Assembly: GCF_006345805.1 (NCBI RefSeq)
Contig: NC_043024.1
Span: 15,438,001-15,502,000, forward strand
Direction: 5' to 3'
DNA from: Octopus sinensis
Taxonomy: Eukaryota
Length of the DNA stretch: 64,000 nt
Part shown: one piece after another, positions 1 through 64,000 of the stretch
How the letters are laid out: each line of letters opens with the position of its first letter
Numbering within the stretch: the stretch's first letter is position 1
Notes under the pieces: model-generated
Seen by the model: the letters and a program-made list of their open reading frames with translations, nothing else
Databases searched by the model: none
What the model was told of the DNA's origin: nothing
Position numbers and translations under genes: made by a program

Positions 1-2130
1 AATTAATCCAATAATAAATTCGATAATATCCTATAATTAATCCTATAACATCCTATAATTAATCTTATAATATCCAATGATTAATCCTGTAATATTCTTT
101 AATTAATCTTAAAATATCCTATAATTAATCTTATAGTATCCTATAATTAATCCTATAATATCCTATAATTAATCCTATAATATCATATAATTATTCCTAT
201 AATATCATATAATTAATCTTATAATGTCCTATAATTAATCCAATAATATCCTACAATTAATCTTATAATATCCTATAATTAATCCTATAATATCCGATAA
301 TTAATCTTATAATATCCTATTATTAATCATATAATATCGTGTAATTAATCTTATAATATCCTAAAATTAATCCAATAATATCTTAAATTAATCTAATAAT
401 ATCCTATAATTAATGCTATAATTAATCCTATAATATACTGTAATTAATCCTACAATATCCTATAATTAATCCTATAATTAATCATATAATACCCTGTAAT
501 CAATCCTACAATATCCTATAATTAATCATATAATATCCTATAATAACCTATAATCAATACCATAATATCCTATAATTAATCCTATAATACCCTGTAATAA
601 CTCCTACAATATCCTATAATTAATCCTATGATATCCTAAAATTAATCTATAATAACCCTACAATTAATCTTATAATATCCTATAAGTAAATCTATAATAT
701 CCTATAATAAATCCTATAATATCCTATAATAAATCCTATAATATCCTATAATTAATCTTATAATATCATATAATTAATCTTATAATATCCTATAATTCAT
801 CCTATAATATCCTTTTATTAATCATGTAATATCCTATAATTAATCCTATAATATCCCACAATTAATTTTATAATATCCTATAATTAATCCTATAAATAAT
901 CCTATAATATCCTCTAATTAATCTTATAATATCCTATAATTCATCCAATGATATCCTATAATTAATCTTATAATATCCTATAATTTATCTTAAAATACCC
1001 TACAATTAATCCTATAATATCCTATAATTATTCCTATTGTATACTATAATTATTCCTATAGTATCCTTTAATTAATCTTATAATATCCTATAATATCCTA
1101 TAATTAATCTTATAATATCCTATAATTAATCCTTTAATATCCTATAATTAATCTTATAATATCCTATAATTAATCCTTTAACATCCTATAATTAATCTTA
1201 TAACATCCAATAATTAATCCTATGATATCCTATAGTTATTCTTATAATATCCTATAATTAATCCTATAATAACCAATAATTGATCTTATAATATCATATA
1301 GTTAATCTTATAATATCCCATGATTAATCCTATAATATCCTATAATTAATCCTATAATATCCTATAATTATTCCTATAATATCATATAATTAATCTTATA
1401 ATATCCTATAATTAATCCAATAATATCCTACAATTAATCTTATAATATCCTATAGTTAATCCTATAATTAATCCTATAATATCCTATAATTAATCTTATA
1501 ATAACCTATAATCAATACCACAATATCCTATAATTAATCCTATAATACCCTGTAATCAATCCTACAATATCCTATAATTAATCCTATGATATCCTAAAAT
1601 TAATCTATAATATCCCATTATTAAATAATCCTAAAAGACCCTGTTATCAATCCTATAATATCCTATAATTAATCCTATAATATCCTATAATTAATCCTAT
1701 ATATCCTATAATTAATCCTATAAAATCCTATAATTATTCCTATAATATCCAATAAATAATCTTAAAATATCCTATAATTAAGTTTATAATATCCTATAAT
1801 AAATCCTCTAATATCCTATAATTAATCTTATAATATCCTATAATTAATCCTATAATATCCTATAATTAATCTTATAATATCCTATAATTAATCCAATAAT
1901 ATCCTACAATTAATCTTATAATATCCTATAATTAATCCTATAATATCCTATAATTAATCCTATAATATCCTATAATTAATCCTATAATATCCTATAATTA
2001 ATCTTATAATACCCTTTAATCAATCCTACAAAATCCTATAATTAATCCTATAATATCCGATAATTAATCTTCTAATATCCTATTATTAATCCAATAATAT
2101 CGTGTAATTAATCCAATAATATCTTACAAT
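1..2130. repeat. AT-rich minisatellite, about 22-bp unit (TATAATTAATCC + TATAATATCC), almost G-free on the + strand
   Basis: Unit is repeated with point variants across the whole interval and is open at the window start. Confidence 0.95.
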
Positions 2131-2470
2131 TAATCTAATATGCATGTATGTATGTATATATATATATATATATATGCATGTATGTACGTATATATATATA
2201 TATGTATATGCATATGTATATGTATATGTATATATATACATACACACACATATATATATATGTATATGTATATATATACATACATATATATATATATATG
2301 TATATATATGTATATATATATATATATATACACATACATAGATATATACACATACATATATATATACATATATAAATATTGAGGTTTTAAGTGCTTATGT
2401 ATATATATATATATACACACACACACAGAAAGAAAGAGAGATATGCATATCTATATATATATGTGCGTTT
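2131..2470. repeat. (TA)n/(TG)n/(CA)n compound microsatellite
   Basis: Visible directly; source of the spurious YI-repeat ORFs. Confidence 0.95.
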
Positions 2471-2931
2471 GTATGCACGTGTATGTACATACATACATTC
2501 ATAATAAAGAGGAAAACGGAATAGTTCACCTAAAACTCATGCATGCCATGTGTTTGGTGGTTTTCAATTATTTAAACAAATCTACAGTATTTGTTGCATG
2601 TTGATTCGGAGTTCAGCACGCTACAATATGTATCATCAGCGGATTATATATCCAAAAAAGAAGACACTCTAAATGTAAGACACATAACGTGCTTACAGAA
2701 TTGACTAATGGCTTGCATTCATAAAGAACTATAAAGCTAAGTGCTGTAAGCATGCAGAACCATTCCATATATAGAGTGACCAGCCATATAATTAGCTTCC
2801 TATAAATATATATGTATATGTATATTTAATTTAAAATTTAATAAGGGTAGAAATTGATATTAATCAATTAAAACCAGTGGCCCAGCATATTAAAAAATCC
2901 AGAGATTAAAATATTTTTGCATACAAAATTT

Positions 2932-3147
2932 AAAGGACTGAACACTAAAAGTGGACGGTCAAGATGCTAGATATAGACGTCAAGTCGCTATTTTCCACAA
3001 AGAATATGTTCTCAAATAAAAACTCAGCACAAAACCAAAGCATTAAAAATATTTTATTTATTTGAGAACATATTTTTTGTGGAAAATAGCGATTTGACGT
3101 CTATATCTAGCATGTTGACCGTCCACTTTTTGAGTGGTCAGTCCTTT
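2932..3147. repeat. About 90-bp inverted repeat with a 36-nt spacer
   Basis: Arm 2932-3020 (aaaggactgaacactaaaagtggacggtc...tctcaaataaa) is the near-perfect reverse complement of 3057-3147. Confidence 0.92.
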
Positions 3148-3178
3148 ATCTATGTATATGTATATATAGTCAACATAC

Positions 3179-3292
3179 CTTTTGTTTAGGATAACCAACA
3201 ACTGTAGGAATCACTTTTCTTTCTTCATAATCACCTCCAAAACCAGCTTTACACATATATGATCCATGATCAATAACAATGGAAGCAACCAT
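3179..3292 (-). CDS. First coding exon of a divergent actin-family (actin-like/ARP) gene
   Basis: Translates [38 protein letters not shown], aligning to actin [36 protein letters not shown]. Ends in AAG|GTATGT (phase 0) at the actin 41/42 intron position. Candidate acceptor tttctatacatcag lies about 34 nt upstream of the ATG. Confidence 0.85.
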
Positions 3293-3686
3293 GCTTGTGT
3301 TTTTAGGTTGGATAGAATATTTCTGGCTGATGTATAGAAATATTAATGTTCAGTTTCTTAGTGTTGTGGCTTGTGGGATGTGAGCTTGTCTCAAATTTAG
3401 CTTCTGGTCCTTGGTAAGAGTAAAAATGTTATGGGAAAACAGGTACGATAGTAATTTATATACGTTTCATATTCTGTTGAACTGACCAATAAATTTTACT
3501 GTTTGCAAAACAAGGAAGTTTTCTTCATAGAAAATACGTATATGTTTTCAGTAACTAGATACAAGGGTGTTTAAAAAAATGTGATAAACCATACATTTGT
3601 TCACATGATATTATTGTATAAATATTTTAGAACAAACAATTCTTCCTTGTAAGATATTTTCTTCACTGGAATTCTCTTCCTGGTCC

Positions 3687-3689
<3 letters not shown>

Positions 3690-3717
<28 letters not shown>

Positions 3718-3763
3718 CATATATGAATATATATGAATGTATCTATATAATCTATGTGTGTGT

Positions 3764-3816
<53 letters not shown>

Positions 3817-4009
3817 CATATATGTATGTATATATATATATATACATATATATACACACACATATATATACACATACACATCACACACACATATAGATAT
3901 ATACAAGTTTGTATATACAAATATGTTTATAAATCTATATGTATTTATAAGTTTATATACAAACACATATGTCCACAAACACACATATATACTTATATAC
4001 ACATATATA
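3690..4009. repeat. (TA)n/(CA)n microsatellite
   Basis: Visible directly. Confidence 0.9.
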
Positions 4010-5293
4010 CAGGGTGAGATGGGTAAATTGTCTCCATTTTATATTTTTTATTGTACGCATGCTCATTGTTTGTTTTTAATTTTCTCAACTACACAGCATA
4101 GTAGGGTCAGTTGGGCACCATCTGTGAGGAAAACAATACTATGGCCAGAAATTTTTAAATGACATGCTGTATAGCTTGGCATTCATCCTGGAAGCTATTT
4201 CCCGTATGAACATTTCGGATTGTTGGGTGTCATCTGAGGACAGCGCAGAGGATTCGGGAAGAGTTTGAATGAGTCTATTGTTGATTATGAAGATATGGCA
4301 GCTCAAAAAACTCACTCTGATCATTCTGATAAGAAAAGAACTCTTGACCTTGTTGGTGAGGTTCAAGACATGGATTGATAACGACCCCTTCCAAGACAAT
4401 CAGTTCCATCACCAGGGACATGGGAATGTCTGAGTTTCTTATCAGACAGGTAGTGTGTGAAGCAATTTGGTATTCCTCATACAAGACGAGAAACAACCAG
4501 TTTTTATCCCAAGCCATTAAGGACAAGAGGAAAGACTCCTCTACGAAGTTTTTGAACAAACTCAAGTATCACCTCCAACCGAACATGCATTGGTTTTTCT
4601 CTGACAAGAAAAATTTCTCCCAGGATCAGATGGTAAACACACAGAACAACTGTTGGCTTGCTGTGCCCCGAAAACATGTACCGAGAATGATAAAAATCAA
4701 GCAACCAGTTAACATCATGGTGTCTGGAGTGATCACTAGCGATGGCGAGGTTATGCCACTGATCATCTTTCCACACGACCTCACACTCAACATGGGAACC
4801 TACATCAAGTGCCTGGAGGAGGTAGTGCTGCCTTGGGTCAAGATGGTGACTACTGGAAGACCATATGTCTGGTAAACAGGACTCTGAACCATATCACACA
4901 AGCAGGAGAATCCAGTCATAGCTGTCTGACAATTTCTGCGATCACACCACCCCTAACATCTAACTCCCCAGACTGCAACCCCTTTGATTATGTGTGGGGT
5001 ACATGTGAGCAAGAGACCAACAAAACTCCTTGTAACACCAAAGATGAACTGAAGGCAAGGATTATGGCAGCATTCACCAACTTGAACAAGGAGACTGTCC
5101 AGAAGGGTTGAGGAGATTCCAAAGTCGTCTGGCAGGTGTGATTTAAGCCAATGGCGATTTTATTGAACAAATTTACTTTTTATTATTTCAAGATATTTTT
5201 ATGTAATTTTAGTAAATATATCTGTTAAAATGAGATGTCAGTGTTATTTTCATTTTGGTGTAAGTTAGATGACAATTTATTCACTGCACCTTG
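4010..5293 (+). mobile_element. Degraded Tc1/mariner transposon, maT (DD37D)-type
   Basis: TA|CAGGGTG...TAAATTGTC left TIR and GACAATTTA...CACCTTG|TA right TIR. Transposase motifs FSDKKNF, GRPYVW, NSPDCNPFDYVW, with stops and frameshifts. Confidence 0.9.
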
Positions 5294-5294
5294 T

Positions 5295-5372
<78 letters not shown>

Positions 5373-5489
5373 TCAATAAATGGTGGGGTGTGTTGACCGC
5401 ACGTGGAGAAATGATAAGTAGGAAAAATTTTTTTTAATGCAGAATGCTCAAATGAAAAAAAATTTTAATAAAATGAGAAATTGATAAAA

Positions 5490-8407
5490 TATATAAATAT
5501 ATATTTATTCAACCGGTTTTCGTCATTGTATGACTTGTCAAGAATATTTATGTTTTAAAACGTTTTTTCAAAAATTAGAAAGGGGAAAAAAAGAAAATTG
5601 CATTTGTTTTTGCAAAAGAATAATGATAAAAATGTACAAAAATTAAAAAATAAGTACTCCGATACATTGTGGAGTTCATTGTGTATCTTACGTTTTATGA
5701 TTGTTCACGAAAAATTACCTTGAGGTATTAAGATCCAAAGGGATTAAGAGCATGTGTTGTGTGGTTTAATTCAGCATGTTTGCAGGACAGGGAAGTAGTA
5801 GTAATTGTGGTTCTTCAGTTCCTGTGTTGTGAGTAAGGGGAGACGACTCTTTTGAGTTCTTCAATAAAACCCAAATTATAAAATTATCATTTTAGCTTCA
5901 TTTGCGTTATCTTTTTATATAATTGCTTGTTACCTTATTTCAGATTTTAACACTTTATTTATATTATTTTCTAATTATATAAATCTGCATAGACAATTGC
6001 ATTTCAAATTGTCATATCATTTATAATAAAAATGATAGTAATAACAACCATAGTAAAAATGATATTTAAAGAATATAAGTTTTAGCTTGAAGTGATGAAT
6101 GCATGGTATCTTTTATATATTTGTGTTAGTCCATCCATGAAGAGTGAGGTAGAGAAAGGAAGTTTGATCACGAGGAGTTTGCATATTAAGTTGTGTTGGA
6201 ATTTTTCAATAAAGCGATTCCCTTGTTAATTCTCTCCTGTGTGGTGATCCCGTCTTTAACATTGGTAGAAGGGGAATATAATAGAATTTGGGGTTTAAGT
6301 CTTTAGCACATAGTCTAAGTGGTCACTCAGTGGAATTTGTCGGTATTCCGGAGATTTTTTGTTCTTTATGCACCGTTACTCGTTTACGTAACGGAGACTC
6401 ATTTGTCCAACATAATTATGTTGGCACCCAGTGCATGTGAGAACGTAGATAAGGTTCTCGGAGGAAAGAGAAGTTAGTCTTGATTTTAAACTTCGTACCT
6501 TGTTTGAAGGTAATTCAGAGCCTTCAAGTAGAAAGGGGCAGGTACCACAGTTTGAGCGTGCACATTTTTTAACTGTTGGGGGTGGATGTGGTGTGTGAAG
6601 TTTGGCATTTGTCAAGAGTTTTTTTAAAGATTTGTGTTGCCTTTTACATTTGAGGATTTTGTGTGTATTTATAATGTTTTTCATTTTTGGGTCTGTTGAC
6701 AGTAGACTGAGGTTTGTATGATGTGGTGTATGCTTCGATATTTTGGGGTTGTGGGTGGAAATGTATGGAAGTATTTTGAGGTTGTGTGGTGTTTAGGTTG
6801 GTGGTTTTCAGTGTAGTGTTGTCTAGTTCTTTGGCGCGTTTTATTCCATACTCTATAAGGGTGGAGGGATATTGACGTTGTAATAGTGTTTTTTTGAGGT
6901 CTTGAAGGCGTATTTCTCGTGTTTTGGGATCCGAGACAATGGTGCATACCCTTTTAGCTAAATTGAAAGGGATATTTGTCTGGTGTGTTTTGGGTGGCAT
7001 GAACTAAAGAGGAGGTATTGTTGTGAGTCTGTGGGTTTTGGTAGATGTCTGTTATGATTTGGTTCTTAGGTTCTTTATAATTAGGAGATCAAGGAATGGG
7101 AGATGATGTTTGCTTAATTCCATAGTGAATTGGATGTTGGGATGTATGTTGTTTAGTATGGTTTTGAATTCCAGGAGTTTTTCATAAGGGTTCTTTCCAT
7201 ATGATGAAACAATCATCTAAATACCTTTTCCAGTTTTCCATTAGGTAGGTGTGGAAAACATGTCCAAATTTCTGGCTTGATATTTTCATAGAGTGACAGT
7301 TCGAAGTAACCCATTATGAGGTTCGCAAGGACTGGTGCCAGCCTTGGTACCCACGCAATGCCACATTTTTGACGGTAGTGTGTGTTGTCGAAGAGAAAAA
7401 ATTGTTTGTCAGAATGAACTTGAGAGATTCTGTAATAAAAGACTTGTTAATGCGGTCAGGGAATGTCTCTGGGGTTTTTCTAGCCAGAAGTCAATTGCCT
7501 CTATACCATACTCAGTGGGATGTTTGTGTAAGGTTGATGACATCAAAGGATACCAGGAGTGCCTCCTCGTTAACTGTTTTCGGAGGTGTTTGAGCATGTC
7601 CAGATCATCCTAATGAAACTTTTGATGTGGGTAAGGAAGGTTTCAAAAGGATGTCTAGGAATTTACTCATGCGGTGTGTTTCACAGGAGGTACCAGCCAC
7701 GATGGGCTTAGTTTAGGTCCTCCGGTGCTTTAATGTTGATGTGGATGTCAGTGGAGAGTTTGCAGGCTTCGGTGATGTATTTTTTTTTTGGATTTTAGGA
7801 AGGCCATAAAAAAGGCTGGGCTTGCATTTGAAAATGGTGATATAATCCCTTTCTTTTTCTGTGAGTCCCTGACCGTGTTGGCGTATGAGTGTGGTGAGGT
7901 TTCTGATTGTTTTTGCTGTTTGTAGTTGTTAATAACCTCATAGAAATGTTATTGTTAAGCATGGAAAACACTAGGTTTTATAAAATTCCGTGTCCATAAG
8001 GACCACAGCACTCCCTTTGTGTCCGCTTCTTTGATGGTGAGGTTTTTATCCAGTTGTATGTCACGTAGGTTTTCCCATTCTCCATCTTCCTTAACTGAAA
8101 TTGGATTTTACCTACTTGGTTGTGCTTGGGGTAAAGGGGAGACTCTGGATGTGTTTTGCAGAAATCGTCCAGTGTTTTATTTCTCCCTTTTGGTGGTAGG
8201 AAGTTGCTTTTTATTTCTGAACAATGAATCATCCCCATTGTTGATATCTGTCAAAGCTTCTGTTAGGCGAAGTTTCTACAGAATTCAGAAACGTCATCCT
8301 TGACTCCTCCGGGTTTGGGTGTTCTTGGGGTGGGTGTGAATTTCAAACCTCTTGCTAGGATGTTGATTTGGGTTGGTGTCAGTGTTTTGCTGGAGAGGTT
8401 TATAATT
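5490..8407 (-). mobile_element. Penelope-like retroelement (RT + GIY-YIG), 5'-truncated, frameshifted
   Basis: Minus strand, 5' to 3': IINLSSKTLTPTQINILARGLKFTPTP (about 8400), RT motifs GIA-GTK and RYLDDCF (about 7200-7360), HQTNIPFNLAKRVCTIVSD, GIY-YIG LIYVLTCTGCQHNYVGQ (about 6410-6470), IFPFYQC...FIEKFQHNLN (about 6190), then a 3' UTR with a hammerhead-like motif. Confidence 0.9.
5506..5546 (-). ncRNA. Degenerate minimal type-I hammerhead at the PLE 3' end
   Basis: Minus: TATTC-TTGACAA-GTCA tacaa TGAC-GAAA-ACCGGT-T-GAATA. Helices intact; core has two substitutions versus CUGANGA. Confidence 0.55.
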
Positions 8408-9075
8408 TTCTGGCTAGAAAAACACCCAGAGACATTCCCTGACCGCATTAACAAGTCTTTTATTACAGAATCTCTCAAGTTCATTCTGACAAACAATTTT
8501 TTTCTCTTCGACAACACACACTACCGTCAAAAATGTGGCATTGCATTGGGTACCAAGGCTGCACCAGTCCTTGCGAACCTCATAATGGGTTACTTCGAAC
8601 TGTCACTCTATGAAATATCAAGCCAGAAATTTGGACATGTTTTCCACACCTACCTAATGGAAACTGGAAAGGTATTTAGATGATTGTTTCATCATATGAA
8701 AGAACCTTATGAAAAACTCCTGGAATTCAAAACCATACTAAACAACATAACATCCCAACATCCAATTCACTATGGAATTAAGCAAACATCATCTCCCATT
8801 CCTTGATCTCCAATTATAAAAACACCTAAGAACCATATCATAACAGACATCTACCACAAACCCACAGACTCACAACAATACCTCCTCTTTAGTTTATGCA
8901 CCCAAAACACCCAAGACAAATATCCCTTTCAATTTAGCTAAAAGGGTATGCACCATTGTCTCGGATCCCAAAACACGAGAAATACGCCTTCAAGACCTCA
9001 AAAAAACACTATTACAACGTCAATATCCCTCCACCCTTATAGAGTATGGAATAAACGCGCCAAAGAACTAGACAA
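8408..9075 (+). mobile_element. Inverted near-identical duplicate of PLE segment 6819-7489 (RT domain)
   Basis: ORF 8300-8683 FLFDNTHYRQKCGIALGTKAAPVLANL; YLDD at about 8675. Differs from the minus copy mostly by homopolymer indels; ends at the gap. Confidence 0.9.
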
Positions 9076-9175
9076 NNNNNNNNNNNNNNNNNNNNNNNNN
9101 NNNNNNNNNNNNNNNNNNNNNNNNNNNNNNNNNNNNNNNNNNNNNNNNNNNNNNNNNNNNNNNNNNNNNNNNNNN
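9076..9175. other. 100-N assembly gap
   Basis: Run of N. Confidence 1.
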
Positions 9176-9545
9176 GTAAGACAACAACAGAAATGAAGAG
9201 AGACCTCGATATTATGTAAATAGAGGAATTTATCTGTAAATGTAATATGTGACAATCATTCGGTAGCCATGATAAAACTCTGAGTTTCGGATGTCATGTG
9301 GGCTTATGCAAATACTATGAACATTCTTACTCCTTTACCTTTACTCTCTCCTCTTACTTAGCGGTCATTCTGATAGCTCTTCTTGTCTTAATAATGGTCA
9401 ATCACACAGTAATTTCCCTTTGTTTAACGATCATTTTCATAGCATTTTTTCTGATGGCCGGATAACTGAATAGATTTCCACCCCAACATCTGAAACTCGG
9501 AGTTTTATCATGGCTAATTGTCACATATTACATTTACAGATATGT
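9176..9545. mobile_element. Hammerhead-bearing repeat family B, two partial copies in inverted arrangement
   Basis: 9232-9295 and 9481-9542 are reverse complements (atctgtaaatgtaatatgtgacaat...gataaaactc-gagtttc-gatgt); same family recurs at 19716-19890. Confidence 0.75.
9461..9509 (+). ncRNA. Hammerhead-like motif (family B), degenerate
   Basis: GATAA-CTGAATA-GAT..ATC-T-GAAA-CTCGGAG-T-T-TTATC: helix I GATAA/TTATC, near-palindromic helix III ACTC G GAGT, G8 mutated. Confidence 0.55.
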
Positions 9546-10463
9546 GTGTGTATGTGTGTGTCCTTGTGTGTGTACATATTTGTATATATTTATATGTATA
9601 TATATATATATATTTGAAGTAAGATTTTCTAAAAACTTATGAACTATTTAAAAACTGATCTTAAAAAAATGGAACAACAGGAACTTTTTGGAATGAAGTT
9701 TACATTTGTTCAATGTTTCTAGCATGTTATGAAGAAATCTATGAGTTTCTTTAAAATAGCTAATAATTTAAGAAAATCTTTCTCCAAACACTCTTGTCTG
9801 TATCATGTATTTTTTGCAAAACCTTTTAAATATACATACATACATTTACATAGAAACATATATACACAGAAATACAAATTTGTGCAAAATTAACATCAAG
9901 ACTAACAGCATACTTGGTGTTAAAATGTCATTTGAAATCAACAATGCAGTGTGATTGTTGTTTGAGTGAAAAATTATGAATTCTGTTACAAAATAGTAAT
10001 GGTTTAAACAAAAGAACTGAATTGTCAGCACACTGTAAACATGGTGTTAATTATCTTTTACGTAACTACCACCATTTTTGAATTTTAGCTTCGTTCAAGG
10101 AGCAATAACATTGTTTTGAAAGTGATTTAAAAAAAAAAAATTTCTTTTTAAATATTACTTAAATTATTTTAAATAGTACAACAAACAATTTTATGAGTGT
10201 AGTTCTTAGAATGACTTTTCATACATGGTGCATTTTTATGAGACAAATGAAATGAAAGAGCTTGAAACATCCAATTTTGCAAAACCACTCGCATAATATT
10301 TTTAAGTGAAAGAAGCCCACCATGTGTGTGATTAGTATATATATATATATATATATATAGTAAAAGCAATTAAGATACAAGTGAGTTCTATTGAATTCAC
10401 ATGAATGCGGTACTTAACTTAGATGCACCAGAAATCTATATGCTATTAACCATAAAATAAAAT

Positions 10464-10498
<35 letters not shown>

Positions 10499-10601
10499 TA
10501 TATAACGTTTTTTTGAAACAATCTTAATAGCGTTCAGTTAATCACTACACATAACATTCATTTTCTGTTAAAATGGCTTATTGACGGGTTTCATTTCTTC
10601 A

Positions 10602-10685
10602 CTTCCCTGAAGAGATTACATTGTTTTACATGATTTTATCCCTTTGGAATAATACCAGTGATATCTTCGAAACATGTATCGGAAG
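10602..10685 (+). ncRNA. Possible degenerate hammerhead
   Basis: CTTCC-CTGAAGA-GAT...ATC-TTC-GAAA-CATGT-A-TC-GGAAG; palindromic ACATGT helix III, but extra nucleotides at two junctions. Confidence 0.4.
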
Positions 10686-10717
10686 TAAAAGGATTTGAAT
10701 AACACCTGCATTTAACT

Positions 10718-10786
<69 letters not shown>

Positions 10787-10801
10787 TATATATATATACA
10801 T

Positions 10802-11021
10802 TTCTTTACTACCCACAAGGGGCTAAACACATAGAGGACAAACAAGGACAGACAAATGGATTAAGTCGATTATATTGACCCCAGTGCGTAACTGGTACTT
10901 AATTTATCGACCCCGAAAGGATGAAAGGCAAAGTCGACCTCGGCGGAGTTTGAACTCAGAACGTTCGGCAGACGAAATACGGCTTCGCATTTCGCCCGGC
11001 GTGCTACTGCCAGCTCGCCGC

Positions 11022-11024
<3 letters not shown>
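10802..11024 (-). mobile_element. tRNA-derived SINE family F1 (central domain resembles the Meta domain)
   Basis: Head TGGCAG..AGCACGCC, B box GAGTTCAAA-TCC, core gtcgactttgcctttcatcctttcggggtcgataaattaagtacc; many copies in the window. Confidence 0.8.
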
Positions 11025-11092
<68 letters not shown>

Positions 11093-11672
11093 TATACATA
11101 TATATACATACATATATATACATATATATATATACTCATATATCAATTATATCTTTTATGTATATATCAGTGTGTAGCTTTGTGTTTAAATTGTGTTTGT
11201 CAACCACCACTGCTCAACAACCGGTGTTAATTCATTTACATCCCCATAACTTAACGGTTTGGCAAGAGAGACAGAGACTGACAGAATAAGTACCAGTCTC
11301 TCAAAATAAGGAGCAGGTGGATTTCTTTGACCCATGAACCCTTCAAGCAGTGCCCTAGGATAGCGACACACTAACGACTGGAACAAATAAAGTAAACTAA
11401 GTATATACAAAACGCATTTTGCACTTAATTATTTTATCCACCGAAAAAGGCGGAGACCTGGCAGAGTCATTAGCAGGCTGACCGAAATACTTAGTAGCAG
11501 TTTGGCCATCTTTCTGTACTTAGTTCAAATTCTGCCGAGGTCAACTTTGTCTTTTTTCCTTTCAAGTTTGATAAAATAAGTACCAGTTGAGTATTGGGGT
11601 CAATGTAAACGACTTACCCCATCTCCTTAAATTACTAGCCATGTGCTTATAGAAGGTTATTTTTCTGTCTTA

Positions 11673-11885
11673 AGGTGGCAAGCTGGTAGAATTGTTAGGA
11701 AACTGGGAAAAATGCTCAGCAGTATTTCAGCCGTCTTTCTGTACAGAGTTCAAATTCCTTCAAGGTTGACTTTGCTCTTCATCCTTTTGGGGTCGATAAA
11801 ATAAAGTACCAGTTAAACACTGGCGTTAATGTAATCGACTTACCCCCTCCCCCGAAATTGCTGGCCTTGTGCTAAAATTTGAAAC
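11673..11885 (+). mobile_element. SINE F1-like copy (a second degraded copy at about 11440-11640)
   Basis: Same head and core as 10802-11024. Confidence 0.7.
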
Positions 11886-12563
11886 CACTATTTTGTCCAG
11901 CAAATTGAGAGCAGAAAATACCCACAGGCCCACTAATAATATCTGCACCACATAACAAGCTTCTCTACAATACACAGACTACACACAAGACTACATGATC
12001 AATAGTCAATATTTCTTCTGGAGATAATCAATAATCAATACTGGTTATTTTTTTCCCAAGATTTCAAACTGTTCTTTTGTTAACCCCACAGTGTCTATTG
12101 TGAATAATTCTGAACTCTTCAAATGCTAGTCTTTTGAGAAAGAAAACAATAAGGTTGGAAGCTTGGGCAAGCTCTTAAGAATTCTTTATGGCTGTACAAC
12201 ATTATTGGATGCAAAGGAATTATCATAATAATGATGGTGGTTGTAAGATTGTTGACGTTTCAATGAGTGTGTGTGTGTGTGTGTGTGTGTGTGCACATGA
12301 AAGGATGGATAGATAGATACATCAATAGATAAACACACAGATACACCAACAGATAGATACATCGATCAATAGATAGACAGACAGACATACAGACACTCAT
12401 ACAGACAGACAGATATACAGAAAGACAGAAACATAGAATTACATACAGAGAGATAGATGGATTAAATTCTAACATAGACTGATTTCCACATCTTTTGTAT
12501 TTTAAAGAATTTTATAACTTTAAATATTACAAAAATACAAGTGCACAGCCATATATAGAAATA

Positions 12564-13422
12564 TCTATATATATAAAACTGTAGTTGTGTGAGTGTCTGT
12601 CCCCTTCGATTTAGATTCCTAACTACTCCCAAATTTTGCGGTGCAGTTTAACCAAATTCGGGTATCTTATAGTCGTGATTCATATCGAGCCCGTCTGGGT
12701 ATTAGCGCACGTCTACGATGAGTCTACGATTTTAAAAATAATTTAGCATCATTTTTTATTCCATTTTAATGCATATTTTTTCGTGTGTCGATGGCGGCGG
12801 AGTTGGCGTCCACGCTCACGCCTGCACCTGTGTTGCTTCTCCCCCTTCTTCCCTCCCTCGTGAAGCTGTGGGGAAGGGAGTGTAAGGAAATCAACGTCGT
12901 AATGCGTTGTGAAGGAGACCAGCGTTCTTTTAGAACAACGACTTCATGGCTTGAAGTCGCCAAAACAGAGATCGCTAAAAAAGCTGAAACAGATCCACAA
13001 AAACGGCAATTACCGCCACACAGGGCAGGTTTCCTGTGCAAACAATTTGCACAACCGAATGTTTTAGTTGTTGCATAAATCTTTATATATAAAATTGAAG
13101 TTGTGTGTCTGTCTCCTACGATTTAAATTCCTAACTACTCCCACATTTTGCGGTGCAGTGTAACCAAAACCGGGTATCTTATAGTCGTGATTCATATCGA
13201 GCCCTTCTGGGTATTAGCGCGCGTCTACGATGAGTCTACGATTAAAAAGGGAAGTAACTCTCTAAAAATGTCTACATGAGTCAACGATTTAAAAAAGAAA
13301 TTACTATCATTTTTTATTCCATCTTTAATGCATTTTTTGCTATTTTTTTGCTATAACTCACTAAAAATGCTTATATAGTTATTTCCCTTACAAACCCGAG
13401 CAACGCCGGGCGATACTGCTAG
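12564..13422 (+). mobile_element. Non-autonomous Helitron with duplicated 5' module
   Basis: A|TC start at 12564, second TC-start module at 13080, 3' hairpin CCCGAGCAACGCCGGG (13395-13410), CTAG|T end. Confidence 0.85.
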
Positions 13423-13671
13423 TATATAATATAAACATTTATATATATAATTTGTCAGTGAACAGGTCGCAGTTTAAATTAAATTTAAATGTTGAAGTGA
13501 ATCTAACGGTTTTTGTGTGTTTTAAATGGCTTATAAACACCTTTCATGCTGAAATTGCTTTTGTCTCAGATCAAGTCACTTGCTATGCAAGTTCATCTCT
13601 GTAACATTTATATATATATATATATATATTATACCCACACAAACACACATACATGTACATGTGTTTATATA

Positions 13672-13808
13672 TATAGATCAAAACAGATTGATTCAAACTC
13701 CTTGGTACTCCAAGTTTCAAGCGTGATGCTAATCCTCAGTTGAGGACTAGCATCACACTTGAAACTCAGAGTACCAAGAAGTTTTGAATAAAACTGTTTT
13801 GATCTATA
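13672..13808. repeat. 137-bp imperfect palindrome (MITE-like hairpin)
   Basis: tatagatcaaaacag...gtgatgctaatcctca|gt|tgaggactagcatcac...ctgttttgatctata. Confidence 0.9.
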
Positions 13809-13899
13809 CATGTAACTCCCAATAAATGTGTAGGGTGCTATACTTTTGTTTGTCTACTCACTTATACACACACACATCCTTGGTCTGAAGAGTAGCCTG

Positions 13900-14280
13900 T
13901 GATTTACGCCTCACTTCAATATTTACCAGTTCCAACCATTCCACTCATGTTTGTTTGTTTCTTTGTTTGTCTGTGGACAAGATATCTCAAGAACCGCTGG
14001 ATGGATTCAGATGAAACTTTCAGGGATGTTTGTCCTTGTAACTGGCACAAACTGATTAGATTTTGGGATCGGTCAGGAACCGGTCAAGGATTCTAGGTTA
14101 TTTTTCCTGTTTATTTTTACTTAATTTTTGAGAATGGTCAGGTTCATTTTTAGTATTCTCATTTGCGAGAGTAGTTGAGTTTATTTCAGATATTCTCATT
14201 TTAAAAATCATCTCTGGATAATGATTGAGAGGACATTGGTGTTGCCTTGGCGGAGGTTTGCACTCTCTGAATGCTCTTGT
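13900..14280 (+). mobile_element. Helentron-associated (HINE/DINE-1-like) element
   Basis: GTTT repeat, core gatatctcaagaaccgctggatggattcagatgaaactttcag, 3' end ccttggcggaggtttgcactctctgaatgctcttgtt. Family assignment by recognition only. Confidence 0.55.
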
Positions 14281-14786
14281 TATTATTATTATCATTATTA
14301 TTATTATTATTAAGATGGCGAGTTGGCAGAATCAGTAGCACACTGGACAAAATACTTAGTGGTTGTCCAACTTTACATTCTGAGTTCAAATTCCGCTAAG
14401 GTCCCAAGTTTAACGCAAAATTTCATGTTGGCTTTTTGTTCTTGTCCATGACAAAATCACAGACGACAGCATACATGTGATTACAAAAAACACAAATTTC
14501 ACAAGTTATGAAGTAAACACAGCGATGTCACTCAGAACACTGCCCCACGAAGGTCACTATTAGCTGTCACTACACATGCAACCTTGTACTGCCATCTGTT
14601 GGCATGCTACAGAGCTATTCCAGGAACTTTTTGATACCACTTTGTATATTTTTATATTTTGTTTTTAATATATGTTTACCCCAACATGCCGAGTTAATTG
14701 TTATGTATGTGATACTCTGTGTAGCATAGGATAAATGTATTAATGCTGTGTGTGTGTATAAATACACACATACATACATACATATA

Positions 14787-14862
<76 letters not shown>

Positions 14863-16223
14863 TTTAATAAACATAATATATGATTACTCTTTTGATTACA
14901 TTTTCGTTTACCAGTTTTTTAACCTCCCACTTTTTATATGTTCTTCCTCCTCACCTTTTCTCACTTTTACTCTGGCTCCATTTTTAGTTCATGTGGGTAG
15001 TGTCTGATGATTGTGCCAGGACACCAGACATATTATAAAACAATGTTTGGCATGTTCTCAGTACATGAAACTAATAGTAACATATAAAAACATATATTGT
15101 GTTTATTAAATGATATTTATCTCTCACCAGATGGAGTACTTTTTTTGTTGATCTTACCATCATGAAACAGTACATATATATATATATAATGAGTTTCTTT
15201 CAGTGTTCTTCTATCAAATCCACTCACAAGGATTTGGTTGGCCCAGGGCTAAACTGGAAGACACTTGTGCAATATGCCTGCTGCACAGTAGGACTGAACT
15301 CAAAATGTCATGTTTGGAAAGCAAGCTTATTAACCACACAGACATGTCAATATCTGAGTAATAATCATATGCAGAAAATATAAAGTTCTCGATTCAGTAC
15401 CTCGCAAGAAATATGGTAAGAAAAAAACATTTGAAAAATTTCTAAAAGTTTCCAAAATGTCAGATTGATATTTGGACATCATAAATTCAATATTTTATTA
15501 TTTTTCAAAAAAAAAAAAGAAATATTTATTTAAATATTTATTGTTATTTGGTTTAAAATTATTTGAAATTATAAAATTCATAAAACCATGATGATTAGCA
15601 TGAATGAAATGAAAATCTAAGTCGGTTGAATGGTTGATTCCATTGTCAAAAATTCTGGTAAAATAAAGAAATAAAAACAAAACCTATTTAAATTTTTGTT
15701 GATGTCTTTTTGTTGGGTTTTTACCATTTTTGTTTATTTAATCTCAACCAATTCCTGATGTTGATTGTTTTTCTTTTCTTTTCAAAAAAAAAAGAAGAGA
15801 GAAAATCTCAGATTCTATCAATATAAAATTTTTCAAATGAAAAGAATTCAACTAAACAAAATAAAAATATAGAAACAAATGAATGGTAAAACTTTGCCTC
15901 CTCCCTCCTCCTAAAAGAAAAAAAGAACTTTAATCGAAAAAATCTTTAATCAAAAAAATCTTTAATCAACATTTCCATCTTCCATGAAAATATAACTGGA
16001 GACGTATGCAGAAATGAATGAAAGAGGATGTGTGCAAATTTGTGTATTGAGACACACATACCTACATCTATCTATCAATGACCTATCGGTTTATATATAT
16101 ATTTAAAATTCTGTAAATAGTTTCATTTTTAAAGCTGTGGCCATGTTGGGGCACCACACCCACATATACTTGCATACATATATACATACATATACAGATA
16201 TACATATTCACATTATATACACG

Positions 16224-16256
<33 letters not shown>

Positions 16257-16544
16257 CACACATGCATATATATATACACACACACACATATATACACACA
16301 CACACACACATATATATACACACACACACGCATATGCATATATATATATATATAGTATATATATGGAAAGGAAGTTCTCTGACAATTGACATGATCATTT
16401 TGGGGGTACTTTTTCAATACTTGTGGTAAAATAAACATCTTTTACATTCTAATGTTATTTTGTGTGAGTCTGTGGGGTGGGAGGTTCTTTTCAGAGTACT
16501 TCATATCACAGTGGTTAAATTCATATCGATTCTACTCTTTTAAA

Positions 16545-17040
16545 TTGAGTTTAAATGAGACCCATAGAAAACATTGCATGCTGTGTGAATTCAAAAGAAG
16601 CTCTTTGCCAATGGATGCAGCAAGAAATATTCATTCATTCTGTGTATGGAAATGAAAGTCCAGACATGTTAACAATTCTTTGCCAAATTTTTTATTGGGA
16701 ACCTTTTTTTCCCTCATAGGTTCCCTTCAATGTAATGGACTGAATTTTTATCATTTGTGAGTTTTCAGAAACCACAAGTGAAGAAATACAAAGTAAACTG
16801 CACAAGAATGAACAAAACAGTTCAGTTTGGGATGCAGTTTGATCTTGAAACACTTTCATGAACTGGGAAAAGCGTCTCCACTTGGTCAATGGTTGGTCCC
16901 ACATCTTTTGACTGCTTCTCAGATTAATCAAAGAGCTGCCCTCTCCTTATCAATGAAGAGTAAACTGCTGCTGAATCTTTCCTGGATAGAATCATTACAA
17001 GAGAGGAAAAGCAGGCTCACTATAATCATATCTAGTTTAA
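16545..17040 (+). mobile_element. Mariner transposase N-terminal remnant
   Basis: HRKHCMLCEFKRSS..DAARNIHS, HFHELGKAS-LGQW-VPHLLT (WVPHEL-like), AESFLDRIITREEK (TGDEK-like). Confidence 0.75.
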
Positions 17041-17239
17041 AGAACCACGGACTGCACGTGATGCAGCAGGTGTGGCTGTGTGGTAAGAAGCTTGCTTCTC
17101 AACCACATGGTTTCAGGTTCAGTCCTGCTGCACAGTACTTCGGGCAATTGTCTTCTACTATACCCTCAGACTGCTCCAAGCTTTGTGACTGGATTTGGTA
17201 GACAGAAATTTAAAGAAGCCCATCATATATATCAACATC

Positions 17240-17470
17240 ATCATCATTTAATGTCTGCTTTCCATGGTGGCATTGGTTAGACGATTTGACTGGAACTGGT
17301 AAGCCCCAAAGCTGCACCAGACTCCAATCTGATTTGGTTTGGTTTCTACAGCTGGATGCCTGTCCTAATGCCAACCACGCCATAGTGTGTATTGGGTCCC
17401 TTTTATGTGTCACTGACACGGGTGCCTTTCACATGTCACTAGTATGAATGCCCTTCACATATTACCGGTA
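17240..17470 (-). mobile_element. RTE-type LINE 3' UTR fragment
   Basis: Reverse complement of the ggcatccagctgtagaaac...gacattaaatgatgatg tail family, linked to an RTE ORF2 end at 62400. Confidence 0.65.
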
Positions 17471-17736
17471 CAGGCCACAACTACGATTTTACTTCACTCA
17501 CAAAGTATTGGTCAGTCTGGAGCTATAAAAGAAGACACTTGCCCAAGGTGCACCACAGTGAGACTGAACCAGAAACCACTCGGTTCTCACAAATCAAGGT
17601 TCTTAACCACACACACATGTGGACGTGCAGAACTGCAGGTGGACAAACTAGGGAAAATCTATAGAAAGTCTTAACTATAATGATATTAATAAAGGAACAA
17701 TCAAATTCAAATATGTTCATGATTATAGTCATGATA

Positions 17737-17787
<51 letters not shown>

Positions 17788-18214
17788 CATACATTTGCCA
17801 GGATAGATCGCTAGCCCAGTTCCAGTCAAACCATTTTACCTATGTCAGCATGGAAAGTGGATGCTAAATGATGATGAGGATGGTTGTATATGAACACATG
17901 CATATACAGACACATATACATATACACACATATATACTCATACAAAAACATACACACACACACACACATGATGGGCTTTTTCAGTTTCCATCTAAGGCCA
18001 CCAAAAAATAATATTTGGCCAAGATGTCACGAAGTGGGGTTGAACCTAATATCATGTGGCTGTAAAGTGAACTTGTTTACCATCAAGCTATAGAGTGCAT
18101 ATGGTAATTTATGCAAATGCTCCTGCTTTGCAGTTGCTATCGGAGACGGCAGGAACCAGTGATTGGCTGGATGAAAATCTCCAGCCTATGATGTTACTAG
18201 CCATAAAAATGTGT

Positions 18215-18780
18215 TGTATGAATTCATCATCATCATCAAGATAATCATCATCATGATTCTTAATCATCATCATTCATAAATCATCGCAGTCATTATCATC
18301 ATCATTCATAACCTTCACTACCATCATCACCAAGGTATCTTCATCATGACTCATAACCATCATTATAATCATCATCATTTATCATAAACATCATCATCAT
18401 CTTCATTCATATCCATCATAACCATCATTATTTATAACCATCGTTATCATCATTTTCATTCATCAAAATTATCACCACCATCATCATCATCATCATCAAT
18501 CATAAACGTTATGATAATCATCAAGATCATGATGGTCATTAATCCACACAACCATCATCATTCTCACCTAGGTCATCATCATCATCATCACCACCATCTT
18601 CATCAACATCATCATTGTCATAACTATCATCATTTTCATCACCACCACCATCACCATCAGCATCATTAACATTATCATCACCACCACTACCACCACCGCC
18701 ATCACCATCATCAACATCATCATCACCACTACTACTGCCATCACCACCATCACCATAGAAACCATTATTGTTACCAATAC
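18215..18780. repeat. (ATC)n/(ACC)n degenerate microsatellite
   Basis: Visible directly; source of poly-D/M/V ORFs. Confidence 0.9.
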
Positions 18781-18901
18781 TGAGGCTGCAAACTGGCAGA
18801 ATCACAAGAGCTTTGGGATAAATGCTTGCAATGTATGATCCAAATCCTGACCTGAAGAGTTCAAATCCTGCCAAGGTTACCCTCATCATCGTCAACATCC
18901 T

Positions 18902-18945
<44 letters not shown>

Positions 18946-19324
18946 TACAGTATAAAAAACTCATTTTTTTTCTTTTGCTTTAGTAAACATCTTTCACTGT
19001 AAAAATATATTTTCACCTGAAATTAATTAATTAGTTTTAAATTTAACGATGAAAATGTTTAAAAAAGTTTACTTACTAATTTTGAAATTTTTGAATTCTG
19101 TTTTGGAAGGTGCATCAGTAATATCCTCGAAATTAATAATAAACATGATAATATCTCCATGTTCGTTCTTAACTGGTGCCACCAGTATGCTAGCCAAGAA
19201 CTTACTACCTGAAAGAACAAAAAAAACAGAAACAAACATAAATATATGTGAAGGAATTAATAAATAAATAAATAATTAAATTTATATATAAAAGATAAGT
19301 AAATGAGATGACAAGGGAAAAAAT

Positions 19325-19405
19325 GGGTTACAGCTGTTTCTGCTATAAGATGCAGTGCACTCATGGTTGAGTGTCTGAGTAACACCTTATAGCTTCATCA
19401 GAGCC
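19325..19405 (-). ncRNA. Near-intact type-I hammerhead ribozyme (family C)
   Basis: Minus: GGCT-CTGATGA-A-GCTATAAG..33 nt..CTTATAGC-A-GAAA-CAGCTG-T-A-ACCC. Full core, 8-bp helix II, palindromic ACAGCTGT helix III, GUA site; one mismatch in helix I. Confidence 0.7.
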
Positions 19406-19420
19406 TTGTGTATGTGTGTG

Positions 19421-19472
<52 letters not shown>

Positions 19473-19529
19473 GTGTGTGTGTGTGTGTGTATGTGTGTGT
19501 ATATATATATATATATAAATATATAGGGA

Positions 19530-19690
19530 GAGTTTACGAAAAAACCAAAAGACAAAGACAGGTGGTGTACAAAACAAACAGATGTATTAGTATAACGCTG
19601 AGGAATAGAAAAAAGTCTTTTACGTTTTGAGCCTACGCTCTTCTACAGAAAGGGACACAGAAAAAACAAGAAAAGAAACAAGGAGAAAAC
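19530..19690 (-). mobile_element. Short repeat carrying a degenerate hammerhead (19617-19652)
   Basis: Minus: CTTT-CTGTAGA-A-GAGC gtag GCTC-AAA-ACGT-A-AAAG; architecture shared with 20887-21095. Confidence 0.6.
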
Positions 19691-19715
19691 ACATATATAT
19701 ATATATATATATAAA

Positions 19716-19890
19716 TGGTAAGACAACAAAAGAATGAAAGAGACCTCGATATTATGTAAATAGAAGAATTTATCTGTAAATGTAATATGTGACAATTATT
19801 CAGTAGCCATGATAAAACTCCAAGTTTCAGATGTCGGGGCAGAAACTCGCCAGCATCTCAGTTATCGGGCCATCAAAAAAAATGCTATGA
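19716..19890 (-). mobile_element. Family B repeat with degenerate hammerhead (19811-19866)
   Basis: Matches 9176-9300 and 9430-9510. Minus: GATAA-CTGAGA...CATC-T-GAAA-CTTGGAG-T-T-TTATC. Confidence 0.7.
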
Positions 19891-19905
19891 TATATATATA
19901 TATGC

Positions 19906-19938
<33 letters not shown>

Positions 19939-19954
19939 CACACATGCATTTATA

Positions 19955-20832
19955 CTAGGTCTGGGCGGTTGCCATAGTAATGAAACTAAATCACGCAAAG
20001 TGAAGCCGTATGGTAAAGATTCACTTTGACCTCTGCTGTGCATGCACACCAAGTTTTAATGTTCTAGCTCGCTTCCCGTTTACAGTAGTGCTTGGAAGTA
20101 ATGTGTATAATGTGTGATTGTCACACTGATCATGGCAGAGAAAGTTGTCAAGGCAATCTTGTTCAGAGGCCTACATGAAGTTGCAGAAAGTGCATGGAGG
20201 GGAGTGTATGAGTTGCACTCAAGTGTACAAGTGGTTCAGACGTTTCCAAGAAAACTGAAAAAATGTTGATATTGCCAAACATTCTGGGAGACCCGCAACC
20301 AGCAGAACTGAGAAAAACATCACAGATGTACATGCAGCAGTGAGTGGAAATTCTCGAATCATCATCCATGAGTTATCAGAGGATGTGCAGATTAGTTACG
20401 GTTCAGTTCAGTCCATCATCACTGAAGATTTGGGTATGAGACGCATGTCCACCAAGTTTGTGGCAAAACTGCTTTCAGCTGACCAAAAAGACATTCGGTT
20501 TCAGTTGCACAAGATCTCCTTGATTGTGTCGAGAACGATGAAAACTTTTTGAAAACTTTGTTTAGGCCTCTGAGCAGGCATCACCAAGATTTTGTCAAAA
20601 TTTGATGCAGATTCTCTCCTCAGCTCTCTCTATCATGGTTAATGCGACAATCAAATGTTACACATGTAACTTCTAAATACTGCTGTAAACAGCGGAAGTG
20701 GGCTACAATGCTAAAAAACTTATTGCACATGCACAGCAGAGTTCAAGGTCAATCTGCGCCAAGTGGCTTCACTCTGCATGCTTTAGCTTTGTTATTATGG
20801 CAACAGTCCAGATACTTATCAATCAGATCACA
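19955..20832 (+). mobile_element. Internally deleted mariner with about 100-bp TIRs
   Basis: 19968-20050 is the reverse complement of 20723-20805. HTH-region peptide IIIHELSEDVQISYGSVQSIITEDLGMRRMSTKFVAKLL. Confidence 0.8.
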
Positions 20833-20886
20833 TATTCATAAATATACATATACAGGCATATATATATATATATATAGCTTAATCCA

Positions 20887-21095
20887 AACATGAAAACACA
20901 AAGAGATAACACAACAACGCGAGGACGTGGAACAAATATAGTATTATTGGACGCTCAGGAAGGAAGGGAAGAAGGAGGGTTTTACGTTTCGAGCGGAGCT
21001 CTTCGTCAGAAACATAGGAAAAGGAAAGATCCAAAGAAGGAAAGACGGAGGAAAAAAATCGCCAACGGTACACACGCGGTCACATTTTGAATGTA
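20887..21095 (-). mobile_element. Short pLTR-like repeat carrying an intact hammerhead
   Basis: Pyrimidine-rich on the minus strand around the ribozyme; shares tatt...acgctcaggaa with 19530-19690. Confidence 0.6.
20979..21013 (-). ncRNA. Intact minimal type-I hammerhead ribozyme
   Basis: Minus: GTTT-CTGACGA-A-GAGC tcc GCTC-GAAA-CGT-A-AAAC. All core residues present, loopless palindromic helix III ACGT, GUA cleavage triplet. Confidence 0.85.
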
Positions 21096-21096
21096 T

Positions 21097-21549
21097 GCAG
21101 CCCCAAACTTCTGCTCTTTCATTCATTCATTCATCTAACAGATAAGTTGAATGCTTATTTATTATTTCACTTCCCCATCAATCATACATGCTTTCTTATC
21201 TATCTAACTATTTTTAACTAATTTCTATATCTATCTAATATTTTAACTAATTTATCCATTACCCATCTCGCCTCTCGTGTATTCATCAACCATCGTGTAT
21301 TCGCGCCTTCTTCCTCCGGACAATCTTTATTTAAAAAAAAAACGCAGCCCCAAACTTCTGCTCTTTCATTCATTCATTCATCTAACAGATAAGTTGAATG
21401 CTTATTTATTATTTCACTTCCCCATCAATCATACATGCTTTCTTATCTATCTAACTATTTTTAACTAATTTCTATATCTAATTATTTTAACTAATTTATC
21501 CATTACCCATCTTGCCTCTCGTGTATTCATCAACCATCGTGTATTCGCG
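21097..21549. repeat. Direct duplication, period 247 bp
   Basis: 21097-21305 is nearly identical to 21344-21549. Confidence 0.92.
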
Positions 21550-21811
21550 GTGCACCCGCCCTGCCCACCCCCACCACCAATACTGGATATCTCTACATTT
21601 TTGCTCCATCCATACCGGATGTCGCTTCTCCCACCACCATAATAGGTGTCTACTCTTCGAACCCCCCTCTTCAATACGCTATTTCACCATGCATTACCCC
21701 TCTCTTGATATCCTACGTTCTACTTGCCTAGAACCTGTCATCATTTCTCTGAACCACCCCTCCCCACTGGTGCTCCCCTATATTTCTGCACCCCCCCCAC
21801 ATAAAAAAAGC

Positions 21812-22045
21812 ACCATCCGAACGTGGCCGATGCCAGACCCCTCTGGCACCTGTGCAGGTGGCACGTAAAAAACACCCACTACACTAGCGGAGTGGTTGGC
21901 GTTAGGAAGGGCATCCAGCTGTAGAAACTCTGCCAGACTAGACTGGAGCCTGGGGCAGTCCCTTGCTCCCCAGACCCCGGTCAAAACCGTCCAACCCGTG
22001 CTAGCGCGGAAAACGGACGTTAAACGATGATGATGATGATGATGA
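21812..22045 (+). mobile_element. RTE-type LINE 3' UTR fragment with (GAT)n tail
   Basis: ggagtggttggcgttaggaagggcatccagctgtagaaac...ggacgttaaacgatgatgatg. Confidence 0.75.
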
Positions 22046-22479
22046 CACACACATGCATATACATCATAAATATAAACAGATGTGCATATATATATACATA
22101 TCGATCATACATTGCCATCATTTACGTCTAACAATTTAATGCATTTGTAACATTCCCAGTATTTTTCATCCATGTGTGTGTGTGTGTGTGTGTATGTGTA
22201 TATGTATATATGACTGTGTGTGTGTGTGTCAAAGGTTAGCCTACACGTTGTTAAATTTCCTTTAGAAATTCTCCCTGAGGATATACACAATTTACTGTTT
22301 TCTTATATGGATTTTATTTCTGAAATTAAAGAACTGTGTATGGAAAAAGCTGTAGGTAAGAATTTCTATGAATAATTTCAATGTCTTTAGATAAAAACAT
22401 CTGTAAGTAAATTTTTCCATTTTCTGATTTGGTCCTGAACACTAGTGTAACGCATCTAAGGTATTTGCTATCTGTTTCA

Positions 22480-22963
22480 TGGGATACAAATGGTTTAATA
22501 CTCTTTGAACATTTAAACCCAAACCAAACAATAACACAGGAGATCTACTGCAAGCAGCTTAAGTCAGCACTAGAAGAAAAATGACCATCTTTGATTTCAA
22601 GACGAAAGGTATTCTTCCATCAGGATAATGCTTGGCTACATACAGCAAGGATGACATTCCAAAAGTTGGAACAGTTTGAATAGGAAACAATGCCCCACCC
22701 ACCGTATTCACCAGATATTGCCCCATCTGATTATCATTTATTCTGCAGTCTTCAAAATCATTTGGACGGAAAAATTATGAATTCTGAAGACAAGGTCAGA
22801 TCAGTAATGGGGGAGTATTTTTAGTCACAGACAAGTGAATTTTGAAAGGGGCGCCTTGCAAATCTACCAGATAGATGGAAGAGCATTGTAGAAAATGAAG
22901 GAGAGTTTATCTTGAAAAATAAAAGAAGTATAAAATCCACATTATTTGTGGGATGACCCAATA
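22480..22963 (+). mobile_element. Mariner (DD34D) C-terminal remnant with right TIR
   Basis: HQDNAWLHTARMTFQKLEQFE*ETMPHPPYSPDIAPSDYHLF: 34 residues between the second and third D; ends ggatgacccaata. Confidence 0.88.
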
Positions 22964-23100
22964 ATATAATCTAATGTGTCCATGTAACTGACAATCCAGA
23001 AAATCCAAACTATAAATTTATTCATAAGGAGCAAATAAAGCATAAAGTCAGGAGGTGTAAGACATAAAGAGAGATTTATTTTTTCACATGATTTCCATAT

Positions 23101-23135
23101 GGTTACAGCTGTTTCGCAACCTTCTTCATGTAGTA
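23101..23135 (-). ncRNA. Hammerhead remnant (family C-like)
   Basis: Minus: ATGAAGA-A-GGTTGC-GAAA-CAGCTG-T-A-ACC; same helix III and flank as 19325, helix II collapsed. Confidence 0.4.
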
Positions 23136-24029
23136 TTAATTTTAGGATGCAAAATTTATACGTACATGTGTGCATGATTATATAAGCTCAGCATTATCCA
23201 GTAAAATTGTATATTCACTATTTAATGTGAATAAAGAAAGTTAACTCATTAGATCATGGGAACATCATGGTACACACATACGTATTATATATATATATAA
23301 ATATATATATAGATATATATATATACATATATATACATATATATAAGTATGTTTGTGTGTATCTTTGTAAATGCATGTGTGTGTGTGTTTGCACCAGTTT
23401 GTCCCCTACCACTGCTTGACAAATATTGGTGGTGTGTTTGTCCATGTAACCTAGCAGTTCAGTAAAAGAGATCAACAGAGAAAGTACCAGGCTTACTAAA
23501 ATAAGCACTGGGGTTAATTCATTCCACTAAAATTCTTCAAGGTATGGCCATAGTCTAAGGACTGAAACAAATAAAAGACAAAAACCGGTGATGTCATTCA
23601 TGGGAAATATGAGTATGGAGGTTGGGTGGGGGGTTATGGATCCCTTACAAAAATAAGGGTCACAATTTATAAACACATTGAAGTACAACTACTTCTCTTC
23701 AGATGGCTTGGCTATACTGAACATAGACCTAAAATAAACCAGGGGACAAAAGGGTGCTTGGCCCTTTAAACAGTACCTGCACAAATTCCCTATACTTGGA
23801 GATGATTGAGCCAATAACAGGGCCATAATTTGGGTGGCCTTTAATGACACAAAACACAAGCTAATCATGATTAGTAGAACTTCATTAGTTGGTACAATTA
23901 AGCTAAACATGACCTGGGCTAATTTTGGCTAAAACGTATATCACTTCACTAATGCACATGTAGATAAATACACACACACATGTATATATATGGACATTAT
24001 ATATATATATATGTATACAGTACATAGAC

Positions 24030-24420
24030 GCAGGAGTGGCTGTGTGGTAAGTAGCTTGCTTACCAACAACATGGTTCCGGGTTCAGTCCCACTGCGTAGC
24101 ACCTTGGGCAAATGTCTTCTACTATAGCCTCAGGCTGACCAAAGCCTTGAGAGTAGATTTGGTTGATGGAAACTGAAAGAAGCCCATCGTATATGTGTAT
24201 ATGTATATGTGTGTGTGTTTGTGTGTCTGTTTCTCCCTCCAACATCGCTTGACAACCAATGCTAGTGTGTTTACGTTCCCATAACTTACCGGTTGGTATA
24301 AGAGACCGATAGAATAAGTACAAGGCTTCCAAAGAATAAGTCCTGGGGTTGATTTGCTCAACTAAAGGCGGTGCTCCAGCACGGCCACAGTCAAATGACT
24401 GAAACAAGTAAAAGAGAAGT
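24030..24420 (+). mobile_element. tRNA-derived SINE family F2, full length
   Basis: A box TGGCTGTGTGG, B box GGTTCAGTCCC, accttgggcaa core, internal TG microsatellite, tail gaaacaagtaaaaga. Confidence 0.85.
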
Positions 24421-24828
24421 AGAAACAGTACTGTACTGTATATATTTTTTATCATTTTTATAATTTGTATATATATTTGTTTTATTATAAATGCAAAACA
24501 TCACACACTCGCCTCCCGAGTTTCGTCTTCCATACAGTATGTGTGAGTCTGTGTTTACTCATCTATGGTACACTGCGTATTTTCTTTTAATATATTTTAA
24601 TTAATGTGTTATACAGTGCAGTACTGTATTTCTATTCATTAATTTTTAGGCATGAAAATGTTTATTTTACCTCAGAAATAATTGAAATCTAAAAAAATCT
24701 AAATACATGTCAGCCGAAAAACCTGCAATATACTGAGGAACCCACAATATAAATTTACATATATTAGCCAGAAAAATCAGTGTTATAGGTGAACCACAAT
24801 ATGGCAAGGGATTACTGTATATATGGAA

Positions 24829-25210
24829 GCACTCTGTCGGTTACGACGATAAGGGTTCCGGTTGATCCGAATCAATGGAACAGCCTGCTCGTGAAATTAA
24901 CGTGTAAGTGGCTGAGCACTCCACAGACACGTGCACCCTTAACGTAGTTCTCGGGGATATTCAGCGTGACACAGAGAGTGACAAGGCCGGCCCTTTGAAA
25001 TACAGGTACAACAGAAACAGGAAGTAAGAGTGAGAGAAAGTTGTGGTGAAAGAGTACAGCAGGGATCACCACCATCCCCTGCCGGAGCCTCGTGGAGCTT
25101 TTTTAGGTGTTTTCGCTCAATAAACACTCACAACGCCCGGTCTGGGAATCGAAACCGCGATCCTATGACCGCGAATCCGCTGCCCTGACCACTGGGCCAT
25201 TGCGTCTCCA
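24829..25210 (-). mobile_element. tRNA-derived SINE family F3, full length
   Basis: Head ggagacgcaatggcccagtggtcagggcagcgg...gtttcgattccc on the minus strand; copies at 27495, 39953, 51516. Confidence 0.85.
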
Positions 25211-25235
25211 CACTGTATATATACATATATCAGGT

Positions 25236-25390
25236 CACTCTTGAACACTACTGGTAACATGTAACCCAGTACAACCTGTTACATGTTTGGGTTGTCAGTG
25301 ACTAAATAGGCAACCCCACCAAGCTTGCTTGGTGAGGAGGGTAATTGTTGGACACCTAACGGAACAAAAATTAAGACTCATCAAAGAGTG
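25236..25390. other. Compact structured element: three hairpins inside a 7-bp terminal inverted repeat
   Basis: CACTCTT/AAGAGTG ends; stems AACATGTAAC/GTTACATGTT, GGGTTG/CAACCC, CACCAAGC/GCTTGGTG. Confidence 0.7.
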
Positions 25391-25770
25391 TAGATACTAA
25401 TGAGAAGTCAACGATCATTCAACAATGTGTGTAGTGTGTGTGTGTGTGTGAGTGTGGAATATATATATTGTATATTTTTAAACTTCTTTTTACATTTATA
25501 TTTATATTTTCATATTTATGATTCCTTTTATATCCCATTGATGTTGTTTATATATATTTTTGTATTTTTATTTCATTTATATCTTTAAAAAAATTTCATG
25601 CATATATATATATATTTAAACACTGACTTATGTATACATATATACCTATATATATATATATATATATATATATACTTTATTTTAAGCAGCAGAAAATAAA
25701 GCATATTACTCTACCACTGGTATTTGAGTACTCTTTTTTCCACCTTGTTTCACATTTATGTGTTTACTCC

Positions 25771-25816
<46 letters not shown>

Positions 25817-26277
25817 TACATACATACATACATACACACATGTATGCATATACATATACACACACACATATATGTATAAATGTATATATATATATATATA
25901 CCCACACACACGCACACATATATGTATACATATATATATATATATACATACACACACACATATATATATATATATACTTATACATATATACATACATAAA
26001 TACACGCACACAAATACATGATCAAATAGATTTCAAAGAGACCAGTTTTGCTCCGTGTCGGCAAGACTTGTGTCATTTAGTAAAAATCAATACAAAGAGG
26101 ACAGTAAAGATGCTGTGGGCAATCGAAAATTCAACGTTTCAAATAAAGATATTCTTCAGGGAACATTTTGAAAGGAGAAAAATTAATGTAAGACAGCAAA
26201 GTTTCACAACCTGTAAGTTAAACTGAGTGAAAGAGATGAAGATTAAGTATGCAGCAGGATGGTCGTGTGGTAAGAAG

Positions 26278-26690
26278 GCAGCTGGCAGAAACGTTAGCAT
26301 GCCGGGCGAAATGCTCAGCAGTATTTCGTCTGCCATTACGTTCTGAGTTCAAATTCCGCTGAGGTCGACTTTGCCTTTCATTTTTTCGGGCTCGATAAAT
26401 TAAATACCAGTTAAGCACTGGGGCCGATTTAATCAACTCAATCCCTTTGTCTGTCCTTGTTTGTCCCCTCTATGTTTAGCCCCTTGTGGGCAATAAAGAA
26501 ATAGGTATTTCATCTGCTGTTACATTCTGAGTTCAAATTCCGTCAAGGTCGACTTTGCCTTTCATTCTTTCGGGCTCGATAAATTAAGTACCAGTTATGC
26601 ACTGGGGTCGATGTGATCAACTTAATCCCTTTGTCTGTCCTTGTTTGTCCCCCTCTATGTTTAGCCCCTTGTGGGCAATAAAGAAAAAAA
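26278..26690 (+). mobile_element. SINE F1 partial dimer nested in an F2 SINE head
   Basis: Flanked by AAGAAG (26272-26277 and 26691-26696); F2 sequence resumes on both sides. Confidence 0.8.
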
Positions 26691-26854
26691 AAGAAGCTTA
26701 CATTCCCAACCCTATGGTTCCAGGTTCAGTCCCACTGCTTGGTAATTTGGGCAAATGTCGTCTACTACAGCCTCAGGCAGACTAAAGCCTCAGGAGTGGA
26801 TTTGATAGATAGAAACAGAAAGAAGCCCATTGAATTTTATACATATATACAAAT

Positions 26855-27475
<621 letters not shown>

Positions 27476-27494
27476 AGAACATATATCATCGTGG

Positions 27495-27836
27495 CATTCT
27501 ATCGGTTACGACGACCAGGGTTCCAGTTGATCCGATCAATGGAACAGCCTGCTCATGAAATTAACATGCAAGTGGCTGAGCACTCCACAGACATGTGTAC
27601 CCTTAACATAGTTCTTGGAGAAATTCAGCGTGACACAGAGTGCGTCAAGGCAGAAACAGGAAGAAAGAGTGAGAGAAAGTTGTGGTGAAAGAGTACAACA
27701 GGGTTTGCCACCACCCCTTGCCAGAGCCTCATGGAGCTTTAGGTGTCTTTACTTAATAAACACTCAGAAAGCCCGGTCTGGGAATCGAAACCACAGTCCT
27801 ATGACTGCAAGTTCGCTGCCCTAACCACTGCACCTC
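27495..27836 (-). mobile_element. SINE F3
   Basis: Homologous to 24829-25210. Confidence 0.82.
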
Positions 27837-27867
27837 CAGACACACACACACTCATATATATATATAC

Positions 27868-28312
27868 ATAAAACATTGATAATAGAACAAACATCAAATT
27901 CGAGTCAACGACTTTATATAATACCAAGCCTCCATACATTTCATCATATACAAATACGAGCAAAACGCCCCCCCCCCCCGTCCAATGGATGGTGCTGAGT
28001 TGTCAAACATTTAAACCAAATATTCTCAAAACAACTTGTCCCCCTTTGAGAAACACTGATTTAACCTAAATTTGAGACACCAGCAAAAGAAGAAATAAAA
28101 ATAGACTTTTTTTCTATTCCAAAGAAAAACGATTTTATTCACTTTATCGATCGCATTCTCACCTGGAATTGATTTTTGTAATTTTTTCAAGACTTATACA
28201 CGCCCTGATACCGTTGGTATCTACATATCAAATTTGAGCGCAATCGGATGGAGGATGCCGGAGATCCTAGAAGACACAGACACAGACAGACAGAACGGAT
28301 TTTATATAACAG
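27868..28312 (+). mobile_element. Probable Helitron-derived (Lep1/HINE-like) element
   Basis: 3' core tatcaaatttgagcgcaatcggatg...cacagacagacag...ttttatata resembles this class; by recognition only. Confidence 0.45.
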
Positions 28313-28394
28313 ATTACCATGGCCTTTCCCATATAAAAAACGGATACATATATATATATACACACACGCACAAATATATATATATACAGCTGTG

Positions 28395-28770
28395 ATACCA
28401 GTGCCGATGGCACGTAAGAGAACTATCTGAACGTGGCCGTTGCCAGCGCTGCCCCGACTGGCCTCTGTGCCGGTGGCACGTAAAATGCACCAACCGATTG
28501 TGGCTGTTGCCAGCCTCGCCTGGCCCCCGTGCCGGTGGTAGGTAAAAAGCACCATCCGATCGTGGCCGTTTGCCAGCCTCGTCTGGCACCTGTGCCGGTG
28601 GCATGTAAAAGCACCCACTACACGCATGGAGTGGTTGGCGTTAGGAAGGGCATCCAGCTGTAGAAACACTGCCAGATCTGACTGGGTCTGGTGCAGCCTT
28701 CTGGCTTCCCAGACCCCAGTTGAATCGTCCAACCCATGCTAGCATGGAGAACGGACGTTAAATGATGATA
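28395..28770 (+). mobile_element. RTE-type LINE 3' UTR fragment with about 60-bp subrepeats
   Basis: gccggtggcacgtaaaa..gcacc subrepeats plus the conserved tail. Confidence 0.75.
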
Positions 28771-29272
28771 TATATATATATACACACATGTATATTAGAA
28801 GGTTTGGAGATGATGTACAGGTATTTTATATTAGAAGAAATGAGGTACTCAGAAATTTGGATGGTTTTATATTTACAGATATTTATTTGTATATTACATG
28901 TTTTTATACATTATATATCATATATCATATATTAGCGCTTTTGTCCATTCTAGTGGAGTTTTCAAATTGAACTAAGTTCTTGGGGAAAATTTGACTATTT
29001 TTATAGTGTTATTGAGTGTGTAGAGGTGGGGAGAGATATAAGATAGTACAAGAGGGTGATGAATGGGGAGAAAGTGAGAGAGAGCATATGTGTGTGTGTG
29101 TGTGTCTTTGTATCTGAAACAAGTGTTAAAGAAAAAAAGGAAAAGAAGAAAAGGGAGAGAAAGAAGAAAAAATTGTTTTGTTTATTTCTTTGTAACTGGT
29201 CAGGCTGTTTACTCCAGGGGGGGGGCAAAATGTCACTTTTCTTACACACACATATATATATATTTATACACA

Positions 29273-29324
<52 letters not shown>

Positions 29325-29337
29325 CACATATATACAA

Positions 29338-29388
<51 letters not shown>

Positions 29389-29486
29389 TATATATATACA
29401 CATACACACACACATATATATATATACACATATATACAAACACACATATATATATATACACACACACACATATTATATATATATAT

Positions 29487-29517
<31 letters not shown>

Positions 29518-29542
29518 CACACACATATATATATATACACAT

Positions 29543-29608
<66 letters not shown>

Positions 29609-29619
29609 ATATATCAATC

Positions 29620-29993
29620 GTTGCTATTATGCAAACATAAGTCCAAACATTGCTTTTTCAGAAAACATAAAAATAGTTTCACCATACCATTTCTTTTTAC
29701 ATTAGCAACAGATTCAGCTTAACAGTAATACTTTGTTGGGGGCATAAAATCCTAACTCCATGCCTGTATGATATTTTCAGTCAGAAATATTCTTGCAAAA
29801 CTGTCATATGTGGGACTTACTATACTTTTGAAAAATGCTAAGTCATTGTACTACATTTTGACAATTTTTCATATCTTGGCATCTGAAGCAGCTGGAGATA
29901 CGATAGTTTGACCAAAAGAACTGGCTATCGCAAACAAAATTAAATACTGCAAAAATGCATTTGGCCAATTTGGACGTTTAACATAATAGCAAC
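29620..29993. mobile_element. MITE, copy 1 (TIR GTTGCTATTATG)
   Basis: gttgctattatg at the left and cataatagcaac at the right, 374 bp, in TA-rich flanks. Confidence 0.8.
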
Positions 29994-30133
29994 AATATAT
30001 ATATATTATATATATATATATATACACACACACACATATATATATACACATACACACACACATATATATATATACACATATATACAAACACACATATATA
30101 TATATACACACACACACATATATATATACACAT

Positions 30134-30166
<33 letters not shown>

Positions 30167-30189
30167 CACACACATATATATATACACAT

Positions 30190-30240
<51 letters not shown>

Positions 30241-30268
30241 AACACACACACATATATATATATCAATC

Positions 30269-30643
30269 GTTGCTATTATGCAAACATAAGTCCAAACATT
30301 GCTTTTTCAGAAAACATAAAAATAGTTTCACCATACCATTTCTTTTTACATTAGCAACAGATTCAGCTTAACAGTAATACTTTGTTGGGGGCATAAAATC
30401 CTAACTCCATGCCTGTATGAGATTTTCAGGCAGAAATATTCTTGCAAAGCTGTTGTATGTGGGACTTACTATACTTTTGAAAAATGCTAAGTCATTGTAC
30501 TACATTTTGACAATTTTTCATATCTTGGCATCTGAAGCAGCTGGAGATACGATAGTTTGACCAAAAGAACTGGCTATCGCAAACAAAATTAAATACTGCA
30601 AAAATGCATTTGGCCAAATTTGGACGTTTAACATAATAGCAAC
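30269..30643. mobile_element. MITE, copy 2 (tandem duplicate, period 649 bp)
   Basis: Near-identical to 29620-29993, including the upstream microsatellite pattern. Confidence 0.8.
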
Positions 30644-31707
30644 AATATATATATATATATATATATATGTAAGGGCTTCTTTTCAGTTTTTGTATACCAA
30701 ATTCACTCATAAGGTTTTGGTAGATGGAAACTGAAAAGACACCCAAGGCATGTGTGTGTGTGTGTATGTTTATCCCTCATCTGGTTTTTCTGTGTTTATG
30801 TCCCTGTGACTTAGTAGTTCAGCAATAAGATAATGATAGAATATGTAAAATAATTTTTTTAAAAACAAGTACAGGGGTCAATTTGTTTTAAGTAAAATTC
30901 CTCAAAGCAGTGCCCCAGTATGGCCACAGTCAAATGACTGAAACAAGTAAAAAGAAAAAAACGTGGGTGTCTTGTAGAACAAGCCAGATGGAACTGTTAT
31001 AGGACAAAACTTAGCAGTGCAACAAACAGGGATCATTAAAATAAAAGTAGCAGACTTCTAGACATGTATTGGGATTATTATAATTGACCTTCAAGGCAGT
31101 GTCCCCGGATGGATGCAGACCAATGACCGAAGCTTGCTAAATGAATTTGTTTTATATTTCCCTCACCCGTACTGTAATACATCCGCAAAAAATCTCAATA
31201 TTATATCAATGACATAAAATATAACTTAAAAATCTAACAAACAAAATAAGAAAAATATCCAAACAAACACTAACGAGGCAGCTAATTAATTGGTCTCATG
31301 ATTAGTTCAGTTGTATATTGGCAGAAGTAATGATAATCATAATATGAAAAAAAATGTGGAAATAAAATTGAAAAAGAAGAAATGTTAAAAAGTTACAGAA
31401 GAAAAATGAAATTAATATTTCAAATAAAGAAATATATAAATAAGTCAAATAAATGAATAAATAATTAGGATAATTCAATAAAGAATTTTTATTTTTTAAA
31501 TTGAATTTAAAATCTTTTTTTTTTTTTTTTACAATTAAAAATAAACATTGATGAATTCCCAGAATTTAATAACAATACGGAGGAGAAGTAATGTGATTAG
31601 GAAACTCAATACGAGAAAATTTTTTAGAAATACTTTTTGGGGTAAAAAATGAAATTTTATTACTGAGAGGAAACCAGCAAGATTTTGACAGAAAAGTGCA
31701 ACATTTC

Positions 31708-31942
31708 TTATTTCTTTACTGCCCACAAGGGGCTACACACACAGAGGGGACAAACAAGGACAAACAAGGAGATTAAGTCAATTATATCGACCCCAGTGCA
31801 TAACTGGTACTTATTTAATCAACCCTGAAAGGATGAAAGGCAAAGTCGACCTTGGCAGAATTTGAACTCAGAATGTAGTGACAGACGAAACACTGCTAGG
31901 CATTCTGCCCGGTGTGCTAACGTTTCTGCCAGCTCGCCGCCT
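31708..31942 (-). mobile_element. SINE F1
   Basis: Homologous to 10802-11024. Confidence 0.8.
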
Positions 31943-32304
31943 TACAAGCGCAACGTTTTTGTCTACATGTGGAGCTATAACAGGCCCTCCATCGGTTACG
32001 ATGACAAGCACTCCAGTTGATCCAATCAACGGAAGAGTGTCTGAGCATTCCATAGACATTTTTTGTTGCATCTAGGGAGAATCTTCATGCAAATATTCAC
32101 ATAAAGAATCTTGCAAACTATATACAAAAACACCATAGAGACTGTAGCAGCACAAGTAGTCAGCGCCATATTGGATGAGATCTCGCGACAGCCATTGCCA
32201 TCTCCAAGACTGAGAATATGTTGAATAAAATCATAATTAACTGATCCCCCTGTATTTTCTTTAACCCAAAGGCAGGAACTTTTCAGCAGCCCCTTGTACA
32301 TAGG

Positions 32305-32690
32305 CACAGGAGTGGCTGTGTGGTAAGTAGCTTGCTTACAAACCACATGGTTCTTGGTTCATTCCCACTGCATGGCACCTTGGACAAGTGTCTTCTACTA
32401 TAGTCTCGGGCCAACCAAAGCCTTGTGAGTGGATTTGGTAGATGGAAACTGAAGAAGCCCATCGTATATATGTATGTATATGTTTGTGTGTCTGTGTTTG
32501 TCCCCCAACATTGCTTGACAACCGATGCTGGTGTGCTTACGTCCCTGTAACTTAGTGGTTTGGCAAAAGAGACCAATAGAATAAGTACTAGGCTTACAAA
32601 GAATAAGCCCTAGGGTCGATTTGTTTGACTAAAGTCGGTGCTCCAGCATGGCCACAGTCAAATGACTGAAACAAGTAAAAGAGTATAAAA
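32305..32690 (+). mobile_element. SINE F2, full length
   Basis: Homologous to 24030-24420. Confidence 0.85.
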
Positions 32691-33317
32691 GAGAGTATAG
32701 GGCAGCTAAAAACCCATGCTGTGTCACAGCTTTGATCACTGTGGCCAGCATCTCTTCCTGACACCGTTCAAGCGGCCATCTTAAAACACATGTAATTATT
32801 GCAAATGGCTGCTTATCAAAGCTGTTTGTTTAAACAGTCTAATGACAAACCTCACCTTTTTCTTTATGTAACAGGGGTAGACTTTCGAAAAAATATAAAA
32901 CCCTTGGTGATAAAACAAGTCTCCAAAACATTTCTTTTATGCACAACACTCTTGAAATAAGATATTTACTATGTGAAGCAGTGTGAAACCTGACTATTCA
33001 CAGCCAGTAACAATAGTAATAATAATAATAATAATAATGATAATAATAATAATAGTAATAATAGTAGTAATAATACTAATTATAATAATACTATCAAAAG
33101 CTCTAGTCTTCGATCTTACACAAATTATCAAGTAGTTCTCACATGCTCTCTACCGATTAATCACTAGACATGTAGGTGCCTGCTTTCTTCTGTAGTTTTC
33201 TATGTTCAATAAAATCATAATTAAGCGATACTTCTGTATTTTCTGTTACTCAGAGCCAGGAACTTTTCAGCACCACCCTGTACACAGAGCGGCTAAAACC
33301 CATGCTGTGTCGCAGCA

Positions 33318-33680
33318 CAGGAGTGGCTGTGTGGTAAGAAGCTTGCTTCCCAACCATGTGGTTCCAGGTTCAGTCCCACTGCCCAGGTTCAGAGCCCCCT
33401 TGGGAAAGTGTCTTCTACCATAGCCCCAGGCTGACCAAAGCCTTGTGAGCGGATATGGTAGATGGAAACTGAAAAAAGCTCACCATATATGTGTGCGTAT
33501 GTATTTTTTCGTGTGTCTGCATTTGTCACCCCACCGTCGCTTGACACTTATGTTCATGTGTTTACATCCTTGTAACTTAGTAGTTCGGCAAAAGAACACA
33601 ATAGAATAAGTACTATGCTTACAAAGAATAAATCCTGGAGTTGATTTGTTCAACTAAAGGCAGTGCTCCAGCACTGAAGA
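33318..33680 (+). mobile_element. SINE F2, full length, more diverged
   Basis: Homologous to 24030-24420. Confidence 0.8.
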
Positions 33681-33990
33681 AAGTAAAAATTAAGTGACCC
33701 TCCTGCCTTTCCTTTTATCCAAAACCAGGAACTTTTCGGCACCCCTTCATATATACAGCATGATCATTATCATTCATTTTAATGTTCCTTACTCCATAAT
33801 TGCATGTCTCAGAAAGAATTCATTGAGGCAAATTTTCTACAACCAGACACCAACTCTCACCCATTTCCAGACATGTCTTTCACAGAAGACTGGAAACAGA
33901 CAGCACCACTTGTATGACAGTGATGCTTGTTTACAGCTTTCACATATGACAAGCCAAGACATCACAAATACACATACACACCCATATATA

Positions 33991-35235
33991 CATGGTGCGT
34001 AAGGTGTTCAAGAGGACATACCTCTTTTGGGTCACTGCTGCATTTTTGCTAACCCTATATAATCTTTGTTTCAGAAAATAATAATGGCAGACCCTCAGCT
34101 TACTCAAGAAATGGATAGGCATGCTGTTATTATGGTTTTAATAGCGATTTAGAAATATCTCGATTTTCAAAAGTTGCCAGATCTTTCATCTACAAAGTTT
34201 GTAAGGAGCTGGAGACTGAAGATGGAAACGTATCACAGGTATCAAAGCAAAAAAGCATTCTAAATGCTCTGGAATCATTAAAACACCTGAATTCATCTAG
34301 CAAGTTCAACAGACCATTGATTACAGTCCCAGAAAGTCCATGAGGTCATTTTCAAAAGTTCTCAATGTATCAGAAGGAACAGTCAGAAATGTTGTCCATG
34401 AAGACATCAGATATAAGTCTTATATGATGAGGAAAGGTCAGTTTGTCAGAAAAGGCAAAAGAAAATCACATCAGATTTAAAAGGCTCTTAAACAAACTGA
34501 AAAATCCAGTAGAAGAAGATTTGATTTGGTTTTTCTCAAATGAGAAAAACTTTGACCAAGATCAAAAAGTTAATAGAAGAAATAACAGATGGTTATGTGC
34601 AGACCCTTCTGAAGTTCCAAGTATTATGCACACAAAATTTCTTGCAACTGTCATGGTTTTAGGGGTTGTCAGCAGTAAAGGACATTTGATGCCGCCTTAC
34701 TTCTTTCCACAAGGCCTTAGAGTTAACTCTGCTGCCTACATTGAGGTCTTGGAGATAATTGTTAAGCCCTGGATAGACAGTGTATGCAATGGAAGGCCAT
34801 GTATTTCAGTAAGACTCTGCACTATGACACATGGCTCTAGTAACACAGGAAGGGAAGCTTGAAAATTTTCATGATCACATAACCTCTAACATTTAGCCTC
34901 CTAATTCCCCAGATCTCAATCCATTGGACTATTACATGGGGAGCATTGTTGAGAGAGAGGTCAATGAACACACCCATAACACCAAAGATTCTTTGAAAGC
35001 TGCCGTAGTCAGAGTAATGTCCAAAATGAACCAGGACCAATTGATTCGAGCATGTAGGTGATTTAGATCTCATATAGAAGCAGTTGTTGAAGCTGAAGGT
35101 GGCTTTATTGAATAACATTATAGAAAAGAAGGTTTATTTTTATCCTCATAGCATTTTTTGATAAATAAAGTTATTATCTGTTATATATGTTTTTTTATAA
35201 ACATAAATCTGTCCTCAGATATTTTACGCAACTTG
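33991..35235 (+). mobile_element. Degraded maT (DD37D) transposon, second subfamily
   Basis: TA|CATGGTGCGTAA ... TTACGCAACTTG|TA termini. WFFSNEKNF, and D-SAL*HMALVTQEGKLENFHDHITSNI*PPNSPDLNPL-D, which counts 37 residues between the D's. Confidence 0.9.
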
Positions 35236-35439
35236 TATATATACATACACTCATATATATCATGGGCTTCCATCCACCAAATCCACACACAAGGCATTGG
35301 TCGGCTCAAGGCTACAATTAAAAACAATTGCCCAAGGTGCCATGTAGTAGGATTGAATCCAGAACCATGTAGTTGAGAAGCAAACTGCTTAATCACACAT
35401 ATATGTCTACATGTGAAGCTATAACTAGTACTCCATGGT

Positions 35440-35930
35440 TATGAGAATGAATATTCTATTTGATCCATTCAACAGAAGAGCCTGCTCAAAAAATTAACAT
35501 GCAAGTGGCTGAGTACTCCACAGTCATTCAAGTCATTTAAAGTAGTTCTCAGGGAAATTCAGCATGACAAGGTTGGTTCCCTTTTGAATTACTGGTACAA
35601 CTCGTCTTTGCCAGTTGAGTGAAGTGGGGCAATGTGAAATAGAGAGTCTTGCTTAAGGATGCAATGCATCACCAGGAATTGAACACACAATCTCATGAGT
35701 GTTCCAGTTGATATGAGCAATGGCATGGCCAGCTTGAGAAATTAACGTGCAAGTGGCTGAGTACTCCACAGACATTGTAGTGCTCAGGGAGATTAAATGT
35801 GACAGAGTGTGTCAAGGCTGGTCCTTTGAATTACAAGTACTACTCATTTTAGCCAGCTGAGTGGAGCAAAGTGAAATAAAGTGTCTTGCTCAAGGACACA
35901 GCACATTGCCAGAAATTGAACATATTGTCT
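35440..35930 (-). mobile_element. Two tandem partial SINEs sharing the F3 3' module
   Basis: aaattaac-tgcaagtggctgagtactccacag occurs at about 35490 and 35740. Confidence 0.7.
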
Positions 35931-36163
35931 TATGTTTGGTTGTAATGACCATCCACATCATTTAACGTCCATTTTCTATGCTGGCATGGGTTGGACATTT
36001 TGACAGGACTATTAATTCCAACTCTGAGGTGTATTTTGTTTTGGTAGAAATAGTTATTGGTAAGTTACTTATGGAATAAGTAGGTCAGCTTTCACACGAA
36101 GATGAATTTGGAGGACCCAAAATTCCATGTGAAATGCAGCCGGATTTAGAAAGATAGTAATGA

Positions 36164-36344
36164 TTTACATTATTTACATTTCACGGATATTTGTTCTCAT
36201 CATGTTTGTTGTTAACACGTTTTGGCTGATATACCCTCCAGCCTTCACCAGGTGTCTTGGGGAAATTTCGAACCTGGGTTCTCGTTCCTAAGGTATTTTT
36301 CGATGTTATTATTGTTATTATCATTATCATTATTATCATCATTA

Positions 36345-36375
<31 letters not shown>

Positions 36376-36603
36376 AATTATTATTATTATTATTATTAAT
36401 TATTATTATTAATTATTGTTATTAATTATTATTATTATTATTAATTATTATTATTATTAATTATTATTATTATTATTCAGGTCACTGCCTGAAAGCGAAC
36501 TTGGAATCTTGGGGTTAGTAGCCTGTGCTCTTAACCACTATGTCAAACAAGATGAGGACAAATATCAGTCAAATGCAAATAATTCCTCATCTCTTAAATA
36601 TAG
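36164..36603 (-). mobile_element. ORF-less family A cassette: tRNA-like head, (AAT)n, hammerhead, tail; inverted tail segment at its 5' junction
   Basis: Minus 36544-36164 matches 42584-42815. Hammerhead 36214-36256 has A6 to G and G12 to A changes. 36544-36603 is the tail on the + strand. Confidence 0.85.
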
Positions 36604-36629
36604 ATAGTATGATGATTGAATCTTACACA

Positions 36630-36900
36630 TCATCATAATCATCATTTAATGTGTTTTCTATGCTGGCATGGGTTGAATGGCATGACAAGTGTTGGCAAAG
36701 CCAGGGGCTGCACCAGGTTCCATAGTTTGTTTTAGCCCAGATTCTACAGTTGGGATTCCCTTCCTAATGCCCACCACTTTACATTATGTAGCATCAGCAT
36801 CAGTATTTTTTTATGTGGTACCAGCATCAGTGCTTTTTACATGACACCATCACCAGTGCTTCTTACGTGGCACCAGCATCAATGCCTTTTACAAGGTACC
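36630..36900 (-). mobile_element. RTE-type 3' UTR fragment
   Basis: Reverse complement of the tail family with gtggcaccagcatc subrepeats. Confidence 0.6.
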
Positions 36901-37626
36901 TTAGTTTTAAGGTATCAATTCTGTTGTGGCAGGCACCAGTTGTACACAATATACCATGCCAACTTGTGAGCTAGAAAATATGGTAATTAACCAACTAATT
37001 AATTTCAACTTTGAAGTGTAACTCTTTGCTGGAAACAGTGATTGGTAAGTCACTTACGAAAGAAAGGTAAGCCAACTTTTACACAAAGATGAACTTGGCG
37101 GAGCCAAAGTTCCGTGTGAAAGGCAGCAGGATTCAGAATGATAGAGACAATGGTTGAATGTTTACACTAAATACTATGCCAACTTGTATGCTAGAGAATA
37201 TGGTAATTAATTGACTAATTAATGTCAGCTTTGAAGTGTATTTCTTTGTTAGAAATAGAGATTGGATGTCAAGTGTCAGAGTTAATGTGAGGCGAATGGG
37301 GAATAGTTCAAGAACTGAAGATAAAGAATGTGGGTGTGAGTAAATGTGTGTGTGTGTGTAGGTGGGTGTGGGGTGTGGGGTGTGTGTGTGTGGGTGTGCA
37401 CTTCGTTGCATGCATGTGGGTGGGAAAATGTGATGGGGCTTCTCAAGACTTACTTATTTTGGTATAATGGAATTTAGGGAACAATTAAAAAGTAAATATA
37501 ATTATCTCTGCAAATGGCAGCTTGCCTTAGAATATAATAGAACATAAAAATAGAGACCAATTCTTAATGTCCATATGAGGTGAACAACAGACCGAGGCTG
37601 GGGAGACTAAATACATAGTAACAAGA

Positions 37627-37687
<61 letters not shown>

Positions 37688-37949
37688 TGTGTGGAATAAG
37701 TTGTGATTTGTAAAGCTGGCAAATTTTGAGAAATACCGAAATTTAGGGACTGAATAAAATTAGTACAGTTTCTTATCTTAATGAAGTAAATAAACAGCAA
37801 TTTGCTTGTTGTAGAATCTAAAAATAGAGTTTAAAATGTCAGAGTTTATAGGAGATAGGCAGTAGATGAATGCCAGAAAGGGTGGATGTGTGTGGGAGAA
37901 AGTTTACACACACACGCACAGACACAGACATACACACAGAAATATAATA

Positions 37950-38172
37950 AGGTGGCGAGCTGGCAGAAACGTTAGCACACCCAGCAAAATGCTTTGTGGT
38001 ATTTTGTCTGCCGTTACGTTCTGAGTTCAAATTCCGCCGAGGTCGACTTTGCCTTTCATCCTTTTGGGGCTGATTAAGTAAGTACCAGTCACACACTGGG
38101 GTCAATGTAATTGACTTAATCTCTTGTTTGTCCCCTTTATGTTTAGCCCCTTGTAGGCAATAAAGAAATAAG
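37950..38172 (+). mobile_element. SINE F1
   Basis: Complete head, core and tail. Confidence 0.82.
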
Positions 38173-38751
38173 AATACAAAAAGCACAATTCCGCTGGGCT
38201 GGGCATGTTGCAAGACTCGCAAGCAACAAGCGGATAAGGATAAAGGTCTTTCCCAAGTCATACTGACTTACAGTTTCTCAGGTATATAAACATTTCTTCC
38301 CCTGGATGGGCTGCTAGTCCCTTGCAGGGTTACTCATTTTTGCCAGCTGAGGGAAGTGAAGCAACATGAAATAAATTGTCTTGCTCAAGAACATAATGCA
38401 CTGCCAAGTCTAGGAACATCTATGTGGTCATTTGGACTGCTAGAAATAGCAGCAAAAATCATCTGAGTATAATATAATTTTGTATATAAATGCAAACACA
38501 TACATATAGATACACATATACACATGTCAAGGATATAAAAGAAAATAAATACAATTAAAAGATACAAAATATATTTTATTATTTTTCTTTTCTCAGAGTT
38601 TTTATATCTTAAAGAGGAGTTGTGAGGTTCCTGGTTTTCCAAAAGCCATTCAAAGTCTATGTGAAGTAACATGGCTTCAACCAAGAACCAGAAGCTGATC
38701 CTTTAAGGTGGTTCAATGTAATTTACCATAAATAGATATGGAATATAAACA

Positions 38752-38990
38752 GTAAAGACCCCTTTTGGTCATGAATGACCATGGGATTGCACCTAGAAAG
38801 TCCCCTTCTGAGGCACAAGTCTGGACAAGATTTTTTCTGGAAGACCAGTAGTCACCCATGCATACCAGCCTCCCCTCTCCACCCCACTGATGTTGCTCAA
38901 GGGAAAGGCGAAGGCTGATAAAGCATGGCACCAGTGACGTCACAACTCTTTTCTTCAGATGAGTGAACTGGAACAACATAAAATAAAGTA
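38752..38990 (-). mobile_element. SINE-like family F5 (second copy at about 59885-60050, + strand)
   Basis: ggagaggggaggctggtatgcatggg...ggtgcaatcccatggtcatt shared between both loci. Confidence 0.7.
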
Positions 38991-39487
38991 TCACACAGTG
39001 GGACTGAACCTGGAACCATGTGGTTGGGAAGCAAGCCTACCACACAGTCACATTTGTGCCTAGGTACACAATAATGCTTACTGAGAGAACAGGTTTCAGT
39101 GGCCAAAAATATGCTGAGCTGTGTTAAAATGTTAGAGAAAGAATCCAACCTGTTCTTTGCAATAAATACATCAGAGGCAAAATTTTTCATGAAACTTTAG
39201 AATATTAACATGGATCCACAATTTACTGCTTTGCTTTTGTGGATGCCCCCAAATCTTGTATGGATCATCAGGGGTCACATGGACCCTGGTTAAGAATCAC
39301 TGTTTTATAGTTTCAACTTTGCACCTGTGTAGAAATGGCATCCCTAATTGAGAGTTAAATCTTGATACAAAACTTTTCCCTTTGCCCCATTTATAAGTCA
39401 CACCTCAGGTCCTGCAGTTAAAATAAAAAATAAAATAGTACAATATATATATGAGTAAAAATGGTATATTTTCTTCCAGCAAAGCAT

Positions 39488-39718
39488 AGCGGCAAGCTAG
39501 CAGAAACGTTAGCACGCCAGGCGAAATGCTTAGTGGTATTTCGTCTGCCGCTACTTATTGAGTTCAAATTCCACCAAGGCCGACTTTGCCTTTCATCCTT
39601 TTGGGGTCGATAAATTAAGTACCAGTTACACACTGGGGTCGATGTAATCAACTTAATCCCTTTTTCTGTCCTTGTTTGTCCCCTCTATGTTTAGCCCCCT
39701 GTGAGCAATAAAGAAATA
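39488..39718 (+). mobile_element. SINE F1
   Basis: Complete head, core and tail. Confidence 0.82.
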
Positions 39719-39952
39719 AGAAATAATAAAAGCATGGCCAATATTTCTACAGTAGGAATATATCTGAATTAATTGCCCCTATTTCTGCTACTAATTCTCT
39801 CTTCAGAATGGCCCATAATATATAACCTTTGAGTAATCTTATTTCTGTGAATTGTGGTATATATCACTCAACAAGAACTTGTAATGTGGAGCTATTTCAA
39901 ACTGTGTCTCCTTCTTACTGCTGATTTTTTTCAAGGTTATATAAAAGGATGT

Positions 39953-40255
39953 GGAGGTGCAATGGCCCAGTGGTTAGGGCAGCGGACTCGCGGTCGGAGG
40001 ATCGCAGTTTCGATTCCCAGACTGGGTGTTGTGTGTGTTTATTGAGCAAATACACCTAAAGCTCCACGAGGCTCCAGCAGGGTCGGGGAGCGACCCCTGT
40101 TGTACTCTTTCACCCCAACTTTCTCTCACTCTTTCTTCCTGTTTCTTGAGTAACGCTGCGATGGGCTGGCGTCCCGTCCAGCTGGGGGGAACACATACAC
40201 CACAGAAACTGGGAAACTGGGCCCATGAGCCTGGCTAGACTTGAAAACGGCACAT
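39953..40255 (+). mobile_element. SINE F3 variant
   Basis: A box TGGCCCAGTGG (39963), B box GTTTCGATTCC (40007). Confidence 0.8.
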
Positions 40256-40599
40256 AAAAAAAAATAATATAAAATGATGGTAGATTCTAAGACAGGATCC
40301 GAGAAGAGAGCAATGAGACTGACCTAACCTGCAACTGGTGCCGTTATGGGTCATTCCAAATATCACATACAACATGGCAGTGTTTCTGCAATCACTGATG
40401 TTAATAGAAAGAGAAACCTCATGTGTTTTCAGGACATTGTTGAAAAATTAAGCAACACTTTATTTGCGATAATGAGATCCTTATTATCTTTATCATTATT
40501 AGTGACATTAAGCAATAACTCATTCCACAACCCTCACACACACACACACACACATCCCTTCAGGCATTCTTCTATTTACCATCTTTCTACAACCCCCAC

Positions 40600-41280
40600 T
40601 TTCTTTCTCTTTCCTTCTTTCTTTCACTTTCATTCTTCTCAGTTTCCTTTTTCTCATTCTTTTGACATTTTCATTCTTTTTTCTCTTTCGTCCTTTCTAC
40701 AGTTTCCTTTATAGTTTTCCTTCTTTCATTCTTTTAACAGTTTTCTTTCTTTTTACATTTTCATTCATTTTTCCCTTTCATCTTTTCACAGTTTCTTTCT
40801 TTCTATCTCTTTCATTCTTGTCAGTTTCCTTTTGCTCTTTCATTTCAGTTCCTTTTTCTTTCATTCTTTTGACATTTTCATTATTTTTTCTCTTTCGTCC
40901 TTTTTATAGTTTCCTTCTTTATAGTTTTCCTTCCTTCATTCTTTTAACAGTTTTCTTTCCTTTTACATTTTCATTCATTTTTCTCTTTCATTCTTGTCAG
41001 TTTCCTTTTGCTCTTTCATTTCAGTTCCTTTTTCTTTCATTCTTTTAAGATTTCTTTCTCTTTCATTCTTTTTTCTCTTTCACCTTTTTTAGTTTCCTTC
41101 TTTCTTTCTCTTTCACTCTTTTCTTAGTTTCCTTTTTCTCTTTCATTTCAGTTCCTTTTTCTTTCATTCTTTTTTCTCTTTCATCTTTTCACAGTTTCCT
41201 TCTTCCTTTCTTGTTCATTCTTTTCATTTTCCTCCTTTTCTCTCATTCATTCTTTCCACAGTCCCCATTTTTGTTTCCCC
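40600..41280. repeat. Polypyrimidine degenerate tandem repeat (about 200-bp higher-order unit)
   Basis: ctctttcattctt and cagtttcctt motifs recur; 40665-40860 resembles 40865-41040. Confidence 0.8.
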
Positions 41281-42251
41281 CCCCTTCCCTTCCTCTCATC
41301 TTTCACAATCTCTTTGCATCAGCTCTCCATCCACCTCTCTCATATAAAGTCCGACATTTAAACTCTAATTTTAGATTCTACACCAAACGACCATTTCTTG
41401 ACATCACTACTATGAACTCCCTGGCAGAGATTATATACACAAGGGTCAACTCACTCTCAACCCTAACAAAACCTTCACCAATCAGTGTCCTACAAACACA
41501 GGATGTCTTCCTGCTGACCTCTGCTCCTAATGCTACCGAAAATCCTGACAGGTGATGTGACTGAATCAGGTCCATTGAAGCAAGCTCCACCAGATAATTC
41601 TATCCTAATAACCTGAACAAGCTTTATACTTCTCCACTGGTCTTCCATCAATTCTTTCAGTTATATTTCTATTGAATTACACTGCCTCTGTTTCAATTAA
41701 TTCTGGAAAAGAATTTAGCGCAATAACTTCATCATTATTTACATTCAATGGATATTTGTTTGATAGATGTCACACTGAATGTCCGTGAGAACTAACTACG
41801 TTATGGGTATACATGACTGTGGAGTACTCGACCACTTGCATGTTAATTTCATGAGCAGGCTCTTCCATTGATTGGATCAACTTGAACCCTCGTTGTCATA
41901 ACGGATGGAGAACCAGGCCTGCTAACTCCAGGAGGATTAAAGACAAAGGTGACCTCTTGCATTGGTCTAATAGGGACACAGAATACAAATTCCACCAAGG
42001 TCGACTTTGCCTTTCATCTTTTCGGGGTCGATAAATTAAGTACCAGTTACGCACAGGGGTCGATGTAATCGACTTAATCCCTTTGACTGTCCTTGTTTGT
42101 CCCCTCTATCTATAGCCCCTTGTGGGCAGTAAAGAAATAAGAACCATGGTGTAAGTTCATGCGGGTCTTTATGGCTGAGCAATATATACACCACAGTTGA
42201 AGGAAATAAAGGTACCAGAAGGTTCTGAAGTAAATTCCCACTAAAGTTGTT

Positions 42252-42297
42252 AACACAATGTTTCGGCTGATATACCCTCCAGCCTTCTTCAGGTGTC
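42252..42297 (-). ncRNA. Minimal hammerhead, family A (inverted copy)
   Basis: GACAC-CTGAAGA-A-GGCTG gagggtatat CAGCC-GAAA-CAT-T-GTGTT; core intact, helix III has a CpG-type change. Confidence 0.7.
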
Positions 42298-42577
42298 TTA
42301 GGGAAATTTTGAACCTGGGTTCTCATTCCTAAGGTATTTTTTGAATCATGTATGAAAAAATGGAGACCACCTCCCCCTGTGGTATGAAGTTAAAATAAGA
42401 GACAGAGAACACCACTGGAAAATATGAAAACTAAAAGAAGCAGCAAATATGCTAAGACACAAGAACCTCCTAAGCAGACTGAGTTCAGATATGAGCAGCA
42501 TATGGGAACCAGTATTAAGGTAGGATAGAAAAATATTAGATTTAGAAACCCTAAAATTCACTCCATAATTGCCCATG

Positions 42578-42650
42578 GGCATATGGCATAGTGGTTAAAA
42601 GTGCGGGCTACTGACCCCAAGATTCCAAGTTCGATTCCAAGCAGTGACCT
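42578..42650 (+). promoter_or_regulatory. tRNA-like cassette with Pol III A and B boxes inside the pLTR
   Basis: TGGCATAGTGG (42584-42594), anticodon-like loop CTACTGA/CTACTAA, GTTCGATTCC (42629-42638). Confidence 0.7.
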
Positions 42651-42726
42651 GAATACTAATAATAATAAGAAGAACAACATTGAAAAATACCTTAGAAATG
42701 AGAAGCCAGGTTTGAAATTTCCCCAA

Positions 42727-42772
42727 GACACCTGATGAAGGCTGGAAGGTATATCAGCCGAAATGTTGTGTT
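42727..42772 (+). ncRNA. Minimal hammerhead, family A (forward copy)
   Basis: GACAC-CTGATGA-A-GGCTG gaaggtatat CAGCC-GAAA-TGT-T-GTGTT; the three copies together imply an ancestral ACGT helix III. Confidence 0.72.
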
Positions 42773-42864
42773 AACAACAAACAAGATGAGGACAAATATC
42801 TGTCAAATGTAAATAATTCCTCATCTCTTAAATATAAAACTGAACTTAATCATTATTATTTGCT

Positions 42865-43170
42865 ATTACATTTCTGCTGAAATACAATGTCTTTCTTTCA
42901 AATTATTTTTAAAATAATGAAGAATTTTAGTAAAATAATTTTGTCATTATTAACCCCTTTGTTACTGTATTTCTGTTGAAATACACTGTTTTTGTCTGAA
43001 TTAATTTTGAAAATAATGAAGAATTTATTAAATAACTTTATCATTGTTGACACTTTTATTCCCATACTTCAGTTGAAAGACACTGTCTTTGTTTTAATTA
43101 ATTTCAAAAATAAGAAAGAAATTAATGAATTAACTTTGTCAATAACATATTTCTGTTGAAATATACTGTA
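42865..43170. repeat. About 100-bp degenerate tandem repeat (3-4 units)
   Basis: atttctgttgaaatacactg...aaaataatgaagaattt recurs; related sequence at about 41660. Confidence 0.7.
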
Positions 43171-43302
43171 CTGTAATAATGCATCCACATTAAATAGGGC
43201 ACAAAGATTGAGTTCAGAGCGAATGCAGTTTCCATTGCTAATATTTATTTTCTACTGGCTTTTTGCAACATCAGTAACAGATGTCTACTACTGAGGAAGT
43301 GC

Positions 43303-43378
43303 AGTATGCTGAAATCACAAGATCTGGCAGTTCTGGCGTGGATGCCAGAACTGCCAGATCTTGTGATTTCAGCATACT
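43303..43378. repeat. Perfect 35-bp inverted repeat with a 6-nt loop
   Basis: agtatgctgaaatcacaagatctggcagttctggc GTGGAT gccagaactgccagatcttgtgatttcagcatact. Confidence 0.95.
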
Positions 43379-44319
43379 TCCTAACCATACAGGCATTCCT
43401 GTACCTCTATATATTAAACACTACATCACCACTACCACCACAGTTTAAAATTAACCCTCCCAAAGACTACCTCTTATTTTCCTATTTTCATGACACAAAA
43501 TCCTCTCTTCTCTGAATGTCCATATTCAAATTAAGACCTTCTCTCCATAAGTTTATGTAAAACCCTATTGTTGAGACCAAAAAGACCCAGTTTTTATTAT
43601 GACAAGACAAAAAAGTCAAAAAAATAATGATGAATATTTTTAGTTATTTTGGCCAAAAAAATTCCGAATAAAATTCTATAATGTTTTCAAAATCAATTGA
43701 GGCGTATGAGCATAATATTTCATGAAAAATTATGACTGAGATAGAGTTAAGAAACAGAAATATGCTTTATAATCATATATAACTCATATAACTGAAATAA
43801 TTATTGATAATTTTTTAGAATTAGCAGCAGATACAGAAAAAAGAGAGAAAAACCCGAAATATTTTTACAGAATTTGTATTTTGATATTGAGTTTTTGAAA
43901 GCAATTTTACAATATTCCGTTGTTCAACTTAAAAAAAAATAATTTTAATTTTAACCATTTGAAAACTTTGGTTTTTAAAGAAAAAGAAAATAAATTCAAA
44001 GAAGGTGTCGCATTAAAAGCTATTTTAAATTTTTTAAATAATTTTTTTTTAGTTTTTGGCAATGAAAATATAAAAAAAAAAAAAAAAAAGAGAAAGAATA
44101 GAATGTAGGGCTGAGCTGGGATTTATGTTTTTGCTAACATGCGGGACTTGAAGAGTGATAATTAAATGCAAATGATATTCACTAGGAGAGCATTAACTCA
44201 GCGCTAAGGTTCCAGAATTTTCTGGCAGGGTTATTGATTGAATGTGGCAGAATCAATAAATATTCTTTCTGACCAAAAGCAAAGATGTTCATTTGGTTAC
44301 CTCTTTATGTGATAGAGAA

Positions 44320-45590
44320 GTGGGGGGAGGGAGAGAGAGAGAGAGAGAAGCTATGGGGTTGAGGGAGAGAGAGAGAGAGAAGCTATGGGGTTGAGAGAGA
44401 GAGAGAGAGAGAGAAGCTATGGGGTTGAGAGAGAGAGAGAGAGAAGCTATGGGGTTGAAGGAAAGAGAGAAAGAAGAATGCAAAAGGAGAATGAGGGCAA
44501 GCAGGAGCAAGACAAAGGAGAAAGGGGACAGCAGAACAGATAAAGGATAGAAAAAGAGGGTTAGAATATAAAGAGGGTTAGGGTTAGGGAAAAATAAAGA
44601 AAGCAGAAACTGTAGAAAGAATGAGAGAGAGAGAGAGAGGGAGAGAGGGAGAGAGAGTGACAGACAGACAGACTAATCTTTAAACAGAATGAAAGAGGAG
44701 ACTGCAGAAGAGATGAAGGATAGAAAAAGAGGGGTCAGAAAAATAATGAAAGTGGGAACTGTAGAATGAAAGAAAGAGAGAGAGAGAGAGAGGAGGAGAG
44801 AGAGGTAGAGATACAGAGAGAGACAAAATGAAAGAGAAAGAGGAGCATGCAGAGGGAATAAAAGGGGCTCTACAAATATAGAAAGAGGAAAAGGGTAATG
44901 TAGGAAGAATGAGAGAGAGAGAAAGAGGGAACGTTAGGAAGAATGAAAGAGAGAGAAAGAGGGGACATTAGGAAGAATGAAAGAGAGAGAAAGAGGGGAC
45001 ATTAGGAAGAATGAAAGAGAAGCGATATTAAGAAGCATGAAAGAGAGGTGGGTACTGTAAAAAGAATAAAAAGGAGTTAGAAAGAAGGGACAGTAAGAAG
45101 AAAGAAAAAGAGGGGATTTCAATGAGCATGAAATAGAAAGAGGGAAGTCTATGAAGAATGAAAGAGAGGGGAGGACATGAGGAAGAATGAAAGAGAGAGA
45201 GATGGGGATATGAAGAATAAAAGAGAGAGAGAGGACATTAGGAAAAATTGGGAGAGAGAGGGGGGGATTGTAGGAAGAATGAAAGACAGAGGAGAGTGTG
45301 GAGAGAGATGGAGAGCATGTGTAAGAGAAATGGAAAGATAAAGGGATGCTGAGAAAGTGGGAGAGATGTGAGAGGAGGCAGAGAGAGATACAAAGCGAAT
45401 GGGAGGTGAGGGAGAGATGAGACAGGTGAAGTGGAGAGAGAAAAAGATGAGACAGAGAGGCAGGAGAGAGAGAGAGAGAGAGAGAGAGACAAGATAGAAG
45501 CAGAGTAGGAGAGACAGAGAGGCAGAGAGGGGGATGGAAAGAGAGTGAGAGTAAGAGGAATGAGAGAGAGAAAGAGAGAGGGGGATTATT
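44320..45590. repeat. Polypurine (GA-rich) tract, including 4x agaagctatggggttga(ga)n minisatellite
   Basis: Visible directly. Confidence 0.9.
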
Positions 45591-45639
45591 TTTAAAGAAC
45601 TGTTGACTCCGGCTGTAATCCTCAATAAGAGCAGCTAAT

Positions 45640-46210
45640 GTGTGTGTGTGTATATGTGTGTATGTGTGTTTGTGTGTTTATGTGTCTATGAGTATATGTG
45701 TGAGTGTGTGTGTATGTGTATGCATGCATGTGTATGTTTTTGTATGTGTATGTATGTGTGTGTATGTGTGTGTGTTTGTATGTGTTTGTATGTGTATGTG
45801 TCTATGTGTATGTGTGTAAGCGTGTATGTGTATATGTGTGAATGTGTATGTGTATATGTGTGTGTGTATGTGTATGCATGCATGTGTATGTTTTTGTATG
45901 TATGTGTGTATGTGTTTGCATGTATTTGTATGTGTTTATATGTATGTGTATGTGTTTATATGTATGCGTATGTGTATGTGTTTGCATGTGTGTGTAAGTG
46001 TATGTATGTGTGTATGTGTGTGAGTGCATATGTGTGTAGTTGGTTTTATTACATGGGAGAAACCCTTAAGGAGAATAAATATGGCTAACATTGCCCCCAC
46101 ATGCAACACACAGGGAAACACAATGTGATAATTTAAGGCTATTTACTTCACACTCACTGAATGTTGCTGATGTTGTTGTTGTTGTTGTTGGGAGTAGTAG
46201 TAGTAGTAGC

Positions 46211-46249
<39 letters not shown>

Positions 46250-46268
46250 GGTGGTAGTGGTGGTAGTT

Positions 46269-46299
<31 letters not shown>

Positions 46300-46479
46300 T
46301 AGTGGTAGTAGTAGTGGTGGTGGTGGTAGTGGTGGTGGTGGTAGTTGTAGTAGTAGTAGTAGTAGTAGTAGAGATGGTGGTATTAGTAGTAGTAGAGATG
46401 GTGGTAGTAGTAGTAGTAGTAGTAGAGATGGTGGTAGTTGTAGTAGTAGTAGTAGAGATGGTAGTAGTAGTAGTAGAGA

Positions 46480-46511
<32 letters not shown>

Positions 46512-46570
46512 GAGATGGTGGTAGTAGTAGTAGTAGTAGTAGTAGAGATGGTGGTAGTGATGGTGGTGCT
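45640..46570. repeat. (TG/TATG)n then (GTA/GGT)n compound microsatellites
   Basis: Visible directly; source of poly-S/T/V ORFs. Confidence 0.92.
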
Positions 46571-46779
46571 TAGCCTCAAACCAAGGTCTGACTATACACA
46601 AGCTGTGTGACATTGGTGGTGGCAGCAGTGGTAATGGTTGTGTTGTAAATGGTGATAGTGATGTTGTTGGCGGTGGTGTTGGTGATGGTTGTTGTTAATA
46701 ATAGTTGTGATGGTGATGGTGATGGTGGAGGTGGTAGTGATACTATTGTCATTGTTGTTGATGTTGGTGATGCTGTTGT

Positions 46780-47165
46780 TGTTGGCATAGTTCTTTTATT
46801 CTTTCACTTGCTGCAGTCATTAGACTGCAGCCATGCTGGAGCACTGCCTTCAAGGGTTTTTGTTGAACAAATCAACCCCAGGACATTGTTTTTTAGAACT
46901 TAGAACTTATTCTATTGGACTCTGAGTGAATCGCTAAGTTACAGGGACATAAACACACCAACACCGGTTGTCAAGTGGTGATGGGGGCAGGGACAAACAC
47001 AGACACAAAGATACGCACACACATATATACATATATATACAACAGGCTTCTTTCAGTTTCCATCTACCAAATCCACTTTGGTCAACCTGGGACTATAGTA
47101 GAAGACACTTGCCCAAGGTGCCATACAGTGAGACTGAACCCAGAACCTTGTGGTTGTGAAGCAAG
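46780..47165 (-). mobile_element. SINE F2
   Basis: Reverse complement of the F2 consensus. Confidence 0.8.
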
Positions 47166-47269
47166 CTCCTTTATTTCATTAAATTTGCCACAAGGGCAGT
47201 ACACAGAGAGAAGCTTGAGGGCTAGACAGAGACATTAATGGGATGAATGATGATGATATATGGATGATA

Positions 47270-48155
47270 AGGACGGGAGAAGACGAAAAGCGCCCGCCGA
47301 CTTTTGCTTCTCTAAAACGTTCTTTTTTTTCTGTCTTTTTTAAAAACACAATGAGGCAATAAACCTCTTACACAGTTCAAAATTAAAAATAAAACACAAA
47401 CACGAGGCAATAATCCTCTCACTTTTTACATTTTTAGTCTCTTTTTGAGGTAATACACTTCTTTAATTTTTCCGCCCGGCCAGGCTCCTTGCTTCATCGA
47501 AGCACCTGGTCTGTTCCGAACTTAAAGGTTTCAACATAAATCTGAAGGAGTCCTTTGGGAAGGAGTTCGTTATCTTTCATAGATCGTTCTCCCATAAGAC
47601 CTCCGCAGCCACCTGCGTAGGCCACTCAGGGTCCTCCGTGTAGGACAGAAGCCCCTCCCACCGGCACTTCCTTTCAATTTTTTGGATTTCATTTTGCAAG
47701 GTTCCTCCCTTGTGGAAGAGGACCAAAAATTCCTCCTCCAGCAGCAGACCTGCCAAAGGAGAATCGGGACACGCCGGCAGCGTGTCACAACCTGCCGGCA
47801 ATGTTCCGTTTTTCTTTTTTCTTTTCTTTTTCCCTTGGGCTGTGGGAGGGTGGTGTTCCCTTGCTGTGTCCAGTAGGTCCTCCTTTTCTCCCGCAGCTCT
47901 CGGGTTCTTCGCTTTCATTTTTTCAAGGAGGTTTCCACCTCCTTGACATCCTCCTCCTTCTCTCCCTCCATTGAGGGAGCAGGGAGTGGTTCCTCTGCTA
48001 ACTGCTCAGCCACACCTGTGCCTGATGCTATTATTGCTGTAGTTATTGTAGTTGTTGCTGTTGTTATTGTTAAGCCTCAGATCAAGCCATCACTACATGC
48101 AAATGCCAGTGCTGCTGCTACTGATGTTGTTGTTGTTGCTTCAGACAGCAAATAG
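47270..48155 (-). other. GC-richer, coding-like orphan segment (possible retroelement ORF1 remnant) with twin 3' hairpins
   Basis: Reads TTTITTAIIASGTGVAEQLAEEPLPAPSMEGEKEEDVKEVETSLKK, a frameshift in an A6 run, then MKAKNP...GKKKRKKK...WEGLLSYTEDPEWP. No family recognised. Confidence 0.35.
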
Positions 48156-48289
48156 GCAGAAGTGTCAGAATTCTGAGAGCAAAAGCTTTGCAACGTTGAA
48201 TTCAGTTCCTTGTATTCTGTGTCCCTATTAAACCAATGCCAAAGGTCACCTTTGCCTTTAATCCTCCTGGAGTTAGCAGGCCAGGCTCT

Positions 48290-48575
48290 CCATCCGTTAC
48301 GACAACGAGGGTTCGAGTTGAGCCGATCAACGGAAGAGCCTGCTCATGAAATTAACATGCAAATGGTTGAGTACTCCACAGTCATGTATACCCATAACGT
48401 AGTTAGTTCTCAGGGAGATTCAGTGTGATACAGAGTGTGACAAGACTGGCCCCTTTGAATTACAAGTACTACTCATTTTAGTCAGCTGAGTGGACTGGAG
48501 AAATGTGAAATAAAGTGTCTTGCTCAAGGATACATTGCACTGCCAGGAATCGAACCCACAACTGTACGATTGTGA
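48290..48575 (-). mobile_element. SINE with a different head but the F3 3' module
   Basis: Head ...gggttcgattcctggc, ccttgagcaagacactttatttcac, then the F3-type tail. Confidence 0.7.
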
Positions 48576-49298
48576 CCCAAATACGTTTCTCTGGGGGTCA
48601 ACATGAAATGATAAATAAGGCACCAGCCTCCAACTTGCAGAATCGGTAGAGCATCCAACAAAGCTACCATTCAGCACTTTTTCCAGCTCCTGACATTATA
48701 TATTCGAATCCTGCCAAAGTCAATGGTCACCTTTGCTTTTCTTTCTTCAAGGGTTGAGGACAGTGAACTAGTGAAATCGGTTGAGCATCGATCAGACACT
48801 GTGTTTTTTGGTGGTCGTTCCAGTTTTTTGCACTCAAGTCAAGAGTTGCTCTTTGCTGAAATAAATCAGAAATATATAGACGCATGCATTGCTGTGTGGT
48901 TAAGAAGATCACTTTGAAACCATATGGCTTCAGGTTCAATCTCACTGCACAGCACCTTGGGGAAGTGACTTCTAGAACCTTGCAATGACCAATGCCTTGT
49001 TCGTGAATTTGGGGACAGAAACTGTAAGGAAACCTGTCATGTATGTATATGTGTGTATGGGGGTGTATATGTACATGTGTGAAGGTGTATGTGTGTGTTA
49101 GCTTTACACAAGTTAGTGCCCCAGTATGGCCACAGTCTAATGACTGTAGCAAGTAAAGGATAAAAGATATATATATGCATAAGTGTGTATGTATATATAT
49201 CATCATCATCATTTAACATCTGCTTTCTGTGCTGGCATGGGTTGGACAGTTTGACTGAGGACTGGCAAGCCAGATGGCTGCACTAAGTTCCAATCTGA

Positions 49299-49342
<44 letters not shown>

Positions 49343-49669
49343 AAAGTGTGTGCATGTTGCCAAGATGCAACAAAATCCTCCATGCCATCACCATCTCCTC
49401 AGTGTTCTGCAGGGATGGGCAGATAAAGTTTGGATGATGAATGTGCCTCTAGGATTCTTCAGAGGGTCATGGTGGTTGGGAGGGTTAATACATATAAGAA
49501 ACAGTTAACAATAGGTACAGTGTGTTTGTCTTTTTGAAAGGGCAGAAAAAGAACAAGAACAAAAAAAAATGAGGATATTAGTGAAGCACAACTTAAAATT
49601 ATTTGGGTATAAGGAAGGGAATAAGCTATACCCAATAAATTTGGGTATAAAATGTCATAAGTTCTTTAA

Positions 49670-49889
49670 CCCTTTAGCATCTAAACCGGCCATATCCGGC
49701 CCAAATATTCCACCCGTTTTATGTTCAGACCAGCCAGAGCTGATCTCTCACTTGTACCCTAAAATGTCATTCTAAAAACAATCAATCACATCATTGAAAT
49801 CTCGAAGCTATGAGATAAGCCATGATTAAATCAAAACAATGTGAATAAATAAGCATTACTTTTGACAGAATAATCTGAATACTAAATGG
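49670..49889. mobile_element. piggyBac-type MITE
   Basis: TTAA|CCCTTTAGCAT ... ATACTAAATGG|TTAA. Confidence 0.8.
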
Positions 49890-50064
49890 TTAATTTCTTT
49901 CGGAATAATGTTGAACAAGGCAGAATCAGTCGAAGCATAAGGGTTCTATCTTCACATTATGTGATGAGAGCTTCGTTTTTGCAGGAAGGAATGGCATAAT
50001 TGGAGGGGTTGCAAAACTTGGATGATTTGTGAGCTCAATATTCACACACACACACACATATATA

Positions 50065-50295
50065 TTTCTTTACTACCCACAAGGGGCTAAACACAGAGGG
50101 GACAAACAAGGACAAACAAACAGATTAAATCGATCACATCGACCCCAGTGCGTAACTGGTACTTAATTTATCGACCCCGAAAGGATGAAAGGCAAAGTCG
50201 ACCTTGGCGGAATTTGAACCCAGAAAGTAATGGCAGACAAAATACAGCTACGCATTTTGCCCGGCATGCTAACGTTTCTGCCAGCTCGCCGCCTT
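50065..50295 (-). mobile_element. SINE F1
   Basis: Homologous to 10802-11024. Confidence 0.82.
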
Positions 50296-50299
50296 ACAT

Positions 50300-50600
50300 G
50301 ATGAACTCTCCCGTCATTAGACGACATGTGAGGGTTCGACAAATCCTTACCAAACAACCACACAGATGACTTGTTTATAGTAATCAAATGTTCGTGTAGA
50401 CATAAGCCCCACTACCTCCATCAGATCCACATTACCTGTACAGGTGCAACTGGGTGCCACATGTCAGATGAGAAAATGATTGCAGAGCAATGTGAAATGA
50501 AGTGCTTTGCTCAACAACACAACGCAACACCCAGTCTGTGAATCGAACCCATGATCTTGCAATCATGATTGCAACACCTTAACCACTAAACCAGGCACCT
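50300..50600 (-). mobile_element. tRNA-derived SINE (additional family)
   Basis: Minus head tggtttagtggttaagg...gggttcgattc, then ttgagcaaagcacttcatttcac. Confidence 0.65.
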
Positions 50601-50625
50601 TCATACATACATACATATATACATA

Positions 50626-50669
<44 letters not shown>

Positions 50670-50820
50670 CATATATACATACTATATATATATATATACA
50701 GTAGAACCTTGGTTTAGGACCACAATAAATCATGATTTATCTCCTGTTTTTCTCATATTCATTTAATACAGTAGTACTTTGGTTTATGAATGCCTCTGAT
50801 CATAAATAATCGTGCTTTAC

Positions 50821-50883
<63 letters not shown>

Positions 50884-50889
50884 AAATAG

Positions 50890-51220
50890 GTGCAGGAGTG
50901 GCTGTGTGGTAAGTAGCTTGCTTACCAACCACATGGTTCCGAGTTCAGTCCCACTGCGTGGCACTTTGGCTAAATGTCTCCTACTATAGCCTCGGGCCAA
51001 CCAAAGCCTTGTGAGTGGATTTGGTAGACGGAAACTGAAAGAAGCCCGTCGTATATATATGTATGTATGCATCTGTGTTTGTCCCCCTCAAACATAAGAG
51101 ACTGATAGAATAAGTACTAGGCTTACAAAGAATAAGTCTTGGGGTTGATTTGCTCGACTAAAGGCAGTGCTCCAGCATGGCTACAGTCAAATGACTGAAA
51201 CAAGTAAAGGAGTAAAAGTG
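50890..51220 (+). mobile_element. SINE F2 with internal deletion
   Basis: F2 head and tail. Confidence 0.8.
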
Positions 51221-51231
51221 AGTGTGTATGT

Positions 51232-51281
<50 letters not shown>

Positions 51282-51515
51282 GAAAGAATGGAGTCGAACG
51301 AAGATGTTAACAAAATTCCTTTACTCTCGACAGGTCGCTTCAACCGTGTTTTCTGACATGAATTTGCTACCCAGGTTTCGGTTAAATGAATTTTCCATGC
51401 TGACAATAAACATAGGATAATTCATTCACCTACCTAAAGCATGATTTATTCATGATCAGAGTTGTTCAAAAGCCAAGGTACTGCTGAATATATATATATA
51501 CATATATATATTTCG

Positions 51516-51890
51516 TGGCACTCTGTCGGTTACAACAATGAGGGCTCCAGTTGATCCGATCAATGGAACAGCCTGACCATAAAATTAACATCAAATGGCT
51601 GAGCACTCCACAGATATGTATACCCTTAATGTAGTTCTTGGGGAGATTCAGCATGACACAGAATGTGACAAGGCTGGCCCTTTGAAATACGGGTACAACA
51701 GAAGCAGGAAGAAAGCATGAGAGAAAGGTGTGGTGAAAGAGGAAAGCAGGGTTTGCCACCACCCCCTGCCAGAGCCTTGTGGAGCTTTAGGTGTTTTCAT
51801 TTAATAAACACTCACAAAGCCCGGTCTGGGAATCGAAACCACGATCCTACAACCGTGAGTCTGCTACCCTAACCACTGGGCCATTGTGCC
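51516..51890 (-). mobile_element. SINE F3
   Basis: Homologous to 24829-25210. Confidence 0.82.
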
Positions 51891-52084
51891 TACACACACA
51901 CACACACATATACACACACAGCTGAGCACATAAGTACAATAGGAGGCAAAAATAGTACTCGAATACCAAAGGTAGAATAATATGCATTTCATTAAATCTG
52001 CAAAATTACCACAGAACGGTTCCTTAGATTTAAAACGTTCCCGTTTGTGGGACAGTTGCTCATACTCTTTACTCTCTTTTACTC

Positions 52085-52455
52085 TTTTACTTGTTTCAGT
52101 CATTTGACTGTGGCAATGCTGGAGCACCACCTTTAGTCAAGCAAATCGACCCCAGGACTTATTCTTTGTAAGCCTAGTACTTATTTTATCGGTCTCTTTT
52201 ACCAAACCACTAAGTTATGGGGATGTAAACACACCAGCATCAGTTGTCAAGCGATGTTGGGGGGGGGACAAACACAGATACATACACACACACGCACACA
52301 CGACAGGCTTCTTTCAGTTTCCATCTACCAAATCCACTCACAAGGCTTTGGTTGACCCGCAGCTAATGCAGAAGACACTTACCCAAGGTGTCACGCAGTG
52401 GGATTGAACCCAGAACCATGTGGTTCGTAAGCAAGCTACTTACCACACAGCCACA
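52085..52455 (-). mobile_element. SINE F2, full length
   Basis: Reverse complement of the F2 consensus. Confidence 0.83.
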
Positions 52456-53084
52456 TCACGACCGTCCGAACAATGGAAACATGGAACTCTGAATAACAGT
52501 TCTGTGATAATTTTGCTGCCTTAATAAAACATATATATATATATGTGCATAATATGTATGCATACATATATGCATACGCATATACATATGCACATAAACA
52601 CATACATGCACACAGATGTATACATACATATAGACAGGCATGCGTACATAGACATACGCACAATCATGCATATATATATACACCCACATTCACACGTTTA
52701 CATACACACACACATGTATACATACAGATACATACACACATACACCTGTAGATATACACTCATACACACACCTGTAGAAATACACATACACTCACATGTA
52801 GACATACACATACGCTCTCACACACCTGTAGAAATTCACATACACTCACACATGTATACATACACATACACTCACACATACATGTATACATACGCATGTA
52901 TACACACACACACACACATACAGACATACACACACGTGCATGCATGTATGTATCCCCACTTGAAGAACATATCCAGGCTAACCGTCTTCATATGGTGCCA
53001 CAGAAACTTCAAAGATATTTCTATGATATTTACACAGGATTTTATGTGAAATCAATGTTGCGGTACCCACTCTGGTTGTTGTTG

Positions 53085-53300
53085 TTGCTGATAGTGCTAT
53101 TATTATTATCATTATTATTATTTTTATTTTTATTATTATTATTATTATCATCATCATCATCATTATTATTATCATCATTATTATTATCATTATTATTATC
53201 ATTATTATTATTATCATTATTATTATCATTATTATTATTATTATTCTTATTCTTCTTCTTATTATTATTATCATCATTATTATTATCATTATTATTATTA

Positions 53301-53334
<34 letters not shown>

Positions 53335-53368
53335 CATTATTATTATTATTATTATTGTTATTATTATT

Positions 53369-53403
<35 letters not shown>

Positions 53404-53415
53404 CATCATTATTGT
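53085..53415. repeat. (ATT/ATC)n microsatellite
   Basis: Visible directly. Confidence 0.93.
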
Positions 53416-53774
53416 AGGTGTAGAAAAATGGTAACAACATGAAAGGAATAAAAAAAAAAACAAAGGAAAACGTGAATTTCATGTAAGGCAAACAGACTAC
53501 AGAATATTTTTATTACTGTTATTATTGTTATTGTTATTATTATTGTTGTTGTTAATGCTTGTTGCATGTCATAAGCCCTACACATGCCACCTCACAGCTT
53601 GATTAATATTACTGAGATTTATCTAGCAAGGAATGGAACAGAGAGAGAGAGAGAGAGAACACATACATACATAGGTATGTATACATGTGTGTGTGTGTGT
53701 GTGTGTGCATGTATTTTTGTTCAGAGATAGTTACATAGATAGAAAGTGCAAGAGATTGATAGATGCACCTAAAG

Positions 53775-53817
<43 letters not shown>

Positions 53818-53885
53818 TACACGCATACATATATATATATACATATATACACGCATACATATATATATATATACATATATACACG

Positions 53886-53953
<68 letters not shown>

Positions 53954-53990
53954 TACACGCATACATATATATATATATATATACACATTC

Positions 53991-54021
<31 letters not shown>

Positions 54022-54059
54022 ATATATATATATATATACACATTCACATACATACATAC

Positions 54060-54723
54060 AGGGCACTCTATAATGAAATCCATCAGAAGGATAATCCTGA
54101 GGACAAAGAAATATAAACCCATAATATGGTAGAAGCCATAGCCACTCATCATAAAAAGCAGTACTGGTGGAATGTACCAGTGAAGACCTCAATAAAATGT
54201 AAGCACAACAGACCTGATATAATGATTTGGGATAGAGAAGAGAAACTGTGCACAGTTGTAGAAATTAGCTGCCCACCATATGTTAACATAAAGCTGAAGA
54301 TCAGTGAAAAAGAGAACACTTATGCTGAACTATTGAGAAATCTGCAGTTACTCTATCCAGATTACAAGTTCAGGTTTATACATGTGATTATTGGGACCTT
54401 GGGATATGTAACACACTTCATAAATACCAATCTTGAGAAATTAGGCTTCTCAAAACAAGAAAGGAGAAAGCTAATTCAAAAACTACAGATCCAATTCATC
54501 ACTGGAAATGGACAAATCTGTAAAGCTTTCCAGAAGTTTATCATTAAAACATATATGCGCATGTCTAGATATGTAACTATATGCATAAGAATACATGAAT
54601 AAAACATATAACTCTGCACATACATACAAAAATACCCTGTGGTTGATGTTGAAATTCCAATGAAGGAGCCTTGGATCTAGGTTAGAAACCGGTTCTTTTT
54701 CTATTGGCAAGAAATCTTGAAAT
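54060..54723 (+). mobile_element. R4/Dong-type non-LTR retrotransposon 3' end (restriction-like endonuclease domain plus 3' UTR)
   Basis: HNRPDIMIWD...VVEISCP...EKENTY (PD-(D/E)xK-type RLE motif) and VIIGTLG; inserted in TA/CA microsatellite. Confidence 0.85.
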
Positions 54724-54769
54724 AACATATATACATACAAACATACATGAGGCTCTGAGATATGTACCA

Positions 54770-54975
54770 CATTGCCTCAATACCAATCTTGAGAAATTAA
54801 GCTTCTCAAAGCCAGAAAGGAGAAAGCTGATTTGAAGACTACAGATCCAATTCATCACTGGAACTGTAAAGATTTGTGAAACTTTCCAGAAGTCTATCAT
54901 TTAAATATTATATGAGTATATCTAGAAATGCAACTATATGCATGAGGATACATACATAAAACAAAACATACAAAT

Positions 54976-55042
<67 letters not shown>

Positions 55043-55150
55043 TACATACAAAAATACCCTGTTGCTTATGTTGAAATTCCAATCAAGGAGCCTTTTATCT
55101 AAGTTAGAAACTGGTGCTTTCTCTATTGGCAAGAATTCTTAAAATAAAAC
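54770..55150 (+). mobile_element. Second, shorter tandem copy of the same RLE LINE 3' end
   Basis: aataccaatcttgagaaatta...ctattggcaagaa repeated from 54422-54723. Confidence 0.85.
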
Positions 55151-55799
55151 TGAACCATGACAGACAGACAGACAGACATACATACAGACATACATGTGTG
55201 TGTGTGTGTGTGTGTGTATTATATGGAAAACCAATACTATACATTCATCCTATATTTCTGGCTGCCATATAAGCTTGACAATAACTATTAATGATACTAT
55301 ACATATATCATATAAAGAAAAAAAATACTACATATATGTGTGTGTGTGTGTGTGTGTGTAATTTTTTGTGTGTCTATGTACTAAAACACAAGTACTCAAT
55401 ACACAGGTGTGTTATAAAGTTGTAGAGCTTGAGATAATTACCTTATTTTGCAGTATGGTAGATGCTACATCATGGAACATACACCCTGAGTTTGGAAACG
55501 TAATGCTAAGGAAAAATATTCTTAATACTTGGCAACACCCCATCCAAAAGATCAGGTCAGTACCCAGCAGACACACACTAAATGCCTGTTATCAAACACA
55601 ATCGACAGGTAAACCAGCAAAGTGATCATACCTGTCCTTTAACAAAATCACCAGGCTACAATGACCCACCTGGCAGTTTGCAGCCAGGTATTATCGTAGT
55701 CCTGGTTGTGAATTTAACAAGTTAACGACCATTGCCTGTTACTGGAACCTAACAGTGATGCCAGGTATTTCACGTGGTCATACTGTATACTCTTTATCT

Positions 55800-56150
55800 C
55801 TTTTACTTGTTTTAGTCATTTGACTGTGGCCATGCTGGAGCACCGCCTTTAGTTGAGCAAATCGACCCCAGGACTTATGCTTTGTAAGCCTAGTACTTAT
55901 TCTATCGGTCTCTTTTGCTGAACTGTTAAGTTACGGGGACGTAAACACACCAGCATCGGTTGTCAAGCGATGTTGGGGGGACAAACACAGACACAGAAAC
56001 ATATACACACACATACACACACACATATATCTATATCTATCTATATATATACACACACACACACACACGATGGGCTTCTTTCTGTTTCCATCTACCAAAT
56101 CCACTCACAAGGCTTTGGTTGGCCCAAGGCTATAATAGATGACACTTGCC
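55800..56150 (-). mobile_element. SINE F2
   Basis: Reverse complement of the F2 consensus. Confidence 0.8.
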
Positions 56151-56580
56151 CAACGACACTGGGTATGCCTCAGCAAGTGACTGTAACAAATACGCAGATT
56201 AAAAGTAAAATATAATAATAATAATGACCTGGAAATTAAAACACAAAAGATGTGGCATGTTAAAGCACAAACTATTCCTGTTATTGTAGGTGCCCTAGGT
56301 ATGATAAAAAAGGGATGTTAGAAACATCTAGACAACATCCCAGGAGAACCATATCTCAGAGAAATCCAAAAAATTGTACTGACAAGTACTGCCCACATCC
56401 TTAGAAAAACCCTATATATTTAAATGTCTGTGTTGTATATGAAGGTATTTTGCTACTGCCCTGGCCACTTTCCTCCCCAAGTTTTCAGTCATACTGTAAC
56501 ATCTCTTATCCATCACTCGCCCTATGACGCTGGGTGTGTCCCGGCAAGTGATTGTAGCAAGCGTGCAGATTAAAAGTAAA
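56150..56580 (+). mobile_element. Two tandem 5'-truncated Dong-like LINE ends separated by (AAT)n
   Basis: 56226-56423 DLEIKTQKMWHVKAQTIPVIVGALGMIKKGC*KHLDNIPG...IVLTSTAHILRKTL. The terminus gcaagtga-tgta-caa--gcagattaaaagtaaa occurs at about 56210 and 56580. Confidence 0.82.
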
Positions 56581-56619
56581 TAACAATAATAATGATAATA
56601 ATGTCCTGATACAGTACCA

Positions 56620-57195
56620 ATACTCCAATGCAGTACCTTCAATGCCCCGATGCAGTACCAGGCAGTGGTTCTATTGGCTTCTGATGTTAACTGATTGGTA
56701 ATGTTAACATGTACATATTTTGTCTTGGTATAAAAAAGATGGACTACAACAAATATTCTGCTCAATACCACAGATTTGCTTGTCGGTTGCATGACCCTCG
56801 CTGGTTGAGCATGTCCCTTAGTAGCAGACAATATGTGCATCTCTGATCATGAGCAGAAGTGGTGGAAAAGCATCGTAGTCATGTATTGAGAGGGATTCTT
56901 TGGGGTTTGAATAATTCACCTTTGAAAATATGGATGTTTTGTTCAATATCCTTAAATAACCCTTATTCGGGGAGCTTTGAGCAGGGTGAGCTACTTGAGA
57001 TTAAGAAAATTCTAACAAGGTCCCACCTGCAAGGTCATGCGCTGTTTACCTTGATGAGATCACCATGTCATGCACATATGGTTGTGATGCATGTGCCTAG
57101 TGTACCCTTATCAGACGGGTAGTCATGATCGGTATACTGGGCTTTGTATATTTTACCCCAGTGTCACTTTGATGGCATGCACTGCTCTCTCACTC
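56620..57195 (+). mobile_element. Non-coding retroposed repeat family E ending ctctctcactc(AAT)n
   Basis: About 500 bp shared with 63345-63870. Confidence 0.75.
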
Positions 57196-57227
<32 letters not shown>

Positions 57228-57250
57228 TAATAATAATAATGATAATAATG

Positions 57251-57314
<64 letters not shown>

Positions 57315-57778
57315 TAATAATGATAATAATAATAATAATAATCCTTGTACTAAAAGCACAAGGCCTGGATTTTGGGGGAGGGGACTAGTCAATTGCATCA
57401 ACTTCGGTGTTTCACTGATACTTAATTTGTTGGCCCCAAAAGAATGAAAGGTGAATTTAACCACGGTGGAATTTGAACTCAGAATGTAAAGAACATGAAA
57501 TGCCGCTAAGCATTTTGCCTGGTATGCTAACGATTCCACCAATTCATCAACTTAATGATAACAGTAGCAACAATGACAACAGCAACATTATTATTATTAT
57601 CATTATTATTATCATTATCATTATCATTATTATTATCATTATTATTATCATTATTATTATTATCATCATTATTATTATTATTATCATTATTATAATCGTT
57701 ATTATCATTATTATTATCATCATTATTATCATTATTATTATCATTATTATTATTATTATCATCATTATTATTATTATC

Positions 57779-57822
<44 letters not shown>

Positions 57823-57832
57823 CATTATCATT
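57196..57832. repeat. (AAT)n and (ATT)n arrays flanking a minus-strand F1-like SINE (57343-57545)
   Basis: Visible directly. Confidence 0.85.
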
Positions 57833-58053
57833 AAAGCAGCAAGCTGACAGAATCATTAGAACGTTGGACAAAATGCAGGTATTTCACCTGTCGCTATAAT
57901 CTGAGTTGAAGTCCCACCCCCTGGGGTCGACTTAATCTTTCATCCTTTCGGGGTTGATGAAATAAGTACCAGTAAAACACTGGGGTTGATGTGATCAACT
58001 AGACCCTTTCCACAAAATGTCAGGCCTTGTGCCTATAGTAAAAAGGATTATCA

Positions 58054-58095
<42 letters not shown>

Positions 58096-58382
58096 TGCGG
58101 ATACACCTGTGTGAATTAAAAGGAAATATAAAAGAGAAAGGGGCTCTCTACCCCCACCTTTTGACCAGGCTCCCGTGGCTTTTATGGGTTTTTCCAAGAG
58201 TAACTTTTCGAAGCGCCTCCCCCTATTGGGAGTTTTAATTGTTACTTACATTTCGTTGTTATCCTGCTTTTGTACACGGACCCTTTTCAAACGGACAAAA
58301 CCCTTTGTAACTTTCGTCCTGTGTTTTGTCCCTTTATGTTTTAATTGATTTTTGTTAGCCCTTGTGGCCAAAAAATGAACGA
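58096..58382 (+). mobile_element. Probable LINE 3' UTR fragment whose end resembles the F1 SINE tail
   Basis: ccctttgt...ttgtccc-ttatgttt...agcccttgtggccaaaaaa between (ATT)n and (ATC)n. Confidence 0.4.
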
Positions 58383-59184
58383 ATTATTATCATCATCATC
58401 ATCATCGTCATCAAATGAAATGTAGGCCCCTTTTGTTAATCGCTTGTTAATTTCTTGTTAATCTCTCCAAAATACTGATTTCAGATGTTTCTATATTTGT
58501 TGTACATATTCTTTTTTTTTTTTAATGTAGTTTTTGTTTTTTACTTTTGATATTTTAGTTCTTTTAAGTTTATTGGTCGAAATTAAAGTCCTGAACAGAA
58601 ACTGTTTCAACTGAAAAACACACAAACATACAAAAAAAGGGGGGGGGGGAAGTATGATAGACAAAAGAACCTGTCCCCTCTTTGAAGATTAAAACATTAT
58701 GAACATTAACGAGGTGATTTAACATTCTCAACTGAAAATTAACTATGCTATACACAATCTATTATCTAATAAAACACATCATATTTGTGTGTATGTGTGT
58801 GTATTTATATTTATGATGTATTTATATATACATGTGTGTGTATGTATATCTATATATATACATATATATATCCATGTGTGTGCTTATATACATGTGTGTA
58901 TGTGTGTGTATATACATACATGCATATATATATATATACACATGCTACATATATGTATGCACACACATATATTACATACATATATATATGTGTGTATATT
59001 CATATGCATTTATATATATATATATATATATATACATGTGTGTGTATGTATATATATATACACACACTACATATATGTATGCACACACACACACCCACAT
59101 ATATATATATAACATGTGTGTGTGTGTGTACATATAATAGTACATTAGGCACCTATATGTACATCATGATATATATATATATAT

Positions 59185-59237
<53 letters not shown>

Positions 59238-60102
59238 TGTAATACAAGCAGGAACGATGGATTTTTCACAGCTCAAACATAATAAATACACACATAAAAA
59301 CAAGATCTATTAGCAGACGCATTAGTATAATATTTTGATGGGGGGTGGTGACGAGGGGGGATCATAAATAACTTGTAATATAAATATTACTGTTTAATCT
59401 TCAAAGATCATGAAACCATTTGGCTTTGAATGTAATAATGCAATAAATATTTCATTTACAACATTTAAAGTCAATGAATTGTGTATGGGAGTGTGTCAGA
59501 AATAGTAATATATATATATGTGTGTGTGTGTGTGTGTTTGTATATATGTATATGTATGTATGTATGTATGTATGTAGGTATGTAGGTATGTATGTACGTA
59601 TGTATAGTTATAGGATTCTTTAGAATCTAGGCACATGAACAAGTAGGATGCCAAAAATGGCTAGGTACAATAACATAGGGATCACAGTGAGATGAAACAG
59701 CCATGAAAGTTTCAGGTGTTGGTAGGGTTAGGGTAAGATTAGATAGAGAGACAGACAGACAGAAAGTCAAATAGACAGGTGAGTTATAAAATTCATTAGA
59801 ATCTAGGTACATCAACATGAAGGACACAAGAAATGGTTAGATACAATAACATAGGGTTTACAGTGAGATGAAACAATGATATATCAGCCCCTTTGCCTTT
59901 CCTTTGGATAACATCGATGGTGTGGAGAGGGGAGGCTGGTATGCATGGGTGATTGCTGGTCTCCCACAAACAACCCTGCTTAGACTTGTACATCTGAGGG
60001 AAACTTACCAGGTGCAATCCCATGGTCATTTGTGACCAAAAGGGGTCTTTATATGTATATAGTATATATTTAAACACAAGCAAATACAATATATATATAC
60101 CA

Positions 60103-61707
60103 TAAAAACTCATGTAATTTACACACTTTTTTCACAAAAATAAAAACAAACTTTAGTGGGTATGTAAATTACATTATGTCCTATCTTTAGCATACTGCTG
60201 TGTGTCTTCTCAAAGTCACGATCACAGGGAAAGTTGTTGATAAAAATTACCAACAAAGACAAAGCTGATAAATATGCACAGGTGTTGCAAATTAAGTTCA
60301 TTTACCAATAAACATCAGCTTGGATGACACATTACTCAACCGACAGAGGGAGGTGACCGATGAAACTGATTATGTGAACAGAATTCTTTTCTGCCTATTC
60401 TTGTCAGAGCCTTTGATACAGAGAATCATTTCTAGAACAATTTTTGGAATTTTTTTTTATTGAAAAAAATACATACAAAACGTAAAGTTTCTAACCAGAA
60501 ATTGACTAATTTAATGTCGACTTAAATATAATAAAGTTGACTTTTATTTATACTGGAAAGTACAATGCCTACTTTTTCTGTATAAATTTACTAAAACCAT
60601 TAAATGGTAAACCACTTTTTGAAGTCTGACATCCATGCTAGTAAACATAGTCTGGGCCATATTTTACATTGCTTGGAGTTTCTACTTATCGCAATGGAAC
60701 AACATTGACATACATAGTGATATGGAAATACTGAAGTGAAAAAATGTAATGATATGGATAATCTTGATTGTATATTTCTGTTTTTGTCTATTTATTACTA
60801 GGCATGGTTTTAAGTTTGTCAAACTGTTTACATGTATTTCAAACTTTGGCTTCATTAATGTTAAAATGCCTTCCAGCAACTCTATTGCCACGTTCAAATG
60901 CACATTCAACATATTTAATTTCTCCTTCACAGTAAACGATTCATAAGTTCTGCCCGTACTAACAATAATGGTAATGACAAATTTTAAAGTTTGCTTGACA
61001 TTTTATAAGTGTGAAAGGGATTAAAATTTCGATACTCCATATCAAAGGTTCTGACAAGAATAGATGGGAAAGAATTCTGTTTACATAATCAGTTTCATCG
61101 GTCACCTTCCATATACATGGAAGATGTAGACCCAAGAAGATATGGGATGAGGTAGTGAAGAATGATCTTCAGATGTTGAGTTCCACAGAGGTGATGACAA
61201 GTGATCAAAACCTTTGGCAATTTGCTATGAGAAAGTGTCATCCAAGCTGATGTTTATTGGTAATTAAACTTAATTTGCAACACCTGTGCATATTTATCAG
61301 CTTAGTTTTTGTTGGTAATTCTTATCAACAATTTTTCCTGTGATTGTGATTTTAAGAAGACTTACAGCAGTATGCTAAAGATCAGACATAACCTCTTGTG
61401 GGCAAGAAACGTAAAATAAAGTTTATTATAAACAACACAAACACTTCCTAATTTAATAGCTTTCAATGTAATACCTGTCAAACACAAATGATTTTTATTT
61501 AATGAAAATTTAATAAAATCTAATCATAAGTAAGTGAAATTATGTTAAATACAACTAAACTGAAAACCTATTTCTCCTGACTATATAAGCAATTCTGAAA
61601 ACTTTTGGGTGCAAATTTTATATGAGTAGAAGCTTTTTTTTAACAAATTTTATCCTGAAACTCACCTGTGTAAATTACACAGATGCACAAATTACATGGA
61701 TTTTTAC
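60103..61707. mobile_element. Foldback-like non-autonomous element with long modular TIRs
   Basis: 60145-60330 is the reverse complement of 61235-61400; 60352-60420 of 61040-61107; termini taaaaa-ycatgtaattt. An RTE ORF2 scrap interrupts the right arm (61108-61235). Confidence 0.75.
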
Positions 61708-61724
61708 ACAATATATATATGACT

Positions 61725-62385
61725 GGCATCTGTACTAGCGGGGTGCAAAGAGCACCATACGAGCATGATCGTTGACAGAGTGGTTAACCAGCTTCCGTGC
61801 CAGTGGCACATAAAAGGCACCATTCGAGCGTGATCATTACTAGCATTGCCTTACTGGCACTTGTGCCCATGCTAGTAGGGTACCAAGAGCACAATCCGAG
61901 TGTGATCGTTGCCAGTGCAGCCAAACAGCTTCCGTGTCGGTGGCACTTAAAGGGCACCATTCAAGTGTGATCGTTACCAGCGTCGCCTTACTGGCACTTG
62001 CACCCTTGCTAGTAGGGTACCAAGAGCACCATCCGAGCATGATCGTTGCCAGAGCAGCCAACTGGTTTCCGTGCCAGTGGCACATAAAAGGGCACCATTA
62101 GAGCGTAGTCATTACCAACGTCGCCTTACTAGCACCTGTGCTGGTGGCACGTGTAAAAAGATTCGAGTGAGGTCGTTGCCAGTACCGCCTGACTGGCCCC
62201 TATGTCGGTGGCACGTAAAAAGCACCCACTACACTCTCAGAGTGGTTGGCATTAGGAAGGGCATCCAGCTGTAGAAACTCTGCCAAATCAAGATTGGAGC
62301 CTGGTGCAGCCATCTGGTTTGCCAGTCCTCAGTCAAATTGTCCAACTCATGCTAGCATGGAAAGCAGACGTTAAACGATGATGAT
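61725..62385 (+). mobile_element. RTE-type 3' UTR with expanded higher-order tandem array
   Basis: Three dimers of about 135 bp, each made of two related units of about 65 bp, then the conserved tail. Confidence 0.78.
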
Positions 62386-62399
62386 AATATATATATATA

Positions 62400-62822
62400 C
62401 ATGGAAGATGTAGACCCAAGAAGATATGGGATGAGGTAGTGAAGAATGATCTTCAGAGGTTGAATCCCACACAGGTGATGATAAGAGATCAAAACCTTTG
62501 GAAATTTGCTATGCTTGAGAAGACACATCAAGTCAAATGAAATTGTAGTCATGGCCAGTACCAGTGATGCGTAAAAGGCACCCATGCCAATAACATGTGA
62601 AGGGTACCCATGCTGGGGACACATGAAATACACCCATGCCAATGATACATGAAAGCTATCTATGCCGGTGACATGTAAAAGGCTTGGAGTAGTTGGCACT
62701 AGGAAGGGCATCCAGCTGTAGAAACCAACCTAAAAGAGACTGGAGCCTGGTGAAGCTCTCCAGCTTACCAGTTCCTATCAAACCCATGCCAGCATGGAAA
62801 ATGGATGCTAAATGATGATGAT
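62400..62822 (+). mobile_element. 5'-truncated RTE-clade LINE (ORF2 C-terminus plus 3' UTR)
   Basis: GRCRPKKIWDEVVKNDLQRLNPTQVMIRDQNLWKFAMLEKTHQVK*, followed by the ggcatccagctgtagaaac tail and (GAT)n. Confidence 0.8.
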
Positions 62823-63344
62823 ACACTTCTTTTTACAGACACTGAATTAAAAATGTGATTCAATGGAAAAAGTTGAAGGCTGTCCATTGGGACTCAACTG
62901 TCCATGGGACTCAACAAGACAGTGGTCAAACCACTGGATCAAAACAATTCTTCAAATTTCTTCATTCATCTTACAAACTTCTTTCTTACCAATGGTAATT
63001 TTATAAAAATTTGAGAGAAACAATTATACCATAAGAATTTTAGAAACTTTCAAAAGAAAAAAAAAGCAATAATTATTTTTGGAACACTGGATCTCAAAGC
63101 AGATAAGCTTTAAATAACGGTTTCAAAATTGGGAGCAAGGCCAGCAATTTTGAAGGAAGGGTAACTCGATTACATCAAATCCAGTGCCCAATTGGTACTT
63201 ATTTTATTGCCTCTGAGAGGATCAAAAGCAAAGTCAACCCCAGTAGCATTTATATTTACAAAATAAAGACCCAATAGAAATGTTCCTAAGAATTTTGTCT
63301 GGTGTTCTTACAATTCTATCAGTTCACCACCTTTAATATTTGCT

Positions 63345-63870
63345 ACAGCAAAAATTCTGCTCAATACCACAGATTTGCTTGTCAGTTGTTTGACCTTAAC
63401 CAGTTGAATAATATGGGTTATAGCAAAAATTCTGCTCAATACCACAGATTTGCTTGTCAGTTGTTTGACCTAACCACTTGAGCATGAACATTGGTGGCTG
63501 ATGATATGTGCATCTCTGATCACAAGCAGAAGCATTGGGGGAGCATCGTAAAGCTTTGAGAGGAATTTTGGGTGGTCTGAATAATTTACTTCTGCAAAAA
63601 TGGGTGCTTCATTCAACATACTTAAAACAAACCTTATTCAGGGACCTTTTGAGCGGGATGGGCTACTTGACCAGAATAAAACTCTAACAAGGCCCCACCA
63701 GCAAGGTCAGGCACTGTTTATCTTGATAGGAGATCACCATGTTGGGCACATATGGTTGTGATGTATGTGCCTAGTGTACTCTTATCAGACGGGTAGTCAT
63801 GATGGGTATACTAGGCTTTGTATATTTGTATCCCAGTGTCACTTTGATGGCATGCACTGCTCTCTCACTC
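63345..63870 (+). mobile_element. Family E copy with a 75-bp 5' duplication
   Basis: Homologous to 56740-57195; followed by (AAT)4 and a minus-strand F1-like SINE (63883-64000). Confidence 0.78.
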
Positions 63871-64000
63871 AATAATAATAATCCTTTCTACTCTAAGCTC
63901 AAGGCCTGAAATTTTGTAGGAGGGTCTAGTCAATTACATCGACCCCAGTGCGTAACTGGTAGTTAATTTATCAGCCTCAAAAGAATAAAAGGCAAAGCTG

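Follow-up and report, generated by a model that had tools for sequence, protein, structure and literature searches.

A probable non-canonical actin gene at the end of a young tandem array in Octopus sinensis

Actin is among the most constrained of eukaryotic proteins. Conventional actin polymerises and hydrolyses ATP; its members share ~90% or more mutual identity, carry DNGSG in the first phosphate loop and DSGDG in the second, together with H161 and Q137, and have as filament interfaces the D-loop, the hydrophobic plug (262-274), the hydrophobic cleft, a C-terminus ending in HRKCF and an acidic N-terminus. The stretch of Octopus sinensis DNA analysed here, which spans 15438001-15502000 of contig C28, is 64,000 nucleotides long and is called the window throughout, holds near its left end a short minus-strand exon whose first phosphate loop reads DHGSY, and a preliminary description took it for a hidden exon of an orphan, divergent actin-family gene. 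The question raised by this locus is whether the exon belongs to a complete gene, from what kind of actin that gene descends, and what a protein altered in this manner could still do.

The exon and the gene to which it belongs

The exon (3179..3292, minus strand) consists of 38 codons, from the Met encoded by the ATG at 3292-3290 to Lys38, whose AAG ends at 3179, and its peptide finishes in GYPKQK. In a stop-to-stop frame of 59 codons, this ATG comes first, and its context is Kozak-like, with A at -3 and G at +4. A GTATGT donor follows (3173..3178, minus strand), in phase 0 at the position of the actin 41/42 intron; the same donor is common to the duplicate copy C2, to Octopus vulgaris and to subfamily A, and subfamily B has GTACGT. 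On the other side, a leader of 34 bases (3293..3326) connects the ATG to a candidate acceptor CAG (3327..3329) lying after a T-rich tract, and the AG of this site is kept in subfamilies A and B, where TAG precedes CCAGG. On re-reading, we found every element that had been described, namely the 38 codons, the ATG, the donor and the candidate acceptor with an exon start at 3326, and the letters of the DHGSY loop and of the quoted 18-residue change were as given for the minus strand.

When the entire 2.7-Gb genome was scanned in six frames with the Pfam Actin model PF00022, this frame was picked up (HMM 4-42, E 9e-5). We found no actin-like sequence in window positions 1-3178, to the left of the exon, in agreement with the earlier account; the second exon sits outside the window. 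It comprises 336 codons plus a stop on the same strand, at C28:15434314-15435324 (L024:2472-1462), which corresponds to window coordinates of about -3686 to -2676, 2.7 kb past the left edge. Its open frame gave 274 bits in the genome scan (HMM 39-406), and its acceptor, with ttattatattgcag before the junction and AAAAATTCT after it, is in the right phase (phase 0). The intron between the two exons measures 5,854 nt, and its 5' part occupies window positions 1..3172, the remainder lying beyond the left edge. When the full coding sequence was assembled from the sequence left of the window, as the preliminary description had proposed, the spliced product of 374 aa matched XP_029652512.2, "actin-like isoform X3 [Octopus sinensis]", at every residue. 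This product scores 323 bits against PF00022 (cut-off 27), with residues 2-363 on HMM positions 4-407. Exon 1 is more than a chance frame because the genome-wide scan picks it and the spliced peptide matches a RefSeq protein, and since splicing to exon 2 reproduces that protein we consider the exon real: window positions 3179-3292 are the first coding exon of an actin-like gene with two coding exons. The exon can no longer be called hidden, as RefSeq already includes it in its model. RefSeq models may come entirely from prediction. The gene model itself is already annotated, and it is the array around it, its young actin origin and the pattern of residue loss that are worth a note.

The region upstream of the gene is better conserved than its intron: ~220 nt upstream of the ATG can be aligned between subfamilies, and the intron cannot. 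The stretch at 3330..3520 (minus strand) aligns across subfamilies A, B and C, and the element TATATAAA at 3462-3455 is kept in the C copies only. It is possible that this stretch represents the promoter and 5'UTR, or an internal acceptor region following a non-coding exon. The intron is rich in repeats. Much of it is filled by ~97 copies of a 22-bp satellite, ATCCTATAATTAATCCTATAAT (6..2135), of which a smaller block lies near exon 2 (L024:2964-3172); in the O. vulgaris model P0124, remnants of this satellite beside exon 2 appear to have been taken for coding sequence (GIIGLIIGYCGIDYRIDYK). A palindromic, MITE-like insert of 218 bp (2931..3148), with 79-nt arms that are 94% complementary, sits ~30 nt after the donor; dozens of further copies, ~90% identical, are spread over many contigs in either orientation. 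TA/CA microsatellites are also present in the window to the left of exon 1.

We saw no other gene-like open reading frames in the 64-kb window. Two related ORFs on the plus strand (4360-4875 and 34431-34862), which share the motif ...FS.EKNF.QDQ.VN..NN.W..., look like remnants of mobile-element proteins, and neither they nor the other longer ORFs elsewhere in the window gave a Pfam match. Low-complexity or microsatellite tracts (CT-rich sequence and AGT and TAT trinucleotide arrays) occupy 40500-41600, 44900-46600 and 53000-53500, and account for strong local GC skews.

A tandem array derived from conventional actin

The gene is not an orphan in its genome, as had been supposed, but one of at least eight tandem paralogues. 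From the PF00022 matches and the 3-4-kb loci around them, we described an array of ~162 kb on C28 (15.279-15.441 Mb; matches C28:15279543-15441289) that contains at least eight intact two-exon actin paralogues in three subfamilies and one pseudogene. Subfamily A has a single unit on the minus strand (L016) with two identical exon-1 copies, subfamily B has five units (L017-L020 and L022), two on the minus strand and three on the plus strand, and subfamily C has two units on the minus strand, L021 (C2) and the window gene (C1). The subfamily A exon-1 copies, L003 and L004 (C28:15288722-15288838 and 15286351-15286467), lie 2.4 kb apart and encode the same 41-residue peptide. RefSeq names the subfamily B genes "actin-3-like" or "actin-like". 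The pseudogene (C28:15425160-15425909) covers PF00022 positions 219-405 with eight stops and lies between C1 and C2, 8.4 kb from C1; O. vulgaris has a matching frameshifted fragment in the syntenic position (L039:38690-39453). Because the PF00022 scan gave no further Actin match to the right of the window gene, the array ends within the window.

Several lines of evidence point to the parent of this array. The conventional actin genes of the same genome have a first exon covering HMM 2-42 and a second exon that begins with GVMVGMGQ after the AG; they split at HMM 42/43, which bears out the earlier statement that the intron position is exact, and the array shares their 41/42 phase-0 intron. Synonymous divergence (dS) between array members and the conventional actin L011 (C7:24963941-24964921) is only ~0.5, and that among the conventional octopus actins is 1.7 or more, or saturated, at 91-96% identity. 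Unrooted nucleotide and codon trees gave ((B,actins),(A,C)) with 99% support and an L011 branch of 0.009, which, with the actins as root, is the topology expected if the array arose once from an L011-like actin. The nearest relatives of the window protein are conventional actins, at 52-55% identity; its 60 best matches among solved structures are all conventional actins, and all database matches outside Octopus are ordinary actins, at 52-54% identity. In the databases searched, only three species had relatives with the signature SV(N/D/S)VGHGITQ, namely O. sinensis, O. vulgaris and, with the B type alone, O. bimaculoides. These comparisons support the derivation of the array from a conventional, cytoplasmic-type actin gene, L011-like, whose intron was kept, in line with the divergent actin paralogue proposed initially. 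Other copies of actin in the genome include two divergent actin-like genes, L015 (C12920:22944-23909), with ECGHG in the second loop and H161 kept, and L023 (C8:24950460-24951395), which is more ARP-like, as well as L009 and L012, full-length actin ORFs without the 41/42 intron that may be retrocopies.

Two other accounts of the exon were considered and rejected, both with a probability that we put close to nil. An orphan pseudo-exon without a partner would agree with the lack of actin-like sequence in window positions 1-3178; it is ruled out by the downstream exon 2, which is open over 336 codons behind an acceptor in phase, 5.85 kb downstream, and by the identity of the spliced product to XP_029652512.2. 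Orthology to one of the canonical ARPs (Arp1-Arp10) could be argued from the ~52% identity to actin, a value in the ARP range, and from the DxGSY form of the first loop, which also occurs in Arp4/BAF53 (ACTL6A, chain 7vdv_N, DIGSYT). Against this reading stand the actin nearest relatives, among solved structures as well as in the non-Octopus databases, the low dS to an octopus actin, the actin-specific intron common to both, and a tree that nests the array beside L011; together they rule it out. The preliminary description had set its proposal against these same two outcomes, and we found that a downstream actin exon exists and that the top matches are not a known ARP, as it had expected. As judged by its sequence relationships, the window gene is a lineage-specific, non-canonical actin and not a canonical ARP.

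The two C units are the products of a segmental duplication whose ~99% homology starts near 4616, its upstream part spanning 3293..4616 (minus strand) in the window; this start falls inside the ORF at 4360-4875. Their exon-1 copies differ at 3 of 114 nt, an excess over the flanks (19/2084) that is not significant (p = 0.10), and the excess in exon 2 is marginal (p = 0.035). Differences in exon 2 are unevenly placed: between C1 (L024:1462-2472) and C2 (L021:1465-2475), nt 197-686 are identical, with 11 differing sites before this stretch and eight after it, and the first 52 nt, which encode the D-loop, hold seven of the differences. The identical stretch is a gene-conversion tract. O. vulgaris has an intact 374-aa counterpart (CAI9741794.1, P0002; 91% identity), whose exon 1 has DHGSY, the same leader, the CAG and the GTATGT, and whose exon 2, also intact, follows the same acceptor. 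A second exon-1 copy in that species (OX597840.1, L039:17938-18051) is frameshifted by a deletion ahead of the donor, and the equivalents of the flanks at window positions 5364-3454 and 3689-2140 are each present twice, in an order that differs from that of O. sinensis. A further O. vulgaris model, P0124, shares the KNSGP form of the D-loop that exon 2 of the window gene encodes. Because O. vulgaris has the DHGSY exon 1 as well as the KNSGP form, the two C variants are probably older than the split between the two species and have since been mixed by conversion.

Residue changes, rate of change and competing explanations

We mapped the residues of the window protein in actin numbering. Retained actin residues include D11, G13, S14, K18, H73, Q137, G156, G158, K213, E214 and G302. 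Changes at phosphate and catalytic positions comprise G15Y, D154N, S155V, D157H and H161Q, together with K336E and R210N, so that the first loop is DHGSY in place of DNGSG and the second reads NVGHGITQ in place of DSGDG with H161. The altered phosphate loop reported in the preliminary description is real, but it is not special to this gene: G15Y/H, D154N, D157H and H161Q occur in all array members, and DHGSY is set apart only by N12H, a change that the window copy shares with one O. vulgaris copy (C2 keeps N). In the subfamily of the window gene, the D-loop is rewritten and two residues shorter, and the hydrophobic-plug residues 265-270 are deleted. The subfamily also carries a charged target-binding cleft (A144D, I345R, L349R, T351P) and an altered W-loop (E167G, G168A, Y169S), and the window protein has an N-terminus (MVAS) that is not acidic and a C-terminus that is eight residues longer and lacks C374 and F375. 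By sequence, it falls outside conventional actin in identity, in both phosphate loops and in its filament interfaces. AlphaFold with the single sequence gave a pLDDT of 31; with an alignment, AF2 returned a weak model (pLDDT 57, below 50 over residues 1-61; pTM 0.57) whose Foldseek matches were all actins (E 1e-28, TM 0.58), which favours an actin fold as far as so weak a model can, and gives no structural argument about the altered loops.

Compared with L011, with which it has in common two coding exons, the 41/42 phase-0 intron, the dS given above and minor residues such as EISALAPP, the window gene has replaced 45-48% of its residues, including the phosphate loops, H161, the D-loop, the plug, the cleft and both termini, at an omega of ~0.85 versus 0.03. 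For the whole array, maximum-likelihood omega is 0.84-0.87, and Nei-Gojobori dN/dS is 0.6-0.85 between subfamilies, 0.9-2.3 between close copies and 0.03 between conventional actins. Eight of the nine copies are stop-free, compared with a probability of 0.0025 of finding no stop when actin exon 2 is evolved neutrally to 0.25 substitutions per site, and rates are heterogeneous from codon to codon (a gamma term gives dlnL 59). Because of these open frames and of the codon-rate heterogeneity, the family has, on the evidence of its codons, been maintained as coding sequence, with an average constraint that is weak. An omega mixture without synonymous-rate variation prefers a class with omega 2-3 (2dlnL 38.9); with such variation the statistic is 7.9 (p ~0.02), in an alignment where gene conversion is present. 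We dropped the strong positive selection suggested by the one-dimensional mixture, whose signal is mostly gone once synonymous rates vary.

It is important to consider that the recent record is powerless for the window copy alone because, in simulation, 25-66% of neutral copies remain stop-free at 1-4% divergence. This copy could have lost function recently, and the dN/dS of 0.9-2.3 in subfamily C fits selection as well as neutral drift. The window gene would then be a duplicate freed from constraint not long ago, evolving in effect neutrally and decaying towards a pseudogene, with a frame that is open only because the time elapsed is too short. Its dN/dS of 2.3 against C2 and 1.14 against O. 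vulgaris P0002, its 14 private changes versus five in C2, the neighbouring pseudogene and the frameshifted exon-1 copy in O. vulgaris would all agree with this, as would the loss of catalytic and interface residues. The losses of actin residues, however, are common to the whole subfamily or family and hence old, the frames have remained uninterrupted across a dS of at least 0.25, intact O. vulgaris models contain both the DHGSY version of exon 1 and the exon 2 with KNSGP, the donor, the acceptor and the ATG context are intact, and codons differ strongly in rate; we consider neutral decay unlikely. Another possibility concerns the independence of the units. RefSeq treats both C units (C28:15397937-15441292) as one gene with three isoforms: X3 joins the window exon 1 to its own exon 2, X1 joins the C2 exons, and X2 joins the window exon 1 to the C2 exon 2, about 42 kb away. 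X2 may be a genuine product of read-through splicing, or an artefact that arose in modelling from the near identity of the exon-1 copies. If the former, the locus might work as a set of cassettes in which an exon 1 splices to its own or to the next unit's exon 2 and yields combinatorial isoforms, rather than as independent genes, and the X2 combination does recur in the O. vulgaris model P0002. Since the exon-1 copies differ at so few positions, reads and models can be mis-assigned, and each unit comes complete with an upstream region and both exons; we regard such a cassette locus as very unlikely. A broader proposal, in which a genus-restricted array under diversifying selection joins exons 1 and 2 of neighbouring units through splicing and mixes them through gene conversion, giving a non-polymerising, ATPase-altered repertoire for a lineage-specific structure such as the sperm or the spermatophore, seems to us quite unlikely.

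The explanation that we favour, and hold to be probable, is that C1 is a live actin-like gene closing a tandem array derived from conventional actin, and that it encodes a non-canonical actin with altered hydrolysis, acting outside F-actin; we infer its biochemistry from what is known of residues in conventional actin, and its expression by analogy. The structure of the gene, the array, its origin, its rate of change and its altered residues are shown by our comparisons: the array arose from a conventional actin gene, with the core kept and the residues for phosphate contact and hydrolysis replaced, and the window subfamily has in addition dismantled its filament and partner interfaces (D-loop, plug, cleft, W-loop and termini). 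The window protein would probably still bind nucleotide and hydrolyse it poorly or differently. It would be expected to stay out of canonical F-actin and away from cleft-binding partners, and may act as a monomeric or specialised structural or regulatory subunit. Its gene is perhaps restricted to one tissue, for which the male germline offers a precedent.

Relation to known non-canonical actins

The closest known kind is that of the lineage-specific, non-canonical actin-like proteins, which are a kind and not a clade. Our literature search found no relevant paper on an octopus actin-like cluster. In the Drosophila obscura group, D-ActL2 and D-ActL3, described together with D-ActL1 and Arp2D, have 57-67% identity to conventional actin, and male-germline expression and positive selection have been shown for the fly actin-like paralogues (Schroeder et al. 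2020, PMC7038667). The D-ActL genes and the octopus array are alike in being lineage-restricted, nearest to conventional actin (52-64% identity in octopus), fast in protein evolution and pseudogenised in some copies. They differ in that the fly genes are dispersed single duplicates, whereas the octopus genes form a tandem array of at least eight units with the parental intron kept. The selection signal in octopus is not robust.

In mammals, ACTL7A/B, ACTRT1-3 and ACTL9 are non-canonical, lie outside the Arp1-10 classes and have diverged nucleotide and polymer interfaces. The mammalian testis actin-like proteins are termed 'orphan Arps' (PMC3064208). The octopus array resembles them in its non-canonical character and in the divergence of both kinds of interface, but its origin is independent, without orthology, and much younger, its synonymous sites being still alignable to actin. 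Arp4, an ancient protein with long insertions, works in chromatin remodellers. It shares with the array the D-x-G-S-Y form of the first loop, with Tyr at the position of actin G15, and a second loop that is likewise non-canonical; there is no link of descent, given the nearness of the array to conventional actins and its low dS. On the sequences compared, the Tyr at G15 is a convergent, single-residue feature.

Actin copies that escape constraint, studied so far in flies and mammals, show what can change in this protein and which new cytoskeletal roles arise. With its synonymous sites still aligning to the parent actin, the octopus eight-gene array would let the ATP site and the filament interfaces be studied as a clean natural experiment, and it is a candidate for a cephalopod-specific, possibly reproductive, cell biology.
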